Shown here in pieces: positions 1-32,000 of a DNA stretch of 32,000 nucleotides (positions within the stretch are counted from its first letter, which is position 1; each line of letters begins with the position of its first letter). The notes below the pieces were generated by a model. It was not told the DNA's origin and did not search any database. It was given only the letters and a program-made list of their open reading frames with translations. The DNA is taken from NCBI RefSeq assembly GCF_964030745.1, contig NZ_OZ034918.1, positions 360,001 through 392,000 of the forward strand, in the 5' to 3' direction. Made by a program: the position numbers and the translations under genes. This stretch comes from Candidatus Saccharimonadota bacterium. GTDB lineage: Bacteria > Bacteroidota > Bacteroidia > Cytophagales > Amoebophilaceae.

Positions 1-695
1 TCTCTGGAAGAGAGAATGGCTTTCTCGCCTGCCCTACTTGGTTTACCTGCTGAACGGTTCGGCTGATTGATGGCTACATCACCTCTAGAAATCCAGACTT
101 TAATACCTATTCTACCATAAATGGTGTGGGCTTCTACAGCTGTATAATCTATATCATTACGAAGCGTATGCAGCGGAACAGAGCCCTCTTTGAATTCATC
201 TGACCTGGCCATTTCTGCACCATCTAACCTGCCGGAAACTTTAATCTTAACGCCTTGCGCACCTGAACGAATCACTGCAGCTATACACTGCTTCACCACC
301 CGCTTATAAGGCATGCGACCTCTAATCTGTTGGGCAATTTGCAAAGCAACCAGTTTGGCTTCCAAGTCTGGCCTTTTAACCTCGACAACATTGAGCTCAA
401 CCTCTTTTTTAGTAAGCTTTTTAAGCTCTTCTTTTACCTTATCGACTTCCGCACCTGACTTTCCAATCACAATACCTGGACGGGCAGTTCGAATGGTAAC
501 AGTAATTTTTTTACCCGCACGTTCTATAAGAATTCTAGCAACGCTAGCTTTAGCCATTCGAGCATCTAGATAGGTACGTATTTTTTCATCTTCCATTAAC
601 TTTTCTGCATAGGAAGTTTTTGATGCAAACCAACTAGAATCTGGCTTTCGAATAAAGCCAACTCTAAAACCGACGGGATTAACTTTTTGACCCAT
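1..695 (-). CDS. rpsC: 30S ribosomal protein S3, partial (C-terminus runs off the window start)
   Basis: Reverse-strand ATG at 693-695. The translation begins MGQKVNPVGFRVGFIRKPDSSWFASK...GKKITVTIRTARPGIVIGKSGAEVDKVKEEL, a typical S3 KH-domain sequence. There is no stop before position 1. It sits downstream of rplV, as in S10 operons. It is absent from the ORF track because it is open at the edge. Confidence 0.9.
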   Translation of the reverse strand, partial: MGQKVNPVGFRVGFIRKPDSSWFASKTSYAEKLMEDEKIRTYLDARMAKASVARILIERAGKKITVTIRTARPGIVIGKSGAEVDKVKEELKKLTKKEVELNVVEVKRPDLEAKLVALQIAQQIRGRMPYKRVVKQCIAAVIRSGAQGVKIKVSGRLDGAEMARSDEFKEGSVPLHTLRNDIDYTAVEAHTIYGRIGIKVWISRGDVAINQPNRSAGKPSRAGEKAILSSR

Positions 696-722
696 TGTAG
701 TATTATTTCGTCTATAGTATGG

Positions 723-1109
723 TTAGGTTATGGTATCTGTAGCGACCTGGTGGGGCACATCAGCAAAATATGCTCCACTATCTACCACAATCACAACATG
801 GCTAGATCTTTTTCTAATCCTATGTGCTACACCCCTTGGTGCGGGCATAATTCTTTTGAGCATACCTGCCCTATCCACGGTAATGCTTTTTATAAAAATT
901 GGAGCCTCTTCCAAATCAGCCCCATAATTATTTTGCCAATTTGAAATAGCAGAAAGCAAGAGCTTTCTGAGTTGCACAGCAGCCTGCTGCGGTTTGCTCT
1001 GTAAAATCGCCAATGCCTTCACTACACTTTTACCCCTAATAAGGGCTGCCAATAGCCCAACCTTACGGGCAGATATAGGTAGTTTTCTTAACTTTGCGGT
1101 TGCCTCCAT
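723..1109 (-). CDS. rplV: 50S ribosomal protein L22
   Basis: 128 aa, MEATAKLRKLPISARKVGLLAALIRGKSV..AL.IL....RIMPAPRGVAHRIRKRSSHV. L22 signature and operon position between rpsS and rpsC. Confidence 0.95.
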   Translation of the reverse strand: MEATAKLRKLPISARKVGLLAALIRGKSVVKALAILQSKPQQAAVQLRKLLLSAISNWQNNYGADLEEAPIFIKSITVDRAGMLKRIMPAPRGVAHRIRKRSSHVVIVVDSGAYFADVPHQVATDTIT

Positions 1110-1118
1110 GGTTCAAAT

Positions 1119-1385
1119 TTATCTTTTTTTAGACGTATGGCCTTTAAAATTTTTTGATAAGGCAAACTCACCGACCTTATGGCTTACCATTGATTCTGTA
1201 ATAAAAACGGGAATAAATTTATGACCATTGTGCACGGCAAGAGTATGGCCGACAAAATCTGGCGTAATGGTTGACCGTCTCGACCAGGTTTTGATTACCG
1301 TTTTTTTACCAGATTCATTGAGCATATCTATCTTATGTTGTAGATGGTGGGCCACATAGGGTCCCTTTTTTATAGATCTACCCAT
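1119..1385 (-). CDS. rpsS: 30S ribosomal protein S19
   Basis: 88 aa, [11 protein letters not shown]...[44 protein letters not shown]. Classic S19. Its start overlaps the rplB stop by 1 nt. Confidence 0.97.
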
Positions 1386-2212
1386 TACTTTTTCTTTTTA
1401 CTAATGATCAGTCTAGCAGAATATTTATTGCGGTTTCGGGTCTTTTTACCTTTTGTATACAACCCTTTGGCAGATCTAGGATGGCCTCCAGAGGCTTTTC
1501 CTTCTCCACCACCCATTGGGTGATCAACAGGGTTCATTACAACAGCCCGAACACGTGGCCTTTTACCCAACCAACGGCTTCTGCCTGCCTTAGCAATGGT
1601 AACATTATCATGGTCGCTATTGGAAACAGATCCAATAGTAGCCATACAATGGGCCAATACCAACCTCCTTTCTCCAGAAGGCAACTTAATGGTCACATAC
1701 CCGCCACTTTTAGAAAGCAATTGCGCATATGACCCAGCACTTCTGGCCAACGCAGCCCCACGTCCAGGCGCCAATTCAATATTATGAATAATGGTTCCCA
1801 ATGGGATATCCTTCATTTCCATAGCGTTACCTGGATCTATTGAGGCATTTGAGCCTGCTACCACCTTAGCCCCAACCTTAAGCCCCTCTGGCGCTATAAT
1901 ATAACTTTTTTCCCCATCTACATAATGCAATAGGGCAATATATGCTGTACGCATGGGATCATACTCAATCGAGTGTACAAATGCAGGGATGTCCAATTTC
2001 CTTCTCTTGAAATCAATAAGACGAGCCCGCCGCTTATGCCCCCCTCCTCTATGGGGAACGGTAATTCTACCCCGATTATTGCGACCTCCCGTACGTTTGG
2101 TCTTCACTAAGAGTGACTTCTCCGGTTTACGCGCCGTAATAACGGTAGAAAAATCTGGCGCTATTCTAAAACGCTGACCAGGAGTGGTTGGATTAAGTTT
2201 CTTTAATGGCAT
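1385..2212 (-). CDS. rplB: 50S ribosomal protein L2
   Basis: 275 aa with L2 motifs ([34 protein letters not shown]). Confidence 0.98.
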
Positions 2213-2252
2213 AACTAGATCAACTAACAGCTACAAAATTCAATATATTTTT

Positions 2253-2376
2253 TCGAAACCGGCTTCTGCTGGTAATTTACACGTCGCCCCGGTGCTCAAA
2301 TCCTCACGTACATCTAGTACGCTCCGGTTTTGCGCTCCGTGTCTCCTATAAATTCCTCAACATAAGCCGGTTTCGA
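2253..2376. mobile_element. 124-bp MITE-like hairpin element between rplB and rplW
   Basis: Perfect 13-bp terminal inverted repeat, TCGAAACCGGCTT (2253-2265) / AAGCCGGTTTCGA (2364-2376). The interior is an imperfect long palindrome. It fills an unusually long (184 bp) spacer inside the S10 operon. Confidence 0.5.
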
Positions 2377-2396
2377 GAGCAGTCTCATGCAAAAGG

Positions 2397-2684
2397 TTAG
2401 AAACTATTATAAAACTCTATAACATCTCCCTTCTTAAGGGTTACAAGTACTTTCTTGTAAGAAGCTCTTTTTCCTTTCATAACGCAGGATTTGGTATGCC
2501 GCGTTATGGATTTACCAGCATAACGCATGGTATTAATTTTATCCACTGTAACGCCATAAAAACGTTCAATTTCTTTTCGTATCTGGTGCTTACCTGCACG
2601 GTCATCTACAATTAGACCATATACACCATGCTTATTCAGTGCCGATACTTTTTCGGTTACTAAGGGTTTTTTTAAGATACTCAT
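2397..2684 (-). CDS. rplW: 50S ribosomal protein L23
   Basis: 95 aa, MSILKKPLVTEKVSAL...KHQIRKEIERFYGVTVDKINTM. L23 pattern and operon position. Confidence 0.95.
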   Translation of the reverse strand: MSILKKPLVTEKVSALNKHGVYGLIVDDRAGKHQIRKEIERFYGVTVDKINTMRYAGKSITRHTKSCVMKGKRASYKKVLVTLKKGDVIEFYNSF

Positions 2685-2687
2685 CTG

Positions 2688-3317
2688 TTATTGTGTCAAT
2701 TTTTCTACTATAGACCCTATAGCACTCTCCATGATCAACAACTGTTTTGCCTGCAACAGGTCATAGGTATTGACATGATCTACACAAAGTACTTTTGTTT
2801 GCTTTATATTCCTACTGGATAGCAGAATGTTTTTATCTACGCTAGGCAAGATCAACAATGTCTTCTTATCAAGAAAAGACAAATTTTGCAACATACCTAA
2901 GTAGTTTTTTGTTTTAGGCGTCTCAAAAGAAAAGGACTCTAAAATGGAGATATGACTGGTCTTAGCTTTATAGGTAAATGCAGATTTTCTAGCCAACCTT
3001 TTTACCTTACGATTCAATTTAAAACTATAATCCCTTGGTCTTGGACCAAAAATACGACCACCTCCTCTGAATAAAGGGGATTTGGTATCACCCGCTCTAG
3101 CGGTACCTGTACCTTTTTGTCTTTTAATTTTTCTTCTGGAACCGCTTACTGCGCCACGCTCCTTTGACTGATGGGTCCCTTGCCGTTTACCTGCCAGAAT
3201 AGACCTTACATCCAGATAAATGGCATGGTCGTTTGGCTCAATACCAAAAACCTCCTCTGGCAATACGACAGAACGGCCTGCCTCCTCCCCTGTATATTTT
3301 AATACTGATAGGTTCAT
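2688..3317 (-). CDS. rplD: 50S ribosomal protein L4
   Basis: 209 aa with KRQKGTGTARAGDTKSPLFRGGGRIFGPRPRDY. L4 signature. Confidence 0.95.
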   Translation of the reverse strand: MNLSVLKYTGEEAGRSVVLPEEVFGIEPNDHAIYLDVRSILAGKRQGTHQSKERGAVSGSRRKIKRQKGTGTARAGDTKSPLFRGGGRIFGPRPRDYSFKLNRKVKRLARKSAFTYKAKTSHISILESFSFETPKTKNYLGMLQNLSFLDKKTLLILPSVDKNILLSSRNIKQTKVLCVDHVNTYDLLQAKQLLIMESAIGSIVEKLTQ

Positions 3318-3318
3318 T

Positions 3319-3951
3319 TTACTTCTCCAAAATTACATAACCATTATTCGCGCCAGGGACTGCTCCATGGAGTACGATCAAATCTTTTTCTGGCAACACT
3401 TTGATTACCTGCAGGTTTGCCACCTTAACCCTATCACCACCTGTTCTTCCCGCCATACGCATTCCCTTGAATACGCGAGATGGAAAAGAAGCCGCACCAA
3501 CAGAACCAGGCGCTCTTTCTCGATTGTGTTGACCATGAGAACGTCCACCCACCCCACTAAAACCATGTCGCTTTACCACACCTTGAAAGCCTTTACCCTT
3601 GGATGTGCCCACCACATCTATAAACTCACCTTCTGCAAAAACATCTTCTATACGAATCACCTGACCCAATGTTATCTGTTGCAAGAGCGCTTCATCTTCG
3701 CATCTAAACTCAGCTTGCTTGTGCTTGGGCGTGGTAGCAGCCTTGGCAAAGTGGCCTATAAGGGATTTGGTCGTATTTTTTTCTTTTTTATCGTCATAAG
3801 ACAACTGAATAGCCTGATACCCATCTGTAGACCTTGTTTTAAGCTGCGTCACCACACAAGGACCTCCTTGAATAACGGTACATGCTTTCTTTTGACCTTT
3901 ACTATCATAAATACTGGTCATCCCAATTTTTTTTCCTATGATTCCAATCAT
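3319..3951 (-). CDS. rplC: 50S ribosomal protein L3
   Basis: 210 aa, [16 protein letters not shown]...[36 protein letters not shown]3 signature. Confidence 0.97.
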
Positions 3952-3984
3952 GGCTTAACATTAATGGTACCCACTCAATCGCTC

Positions 3985-3992
3985 CAAAACTA
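3985..3992 (-). promoter_or_regulatory. Candidate Bacteroidota -7 promoter box (TAGTTTTG, matches TAnnTTTG) upstream of rplC
   Basis: The reverse strand reads TAGTTTTG about 33 nt upstream of the rplC ATG. No well-spaced -33 TTTG was found, so support is weak. Confidence 0.25.
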
Positions 3993-4162
3993 GCAAAAAA
4001 AACCAGGAAGGATATACAGCGAGAGGGCAAATTTAAATAAAAATACAAGCCGAATCAAGAGATCGACTTTAAAACCCCACCCCATCCAGGATGCGCGTGA
4101 TCCAAAGATATAAAAAATAATGAACAAAGAAAAACATCAGCACAGAGCTGGCTGCGCCAGTT

Positions 4163-4239
4163 TATATTTAATGGTATTGATGTCAATACCATTAAATATA
4201 AAGCACCATAATGGGTGCTGCTGTTCCCATTATGGTGCT
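4163..4239 (-). terminator. Two tandem perfect hairpins downstream of the 150-aa lipoprotein gene (probable intrinsic terminator)
   Basis: Hairpin 1 (4163-4200): 18-bp perfect stem TATATTTAATGGTATTGA / TCAATACCATTAAATATA with a 2-nt loop. Hairpin 2 (4202-4239): 14-bp perfect stem AGCACCATAATGGG / CCCATTATGGTGCT with a 10-nt loop. Hairpin 2 starts 10 nt after the stop at 4249-4251. On the transcribed strand it is followed by TTTATATTT. Confidence 0.6.
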
Positions 4240-4248
4240 TCTGTAGTA

Positions 4249-4701
4249 CTACCTAGTACTATTGCCCCATTTCCTATTGCCCTCGTCTATCGCATTAGTA
4301 ACATTAGACTCGAGCTGGTCTAGGTATTGAGGATTTGTAGTGGTATTTATGTTTGATGGTATAGTACTTTCATTCCCACTGGTTGACATGAGCGGTGCAA
4401 TGGTAGTTATATTACCATCATTATTCATACCCGGATTAAGTTCATTTCCTCGCAATACCGTATATATGCCATATATGCCCCCTATAGTGATACCAGCCAA
4501 TCCAAGGCCTACAACCCCTTTTACCCCCTTAGCGATGTACGGGTGTCGGTGCTCAAATCTGTTCCAGTTACCCCCGGTCCAGCCCATTTTCTCCCTCATA
4601 CTATGTCCACCTAGTTCTTGATTCGTATTGACGCAAGAAGAGAAGATATTAAAGCTTAATAGACCGATACATAGGCCTATCTTATGTATATGCGTTTTCA
4701 T
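4249..4701 (-). CDS. Hypothetical lipoprotein/membrane protein
   Basis: 150 aa. The N-terminal signal has a Bacteroidota-style lipobox (LLSFNIFSSC). A second Gly-rich hydrophobic segment is present (GVVGLGLAGITIGGIYGIYTVL). The C-terminus is Asn/Thr/Ser-rich. I recognise no family. Confidence 0.55.
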   Translation of the reverse strand: MKTHIHKIGLCIGLLSFNIFSSCVNTNQELGGHSMREKMGWTGGNWNRFEHRHPYIAKGVKGVVGLGLAGITIGGIYGIYTVLRGNELNPGMNNDGNITTIAPLMSTSGNESTIPSNINTTTNPQYLDQLESNVTNAIDEGNRKWGNSTR

Positions 4702-5110
4702 AGAATTTACCGTTTTAATTTATACGTTATTATGTTTAATTACCACTACTAATCAGCATTAGTTTCAATACATATCCCACAGTCTATCCATATTGGTCTA
4801 TTTTGCTTGGCCTCTTAATAAGGAGAAAAACTTAATGAGTCCTATAGGCCTAATGGATAAGAGGAATTTTATTGAAAATGAAGCTAATGTTATTACATAA
4901 AGGAACAAAAAAATACATACAACTCCAAACATCTGCAACTCAAAAACACAACATCTATAGAAGGCTGTATTCGGGATAGATTTGTTTCATGAATAGGGTT
5001 CCTATTTGGTATCTGTTCCACAAATAAGGCTAACTTAAGGGCAATATATTATTTTATTATGGCAGCTGTGTTTATAGATCGTTCATGTGCCCTCCGCTTA
5101 TGCGTTCGAT

Positions 5111-5211
5111 CAATGGCGCGGGCTTAAGAGATAAATATTATTGACTATTAAATGGAACAGCATTTTTTACATGGAGTATTGGTATACGCAGCACTTATGG
5201 CCACCGATAAA
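5111..5211 (+). repeat. 101-bp dispersed repeat, copy 1 (second copy at 7640-7740)
   Basis: CAATGGCGCGGGCTTAAGAGATAAATATTATTGACTATTAAATGG...TTATGGCCACCGATAAA. By eye it differs from the 7640-7740 copy at 5 positions. Confidence 0.8.
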
Positions 5212-5380
5212 AAATTTGGCGCGCAGTAACATTAATGAAACAACCTACTTACCAGCGGGGAAATTATAGACCTCAGCCCGCTACGCGGGCTTCAAGCGAG
5301 CAGCTGGTTTTCTGATTCACTGAAAAACAGATTTTTCAAATACTACAGGTGACTGAAGCGCTAAATTCCCTTATCGGCGG
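5201..5380. mobile_element. Hairpin MITE (GCCCGC-core family), diverged copy
   Basis: Inverted ends CCACCGATAAAAAATTTGGCGC / GCGCTAAATTCCCTTATCGGCGG. Central stem-loop AGCCCGCTACGCGGGCT at 5275-5291. Same architecture as the copies at 7775-7985 and 26466-26678. Confidence 0.55.
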
Positions 5381-5470
5381 TCACAATATAATAGTTTATT
5401 ATTCTATCCATTTAGCCTTTTAACAATACGATCCCAAAACAAGAAAACGCCCCTGGTGAGCGCATGCGCA

Positions 5471-6070
5471 CTACAACATAGCCTCTAAATAGCCTTCTGG
5501 GAGTTGTACGGTAACCTGCTGTGTTACTTCATCTATGTTTACCAGGAATGGCTTACCATAAGGAATCAATAACTCTTTTCCATGATGGTTTACCGCCATC
5601 ATATACTGATCTCGTACGCAATATATAGCTTGTATGATACCAAGCGGACCCACCACAACCTCTTGAACCAAACCATCTACCAGGCTATAAGGCAGTGCAG
5701 CTTTTGTCCATTTAGGCTTAAGGGCTAGGGGAAGAAATAGGGGTAGGTTACGGAGGGCATAAGCCTCCGTTTTGGATCGAATAAGTGCTAATCGTATAAT
5801 CGTTTTGGCTTCCGTAGTTATACTATGCTCAATGCAATAGGGTACCTTTACGTGATCTATTTCTACAAAAAGTGCGGGTAGCTTCATGAGCTCAGTATGG
5901 TCTAGTGGGTATACAAATGAAGCTACTAGACCGCCCTCTGTTCCAGTTGGTTTTTTAAATGAACCAATTTTGAAATATTGCTCATTTTGAATAGATTGGT
6001 AAAAAAGTTCTATGGGATATAAGGACATAAAAGAAATTTGTTTCCTGCTTTTTTCATATCCACTCACCAT
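5471..6070 (-). CDS. rimM: 16S rRNA processing protein RimM (start uncertain; possibly Met15 at 6028)
   Basis: The N-terminal segment YFKIGSFKKPTGTEGGLVASF is RimM-like. The C-terminal PRC-barrel-like segment is VNHHGKELLIPYGKPFLVNIDEVTQQVTVQLPEGYLEAML. The first ATG lies inside the inverted repeat of an adjacent MITE. Confidence 0.7.
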   Translation of the reverse strand: MVSGYEKSRKQISFMSLYPIELFYQSIQNEQYFKIGSFKKPTGTEGGLVASFVYPLDHTELMKLPALFVEIDHVKVPYCIEHSITTEAKTIIRLALIRSKTEAYALRNLPLFLPLALKPKWTKAALPYSLVDGLVQEVVVGPLGIIQAIYCVRDQYMMAVNHHGKELLIPYGKPFLVNIDEVTQQVTVQLPEGYLEAML

Positions 6071-6188
6071 TGTGGCAGAAAATGCGTTTTTTCTAGCTTT
6101 TCACGAAAATTTTAACCAAAATTAGGCGTTTACGGTAAAATAACTATCCTAAAACAGGCCGAAAAGTAAATTTTAGCCACAATGGTGA
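6064..6188. mobile_element. 125-bp MITE-like element with 13-bp perfect terminal inverted repeats
   Basis: TCACCATTGTGGC (6064-6076) / GCCACAATGGTGA (6176-6188). An internal segment, GAAAATGCGTTTTTTCTAG, recurs in inverted form at about 7998-8020. Confidence 0.5.
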
Positions 6189-6261
6189 ATAGATACGCTC
6201 TATTTAATAATCAATAAAACATGCTCCTTAAGTTGACAGCATTGACTGAATGGAATATCAA

Positions 6262-7392
6262 TCACTTTAATATAGCAACAAGCACAGTTATGTCGTCTGG
6301 CTTACCTCTAGGGGTTTTCGAATTTTCGTATGCTTTTACTGTTAGAGCACGCGCGATATCCCTTGCGATTTCTTGTATAGACTTTTTAGAAGGATCACAT
6401 CCGACGACGGTGTCAGAGACAGTTGTACGAATTTTTTTGGAACTGACGTTATCAGACAGACCATCTGTACCCATAATAACAATATCCTCTTGTTGTATTT
6501 CGAATGACAGAGAAGCACAACGATCTTTTGTATATTCGGCACAAGGATATTCTGCTTGACCACTACCCATTACTGCTTTACGTTTTTTATATTCTTCATA
6601 TTCTTTTTTATTAACACGCATTGATATTGCACAAGGCCAATTCTCACCATGCATTGTTTCTTCAGATTTATAAGGATCCTCATAACCATCTTTATCCTTG
6701 CGCAAGAGCATCATGGAAGAGTCCCCTATATTGACAACTACGCACTTACCTGCATGGTAATCTATCTTTACCAAATTAAACGTGGTCGCAGCCCAATTCA
6801 ATGCATATGGCTCACCATTGTTATTTTCTTGACTTAGCTTATATTCGTCTTCTGTCAACTTTCCTTCCTTGAGTTCTTTCTCATTTCTTTCTTTCTCCGC
6901 TTCGAGGCATTTTTTTAACCAATCTGGACATATCTCCTTACAAGCACTATCAATCTCTTCTTCTGTGGATTCAGGATTAGATGGTTCGATAATCTGCCCG
7001 ATTAGTTCGCGAGATAAAGTGGCTGAGTCTCCCCAAGCCCCTCCAACACCATCTGCGACAGCGAGTATGGCTTTACTCTCTTGTACATTAAAAGCAGCAG
7101 CATCTTGTCCAAATTGACACACGGATTTATTTTCTGCCATAACCTTTATGTCACTATCCTGTCCGGATTCATCGACTCCAGCTATTGCTATAGCTCCAAC
7201 CCTTACACAACCAGTAGTAGTTGGTCTGATATCGACACCTGAAGAACATGCACCCTGAGCATCTTTATTTCCATCTGGATACAAACCAGATGCAGATAAA
7301 ACCTGACAGCTGAAATGCAAAAAGCAAAGAAGCATTAGCCCTGCAAGGTACATGGAAACTTTTTTAATATTAAAGGATGATAGAGACACCAT
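6262..7392 (-). CDS. Secreted or lipid-anchored PP2C-family Ser/Thr protein phosphatase
   Basis: 376 aa. PP2C motifs: FGQDAAAF, AVADGVGGAWGDSATLS, VNIGDSSMMLLRKD, IMGTDGLSDNVS, GKPDDITVLVAIL. The N-terminus is a hydrophobic signal ending in FLHFSC (lipobox-like). There is an internal Lys/Glu-rich insert. Confidence 0.8.
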   Translation of the reverse strand: MVSLSSFNIKKVSMYLAGLMLLCFLHFSCQVLSASGLYPDGNKDAQGACSSGVDIRPTTTGCVRVGAIAIAGVDESGQDSDIKVMAENKSVCQFGQDAAAFNVQESKAILAVADGVGGAWGDSATLSRELIGQIIEPSNPESTEEEIDSACKEICPDWLKKCLEAEKERNEKELKEGKLTEDEYKLSQENNNGEPYALNWAATTFNLVKIDYHAGKCVVVNIGDSSMMLLRKDKDGYEDPYKSEETMHGENWPCAISMRVNKKEYEEYKKRKAVMGSGQAEYPCAEYTKDRCASLSFEIQQEDIVIMGTDGLSDNVSSKKIRTTVSDTVVGCDPSKKSIQEIARDIARALTVKAYENSKTPRGKPDDITVLVAILK

Positions 7393-7404
7393 ATTGAGTA
7401 ATTA

Positions 7405-7452
7405 GTTTAATTAGGAGTTTAATTAGGAGTTTAATTAGGAGTTTAATTAGGT
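7405..7452. repeat. Tandem repeat, 12-bp unit GTTTAATTAGGA x4 (last unit ends in T)
   Basis: Units at 7405-7416, 7417-7428, 7429-7440 and 7441-7452, preceded by a degenerate partial unit at 7396-7404. The array begins 13 nt upstream of the PP2C start codon (7390-7392). Confidence 0.95.
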
Positions 7453-7639
7453 TAAATACAAATAAGTAAGATTACAGCAACTTTGTTAGCATGCCTATTT
7501 TCAAAAAGACATCTTTAAGTTAAACTTTAAATTAGATAAATGCCAGAAAATTAACTACGAAATTTTTTAAAAAAAAGCAAATAGACCAGTTGGTAATTTA
7601 ACTAATTATTCAGCATACTCACACCATTGCCTGAACAGA

Positions 7640-7740
7640 CAATGGCGCGGACTTAAGAGATAAATATTATTGACTATTAAATAGAACAGTATTTTTTACA
7701 CGGAGTATTGGTATACGCAGTACTTATGGCCACCGATAAA
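7640..7740 (+). repeat. 101-bp dispersed repeat, copy 2
   Basis: About 95% identical by eye to 5111-5211. Confidence 0.8.
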
Positions 7741-7774
7741 GGAATGCAGCCACAATAGCCTTTCTTATTATTGT

Positions 7775-7985
7775 CAGCCCTGCGTCTCCTTCGATAAAAA
7801 ATGGCGCTCTAGTAAAACACGAACACCTGAGCGATATCTTTTTCAGCGGATTAGAAAATCGTCTGTGTGAAGCCCGCTTGCGGGCTGAGTTCACGATTTT
7901 CCCGCTGAAAAAGATATCGATTCAGCTATTTACTATCGGGCCAGACTTTTTATCGAAGGAGATATGGGGCCCAGACACAGGCGTG
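7775..7985. mobile_element. Hairpin MITE (GCCCGC-core family), full copy of about 211 bp
   Basis: Nested inverted repeats: TCTCCTTCGATAAAAA / TTTTTATCGAAGGAGA, GATATCTTTTTCAGCGG / CCGCTGAAAAAGATATC, and a central AGCCCGCTTGCGGGCT. Near-identical to 26466-26678. Confidence 0.75.
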
Positions 7986-8124
7986 TAATGAAGTTTCTTA
8001 AAAAACTAGAAAAAATGCGTTTTCAACCACAGTGCTGAGCAAAAAAAATAAGACAAATTCCTTAAACCCACACCATTGCCTGAACAGATACCTTTTTACA
8101 GGCAACGCCCTTTTGTCACAAATG

Positions 8125-8581
8125 TGGAGCTGGAGGGAATCGAACCCTCGTCCGAACAAGAAAACCACAACGCTTTCTACATGCTTAGTCACTGTTTATT
8201 GTCGGCACAACCAAGGTCAGCAACACACCTGATGTTACGCTTATGCGCGCTTATAATTTATGCCACCATCACGCCCCTGATGGCACTAGCCCTATGCATC
8301 GATGCCCCTTATGCTGACCCCATAGAACAAAAACCAGCGGGACAAATTCCCCTTAATCTATCGATTAAGCAGCTAGAAGCATTGCACCTTCTTCTCCTTC
8401 TTCATCCTCGTTTTCATTTTTTCTTCGAGTTTGAGAAGCAAAGGTAACGCTCCAGCGGGAATTGTTGATTACAGCTAAGTTGCCGTTTATCTACTATGTA
8501 AGTTTTATATGAGAGGTAATACTTACAACACCTCGCATGCTTACATTGGATTTAACCTTCCCGTCAATTCCAGTCAACCCC
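8125..8581 (-). ncRNA. ssrA: tmRNA (SsrA), about 457 nt
   Basis: On the reverse strand:
- The 5' end is GGGGTTGACTGGAATTGACGGG.
- The 3' end is GGACGAGGGTTCGATTCCCTCCAGCTCCA.
- The acceptor stem GGGGUUG/CAGCUCC has a G3:U wobble, the Ala identity element.
- The conserved GTAAGCATGC is present.
- A PK1-like pairing is present (GAGGT/ACCTC interleaved with GTAAGT/ACTTAC).
- The tag frame ends ...CTA GCT GCT TAA TCG (..LAA*).
- CCA is not encoded. Confidence 0.85.
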
Positions 8582-8879
8582 AATGTGTTGTTAAATCCCT
8601 AAACAATATAGGTACATGCCAATTTAATACTATTTATTCGCACCACAAAATACTAAACAATGCTTTCTTGTAAAGAAGTTTACAACTATAAGCGTTCTTT
8701 TCTAAAACGATACGTGGCATCATTTGGATTCTACCATAGATTTACATACCTTGCCAAAGCAAATCTGTAAGAGATTACTCCGTATTGGAGTGTGCTCCAG
8801 GGGGCTAGTGCAACAGAGCCCCTAGCAGAAAGAAATATAAAAGCAAAAGTTTTGTTTATCTATTAAGATTATTCATACT

Positions 8880-9038
8880 ATGAAAAGAACATTTCAACCA
8901 TCACTTAGAAAAAGAAGCAATAAACATGGTTTCAGAGAACGTATGTCCACTGCTAATGGCCGTGCAGTATTGGCCAGAAGGCGTGCCAAAGGAAGGGTCA
9001 AATTAACCGTTTCTGATGAACCTAGGCACAAGCGCTAA
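8880..9038 (+). CDS. rpmH: 50S ribosomal protein L34
   Basis: 52-aa ORF, below the ORF-track cutoff: [52 protein letters not shown]. Canonical L34, directly upstream of rnpA. Confidence 0.95.
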
Positions 9039-9101
9039 TAGGCTTTTTTGAAGCGCACCCATGCTTTTCAAAAAACCTAATATTGTCTTTTGCGACTGGA
9101 T

Positions 9102-9506
9102 ATGGGACAAAACAACCTGCCCAAGTGTCATAGACTAACCAACCGGAAGTATATAAAAATGCTTTTTCAGGAGGGCAGCGTTGTTAAGTTATACCCCTGC
9201 ACTGTCTTTTACCTACAAAAAAGCAAAGAACTGTTTTTATGCAATCAAGTTCTTTTTACTGCCTCTAAACGGCACCTCCGTTCTGCTGTACAGCGTAATA
9301 AAGTGAAGCGCTTGCTGAGAGAAACCTACCGTACCAATAAAAATATACTAGAAGATACTTTAGCTACCACCCATTCTAAATTTGTCTTTTTAATAGGATA
9401 TGTGTATACTGGAAAAAAGGAAGAAATCCACTATCCTATTTTAAATAAGACTGTTATTAAATCGTTGCAACATTTTAGCGCTTTGCTAAATAAAGAACTA
9501 GTTTAG
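9102..9506 (+). CDS. rnpA: Ribonuclease P protein component
   Basis: LPKCHRLTNRKYIKMLFQEG...ASKRHLRSAVQRNKVKRLLRETYR is the RnpA RNR motif. It follows rpmH. The track ORF starts at TTG 9090, but the first ATG at 9102 is preferred. Confidence 0.85.
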   Translation: MGQNNLPKCHRLTNRKYIKMLFQEGSVVKLYPCTVFYLQKSKELFLCNQVLFTASKRHLRSAVQRNKVKRLLRETYRTNKNILEDTLATTHSKFVFLIGYVYTGKKEEIHYPILNKTVIKSLQHFSALLNKELV

Positions 9507-9611
9507 TGGTTTTTTGCATAGCACCTATTGCTGTTTCGCATGGTTCTAATAATTGAAGTCCTGCTGTTTCTTATATGGAAAATTGGACGGGTGACTGTGG
9601 GGTAAATCCTT

Positions 9612-12600
9612 ATGCAAACACATTTTTCAGCAATATTGACAGGACCGGCAATGCATATGGACAGTCTTATTTTTATTCTTTTCTTATTGATTAGCCTGCT
9701 TGTTGGCATCCGTTCCACTATGCATGCTACTATCCAAACTACTCGCTTTGCTACCGCTCATATTATAACGGCCATCTTAGCCATAACCTATGGTGGAGAA
9801 GTGTTGTGTTATCCGTTCCATATAGGTGGCTTACTAAGCTTGACAGGCAGTGCGATGAGCTATTTTATAATAGGTACGCTGCTGGCACATCGCTTGCATC
9901 TTTTTTTAAATAATCGTTCAGTCGCAGAAATAATGGGGCAACTCTATGGCAACTCTATTCAAAAAATTGTAGCCATATGTGGTATATGTTATAGTGTTGC
10001 CATAGCTGCCATACAGTGCAAACTGTTGGGAATGGCGCTATGCTGGTGCTTTGCTATGCCAGCAGACTATAGTCTGCTTATATCCATGTGCTTGATAGTT
10101 TGTAGTATTGGATCTAATACTATCCAATCGTTAGCACTGGCCAGTGTGGTGCGTTGTGCTGCTTTTGGTCTATTGTTGCCCACCATCGCTTGGGCTTTAT
10201 GGAAAGGTATGGTAGCGCAATATAATGCTGATCCAATCAACCTTGCACTAGCCGTTAAGCGCTCCTGGCATAACTTGATCCATAGCCATGGTACGCCACT
10301 GGGCTGTATGGCTTATTTTGTCGCTTTTGCCATACCTGCTTTCTACCCTGCTCAGGTAACACCTATTTTAATGGCCCAAAATGCCACCCAAATAAAACGC
10401 TCCTTGAATGGAGCTGGTTTTTTCTCATTAAGCATCAACTTACTTTTGCTATGGGTTGCGTTGTTGGCACAACACCATTCTGATAAATGGATGCTATCGG
10501 CCATTGCTCTTGCTGGTGGTTACACAGGGTTAAAAGGGCTCTTTATGGTAGGTGTTGCTGCTTTAACCATCTCTACAGCAGGCGCAAACTTGCATGCCGC
10601 CACGGGTTTAATGACCAATGATCTGCCAAACCTGTTTAAAGGGACTAAAAAGCCCATTATCTGTCAGATTATAGTAGGGATAATGGCATTACTTCTTGTA
10701 CAATACACTCAAGGACAAATGATGTGGAAGGCCATTGTTTTATTTAAATCCGTTGTAAGTCTACCATTACTACTTGCTTTAATTGGTATTTCCTTGCATC
10801 CATACGCCGTTTTAATGGGTATGCTAGCAGGTGGCATAACTGGTATGGCTCGATTCTATTTTGTACCTCATGAAGGTGTGCATAGTTTACTCCCAGCCAT
10901 TATGATGAACCTACTGACTATGATGGGTATGCAACTTTTGCAAAGCAAGCAAAAAACAAATCCACCCGACATAACCAATGGATTAACAGAAGAACCAATG
11001 GTTACGCCACCATCATTATGGAGGCGGTGGTGTAGATATATTTGCATAAAGCACTTTAATCTTTGGAACTATCTACAATTACCTAAGGACAGTTTACCTT
11101 ACATACTTTTTAGCTTTTATATACTCCTAACAGGTTATGGTGCTTTGTATACCTTTTCCAGCAACCTGATATGGGATACTAGATTAGAGGCACTTATCCT
11201 TTTCCCCAGCCTCTTTGTTGCCACATTTTTCTTAACCTACACTTCTATTTCACCCCCACCATATGTTCGTAAAGTTGCTGCAATAATATGGCCTTTAAGC
11301 CATATTTATTTTCTTTTTTTGATAGGTACTGGTATGGCTATGCTGAGCAAATTTGCTCATTTACATGACATCATTTTGATATTCAACCTCTGCTTATCTA
11401 TATTTATTAGCCCATTGATCGTGCTATTACTGGGATGTGTATTGAGCGCAGGAGTAGTCTGGGTCATCCTCCACTATATGGATTGCAATAACACATTGAT
11501 AACCTGCTTCTTAGATCTAAACCTAAATATCATCTATGCAATATTGATGTTATTCGTTTTCGTTGGTGGCCTGCTATACTACAATCGAGCCTTAAACAAA
11601 CGTTTAGCTATCATACAAGCGTTAACCAACGAACAAGAAGAGCAAAATGGAAGGCAATTTTTTAATAAACAACAAGTAGAAGCACTGGCTTACGAAAGTA
11701 GCTATATCATATCTCAACTGAATCATCAGTTGATTCGATTAGAACAGTCGAAAGAAGCATTCTTTGCTTATGCAGATCAAGCCATTAGGCTAAAAAAATA
11801 TTTTAACAGCATTTTTCAACACCTAAAACACAATCTTCATTTAGTGACCAATTGGATTAGTATTGATCAACTATTAGCTCAATGTTTCGATTCCATAAAA
11901 ATTAGCAATATATATGATACACCATATGTAATGATCCATACCAAACACCTCTACATACAGTGTGCTATAGAAAATATCAAAAATCTAATTATCAGCAGTT
12001 TATACTCCTGCAGCACACATGAATCTTTACATAGTACCCAAAGAAAGGATATCTATATGTATATAGATGATACACAATTAGGCTATCGCCTTACACTTTT
12101 ACAAGGAAAATTACAAAAAATCAATGCAATCAGCTTTGTCATCACCACTGCCATACAGCCACCTGCCATACGTCCGATCTACAAAGTAGCAGAAATGGCA
12201 GACATTCAAATCTTAGATGAAAATAAAGAAAAAATAGATTCTGAGAACCAACATATTGTACATGCACATTATGGTTACTATGAGCGGCTTTGTTCTGAGG
12301 CAGAAATCACTCATTTATATGTAATACCTGTAAATGTGAAAGAGATCACTAAAGCATTTGCTACGCTTTCGCCTGTTGTCTATACACAAAAGATGGTATT
12401 AGACCCAGTCAATATGAAAGAAGAAACAGCTTTTCTAGAGCGGGTTAAAAAGAAAAAAGGCATCCATCTTGATGCAGTGATGGATGCATTACAACTCATT
12501 AAAGTGTATTATACCACACAAAGGAGAAAAACAGGAGAATTATTTTATTTACACCCGATGGCAGTAGCCTCTATTTTACTGACTATAACGGACGATTCTA

Positions 12601-12995
12601 GTGTGATTATTGCTGGATTAGTCCATGACATCATACAAAACACACCCTTTACAGAAGCAGGCTTAACAACCCTATTTGGCGCTTCTATTACACAAATTGT
12701 ATTGACTGCAGCCTGCTTAGAAAAATTATTACCCCACCAAAAAGAAGATTATGCCACCTATATCAAACAGATTATGCGTAGTAAAAATCATAATGCCCTG
12801 CTGGTTAGGCTGGCAGACGTGCTACATAACGCAAGAACCATTTCTGGACATACTATTGAAAAACAGATAGAAAAATCAAAACTCATTCAAACATTTTATC
12901 TACCATTAGCCACGCAATTACAACTAGTCAATATAGCCCACGAGCTGGCATTACATAGTGAAAAGGTATTACACCTGGCTATGGTAAAGGATTAG
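9612..12995 (+). CDS. Large polytopic membrane protein with C-terminal SpoT/Mesh1-type HD domain (putative membrane sensor; ED dyad replaced by QN)
   Basis: 1127 aa.
- About aa 15-460: many TM helices with a sodium:solute-symporter-like flavour (RSVAEIMGQLYGNSIQKIVAI).
- About aa 490-640: a second TM block.
- About aa 650-930: a cytoplasmic coiled-coil and alpha/beta region.
- About aa 960-1120: aligns by eye with the RelSeq hydrolase domain. RKTGELFYLHPMAVASIL...GLVHDIIQNT...LVRLADVLHNARTI matches RKSGEPYIIHPIQVAGIL...GFLHDVVEDT...LVKLADRLHNMRTL. Confidence 0.8.
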   Translation: MQTHFSAILTGPAMHMDSLIFILFLLISLLVGIRSTMHATIQTTRFATAHIITAILAITYGGEVLCYPFHIGGLLSLTGSAMSYFIIGTLLAHRLHLFLNNRSVAEIMGQLYGNSIQKIVAICGICYSVAIAAIQCKLLGMALCWCFAMPADYSLLISMCLIVCSIGSNTIQSLALASVVRCAAFGLLLPTIAWALWKGMVAQYNADPINLALAVKRSWHNLIHSHGTPLGCMAYFVAFAIPAFYPAQVTPILMAQNATQIKRSLNGAGFFSLSINLLLLWVALLAQHHSDKWMLSAIALAGGYTGLKGLFMVGVAALTISTAGANLHAATGLMTNDLPNLFKGTKKPIICQIIVGIMALLLVQYTQGQMMWKAIVLFKSVVSLPLLLALIGISLHPYAVLMGMLAGGITGMARFYFVPHEGVHSLLPAIMMNLLTMMGMQLLQSKQKTNPPDITNGLTEEPMVTPPSLWRRWCRYICIKHFNLWNYLQLPKDSLPYILFSFYILLTGYGALYTFSSNLIWDTRLEALILFPSLFVATFFLTYTSISPPPYVRKVAAIIWPLSHIYFLFLIGTGMAMLSKFAHLHDIILIFNLCLSIFISPLIVLLLGCVLSAGVVWVILHYMDCNNTLITCFLDLNLNIIYAILMLFVFVGGLLYYNRALNKRLAIIQALTNEQEEQNGRQFFNKQQVEALAYESSYIISQLNHQLIRLEQSKEAFFAYADQAIRLKKYFNSIFQHLKHNLHLVTNWISIDQLLAQCFDSIKISNIYDTPYVMIHTKHLYIQCAIENIKNLIISSLYSCSTHESLHSTQRKDIYMYIDDTQLGYRLTLLQGKLQKINAISFVITTAIQPPAIRPIYKVAEMADIQILDENKEKIDSENQHIVHAHYGYYERLCSEAEITHLYVIPVNVKEITKAFATLSPVVYTQKMVLDPVNMKEETAFLERVKKKKGIHLDAVMDALQLIKVYYTTQRRKTGELFYLHPMAVASILLTITDDSSVIIAGLVHDIIQNTPFTEAGLTTLFGASITQIVLTAACLEKLLPHQKEDYATYIKQIMRSKNHNALLVRLADVLHNARTISGHTIEKQIEKSKLIQTFYLPLATQLQLVNIAHELALHSEKVLHLAMVKD

Positions 12996-13443
12996 TGATT
13001 TCTTTTAAGCAAGAAACTTGTATGCTATTTTTTTCTTGATAAAGTGCCGTGGAGAAAGGTGATGCCACGTAAAAATTTTACCATTAATGCTGTTGACTAC
13101 TTTCAAGAAATAGAAGCGCATGACATGGAAGTAAATCGTTGATCTGTGTGGATGCTGCCGCTTATATTCCGCAACAGGAGATTTTTGAAAATATGCCGAA
13201 GCCTCGCTCTAATTAGCAATTGCTATAGTCCATTTTCTAGTCATATAATGGCATTACCAGCTTAGATATAACCGCTTTATATCTAGCATTTTTCTTGTAT
13301 AATGCATACAAATTAAGATATTAGGGGTATTGTGGCATTCCGGTAAAGGAATGAGGCGTTTTTACTATACGCTAAATTTTATATCGGCAGCTATAAGCAG
13401 AAACCACCATTGGATGATTGGTCAGTTAGTAACATTTTTTATA

Positions 13444-14190
13444 ATGCATTTAAAAGGAAAAAAAATATTTATTACAGGTGCTTCACGAGGCATTGGCAAG
13501 GCGATTGCACTTAAACTAGCAGCAGCAGGGGGAGATATTGCTTTCACCTATTTTGGATCTGATTTGCAATCTGTACAAGCTACAGAAACAGCATTACGTA
13601 GCTTTGGGGTAGCGGTAAAGTCCATCCATGCAGATGCCTCTGATTTTAAAGCTACCCATAAAGTCGTAGAAGATGTGGTAGAGACATTTGGTGGATTAGA
13701 TGTATTGATAAACAATGCAGGCATCACTAGAGATAACTTACTGTTACGCATGGGAGAAGCCGATTGGGATACAGTATTAAATGTAAATTTAAAATCTGTT
13801 TTTAATACCGTGAAGGCATCGATAAAAACCTTCCTCAAGCAACGTAGTGGTTCTATTATCAACATAGCATCTATTGTAGGCATTAGCGGCCATGCCGGAC
13901 AAGCCAATTATGCTGCCTCCAAGGCGGGTATCATTGGTTTTACCAAATCCATTGCTTTAGAGTTAGGCAGCAGAAACATACGTGCCAATGTTATTGCACC
14001 CGGCTTTATAGCAACTGCCATGACAGATCAACTTGAGGCCTCACTCCAACAGGAATGGGTTCAAAAGATTCCACTTAAGCGCGTGGGCCTTCCAGAAGAT
14101 GTAGCGGAGTGTGCGCTCTTTTTGGCTTGCGATGCATCCAGCTACATCACAGGACAGGTTATTCAGGTAGATGGGGGGCTGCTTACATAG
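13444..14190 (+). CDS. fabG: 3-oxoacyl-[ACP] reductase
   Basis: MHLKGKKIFITGASRGIGKAIA...NNAGITRDNLLLRM...SIVGISGHAGQANYAASKAGIIGFTKS...GQVIQVDGG. An SDR with FabG-type motifs. The track ORF extends upstream to 13330, but Met39 (13444) gives the canonical N-terminus. Confidence 0.93.
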   Translation: MHLKGKKIFITGASRGIGKAIALKLAAAGGDIAFTYFGSDLQSVQATETALRSFGVAVKSIHADASDFKATHKVVEDVVETFGGLDVLINNAGITRDNLLLRMGEADWDTVLNVNLKSVFNTVKASIKTFLKQRSGSIINIASIVGISGHAGQANYAASKAGIIGFTKSIALELGSRNIRANVIAPGFIATAMTDQLEASLQQEWVQKIPLKRVGLPEDVAECALFLACDASSYITGQVIQVDGGLLT

Positions 14191-15064
14191 CTTCTATAGC
14201 TAACGCAGGGGCTATTTTTCGGGTTAACCCTTGTAAAACAGCTCCTGGCCCGCATTCAACAAATGCTGTAATCCCATCCGCTATCATATGGTTAATGGTT
14301 TTGGTCCAATAAATAGGTGCCACAAGCTGTTGGATTAGGTTTTCCTTGATGGTTTGCGGATCGGTAACAGCCTGTCCAGTAACATTTTGATAAATGGGAC
14401 AGATGCCTTTAGAAAAGGAGATCGATGAGAGTACCGCTGCAAGACTTTCCTGAGCATGCACCATCAGCGGAGCATGAAACCCTCCTTCTACTTGGAGTGG
14501 TATTACCTTGCGCGCACCTGCTTGGGTTAAAGCTGCCATGGCCAACGCTACCCCCGCCTGACTTCCAGAAATAACCAACTGCCCTGGACAATTGTAATTA
14601 GCTGGTACCACTACTTCTTGCGTAATGGTTGCACAAATTTCTTCCACCACCTCATCCCTAAGACCAAGTACAGCAGCCATGGTCCCAGGACAAAGCTGAC
14701 AAGCTTGCTCCATCGCTTTAGAACGGACAGCTACCAGATGCAGCCCCTCTTCAAATGGCATCACGCCACTGGCTACTAAAGCTGATATTTCGCCTAAAGA
14801 ATGGCCTGCTACAGCCGCTGGATGAAACGAATCACTCACCAAGGCTGTAACAACTGAATGTAAAAAAATAGCAGGTTGCGCAACCGTAGTTGCTTTTAAA
14901 GCCTCCTGGGAGCCTTCTAGCATCAGGTAAGTCAAATCCATATCTAAAATATGGTCAGCTGTTTCAAACATTTGACGTGCTTGCCTGCTATGGTGATAGA
15001 GCACTTTGCCCATCCCTACATATTGACTCCCTTGACCAGGAAATAAATAACCTTTCATATACAC
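14183..15064 (-). CDS. fabD: Malonyl-CoA:ACP transacylase
   Basis: 293 aa with FPGQGSQYVGMG and the active-site GHSLGEISALVASG. Confidence 0.95.
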   Translation of the reverse strand: MYMKGYLFPGQGSQYVGMGKVLYHHSRQARQMFETADHILDMDLTYLMLEGSQEALKATTVAQPAIFLHSVVTALVSDSFHPAAVAGHSLGEISALVASGVMPFEEGLHLVAVRSKAMEQACQLCPGTMAAVLGLRDEVVEEICATITQEVVVPANYNCPGQLVISGSQAGVALAMAALTQAGARKVIPLQVEGGFHAPLMVHAQESLAAVLSSISFSKGICPIYQNVTGQAVTDPQTIKENLIQQLVAPIYWTKTINHMIADGITAFVECGPGAVLQGLTRKIAPALAIEAM

Positions 15065-15076
15065 AACAATATTTAA

Positions 15077-15550
15077 TTAACTTATATCTTGTAACCAATA
15101 AGGTGGAACCCTTTTTGTATAGGTCAACAAATGCTTTTTGCCTAACGCATAAAAACGCCTGTAGCTTGCAACAGGATCCTCTATAATTTTGTATGCATCA
15201 GGCATGGTTAAAGGTCGCGTTGTACAACCCACCAAGGGAAGGGGTGGTGGTGACAGTGACGCTGCAACAAGAAACGATTGATGAGGTATTGCCCGATTAA
15301 ATCGAAACTGATACTCTTCATTTAACGCAGCGGTTAAAAGCCTTAACCAACGCCAATTATCCAATGATTGACCTGCCCAAACAACACAAGGATGCCGTTT
15401 ATGCGTAGGTCGATAAGGTGCAGAGATGCCCGATTGATGGAGCACCGTACAAAGTATTTGCGTCGATTCCAATATCATTTTTACAACGTGACGGTCACAA
15501 TGATACTGAGCGCATTTTTTTACATCGCTATCTAAGTAAAAGATATTCAT
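15077..15550 (-). CDS. Conserved hypothetical protein (family I recall mainly from phage or viral genomes; function unknown)
   Basis: 157 aa, MNIFYLDSDVKKCAQYHCDRHVVKMILESTQILCTV...YRPTHKRHPCVVWAGQSLDNWRWL. The N-terminal motif (IFxLDxD..A...CD+HVVKMxLE..Q) looks familiar, but I cannot name the family. It lies 12 bp upstream of fabD on the same strand. Confidence 0.55.
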   Translation of the reverse strand: MNIFYLDSDVKKCAQYHCDRHVVKMILESTQILCTVLHQSGISAPYRPTHKRHPCVVWAGQSLDNWRWLRLLTAALNEEYQFRFNRAIPHQSFLVAASLSPPPLPLVGCTTRPLTMPDAYKIIEDPVASYRRFYALGKKHLLTYTKRVPPYWLQDIS

Positions 15551-15765
15551 TAATAAATCGCTTTTCCAGAAAGTAGCATCACTTTAAGTGGACAGTGATT
15601 CCTTACAATTTACACCAAAAAGTCAAATAATGGCCATTATCATGACAGCTACTGCATCCATTTTCTAGAAAATTATTATATTGCTGTGGCTAGTACAGCT
15701 GTGACCTATTTAGTAATTTTTTTTAACTTAGTTCTAGTTAGATCTCTTGCAAAAACTTTTTGTGT

Positions 15766-16449
15766 ATGGCTACCAACCCCATGGATAATAAATTTGGGTT
15801 ACCCAAACCAGACTTTCAAGCATTGCCTAAAAAAAAAGCGATATGGCCCCTACTGGTTATTTTAGGCATGATTGTCCTGCTTATTGCAGCTAAAATGGGG
15901 TATAATCTCTATATGAACATGCACAAGCATCCTACATCAGCTGTTGAGTCGGCTACTAAAGCAGCAAATAACAGGCCCGATTCCGAACAAACCAACGCTT
16001 CGGAAAAATCAGCACCTGCTACCACAACAGCTAAAACAAGAGCCCGTAAAGATGGCAATAAAACAGCTGATTCGTCTCTTGATGAGGCCGAAATATTTGA
16101 ACACAAACAAAACAAAAAAGTAACCAAAAGCATCAGTGCTACCCAAAAACAGCTAGCAGCTAAGCGGGCTAAGCCGTTGATCAAGCCAGGGACTTATCAA
16201 GCATTCAAGGAGCCACAAGGCATATACCACCTAGTGGTGGGTAGCTATCTAGACAAGTCGGCTGCCATGAAAGTAGTACAGGAGCTCATGAAAAAAAACT
16301 TAGGTGTCTGTCTGATTTTACCTAGAACCCAAAGGTCAGAAAAATACTATCGTGTTACCATAGGACATAGTAAAACGCAAGATGAAGCAGAAAAAAAACT
16401 AAAGCAGTTTGAGTCAAAATACAAAAATATTTTTATTTTAGAGTACTAA
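15766..16449 (+). CDS. SPOR-domain membrane protein
   Basis: One N-terminal TM (IWPLLVILGMIVLLIAA), a low-complexity linker, and a C-terminal SPOR-like fold (YHLVVGSYLDKSAAMKVVQELMKKNL...YYRVTIGHSKTQDEAEKKLKQF). Confidence 0.7.
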   Translation: MATNPMDNKFGLPKPDFQALPKKKAIWPLLVILGMIVLLIAAKMGYNLYMNMHKHPTSAVESATKAANNRPDSEQTNASEKSAPATTTAKTRARKDGNKTADSSLDEAEIFEHKQNKKVTKSISATQKQLAAKRAKPLIKPGTYQAFKEPQGIYHLVVGSYLDKSAAMKVVQELMKKNLGVCLILPRTQRSEKYYRVTIGHSKTQDEAEKKLKQFESKYKNIFILEY

Positions 16450-16465
16450 TCTCCCTTATATAGAT

Positions 16466-16480
16466 TGCGCCCTAGGCGCA
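16466..16480 (+). terminator. Candidate short GC hairpin terminator after the SPOR gene
   Basis: TGCGCC-CTA-GGCGCA: a 6-bp stem and 3-nt loop, followed by an A/T-rich tail. Weak. Confidence 0.3.
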
Positions 16481-16498
16481 CTAACTATTTATAATTTT

Positions 16499-17110
16499 AT
16501 GACCACACATACGACATTACTGGGTCTGCTGTTAAAAGGCGGTTGGCTGATGTTACCCCTTGCAGCGCTATCGCTTATAAGCATCTACATAATAGTAGAG
16601 CGTCTATTGACCTACCGAAAATATTTGAGCCTATCCAGTAGTTTCTTAGAAGAATTAGAAGTAGCATTAAATAGTGGAGACTTATCAACAGTGAAACAGA
16701 TCTGTAGTGAACAAGATAATATTATAGAAAAAGTAATCAACAAAGGCATCGAGCAACGGCAAGTTGCAAATATTGCATTGATTTTAGAAAGTGAATCTGG
16801 TAGGATGGTAGCCTTTTTGGAAGAAAAGCTTGCTTTCCTAGCAACGATCTCTGGATCGGCACCTATGATTGGTTTCTTAGGTACTGTAACTGGTATGATT
16901 CAAACATTTATAGCGATTTCCCAAGAAAAAAACCAGCTTTCTTCTCAACTTTTTTCAAGTGGTATCTATGAAGCAATGGTTACAACCGTAGGAGGACTAA
17001 TCGTTGGAATTATAGCTTATCTGGGTTATAATTACTGCACCGCGCAAGTCAGTAAGACTACAGCAAGGTTGAATTATCTGGTCAACCTTTTTTTAGCCAA
17101 GGTGAAGTAG
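16499..17110 (+). CDS. exbB: MotA/TolQ/ExbB proton-channel family protein
   Basis: 203 aa with three TM segments and the conserved LATISGSAPMIGFLGTVTGMIQTF motif. Confidence 0.85.
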   Translation: MTTHTTLLGLLLKGGWLMLPLAALSLISIYIIVERLLTYRKYLSLSSSFLEELEVALNSGDLSTVKQICSEQDNIIEKVINKGIEQRQVANIALILESESGRMVAFLEEKLAFLATISGSAPMIGFLGTVTGMIQTFIAISQEKNQLSSQLFSSGIYEAMVTTVGGLIVGIIAYLGYNYCTAQVSKTTARLNYLVNLFLAKVK

Positions 17111-17143
17111 GCATAATGCCCTACTAAAAAAATAAGTAAGAAA

Positions 17144-17542
17144 ATGAAAATCAGTACAAAAAATAAGATAGATGCTTCTTTTAGCATGGCCTCTATGACT
17201 GATATTATATTTTTACTATTGATTTTTTTATTGATTACAGCCAATTATAGCCCCAAAGCACTTCCTGTTGACTTACCATTAAGCACCAATGAAAGAACGG
17301 AATCTGTACAAGTTCATGTAACGGTTACCGCACAGCTAGCCTATTATGTAGAAGGAAAGCGGGTTCCTTTTAACAGGCTACAAAATGTCTTGGAGGATGC
17401 ATTATCCAAAACATCGAGTAAAGTTGTTTTATTGCATATGGATAAAGGGCTATCTATAGCCCATATGGTCAAGGTAGCAGATATAGCCAATAAATTAGGG
17501 GCTGCTGTTTCCCTAGCTACTGAATTTGAAAAGAAACGATGA
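17144..17542 (+). CDS. exbD: ExbD/TolR family biopolymer transport protein
   Basis: 132 aa. SMTDIIFLLLIFLLIT is the single TM. The periplasmic domain reads VQVHVTVTAQLAYYVEGKRV...VVLLHMDKGLSIAHMVKVADI. Confidence 0.85.
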   Translation: MKISTKNKIDASFSMASMTDIIFLLLIFLLITANYSPKALPVDLPLSTNERTESVQVHVTVTAQLAYYVEGKRVPFNRLQNVLEDALSKTSSKVVLLHMDKGLSIAHMVKVADIANKLGAAVSLATEFEKKR

Positions 17543-18219
17543 AAAATAGCTGGTTATTTTCTCCAAATGGAAAAGGAATGGCCCTATCGATTGCTTTACA
17601 TCTATTTGCTTTAGGGTTAACCTATTGCATCAAGCGCACTCCAGCACCAGCTGCTTCTAGTGCCCAATCCTATAGAATTGCCTTAGAGCCGGCCATTACA
17701 CACACTATAGCAGAACATCACCTGCCTAACCATACCACTGGGCCATCCCTGCAAGCCGCTCATCTGGCCACTACACAGCCTGAGCAGCCAGCTAACCATC
17801 AACGGAAGCATCAATATACACGCCCAAAACAGCAGCATCAAAAACAACCAGGTGGTTTGAGACGCCCCCAAAAACTTAAACAACCCCGTAAAGTAGCTAA
17901 AATAGATGAGCGGGGGTTATACAACAAAGGAAAAAATCATGCCAAGCAAACAGATGCTACCCTTGAATTAAGGGGATGGGAATGGGATGCTGTACCCCGG
18001 CCAAATGATACCACAGAAGAGTGGGGCAAAATCGTTTTTGAAATTAAAGTAGATAAAGAAGGTGAAATCATTTCTATTCTAACTATTGAAAAAACAGTTA
18101 CCCCCATGGTAGAAAAGATCTACGCAGATGCATTGCGTGCGCTTACCTTTAGCAAAACAGCTGACGCACCAGCTGGTATCGCCACAGGTAAGGTTACCTT
18201 TGTACTGATAGCAAAGTAA
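17539..18219 (+). CDS. TonB-like energy transducer
   Basis: An N-terminal TM (ALSIALHLFALGLTY), a Pro/Gln/Lys-rich spacer and a C-terminal TonB-like domain (GKIVFEIKVDKEGEIISILTIEK...GKVTFVLIAK). A 4-bp ATGA overlap with exbD suggests translational coupling. Confidence 0.6.
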   Translation: MKNSWLFSPNGKGMALSIALHLFALGLTYCIKRTPAPAASSAQSYRIALEPAITHTIAEHHLPNHTTGPSLQAAHLATTQPEQPANHQRKHQYTRPKQQHQKQPGGLRRPQKLKQPRKVAKIDERGLYNKGKNHAKQTDATLELRGWEWDAVPRPNDTTEEWGKIVFEIKVDKEGEIISILTIEKTVTPMVEKIYADALRALTFSKTADAPAGIATGKVTFVLIAK

Positions 18220-18314
18220 CGCTATGGAAACTTTGTAAAAAACAAAAAAGTTAATAGCTTTGTTGAGTTTGTTACTTACACAAAAGCATTTTTTTATAAA
18301 ATATACTCTTAGAT

Positions 18315-19349
18315 ATGCTTTTAGCTTCTTACAAATGCTTTTCATCTAAACTTGTTAAGCGCACCCTAACCACACTATACGTATTGATCTATATGACAAT
18401 GGGTAGTTGTGGTACCATTCCCGATGATGAAGGGGAATTTATCGGCCACCATACTAAAGAAAGTTGGAAAAACGATATCCCGTTAAACATGAAATTGATT
18501 CCATCTGGTACATTTTTGATGCATGGAGGAGTTAACGAAGGTGGGATTGGCCAAACCCGTATCATACAGACGACAACCGTACCCTCATTCTACATGGATG
18601 AAGCACCCGTTACCAATGCTCAATACCGCGCATTCCTAGATATTGTCAGGGCCGATCTGGAATCGTATGGATTAAACGAATCCTATATCAATGAAAAGCT
18701 AATGCCTGACGTAACAGTTTGGCAAAAAGTTTTTCCAGCTATGTTTATAGATGACTCATATGGTCAAAGCTATTGGCAAGATCCCCGTTTTGATGACTAC
18801 CCTGTAGTGGGCATCACTTGGGAAGCAGCAGAACAATATGCACGCGTTCGTTCTATTTATAGGAATAACTATTTAGTATCTAAAGGGCGAAAGCCCGGTC
18901 CTGACTTTAGATTGCCTACCGCTGCTGAATATGAATATGCTGCTAAAGGCGGTCAACCAGATGCGCAATATCCATGGGGAGGACCTTCTGTAAGAGATCC
19001 AAAGACAGGCAAGCTCTTGGCTAATTTTCAGGCTACAAAAGGGGACTATGCAGCGTCTGGTTATGCATATACCTCTCCCATAAAAGCTTTTCCACCCAAC
19101 GCTTATGGACTTTATGATATGGCAGGCAATGTAGCAGAATGGTGTGCAGATGTATACAGCCCCTTACCAATACATAAAAATGAGGTGATCAGTCCTTTTT
19201 ATAAAGATGAACAAGGCCTATTTAAGGTTATTAAAGGAGGCTCTTGGAAAGACTACGCCTATGCACTACAAACTGGAGTTTCTGATTGTGAACATAAAGA
19301 TATACCACGTTGCTATATTGGCTTTAGATGCGTGATGTCTGCCATGTAA
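18315..19349 (+). CDS. gldK: T9SS/gliding lipoprotein GldK (PorK), FGE-sulfatase-like fold
   Basis: Lipobox MTMGSCG. Also GITWEAAEQYARVRS, FRLPTAAEYEYAAKGG, YGLYDMAGNVAEWCADVY, VIKGGSWKD and IGFRCVMS. It heads the gldKLMN cluster. Confidence 0.85.
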   Translation: MLLASYKCFSSKLVKRTLTTLYVLIYMTMGSCGTIPDDEGEFIGHHTKESWKNDIPLNMKLIPSGTFLMHGGVNEGGIGQTRIIQTTTVPSFYMDEAPVTNAQYRAFLDIVRADLESYGLNESYINEKLMPDVTVWQKVFPAMFIDDSYGQSYWQDPRFDDYPVVGITWEAAEQYARVRSIYRNNYLVSKGRKPGPDFRLPTAAEYEYAAKGGQPDAQYPWGGPSVRDPKTGKLLANFQATKGDYAASGYAYTSPIKAFPPNAYGLYDMAGNVAEWCADVYSPLPIHKNEVISPFYKDEQGLFKVIKGGSWKDYAYALQTGVSDCEHKDIPRCYIGFRCVMSAM

Positions 19350-19396
19350 CTTTTATTGATCATCCATTTATTGGCCATTTAAATTTGTAAAATACA

Positions 19397-20113
19397 ATGA
19401 AACATAATTTGATAAGTAATTCTTTTACACATAAGTTTTATAATACTATTATGCCCTTGATTTACAACATTGGTGCAGCTATTGTAATTTTTGGGGCTAT
19501 GTTTAAGCTATTAAACCTACCTGGAGGCAGTATTATGTTGGGCATTGGCCTTTCTGCAGAAGCTGTTATTTTCATTTTAAGTGCTTTTGAACCTAAAGAA
19601 CAAGAAATAGATTGGTCACGTGTGTATCCTGAGCTAGCGCCTGATTATAACGGTAAAAACTTAACAAGCCGTTCTGTGCAAGCTACCCCTACGATTACGC
19701 AAAAGTTTGACCAATGCTTGGAAAAAGCTTCCATAGATACTGCTTTGTTAGAAAACTTAGCTGCTACTATGCGTCGTTTTTCAGACAATATAGCCAGTGT
19801 GCCTTCTTTTACCCAGGTTGGTGCAGTCACAGAAGACTATGTGCGCCATATAGGGCAAGCCACACAAATAATTGGAGATATGGCGCATACATTAACCTCT
19901 ATGAATGGGCTTTACAAAAAAGCTTTAGCCCATATGGAAGATCAGACTACCCATACCCATACGCTGCATAGCCATTTAGAAACTACCGTAAAAGCAATGG
20001 AAGTAGCAGGTAATGAAGCAATACACTTTAAAAAAGAGCTTGCTTTACTCAATGAAAAAGTAACCGCTCTAAACGAAATATATGCCAAGACACTAACCGC
20101 TTTTAAAGGCTAA
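19397..20113 (+). CDS. gldL: T9SS/gliding motor protein GldL (PorL)
   Basis: Two N-terminal TM helices with YNIGAAIVIFGAMFKLLNLPGG and a cytoplasmic helical tail. Positioned between gldK and gldM. Confidence 0.85.
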   Translation: MKHNLISNSFTHKFYNTIMPLIYNIGAAIVIFGAMFKLLNLPGGSIMLGIGLSAEAVIFILSAFEPKEQEIDWSRVYPELAPDYNGKNLTSRSVQATPTITQKFDQCLEKASIDTALLENLAATMRRFSDNIASVPSFTQVGAVTEDYVRHIGQATQIIGDMAHTLTSMNGLYKKALAHMEDQTTHTHTLHSHLETTVKAMEVAGNEAIHFKKELALLNEKVTALNEIYAKTLTAFKG

Positions 20114-20164
20114 ATGATTTGGTATCACTCACCAAAAAAGTTGCGTATAAATGTTTAAAATAGT

Positions 20165-21745
20165 ATGGCCAAAGGAAAATTAAGTCCTAGACAAAAAATG
20201 ATAGGGGTAATGTATCTGGTGCTCACTGCTATGTTAGCCCTTCAGGTCAGCTCTAGTGTATTAGATAAATTCATGGTACTCAGTGGCAGTATTGATAAAA
20301 GCAGAAGTCTACAATTTAACCATAATGAACGTGCCATTCAAGCATTACAAAGTGCGGTTAAAGATATGGGCAACCGGCCAACAGATATAAAAATATTGAA
20401 AAAAGTGTTGGCCATGCATCAGGATACAGTAGGGCTGGTACATTATATAGATCGATTAAAAAAACAGTTGATTGATGCAGAGGGGGGCATTGACCGCCTC
20501 ACCAAATTACCCAAAGGGCTCAAAAGCAATGCAGCAGTAGCCCGTTTTATGATCAACAAAGGGGAGGGGAATATATTGAAAACCAAATTAAATGGATATA
20601 TAACACAGCTTTCTAGGCTCACCAATAAACCTTATACACCCATTGCTTTTGATGCAAAAGAGCATGACTTTTTTAGTCGTGATCCCAATCAAGCTAAAAA
20701 AGATTTTGTTACATTAAATTTTGACCACACGCCACTTGGCGCTGCATTGGCTACATTGAGCCAGTTTGCCTCTGAGGTAGTCACTACAGAAGCAGATGCT
20801 ATCCATACCTTGGGTAACATCATTGGTGCCTCTGATGTTAAATTTGACACACTGAAGTTATTGGCCAACACCAAGTCCTATATTGTCGCTGCCGGAAGCA
20901 AATATGAAGCAGATTTAATTTTAGCCGCTTCTTCTTCGGCAGTTGCTCCAGAAATGTTTATTGATGGCCAACCGATTGTGGTAGAAGATGGCGTAGGAAA
21001 AATAACCTTTACAACTTCCCCTGGAAGCTATGACACCCATGGATTTGCCAAAAAAAACTTTAAAGCTGCTGTAAAATTGAAGCTACCTGGGGGCAAAGAA
21101 TCGATTATTACAGAAGATATCCCCTATCTGGTTGCAAAGCCTGTGATTCAAGTAAAGGCTGCTACGGTACAGTCACTTTATCGAAATTGTGGAAACGAGT
21201 TAGACATTCAAGTTCCTTCTCTTGGTGCCAGCTACAACCCGCGGTTTAAAGTGGAGGGTGGGACCACCATACCAGGATCTAAAAAAGGAGTAGTTACCGT
21301 GATTCCTAAAGATAAAGAGGTTAAGTTAAAGGTATATAATGGAGACAACTTAATAGGCACAGAAGCTTTTATGGTACAAGACATTCCCATTCCCCAAATT
21401 GCCATCACTACTAAAAACAAGCCTATTGACATGAAATTAGGCATACCTGCACCTGGTCCCAGGGTACTGGAAGCCAAAGTAATTCCTAATAAGTATTTCC
21501 AAGATTTTCTACCCAAAGATGCTAGGTACCAAGTGGTAGAATGGGTGATTACCTTGGCACGGGGTAGCCGTCCCATTCATGCGTTAACGGCAAAGCAGAG
21601 CGTTGCAGATTTGCACAATATCGCTGCTCAAGCCAAATCAGGCGATCGATTGGTGATTGAAATCAAAAAAATAGCAAGAAAAAACTTTAAAGATGAAGTT
21701 GAAACCATTAATGATGGTTCATGTTTCAATATCTTACTGAATTAA
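20165..21745 (+). CDS. gldM: T9SS/gliding protein GldM (PorM)
   Basis: MAKGKLSPRQKMIGVMYLVLTAMLALQVS is the characteristic GldM N-terminus. 526 aa with a periplasmic multi-domain body. Confidence 0.9.
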   Translation: MAKGKLSPRQKMIGVMYLVLTAMLALQVSSSVLDKFMVLSGSIDKSRSLQFNHNERAIQALQSAVKDMGNRPTDIKILKKVLAMHQDTVGLVHYIDRLKKQLIDAEGGIDRLTKLPKGLKSNAAVARFMINKGEGNILKTKLNGYITQLSRLTNKPYTPIAFDAKEHDFFSRDPNQAKKDFVTLNFDHTPLGAALATLSQFASEVVTTEADAIHTLGNIIGASDVKFDTLKLLANTKSYIVAAGSKYEADLILAASSSAVAPEMFIDGQPIVVEDGVGKITFTTSPGSYDTHGFAKKNFKAAVKLKLPGGKESIITEDIPYLVAKPVIQVKAATVQSLYRNCGNELDIQVPSLGASYNPRFKVEGGTTIPGSKKGVVTVIPKDKEVKLKVYNGDNLIGTEAFMVQDIPIPQIAITTKNKPIDMKLGIPAPGPRVLEAKVIPNKYFQDFLPKDARYQVVEWVITLARGSRPIHALTAKQSVADLHNIAAQAKSGDRLVIEIKKIARKNFKDEVETINDGSCFNILLN

Positions 21746-21759
21746 TTATACCATTCACT

Positions 21760-22542
21760 ATGTCATTACAAAAATATTTATTGTTGCTATATATTGGCTT
21801 AACTGCTACCCCTCCATGCTATGGACGCACAGATCATTTATCACAAAGTTATAGTCCACATGCCACGCGCCCCCTGGCTAGGGCCTATATTTTATATGCC
21901 AGAAAAGTATGGAGAGAAATCTATTTAAATGAAAAACAAAATAGCCCTTGTTTCATGCGCGGAAAAGAAATTTCCAAAATAATTATAGATGGCGTAAAAA
22001 ATGGAGTACTGGTACCCTATACAGATGACACCCTAGAAGCAGTTATGCCTCAAGCACAATTCTTGAAAAGTTTACAACTTTCAGGAGAAGAGGGGCAAAC
22101 CACTCCACATGAATTCTTTCCAAGAGAAATTGCCACGTTAAGGTTGGTAGAACATATCATCTTTAATAAGATTACGGCTAGGCAAGAGTATGATATTGAA
22201 GCGATTCAATTAATTGTACCAGGTAGAAACAATCCACCTACCCACTTAGATCACACCATAGCTACTTTCAAATATAAAGATGTAATAGATTATTTTAACA
22301 AACTGCCTTTTGAATCAATTTGTTGGTACAACGCCGCTAACCCTGCAGAAAATTTAACCTGGATAGACGCATTTACCCTTAGACTCTTTGGCAGTAGAAT
22401 TGTCAAAGTTGGCAATACAGAGGATGCCACTATAGATGAGCTATATGAAGAAAAACCTGGAGACGGTAAGGGACTGATTGCTTCACAAAAATTAGCGGAA
22501 GAACTTGATGTGGATATGGAAGGTTTTTTATCTGAGTATTAA
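21760..22542 (+). CDS. gldN: T9SS/gliding protein GldN (PorN)
   Basis: Signal peptide MSLQKYLLLLYIGLTA, a KVWREIYLNEKQN motif typical of GldN, and the last position of the gldKLMN cluster. The track ORF starts at 21721, inside gldM. ATG 21760 is preferred. Confidence 0.7.
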   Translation: MSLQKYLLLLYIGLTATPPCYGRTDHLSQSYSPHATRPLARAYILYARKVWREIYLNEKQNSPCFMRGKEISKIIIDGVKNGVLVPYTDDTLEAVMPQAQFLKSLQLSGEEGQTTPHEFFPREIATLRLVEHIIFNKITARQEYDIEAIQLIVPGRNNPPTHLDHTIATFKYKDVIDYFNKLPFESICWYNAANPAENLTWIDAFTLRLFGSRIVKVGNTEDATIDELYEEKPGDGKGLIASQKLAEELDVDMEGFLSEY

Positions 22543-22543
22543 G

Positions 22544-22874
22544 GTGATTTGGCATTGCAAGCGATCTTTTTTACTTTTAAGCGGATATATTATTTGTATC
22601 TGTGCGTTTTCGCCCTATATTAGACCTCTTGCGAGACCTATTTGTAGTGTGCAATTTTTAGGAGAAGCGGAGGCGACCACTGCAGCATACTCAGGTGTAT
22701 TTGAGGAGCATAGACCAGCTTCGACACCAAAATTGCCATTAGAAATAGTGTTTCGAAAGAGGTCTACCCAAGCGGCTACTCCTATAAAGTCTTACAACAA
22801 ACCACTTGCGATAGCAGCCATAGCGCTCAACCTGCCTTATCCCGTACACGTATTGTGCAACAAAAATGAAAGTG
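22544..22874 (+). pseudogene. N-terminal fragment of a rhomboid-like membrane protein, split by the IS at 22875
   Basis: The frame is open from GTG 22544, immediately after the gldN stop. Removing the IS plus one GTG duplication joins it in frame to 24185-24585. It contains in-frame copy A of the palindromic element. The N-terminal part has no diagnostic motif by itself. Confidence 0.4.
22711..22766 (+). repeat. 56-bp palindromic element, copy A
   Basis: TAGACCAGCTTCGACACCAAAATTGCCATTAGAAATAGTGTTTCGAAAGAGGTCTA. It shares a 23-nt perfect core, TTCGACACCAAAATTGCCATTAG, with copies B and C. It is read as RPASTPKLPLEIVFRKRST. Confidence 0.85.
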
Positions 22875-24181
22875 TGAGGCCGTTGCAATAGACCTTTACG
22901 ATTTGCCATAAAAAGTATCTTTTTATTTTTTAGAAGAAGGTAAAAAAAGGTTAAATTCTATTGATTTTTTTAGGTATTGATGCTTAAAACTTTTAATAAT
23001 ATTGTGTATGTCGCTCAAGCAAACTAAGCAATTAAGTTTTTCAGATATTTCCGCCAATAAGCGTAAGTGCAAACACACTTTCTTTGATCAAATCAACAAG
23101 CTAGTTAATTGGTCAGTAGTAGAAAAAGCACTCCGATTACATTATCCTAAAGGTTTACGTTTATCAGGCAAACCGGCCTATAGTCCTCTGCTTCTATTCA
23201 AAATGCTATTGCTACAGACGTGGTATGGCTTGAGCGACTATGCAGTCGAAGAAGAAGTGAATGATCGTATCACTTTTAGCAGATTTTGTGGTATTTCGAT
23301 GGATAGTTCTGTTCCAGATCATAGTGTACTAAGTAGATTTAGAACTACCCTTACAGAGAAGAATGCTTTAGAAAAGTTATTGCATATCATTAATAATCAG
23401 CTATCTGATCATGGTGTATTGGTTCAAAACGGTTCAGCAGCTGTAGATGCTTCTATTACCCCTACCCCTAGACGCCCTAAAGGTAAAAAAAGCTACGATC
23501 TGCATGAAGATGGAACCATAACCACAGCTGAAAGTTATCAAAAAGGAGTAGATCCAGAAGCAAGTTGGATAAAAAAAGGCCATCATCTCTACTATGGCTA
23601 TAAGCGGCATGTTCTTGTGGAAAGCAAAGAGGGGTTGGTGCTAGCCGTAGGTACCACAAAAGCATCTAGTCATGATAGTGGGCATTTACAGGTATTATTG
23701 GATAAAGTAAGGCTAAAATCAGGCAGCAGACTCTATGCAGATAAAGGCTATAGCGGGTCGCCCAACGAAAATTTACTAAAGAAAAAGAAGTTAAAATCAG
23801 CTATTCAGAAAAAAGGGGCTAGAAACAATCCTTTATCACCCACTGCTAAACGGTTTAATAAATTAGTATCTAAAACGCGCTATAAAGTAGAACGGGTATT
23901 TGGAAGTATTAAAAGTTGGTTCCGTAGCTCAGGAGCCAGATATATAGGCCTTGCTAAAACCCATACGCAACATGTTATGGAGGCAATAGCCTATAACTTA
24001 TATAGGTCCCCAAACATCATATTAAGAGGTATCTAGGGGAATGGTGTGTCCAAAATAGATTGAAAATGACTAAAAAATCAGTAAATAAATAGTTTTATAC
24101 CACTATAACATCAAATATGGCAAGGAAATAACCCTGGAAGATTAATCAAAATTATACCTTCAACCTATCACAACGGCCTCA
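22875..24181 (+). mobile_element. IS5-family insertion sequence, 1307 bp, apparently intact
   Basis: Terminal inverted repeats TGAGGCCGTTGCAATAG (22875-22891) and, as the reverse complement of 24165-24181, TGAGGCCGTTGTGATAG (15/17 match). The element is flanked by direct GTG (22872-22874 and 24182-24184). It carries one full-length transposase ORF. Confidence 0.85.
23008..24036 (+). CDS. IS5-family DDE transposase
   Basis: An N-terminal DUF772-like segment (GKPAYSPLLLFKMLLLQTWYGLSDYAVEEEVNDRITFSRFCGI) and a C-terminal DDE_Tnp_1-like segment (ADKGYSG...YKVERVFGSIKSWF...ARYIGLAKT...AYNLYR). Confidence 0.9.
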   Translation: MSLKQTKQLSFSDISANKRKCKHTFFDQINKLVNWSVVEKALRLHYPKGLRLSGKPAYSPLLLFKMLLLQTWYGLSDYAVEEEVNDRITFSRFCGISMDSSVPDHSVLSRFRTTLTEKNALEKLLHIINNQLSDHGVLVQNGSAAVDASITPTPRRPKGKKSYDLHEDGTITTAESYQKGVDPEASWIKKGHHLYYGYKRHVLVESKEGLVLAVGTTKASSHDSGHLQVLLDKVRLKSGSRLYADKGYSGSPNENLLKKKKLKSAIQKKGARNNPLSPTAKRFNKLVSKTRYKVERVFGSIKSWFRSSGARYIGLAKTHTQHVMEAIAYNLYRSPNIILRGI

Positions 24182-24184
24182 GTG

Positions 24185-24585
24185 TATATAATAGATTGCT
24201 TTATAAGGGGGATTACCGAGCAGCCCTATGGAATCATACATTGAATCTGATCAATTTTTTTGCCCTAAGTAGCGAGCTGCCTGCTCAACATCTCTTTTTA
24301 GCAACGGCTATATTGGTCGGTTTACAAACTTCTACCTATGCTGTTTGCCAATCTTACGGTGTCTCTTTGGTATGGTCTGGCCTAACAGGGATGCTCTGTC
24401 ATAGGTTATGCATACAAAAACAAATTAAATGGCATTTGGTTGTAGCTATGCTGCTGAGTAGCGCTGCACTAGGCTATTACGCCTATAAGGAACCAGCAAT
24501 CACTACCATTGCCCATTTAGGAGGCGTTGCAGGCGGTTTTGGCTTGTCCTTTCTACTTCCTTATAAAAAATCTCTCCTACCATAA
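24185..24585 (+). pseudogene. C-terminal fragment of a rhomboid-family intramembrane protease
   Basis: Rhomboid-like TM4 LVWSGLTGML (GxSG-type) and the TM6 motif IAHLGGVAGGFGLSF (AHxGGxxxG). In frame with 22544-22874 once the IS is removed. Confidence 0.55.
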
Positions 24586-24630
24586 AGTAACGCAGATAAT
24601 AGCAGACAACTGCAGACTCCATTCATCACT

Positions 24631-24696
24631 ATTCAGCCATTTACTATCGGGACAGACTTTTTATCGAAGGAGATAAGAGGCTCAGCCACAGGCGTG
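24631..24696. mobile_element. Right-half remnant of the GCCCGC-core MITE
   Basis: ATTCAGCCATTTACTATCGGGACAGACTTTTTATCGAAGGAGATAAGAGGCTCAGCCACAGGCGTG matches the right arm of 7775-7985 and 26466-26678. Confidence 0.7.
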
Positions 24697-24817
24697 TGTT
24701 GACGCCATTGGTTGAAGGCTTACGATGAAAGAACTCTATTGCATTTTTAAATTATAATTCATATTATCCAATATGGAACTTGAAGTCAAGTATAATGCCT
24801 TGCATAGGATAAGAATT

Positions 24818-32000: not shown

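Follow-up and report, generated by a model that had tools for sequence, protein, structure and literature searches.

A chromosomal SLC5-type membrane protein of Cardinium with a degenerate kinase core and an RSH-type HD domain in which two catalytic acids are replaced

Among the open reading frames of the window, the 32-kb stretch of DNA analysed here, one raises the question of whether a bacterial membrane protein may couple the sensing of a solute to the metabolism of the alarmone (p)ppGpp. The ORF lies on the forward strand at positions 9612-12995 (ATG at 9612, stop codon at 12993-12995), encodes 1127 aa and was divided in a preliminary description into four parts: a symporter-like membrane block, a second membrane block, a kinase-like cytoplasmic region and a C-terminal domain of Rel/SpoT hydrolase type, all of which were found. 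The same description held a membrane-embedded fusion of this kind to be undescribed, a claim that does not survive a reading of the literature: Amoebophilus copies were counted as a rickSpo[H] expansion of 14 extra RSHs (Atkinson 2011, PMC3153485), homologs in Amoebophilus and Cardinium were named as "spoT ... sodium glucose cotransporter" (Brown 2018, PMC6232779), and SSS proteins of 1118-1180 aa with 17-20 TM helices were listed in Table S4 of Penz 2012 (PMC3486910). In none of these three studies is the architecture dissected.

The ORF comes from a Cardinium-type insect symbiont and belongs to a large family of SLC5-type 'transceptors', of which it is the rnpA-linked ortholog on the Cardinium chromosome. 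Its conserved upstream neighbours, rpmH (8880-9038) and rnpA (9090-9506), both on the forward strand like every feature below, define the ortholog group, and two complete Cardinium genomes share the gene order rpmH-rnpA-gene with the window. Orthologs of 50-75% identity occur in at least 11 Cardinium-group assemblies. An ORF of this length might be suspected of joining separate genes through misassembly or read-through, and the preliminary description had itself named this check; more than 10 independent assemblies, complete genomes among them, carry orthologs of 1112-1146 aa with identical architecture, every domain is collinear with family members in alignment, and full-length orthologs together with the retained synteny rule out an assembly fusion or frameshift artefact for all practical purposes, such that the ORF can be taken as genuine. 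Because orthologs begin at residues equivalent to M14 or M16 of the window protein, its true start is probably at 9651 (M14) or 9657 (M16).

The first part of the protein (aa ~14-445; 9651-10946) is a predicted SLC5/SSF (sodium:solute symporter) domain of about 13 TM helices. A Pfam search with the window protein alone returned no SSF (PF00474) match; PF00474 is matched by its homologs, and a family profile reaches the solved SLC5 transporters CHT1 (E=3.7e-14) and SiaT (E=6.7e-9), as well as SMVT, SMCT1 and NIS. The AF2 model resembles NIS, CHT1, SGLT and vSGLT in Foldseek, with TM-scores, normalised to the target, of about 0.6. By family profile, predicted fold and homologs, the protein thus matches the 13-TM SLC5/SSS family, and the symporter-like character earlier given to a block of some 450 aa is borne out as SLC5 homology. 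Na+-coupled transport is putative, the evidence for it being the conservation of S321/T322: S321 is invariant, and the two residues align with the 'SS' pair of CHT1 'VMSSADS', which we take to be the SLC5 Na2 site. A cytoplasmic linker modelled at low confidence (aa 446-493; 10947-11090; pLDDT <50) leads to the second membrane block (aa ~494-655; 11091-11576), which comprises six TM helices, matched no Pfam family and ends in a helix that runs into the DHp-like helix of the kinase core. The total of ~19 TM helices compares with 20 reported by HMMTOP for the probable ortholog CAHE_0228 (Penz 2012 Table S4, PMC3486910). As AF2 models the whole protein with low confidence (pLDDT 63, pTM 0.47), helix continuity and inter-domain geometry should be read as suggestive.

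The cytoplasmic region that follows (aa ~656-955) consists of two long helices and an alpha/beta sandwich, assigned to a DHp-like helical hairpin (aa ~656-742; 11577-11837), a degenerate CA (Bergerat-fold) domain (aa ~743-917; 11838-12362) and a linker (aa 918-955; 12363-12476) in which the model places one helix (aa ~932-947), also found N-terminally in stand-alone Rickettsiaceae HD proteins. Foldseek with aa 655-950 gave 234 PDB matches at E<=1e-3, the best 50 of which were all DHp+CA cores of sensor-kinase type, headed by ZraS (E=4.5e-9), RetS, HK853, CpxA and DivL, and the CA domain matched ThkA by profile (E=0.044). A Pfam search of the window protein found neither HisKA nor HATPase_c. 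When aligned with true SSF-kinases, the CA domain has Ser for the N-box Asn and lacks the G1 and G2 boxes, with 'IVHAHYGY' appearing as the remnant of 'VIEVHGG'; no fusion has a G1 or G2 box, and Cardinium has lost the N-box Asn. The H-box equivalent reads 'SQLNHQLIRL', and its His705, unconserved in orthologs, is present in the window protein alone among the aligned sequences. A tyrosine in 'EALAYES' had seemed by eye to occupy the phospho-acceptor position, as in DivL, and was rejected since MAFFT alignment against true SSF-kinases puts the H-box at 'SQLNHQL'. Both alignment and model strongly support a region that has kept the DHp+CA fold while losing a conserved phospho-acceptor His and the ATP-binding boxes, much as the preliminary description had proposed.

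The C-terminus carries an RSH-type HD domain (Pfam HD_4; aa 959-1103; 12477-12992), recognised through Pfam, TIGR00691, solved Rel domains and the model. HD_4 matches at E=2.8e-16 (60.1 bits, against a curated cut-off of 27.2), and the hydrolase part of TIGR00691 (spoT_relA) at E=2e-28, far under the full-length cut-off because the HD part alone is present; these profile searches uphold the earlier assignment of the C-terminus to an alarmone-related HD type. Identity to solved Rel hydrolase domains is 28-33%, and Pfam found no PF04607 synthetase domain in the window protein. The 'residue-for-residue' alignment with Rel/SpoT claimed for this domain stands except at the two catalytic acids, where the canonical HDxxEDT (HDVVEDT in Rel) is replaced by HDIIQNT (H1005 D1006 .. 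Q1009 N1010 T1011; 12624-12644). In all 11 rnpA-type orthologs the motif reads HDxx(Q/K/R)N and no metal ligand is lost: the Mn2+ ligands H981, H1005, D1006 and D1069 (H53, H77, D78 and D144 of RelSeq) are invariant in the group, as are R972, K973, N1073 and T1076, and position 1009 varies between Q, K and R, with E in one decayed copy. The loss of the HDxxED acids across the ortholog group had been overlooked in the preliminary description.

The HDxxED motif is described as crucial for hydrolysis and is missing from the inactive domain of RelA (PMC8012599). Since the ED pair is replaced, by (Q/K/R)N in all Cardinium orthologs, alarmone hydrolysis by the window protein is doubtful. Caulobacter SpoT D81G was considered as proof for the ED aspartate and set aside, as the source leaves unspecified which conserved Asp is meant. 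With ED changed to Gln/Lys/Arg-Asn while ligands and nucleotide contacts are invariant, the HD domain of the QN ortholog is most likely a pseudo-hydrolase, predicted to bind metal and nucleotide with little or no turnover, and the protein probably senses nutrients or alarmone instead of degrading the latter. At 69% mean identity among Cardinium orthologs, this domain is the most conserved of the protein, compared with 52% for the SSF domain.

The fusion is no one-off: a profile search yielded dozens of full-length fusion clusters at the 50% identity level, together with proteins of ~925-970 aa carrying SSF+HisKA+HATPase_c, and sequence comparison indicates that the fusion family is derived from genuine SSF-HisKA-HATPase_c sensor kinases. 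Most family members keep HDxxED, including the Amoebophilus proteins and the Cardinium plasmid paralogs (LLHDVVEDT), and the cDFar plasmid protein UWW97672.1 is one such canonical paralog; the complete pattern H..HDxxED..D..N is present in 62 of the 92 HD-bearing family sequences, and ~19 family representatives are without even the metal ligands. A contig search with generic HD motifs retrieved mostly ordinary Rel genes, the informative loci being L006 and L007. At two Rickettsiaceae loci, a gene for a 981- or 997-aa SSF/pseudo-kinase protein lies within ~1 kb of a stand-alone HD_4 gene of 193-206 aa, and at one of them the two genes overlap. The stand-alone HD protein is 42% identical to the HD of the Amoebophilus fusions, and these pairs are, as judged by homology, a split version of the fusion. 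In the complete genome of the Oedothorax gibbosus Cardinium, the cytoplasmic half of the ortholog is broken by frameshifts, an in-frame stop and an insertion, and a 26-aa deletion removes D1069-H1072 (LADVLH), with a 714-aa transporter half still open, so that at least one lineage can do without the output module. No synthetase gene occurs within the 32-kb window; a search of supplements gave no synthetase entry, and one of the literature on Cardinium gave nothing decisive on ppGpp or the stringent response. The best long-RSH match, P0024, was rejected as a Cardinium Rel: it is clostridial, and a search from it gave solely Clostridia-like Rel proteins.

Several known systems share parts of this layout. 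The SLC5/STAC kinases CbrA, CrbS and RpuS likewise combine an N-terminal 13-TM SLC5 domain with a cytoplasmic kinase-type transmitter, and CbrA, an SLC5-kinase transceptor, combines signalling with the transport of histidine (PMC7096432, PMC13022988, PMC9100948). In the window protein, by contrast, the SLC5 domain is followed by a low-confidence linker and a six-helix membrane block, PAS was not detected, the kinase core has neither G1, G2 nor a conserved His, and the output is an HD domain as opposed to phosphotransfer to a response regulator. The SLC5sbd and SLC5sbd+HK proteins of Rickettsiales are direct homologs (Driscoll 2017, PMC5615194), a pREIP plasmid protein sharing 36% identity over 711 aa with Amoebophilus P0017; plasmids and mobile elements carry their genes, for which lateral sharing with Amoebophilus and Cardinium is reported (PMC5615194). 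These proteins differ in having no fused HD, with a separate adjacent or nearby HD gene at the two loci described above. Like the rickSpo small alarmone hydrolases, the window protein is an HD-only RSH without a synthetase domain; whereas SAH/rickSpo proteins are small, soluble and single-domain, its HD makes up the last tenth of a 1127-aa protein with ~19 TM helices and, in this copy, lacks ED. For this comparison, pairwise medians for the small Rickettsiaceae HD proteins are 127-130 bits to the fusion HD and 112-127 to the best Rel HD, bit scores without clear separation from Rel HD, and the published rickSpo assignment covers Amoebophilus alone. Mesh1/HDDC3 shares the HD_4 fold (E=4e-7 to 6e-7) but matches far less closely than the hydrolase domains of Rel do; unlike the window protein, it is soluble and has an intact ED pair. 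RetS and DivL, which rank near the top of the structural search with aa 655-950, are pseudo-histidine kinases whose kinase folds signal without normal autophosphorylation; they have no sequence relation to the window protein, and their inputs and outputs differ. In the pseudo-hydrolase domain of RelA the metal ligands are also lost, and the partner is a synthetase domain. The window protein, which keeps its metal ligands and has no synthetase domain, is unlike it in these respects, although both have an RSH HD fold without HDxxED, which is a regulatory element in RelA (PMC8012599) and probably one in the window protein.

Taken together, we favour, at a probability of about one half, an SLC5 transceptor of sensor-kinase ancestry with a pseudo-kinase transmitter and a QN pseudo-hydrolase HD as its regulatory or sensing module. 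The ancestors were sensor kinases in which an SSF domain was followed by a six-helix membrane block, HisKA and HATPase_c. One branch would have lost the ATP-binding boxes and the conserved phospho-acceptor His while retaining the kinase core as a dimerising transmitter, and an RSH (Rel/SpoT-type) HD hydrolase domain would then have joined the C-terminus. When the SLC5 domain binds Na+ and solute and passes through its transport cycle, it may set the six-helix block in motion, and as the last helix of this block appears continuous with the DHp-like coiled coil, the movement would reach the pseudo-kinase, which could reposition or gate the HD domain. In canonical members with HDxxED intact, host nutrient supply would in this way switch (p)ppGpp hydrolysis, and for these the coupling of a solute signal to alarmone metabolism is a reasonable hypothesis. 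In the QN ortholog, the transporter may still be at work, and the HD attached to it would have a regulatory or ligand-sensing role.

Other readings explain part of the same evidence. The HD domain might be an active, transporter-controlled phosphohydrolase, its QN variant being slow on (p)ppGpp or acting on (p)ppApp, or on NADPH as Mesh1 does. Small alarmone hydrolases are promiscuous, the HD is the best conserved domain, H981, H1005, D1006, D1069 and N1073 are invariant, the solved Rel domains to which it is 28-33% identical are active, and intact metal ligands leave room for residual or altered catalysis. What makes this reading doubtful is that ED belongs to a motif called crucial for hydrolysis (PMC8012599), that an amide or cationic replacement is fixed throughout the ortholog group while same-genus paralogs keep ED, and that residue 1009 (Q/K/R) is unconserved. 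Unlikely, though credible, is a nutrient importer as annotated, whose tail of pseudo-kinase and HD would be a disappearing leftover with no signalling in Cardinium. It accords with the published annotation 'putative sodium/solute symporter' and the expression of all 12 such genes in cEper1 (PMC5698495; PMC3486910), with the retained S321/T322 pair, with the Oedothorax Cardinium, whose membrane half is intact alone and whose tail is a pseudogene, and with the family representatives that have shed their metal ligands. It sits poorly with a tail that is intact and better conserved than the transporter in at least 11 orthologs across 50% divergence; the invariance of four metal ligands and of the pattern RK..HP..HD..D..HN..T disfavours a neutral relic.

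The QN ortholog might instead be a membrane alarmone receptor, a natural 'substrate-trap' binding (p)ppGpp uncleaved and tuning the SLC5 domain via the pseudo-kinase coiled coil. This would be a long shot. The variation at position 1009 looks more like relaxed selection than like a designed trap. Were it true, alarmone level would set nutrient uptake directly, the signal would pass from cytoplasm to transporter, the reverse of CbrA, and the ED paralogs would do the opposite, degrading alarmone when solute is available.

The 19 genes of this kind in Amoebophilus and 12 in Cardinium have been counted as "putative sodium/solute symporters" and used in arguments over which nutrients the symbionts import; on the present analysis, many of them encode proteins of signal transduction, in which a transporter is connected through a dead kinase to an alarmone-hydrolase domain. 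For the window gene itself, annotation as a (p)ppGpp hydrolase is unwarranted. The family provides natural series for RSH regulation, from active to pseudo-hydrolase (ED to QN to metal-ligand loss) and from fused (Amoebophilaceae) to split (Rickettsiaceae), and offers a candidate route by which host nutrient supply may reach (p)ppGpp in obligate intracellular bacteria without the classical ribosome-bound sensor.

The ORF at 9612-12995 (+) is genuine and codes for 1127 aa, and the window that holds it is ordinary chromosomal DNA from a Cardinium-group bacterium (Bacteroidota, Amoebophilaceae), with genes for ribosomal proteins, rimM, a PP2C phosphatase, rpmH, rnpA, fabG, fabD, exbB, gldK/M/N, a DDE transposase and uvrC. 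Database searching with the protein returned one identical sequence and ten full-length orthologs (50-75% identity), those bearing names all from Cardinium endosymbionts; the order rpmH-rnpA-gene is common to the window and two complete Cardinium genomes. The gene and its relatives form a positional ortholog group, here termed rnpA-type, and the orthologs and shared gene order rule out an assembly artefact as the source of so long an ORF. The true start is probably at 9651 or 9657, because ortholog N-termini match M14 or M16. About 2 kb upstream on the opposite strand lies a PP2C/SpoIIE-type Ser/Thr phosphatase gene (376 aa, 6262-7392 (-)), for which no evidence of a link to the transceptor gene was found; in the ~1.5 kb from there to rpmH (7400-8880) no convincing protein gene was seen, the sole ORF (123 aa, 8076-8447) having a TTG start and odd composition. 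The gldK-gldN gliding/T9SS cluster has the transposase ORF (DDE_Tnp_1/DUF772, 23002-24036) close downstream, and beyond this come two ORFs of 390 aa (24773-25945) and 376 aa (26752-27882), neither with a Pfam match.

The preliminary description saw a transporter-like membrane protein fused to a Rel/SpoT-type HD domain, an observation confirmed by profile matches to both parts. Residues 959-1103 pass Pfam HD_4 (E=2.8e-16), and the C-terminus matches the hydrolase part of TIGR00691 spoT_relA (E=2e-28), aligns along its whole length to solved Rel hydrolase domains (S. aureus Rel, 3.7e-19; RelSeq, 4.3e-16) and matches Mesh1 at 4e-7. A Pfam SSF search with the window protein itself gave no match; more distant homologs do match, and the family profile finds solved SLC5 transporters (CHT1, 3.7e-14; SiaT, 6.7e-9; also SMVT, SMCT1 and NIS). 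Superposed on NIS, CHT1, SGLT and vSGLT, the full-length AF2 model (pLDDT 63) reaches a TM-score, normalised to the target, of ~0.6. Helix assignment places ~13 TM helices before a disordered linker (aa 446-493) and six more after it, the last of which is predicted to run on into a long cytoplasmic helix; for CAHE_0228, the probable ortholog in cEper1 (1118 aa), HMMTOP gave 20 TM helices (Penz 2012 Table S4, PMC3486910).

Between membrane and HD domain lies a region previously described as loosely reminiscent of a DHp/ATPase module, a reading borne out by aligning the cytoplasmic cores of true SSF-kinases and fusions, which displays the decay box by box. Modelled alone (pLDDT 71), aa 655-950 fold into two long helices and an alpha/beta sandwich with 234 Foldseek matches in the PDB at E<=1e-3, the best 50 of which are all sensor-kinase-type DHp+CA (ZraS, RetS, HK853, CpxA, DivL, CckA); a sequence profile also matches ThkA and ZraS weakly, in the expected register. 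A family profile built from 14 full-length members and searched against 1.84 billion representative proteins gave 3130 matches at E<=1e-30, the best 150 all better than 1e-137, in which three classes were recognised: full-length SSF/6TM/kinase-like/HD proteins (1080-1196 aa); proteins of ~925-970 aa in which that SSF+6TM module is followed by genuine HisKA and HATPase_c domains (P0068, P0076, P0085, P0095, P0111); and proteins of ~920-1000 aa that lack an HD domain and whose kinase core is degenerate. Where true SSF-kinases have the H-box NHE(I/L)(H/R)xPL, the window protein reads SQLNHQLIRL; most orthologs have N or D in place of the H-box His (in two, at an offset of one or two residues), and Amoebophilus-type proteins lack it. 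The N-box NLIINA(I/M)KY is NLIISSLYS in Cardinium fusions, G1 (DxGxGIP) and G2 (GGRGxGLA) are missing from all fusions, and the subsequent VIEVHGGxI has become I(V/I)xAHYGY. Judged by this alignment, real sensor kinases coupled to an SSF domain were the ancestors of the middle region, which is now a pseudo-kinase. His705 (11724-11726, SQLNHQL) aligns with the kinase phospho-acceptor and is His in the window protein alone; its phosphorylation in cis is unlikely since the G1 and G2 boxes are missing.

A split counterpart occurs outside the Amoebophilaceae. A tblastn search of plasmids returned Cardinium plasmid paralogs as well as homologs carried by plasmids of Rickettsia and Megaera/Megaira. 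Rickettsia plasmid pREIP (L003 4217-8703) carries a 981-aa SSF/pseudo-kinase protein with 36% identity over 711 aa to the Amoebophilus fusion P0017 and, ~1 kb away beyond a GNAT acetyltransferase gene, a stand-alone HD_4 protein of 206 aa (42% identity to the P0017 HD, 29% to the window HD). In a Rickettsiaceae MAG (L006 2483-6046), a 997-aa homolog is convergent with and overlaps a 193-aa HD_4 gene, likewise 42% identical. Both stand-alone genes keep HDxxED intact. By homology these pairs are the split counterpart of the Amoebophilaceae fusion, of the Rosetta-stone kind, which supports a functional partnership between a transporter/pseudo-kinase module and a small hydrolase and fits both the RAGE mobile elements, in which stringent-response hydrolase, synthetase and kinase genes travel together (PMC4316617), and the reported lateral spread of SLC5sbd and SLC5sbd+HK proteins among Rickettsiales, Amoebophilus and Cardinium (PMC5615194). 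Membership of the fusion HD domain in the rickSpo subgroup is only plausible, as by pairwise score the Rickettsiaceae small hydrolases are only marginally nearer the fusion HD than ordinary Rel HD. On Cardinium cDFar plasmids CP101109.1 (L004 384-1133) and CP101108.1 (L005 1-1131), the canonical, ED-containing SSF-HD paralog has one or two NUDIX hydrolase genes as divergent neighbours; since (p)ppGpp is degraded by some NUDIX enzymes, these may constitute a second neighbour linked to alarmones. For Cardinium cTPut, 81 short fragments ('sodium:solute symporter / HD domain-containing protein') are reported as MITE-like repeats (PMC12039267), suggesting that all or parts of the family multiply in the manner of mobile DNA.

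The earlier interpretation is supported in part: its architecture (transporter, kinase-like middle, RSH-type HD) stands; its match to Rel/SpoT fails at the ED pair, where HDIIQNT, missed at the time, occupies the position of HDVVEDT. Among 92 HD-bearing sequences surveyed, 62 have the full H..HDxxED..D..N signature, and HDxx(Q/K/R)N ("QN") is common to all 11 rnpA-type orthologs from Cardinium. Two cDFar plasmid paralogs retain LLHDVVEDT...LADRLHNLRT, so the QN state is a property of the ortholog group, not of Cardinium overall. In ~19 further full-length representatives (P0029, P0035, P0036, P0040, P0047, P0048, P0050, P0054, P0155 and others) the metal ligands themselves are gone, and hydrolase competence has therefore, on motif evidence, been lost repeatedly within this multi-copy family; P0035 shares a 1.45-Mb 'Roseivirga sp.' MAG contig with the canonical P0020.

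Building on the module homologies, motif states, conservation pattern and gene-neighbourhood link observed directly, a relay can be proposed in which the SLC5 transport cycle would act through the six-helix block and DHp-like coiled coil on the HD domain, switching (p)ppGpp hydrolysis with nutrient supply in canonical members, while the QN ortholog would bind its ligand without cleaving it efficiently and serve as a regulatory or sensing module; we give this composite a probability of about 0.5. Residual or altered catalysis in the QN ortholog is unlikely. The metal ligands H981, H1005, D1006 and D1069 are invariant across the 11 orthologs, as are R972, K973, N1073 and T1076. The lost Glu-Asp pair is, in the RelSeq and Mesh1 structure papers, reportedly the water-activating pair. 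HDxxED is described as crucial for hydrolysis and is missing in the inactive RelA domain (PMC8012599). A transporter with a vestigial tail is equally doubtful. Simple decay is argued against by the HD domain being the most conserved part of the rnpA-type group (mean identity 69%, vs 52% for SSF), an argument against which must be counted the complete Cardinium genome of Oedothorax gibbosus (OW441264.1; L086 5100-6430), in which the 714-aa membrane half is still an open reading frame and the pseudo-kinase/HD half is pseudogenised by frameshifts, an in-frame stop (LGY*LTLL), a ~220-nt insertion and a 26-aa deletion taking D1069-H1072 (LADVLH). In this decayed copy the motif is HDIVENT, a hint that the D-to-N replacement preceded the other.

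The family is already represented in databases and has had passing mention in publications, and has never been dissected. Atkinson et al. 2011 (PMC3153485) recorded a "Rel[HS] + rickSpo[H] expansion, 15 RSHs" in Amoebophilus, which of Amoebophilus and Cardinium is the only one with a documented Rel, and never mentioned a transporter. In Brown et al. 2018 (PMC6232779), homologs named after spoT and a sodium glucose cotransporter are given for both Amoebophilus and Cardinium. Penz 2012, Mann 2017 and Selberherr 2022 saw in the family only Na/solute symporters whose substrate is unknown, and from these papers it emerges that 12/12 family genes are expressed in cEper1, two among the top-expressed, and that 10/19 are up-regulated late in the Amoebophilus infection cycle. 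Of characterised systems, the SLC5/STAC kinases CbrA and CrbS, which have been called transceptors, come nearest; no paper was found recognising the pseudo-kinase core, the SSF sensor-kinase descent, the Rickettsiaceae split form or the loss of the ED pair. What is new here is an ortholog group, catalytically crippled to judge by its motif, inside a known family, and with it the "symporter" family that is abundant and highly expressed in intracellular symbionts is reinterpreted as transporter-coupled signalling proteins.

What the first reader, a model, noticed from the sequence alone, without database searches (positions are those of the whole stretch)
12624..12644. HD domain keeps the metal ligands but replaces the catalytic ED dyad with QN
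The motif that reads HDVVEDT in RelSeq and SpoT is HDIIQNT here. The codons are CAT GAC ATC ATA CAA AAC ACA, covering aa 1005-1011. The His-Asp pair is conserved, and so is the downstream LADxLHN motif. The Glu-Asp pair, known from Rel/SpoT/Mesh1 work to be needed for hydrolysis, is replaced by its isosteric amides.

Inference: the domain may bind (p)ppGpp or a related nucleotide without hydrolysing it. In other words, it may act as a receptor module on a membrane protein rather than as an enzyme.
Basis: inference. Interest (0 to 1): 0.6.

Follow-up and report, generated by a model that had tools for sequence, protein, structure and literature searches.

The report
Hydrolase-dead alarmone domain on membrane protein
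A Cardinium insect-symbiont membrane protein ends in a (p)ppGpp-hydrolase-type domain that keeps its metal- and guanosine-binding residues but carries the substitutions that kill this enzyme in the laboratory, so it most likely binds rather than destroys the bacterial starvation signal.

Summary
Codons 12624-12644 encode HDIIQNT (aa 1005-1011) of an intact 1127-aa ORF (9612-12995, +). They align without gaps to the HDxxEDT motif of solved Rel and SpoT structures.

The protein has four modules: an SLC5-fold transporter-like domain, an extra TM block, a degenerate histidine-kinase module and a Rel/SpoT-type HD domain.

The four Mn ligands and the guanosine contacts are kept. Four positions are changed: Y to F, E to Q, D to N, and the R of LADRLHN to V. 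Published mutagenesis shows each of these changes abolishes or cripples hydrolysis on its own.

The state is stable. Twenty clade members from other assemblies keep HD plus N, with Q, K or R before it. dN/dS is about 0.11-0.25. Two lineages later lost the metal ligands as well, and one copy is a pseudogene.

This 1.09-Mb genome holds 16 such fusions: 3 canonical (ED), this one (QN) and 12 fully degenerate. It also holds two short synthetases with intact motifs.

Loss of hydrolysis is well supported. Binding of (p)ppGpp, the "receptor" reading, is plausible but untested.

The gene family is already catalogued in the literature but uncharacterised. This scan has already noted the QN orthologue in two other Cardinium genomes.

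The parts
9612..12995 (+). Intact ORF of 1127 aa (P0001). The true start is possibly Met14 or Met16, at 9651 or 9657.
   Evidence: full-length orthologues of 1112-1181 aa
9657..10946 (+). SLC5/SSS-fold (LeuT-fold) multi-TM domain, about aa 16-445. Pfam SSF does not detect it in this copy.
   Evidence: Foldseek matches CHT1, NIS, vSGLT and SiaT at E about 1e-7, TMt 0.56-0.66. No SSF hit at E<=10. Paralogues do hit PF00474.
11094..11477 (+). Second block of about 5 predicted TM helices (aa 495-622)
   Evidence: helices in the AF2 model
11493..11828 (+). Long helix and helical hairpin (aa 628-739), DHp-like in position. No HisKA profile match.
11826..12347 (+). Histidine-kinase CA (Bergerat) fold domain, aa 739-912, with no HATPase_c profile match (pseudo-kinase)
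   Evidence: VIA-align: HK853 5uht Z 14.2, ThkA 3a0t Z 14.2, NtrB 1r62 Z 13.8. No Pfam hit.
12396..12992 (+). Rel/SpoT-type (RSH) HD domain, aa 929-1127
   Evidence: PF13328 at 60.1 bits; TIGR00691 N-terminal part, E 2e-28; PDB phmmer; 7qpr Z 23.9
12522..12557 (+). Motif RRKTGELFYLHP (aa 971-982). It holds the guanine-stacking R972 and K973, T974 (canonical Ser) and F978 (canonical Tyr, which contacts the ribose and sits near the Mn). It also holds the metal ligand H981.
   Evidence: contact roles from bioRxiv 10.1101/670703 and PMC11554896
12624..12644 (+). HDIIQNT (aa 1005-1011). H1005 and D1006 are metal ligands. Q1009 and N1010 replace the ED diad.
12810..12839 (+). LADVLHNART (aa 1067-1076). 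D1069 is a metal ligand. V1070 replaces the 5'-phosphate Arg. N1073 and T1076 are guanosine contacts and are kept.
12849..12863 (+). H1080 (canonical Met/Leu that stacks on guanine) and K1084 (equivalent of the 5'-phosphate Lys). Both are invariant in the clade.
   Evidence: mapped by spacing from N150/T153/M157/K161 of Rel_Tt (bioRxiv 10.1101/670703), which is an inference

Best explanation
The gene encodes an inner-membrane protein of an expanded Amoebophilaceae family. Its modules are an SLC5-fold transporter-like domain, an extra TM block, a dead histidine-kinase core and a Rel/SpoT-type HD domain. In this paralogue the HD domain keeps the tight Mn2+ site (the 2H2D ligands H981, H1005, D1006, D1069). 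It also keeps the guanosine-binding residues (R972, K973, T974, N1073, T1076). It has lost the Glu-Asp diad that holds the second, catalytic metal, the Tyr hydroxyl next to the metal, and one 5'-phosphate Arg. It therefore cannot hydrolyse (p)ppGpp at a meaningful rate. This follows from published mutagenesis, not from an assay of this protein. Selection has nevertheless kept the pocket, so the most likely role is non-catalytic. The domain would bind a 3'-phosphorylated guanosine nucleotide, most probably the (p)ppGpp made by the genome's two short synthetases. The amide or basic side chains at 1009/1010 would contact the 3'-diphosphate directly, in place of Mg2+. Occupancy would then be relayed through the kinase-like dimer module to the membrane domain, or to partner paralogues. 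The binding and relay steps are inferred.
For: Homology and fold of the HD domain are established. The motif states are E to Q, D to N, Y to F and R to V, while H, H, D, D, R, K, N and T are kept. Published mutagenesis covers each change. SpoT_Ab E82Q is inactive, and D83N is poor with Mg (PMC11554896). In Rel_Tt, Y49F, E80Q, D81N and R147G each abrogate hydrolysis (bioRxiv 10.1101/670703). Across 20 clade members, 11 of 16 mapped pocket positions are invariant, against 30% of all domain columns. The variable pocket positions include the three relaxed sites 978, 1009 and 1070. dN/dS of the HD domain is 0.11-0.25, similar to the rest of the cytoplasmic tail. Position 1009 takes only Q, K or R, which are hydrogen-bond donors or cations and never acidic. 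Two nested lineages (G011, G009) lost all the metal ligands together on a long branch of 0.98. This shows what release of the constraint looks like. Synthetase genes with intact RxKxxYSI, DLAAIR, EMQVRT and HWxYK motifs are present. hMESH1 D66K still binds substrate (bioRxiv 10.1101/325266). In strain cEper1 all 12 'putative sodium-solute symporters' are transcribed (PMC5698495).
Against: No binding or activity data exist for any family member. Loss of the Tyr49-equivalent hydroxyl and of the R147 equivalent may also weaken (p)ppGpp binding. The metal ligands could be kept only for fold stability. The ligand could be a different nucleotide. An acidic residue specific to this clade (E1037, E or D in all orthologues seen) might form a new catalytic site, and its geometry could not be measured here. 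One orthologue is a pseudogene (G010) and two have lost the pocket, so the function is dispensable in some hosts.
Confidence: 0.6

Rival explanations
1. The domain is still an enzyme, but with altered chemistry or substrate. For example, it could be a one-metal (Mn-only) phosphohydrolase, or one in which Lys/Arg/Gln at 1009 replaces the second metal. It would then act on another 3'- or 2'-phosphorylated nucleotide, such as pGpp, (p)ppApp or an NADPH-like compound.
For: The 2H2D site and N1073 are invariant. SpoT_Ab D83N regains activity at millimolar Mn2+ (PMC11554896). RSH hydrolases have shifted specificity before, as in the MESH1 NADPH/ppGp phosphatase (PMC11554896). The clade-specific invariant residues N1010, H1080 and E/D1037 suggest a rebuilt site, not a decayed one.
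Against: E82Q alone gives no activity in SpoT_Ab. In Rel_Tt each of four equivalent changes abrogates hydrolysis, and here all four co-occur. Position 1009 varies among Q, K and R, which is unusual for a catalytic residue.
Confidence: 0.17
2. The domain is a purely structural or dimerisation module. The metal site is kept only to stabilise the fold, no nucleotide is bound, and the tail acts as a scaffold for the membrane protein or for hetero-oligomers with active paralogues.
For: Twelve paralogues in the same genome keep a conserved HD-like domain with every catalytic and metal residue replaced, so the fold has a ligand-independent use in this family. The G011 and G009 orthologues lost the metal site yet remain open frames of 1146 and 1129 aa.
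Against: Guanosine-contacting residues that are not needed for fold stability (R972, T974, N1073, T1076, K1084) are invariant in 20/20 sequences. They are replaced in the fully degenerate clade.
Confidence: 0.2
3. It is a decaying gene, an early-stage pseudogene caught between the intact and dead states.
For: Pseudogenised and further-degenerated orthologues exist (G010, G011, G009). Fragments of the family are common in Cardinium genomes (PMC12039267).
Against: The 1127-aa frame is intact. Full-length frames of 1125-1172 aa with the metal site intact occur in 13 of the 16 other same-genus genomes searched. dN/dS is 0.11-0.25. The same motif state is held across lineages whose HD domains differ by up to about 50% in protein sequence.
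Confidence: 0.03

Closest known systems
Rel/SpoT/SAH (RSH) (p)ppGpp hydrolase domains (RelSeq 1vj7, Rel_Tt 6s2t, SpoT_Ab 7qpr, Mesh1 3nr1/5vxa)
   Same: They are homologous (HD_4 at 60 bits) and share the fold (Z 23.9). The 2H2D Mn site is the same, and so are the R-K-S/T-G guanine motif and the N and T of LADRLHNxRT.
   Different: The ED diad is replaced by Q/K/R-N, the Tyr next to the metal by F/S, and the R of LADRLHN by V/A/T. The domain lies at the C-terminus of an approximately 19-TM membrane protein. It is neither N-terminal in a long RSH nor free-standing.
Engineered inactive mutants: SpoT_Ab E82Q/D83N (PMC11554896), Rel_Tt E80Q/D81N/Y49F/R147G (bioRxiv 10.1101/670703), hMESH1 E65A/D66K (bioRxiv 10.1101/325266)
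   Same: The positions are identical and, for Q and N, so are the replacement residues. MESH1 D66K shows that substrate can still bind.
   Different: Here the changes are natural, combined, and maintained by selection across a genus.
[quoted passage not shown]
   Same: Each is an RSH HD domain that lost hydrolysis but is retained for a non-catalytic role.
   Different: RelA has lost the HDx3ED motif altogether (FPLADA, as quoted in bioRxiv 10.1101/670703). The present domain keeps all four metal ligands and the nucleotide contacts, so it is a partial and more specific inactivation.
Amoebophilaceae 'spoT / sodium:solute symporter' gene family. Atkinson 2011 (PMC3153485) describes a 'rickSpo[H] expansion' in Amoebophilus. 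Brown 2018 (PMC6232779) counts 18 copies in Amoebophilus and 2-7 in Cardinium. Mann 2017 (PMC5698495) reports 12 'sodium-solute symporters', all expressed.
   Same: This gene is a member, with the same architecture as its 15 paralogues in this genome.
   Different: The literature only counts the family. The split into ED-intact, QN and fully degenerate clades, and the conserved QN state, are not described in the papers read here.
SLC5-domain sensor histidine kinases (CbrA/CrbS type 'transceptors'; a lead from earlier scan notes, recalled and not tested here)
   Same: An SLC5-fold membrane domain is followed by a kinase-core-fold module.
   Different: The kinase core has no HisKA or HATPase_c profile match, and the output/input domain is an RSH HD domain. 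STAC and PAS elements were not examined.

Membership tests
RSH superfamily HD (hydrolase-type) domain, Pfam HD_4 PF13328 | Profile match above the curated cut-off | tested here: met
   60.1 bits against a cut-off of 27.2, aa 959-1103
RSH superfamily HD (hydrolase-type) domain, Pfam HD_4 PF13328 | Rel/SpoT hydrolase fold | tested here: met
   7qpr Z 23.9, rmsd 2.8 A over 198 residues; 6s2t rmsd 2.1 A over 174 columns
Active (p)ppGpp hydrolase (Rel[H], SpoT[H], SAH) | 2H2D Mn2+ ligands | tested here: met
   H981, H1005, D1006 and D1069 align to H53, H77, D78 and D144 of RelSeq
Active (p)ppGpp hydrolase (Rel[H], SpoT[H], SAH) | Invariant Glu-Asp (ED) diad three residues after HD | tested here: not met
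   Q1009 and N1010 here; Q/K/R plus N in 20/20 orthologues
Active (p)ppGpp hydrolase (Rel[H], SpoT[H], SAH) | Conserved Tyr near the metal/ribose and the Arg of LADRLHN | tested here: not met
   F978 (F18/S2 in the clade) and V1070 (V/A/T)
Active (p)ppGpp hydrolase (Rel[H], SpoT[H], SAH) | Measured 3'-pyrophosphohydrolase activity | not testable with these tools
   needs an enzyme assay
Sodium:solute symporter family (SSS/SLC5), Pfam SSF PF00474 | Profile match | tested here: not met
   No hit for aa 1-463 at E<=10. Paralogues score E 1e-4 to 1e-17.
Sodium:solute symporter family (SSS/SLC5), Pfam SSF PF00474 | LeuT/SLC5 fold | tested here: met
   Foldseek matches CHT1, NIS, vSGLT and SiaT at E 1e-7 to 1e-6, TMt about 0.6. 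The model pLDDT is only moderate at 67.8.
Sodium:solute symporter family (SSS/SLC5), Pfam SSF PF00474 | Na+ and substrate site residues; transport activity | not tested
   no residue-level alignment to characterised SSS transporters was made
Sensor histidine kinase | CA (Bergerat) fold | tested here: met
   Z 12-14.2 to many HK CA domains over about 130 residues
Sensor histidine kinase | HisKA and HATPase_c profile matches (H, N and G boxes) | tested here: not met
   no such Pfam hit at E<=10
Amoebophilaceae SSF-HD fusion family | Full-length homology and shared architecture with paralogues | tested here: met
   Aligns end to end at 18-21% identity with 12 own-genome paralogues and forms a supported clade in the family tree

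The most novel reading that the evidence does not exclude
The QN domain is a genuine high-affinity (p)ppGpp receptor that evolved from a hydrolase. Its Q/K/R-N pair would grip the 3'-diphosphate in place of Mg2+, and its occupancy would gate an SLC5-type transporter or transceptor. Cardinium would then hold, in a single gene family, membrane-controlled alarmone erasers (3 ED copies), an alarmone reader (this copy) and ligand-blind scaffolds (12 copies). That would amount to a stringent-response circuit rebuilt at the membrane in an obligate endosymbiont that lacks long, ribosome-bound RSH enzymes.
Probability: 0.3. Interest if true: 0.8.

Novelty: new variant of a known kind. Interest (0 to 1): 0.55.

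Why it matters
RSH hydrolase domains are known either as active enzymes or as fully degenerate pseudo-domains such as that of RelA. This is a naturally selected intermediate that keeps the metal and nucleotide pocket but lacks the catalytic diad. It would be a ready-made 'substrate trap' for structural work on the precatalytic (p)ppGpp complex. PMC11554896 says such a complex is missing. It would also be a candidate for a new class of alarmone receptor. In addition, it gives a within-genome series (ED, QN, dead) for studying how enzymes become pseudoenzymes. Finally, it points to how a reduced endosymbiont without long Rel/SpoT proteins may couple host-nutrient sensing at the membrane to alarmone signalling.

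Tried and rejected
- Pseudogene or sequencing-error reading: rejected. The frame is intact, the motif is the same in independent assemblies, and dN/dS is 0.11-0.25.
- Misaligned catalytic residues: the motif alignment has no gaps across HDx3ED in four PDB alignments, and the fold match is tight. I found no alternative acidic pair nearby. I could not measure distances, for example for E1037, because model coordinates are not exposed.
- Absence of (p)ppGpp synthesis in the genome, which would make a receptor pointless: rejected. There are two PF04607 hits with intact synthetase motifs.
- QN as a recurrent state in other paralogue clades: 20 further canonical-like copies were sampled from G014, G015 and G018. 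Seventeen keep HD..ED with a canonical LADRLHN-type motif. One truncated copy reads EN, one fragment reads QD..ED with its third motif not recovered, and one keeps HD..ED but reads LADRLDN. Among the 150 nearest representatives, scattered other deviations occur (AK, KD, DK, QE, EQ), mostly in short or fragmentary proteins.
- Pfam detection of SSF, HisKA or HATPase_c in this copy: none. Fold evidence was used instead.
- Operon context: the neighbours are rnpA, a FabG-like reductase and fabD, which are not informative.
- Mapping of the MESH1 phosphatase-determinant Asp91 onto this protein: no printed alignment was available, so it was not attempted.

Full report
**Observation.** Window 12624-12644 reads CAT GAC ATC ATA CAA AAC ACA. 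It lies in a single 1127-codon open frame, 9612-12995 on the + strand. Orthologues begin at the equivalent of Met16, so the real start may be 9651 or 9657.

**What the domain is.**
- Pfam HD_4 matches aa 959-1103 at 60.1 bits against a cut-off of 27.2.
- The NCBIfam spoT_relA model matches only its N-terminal, hydrolase part, at E 2e-28.
- phmmer against all PDB chains finds Rel and SpoT catalytic fragments at E 4e-19 to 1e-12, and small alarmone hydrolases and Mesh1 down to 2e-6.
- In the printed alignments, HDIIQNT pairs without gaps with HDVIEDT, HDTVEDT and HDVVEDT. LADVLHNART pairs with LADRLHNMRT, and RKTGELFYLHP with RKSGEPYIVHP.
- A whole-protein AlphaFold model (pLDDT 67.8) superposes its C-terminus on Rel_Tt-ppGpp (6s2t; rmsd 2.1 A over 174 columns) and on S. 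aureus Rel-pppGpp (7oiw; 1.8 A over 186).
- A second model of aa 737-1127 (pLDDT 79.1) gives Z 23.9 to full-length SpoT_Ab (7qpr) for aa 929-1127.

**The rest of the protein.**
- The N-terminal part, about 445 aa, has the SLC5/LeuT fold. It matches CHT1, NIS, vSGLT and SiaT at E about 1e-7 and TMt about 0.6. Pfam SSF does not detect it in this copy even at E<=10.
- A further block of predicted TM helices and a very long helix follow.
- Residues 739-912 have the histidine-kinase CA fold. HK853 and ThkA give Z 14.2, and many others give Z 11-14. There is no HisKA or HATPase_c profile match.
- The neighbouring genes are housekeeping: rnpA, a FabG-like reductase and fabD.

**Organism and family.**
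- Close homologues are named Candidatus Cardinium, in the Bacteroidota.
- The window lies in a complete 1.09-Mb, 39% GC genome.
- A whole-genome search with PF13328 found 16 genes with a C-terminal HD_4 domain. Fourteen are 1127-1203 aa and two are about 700 aa. Six paralogues were scanned against Pfam. The four full-length ones hit SSF, one of them just below the cut-off, and the two short ones do not.
- Aligning the HD domains shows three states. Three copies are canonical (HP ... HDVVEDT ... LADRLHN). This gene is QN. Twelve copies have every catalytic and metal residue replaced (VR ... LYELVRRT ... LAERLYD).
- A maximum-likelihood tree of the C-terminal 460 aa recovers these as three clades. 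The QN clade has SH-aLRT 95.
- The genome has no long RSH. It has two 371-aa proteins with a degenerate HD and a synthetase domain. Their catalytic motifs align with those of S. aureus and B. subtilis Rel. (p)ppGpp synthesis is therefore plausible.

**Conservation of the QN state.**
- Sixteen full-length orthologues from the protein database have H1005, D1006 and N1010 invariant. Position 1009 is Q, R or K.
- An orthologue-level match, at 48-77% identity, was found in 15 of the 16 other same-genus genomes searched. The sixteenth, G010, holds a pseudogene copy.
- Most orthologues read HDxxQNT with LADVLHN. One reads KN and one RN.
- Two orthologues (G011, G009) have additionally lost three of the four metal ligands (YLAP / YDVVQHT / LAIVLYN). 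They sit nested inside the clade on a long branch of 0.98.
- The G010 pseudogene reads HDIVENT.
- The best hit in another genus of the family (G018) is canonical ED, at 38% identity.
- Pairwise Nei-Gojobori dN/dS for the HD domain is 0.11-0.25, similar to the middle domain at 0.08-0.27.
- Among the 150 nearest 50%-identity cluster representatives from 1.84 billion proteins, 131-133 keep HD..ED. Only 5 match at E<1e-30, and all 5 belong to the QN clade.

**Residue-level reading.**
I compared 18 canonical sequences with 20 QN-clade sequences at the 46 columns that are at least 85% conserved in the canonical set. The canonical set comprised 12 Cytophagales long Rel, 2 other long RSH, the 3 own canonical paralogues and the G018 copy.
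- Kept and invariant in the QN clade: R972, G975, H981, P982, H1005, D1006, T1011, D1069, N1073, T1076 and others.
- Systematically changed: Tyr to F/S (978), Glu to Q/R/K (1009), Asp to N (1010) and Arg to V/A/T (1070). Further changes are Ser to T (974), Lys to R (1066) and several others.
- In the Rel_Tt-ppGpp structure, guanine is stacked by R43, R44 and M157. It is hydrogen-bonded by S45, N150 and T153. The ribose bonds Y49, and the 5'-diphosphate is held by K112, K143, R147 and K161.
- In that enzyme, R43A, Y49F, E80Q, D81N, D81E, N150A and R147G each abrogate hydrolysis (bioRxiv 10.1101/670703).
- In SpoT_Ab, E82Q has no activity and D83N is poor with Mg2+ but is activated by millimolar Mn2+. 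The ED diad is proposed to hold a second metal that bridges to the 3'-beta-phosphate (PMC11554896).
- The protein therefore carries natural equivalents of four individually inactivating substitutions. It retains the M1 metal site and most guanosine contacts.
- Of 16 mapped pocket positions, 11 are invariant in the clade, against 30% of all domain columns. The hypergeometric p is about 0.001, which is rough because the sequences are related. The variable positions include the three relaxed sites 978, 1009 and 1070.
- Position 1009 admits only Q, K or R. N1010 and H1080 are clade-specific invariants. This looks like a rebuilt phosphate-contacting surface, not drift; that reading is an inference.
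- hMESH1 D66K is catalytically compromised, yet it co-crystallised with its substrate (5VXA; bioRxiv 10.1101/325266). This is a precedent for binding without turnover.

**Interpretation.**
- Loss of (p)ppGpp hydrolysis is well supported. The support is indirect, coming from mutagenesis of homologues.
Binding itself is unproven.
- Loss of the Tyr hydroxyl and of the R147 equivalent could lower affinity or change ligand preference.
- The rivals are altered catalysis or substrate, a purely structural role, and early decay. The last is contradicted by dN/dS and by the intact frames.

**What is already known.**
- Atkinson et al. 2011 listed a 'rickSpo[H] expansion' of 15 RSH in Amoebophilus (PMC3153485).
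- Brown et al. 2018 counted 18 'spoT / sodium glucose cotransporter' homologues in Amoebophilus and 2-7 in Cardinium strains (PMC6232779).
- Mann et al. [quoted passage not shown]
- A 2025 study noted many SSF/HD-domain fragments in mite Cardinium (PMC12039267).
- None of the passages read describes the ED, QN and dead partition or the conserved QN state.
- Earlier notes of this scan describe the intact and dead paralogues of this genome. They also describe the QN orthologue in two other Cardinium genomes, with the same reading. I reached the paralogue series independently before consulting those notes.

**Verdict.** This is a new variant of a known kind: an RSH pseudo-hydrolase with its metal and nucleotide pocket preserved, fused to a membrane transporter-like sensor. 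Interest is moderate.

Noticed in passing
G000:C1 (whole genome; L011-L025): Sixteen SSF-like/HD_4 fusion genes lie in a 1.09-Mb genome, about 5% of its DNA. Three have canonical ED, one has QN and twelve are fully degenerate. Two of the degenerate copies are about 700 aa and lack an SSF hit. The C-terminal 460 aa of the copies at 326318-329896 and 846984-850562 are identical, which points to a recent duplication.
   Followed up: partly
G000:C1:324131-325246 (L027) and 775301-776416 (L026): Two 371-aa proteins combine a degenerate HD domain with an apparently intact RelA_SpoT synthetase domain, and they have no TGS/ACT C-terminal region. They are the only PF04607 hits in the genome. One lies about 1 kb from, and convergent with, a degenerate SSF-HD paralogue (326318-329896).
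   Followed up: partly
L042 (G011) and L043 (G009): Orthologues of the QN gene have also lost the metal ligands (YLAP / YDVVQHT / LAIVLYN) but remain open frames of 1146 and 1129 aa. They sit on a long branch nested in the QN clade.
   Followed up: partly
L045 (G010:C1:207157-207903): The orthologue in this genome is a pseudogene with several stop codons. It reads HDIVENT, keeping Glu with Asn after it.
   Followed up: no
G014:C1, about 181-208 kb and 316-377 kb: One Cardinium-genus genome carries two long arrays of canonical-like SSF-HD genes, with 29 HD matches in all. The sampled copies keep ED, except one truncated copy that reads EN.
   Followed up: partly
window 6262-7392 (-): A 376-aa ORF has PP2C/SpoIIE-type phosphatase matches (PF13672, E 1.8e-9).
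   Followed up: no
window aa 1037 of the ORF (12720-12722): An acidic residue (E, or D in one orthologue) is conserved throughout the QN clade at a column that is not conserved in canonical RSH domains. Its distance from the active site could not be measured.
   Followed up: no
window 9612-9656: The annotated-length ORF has a 13-15 residue N-terminal extension relative to its orthologues, so the true start is probably Met14 or Met16.
   Followed up: no
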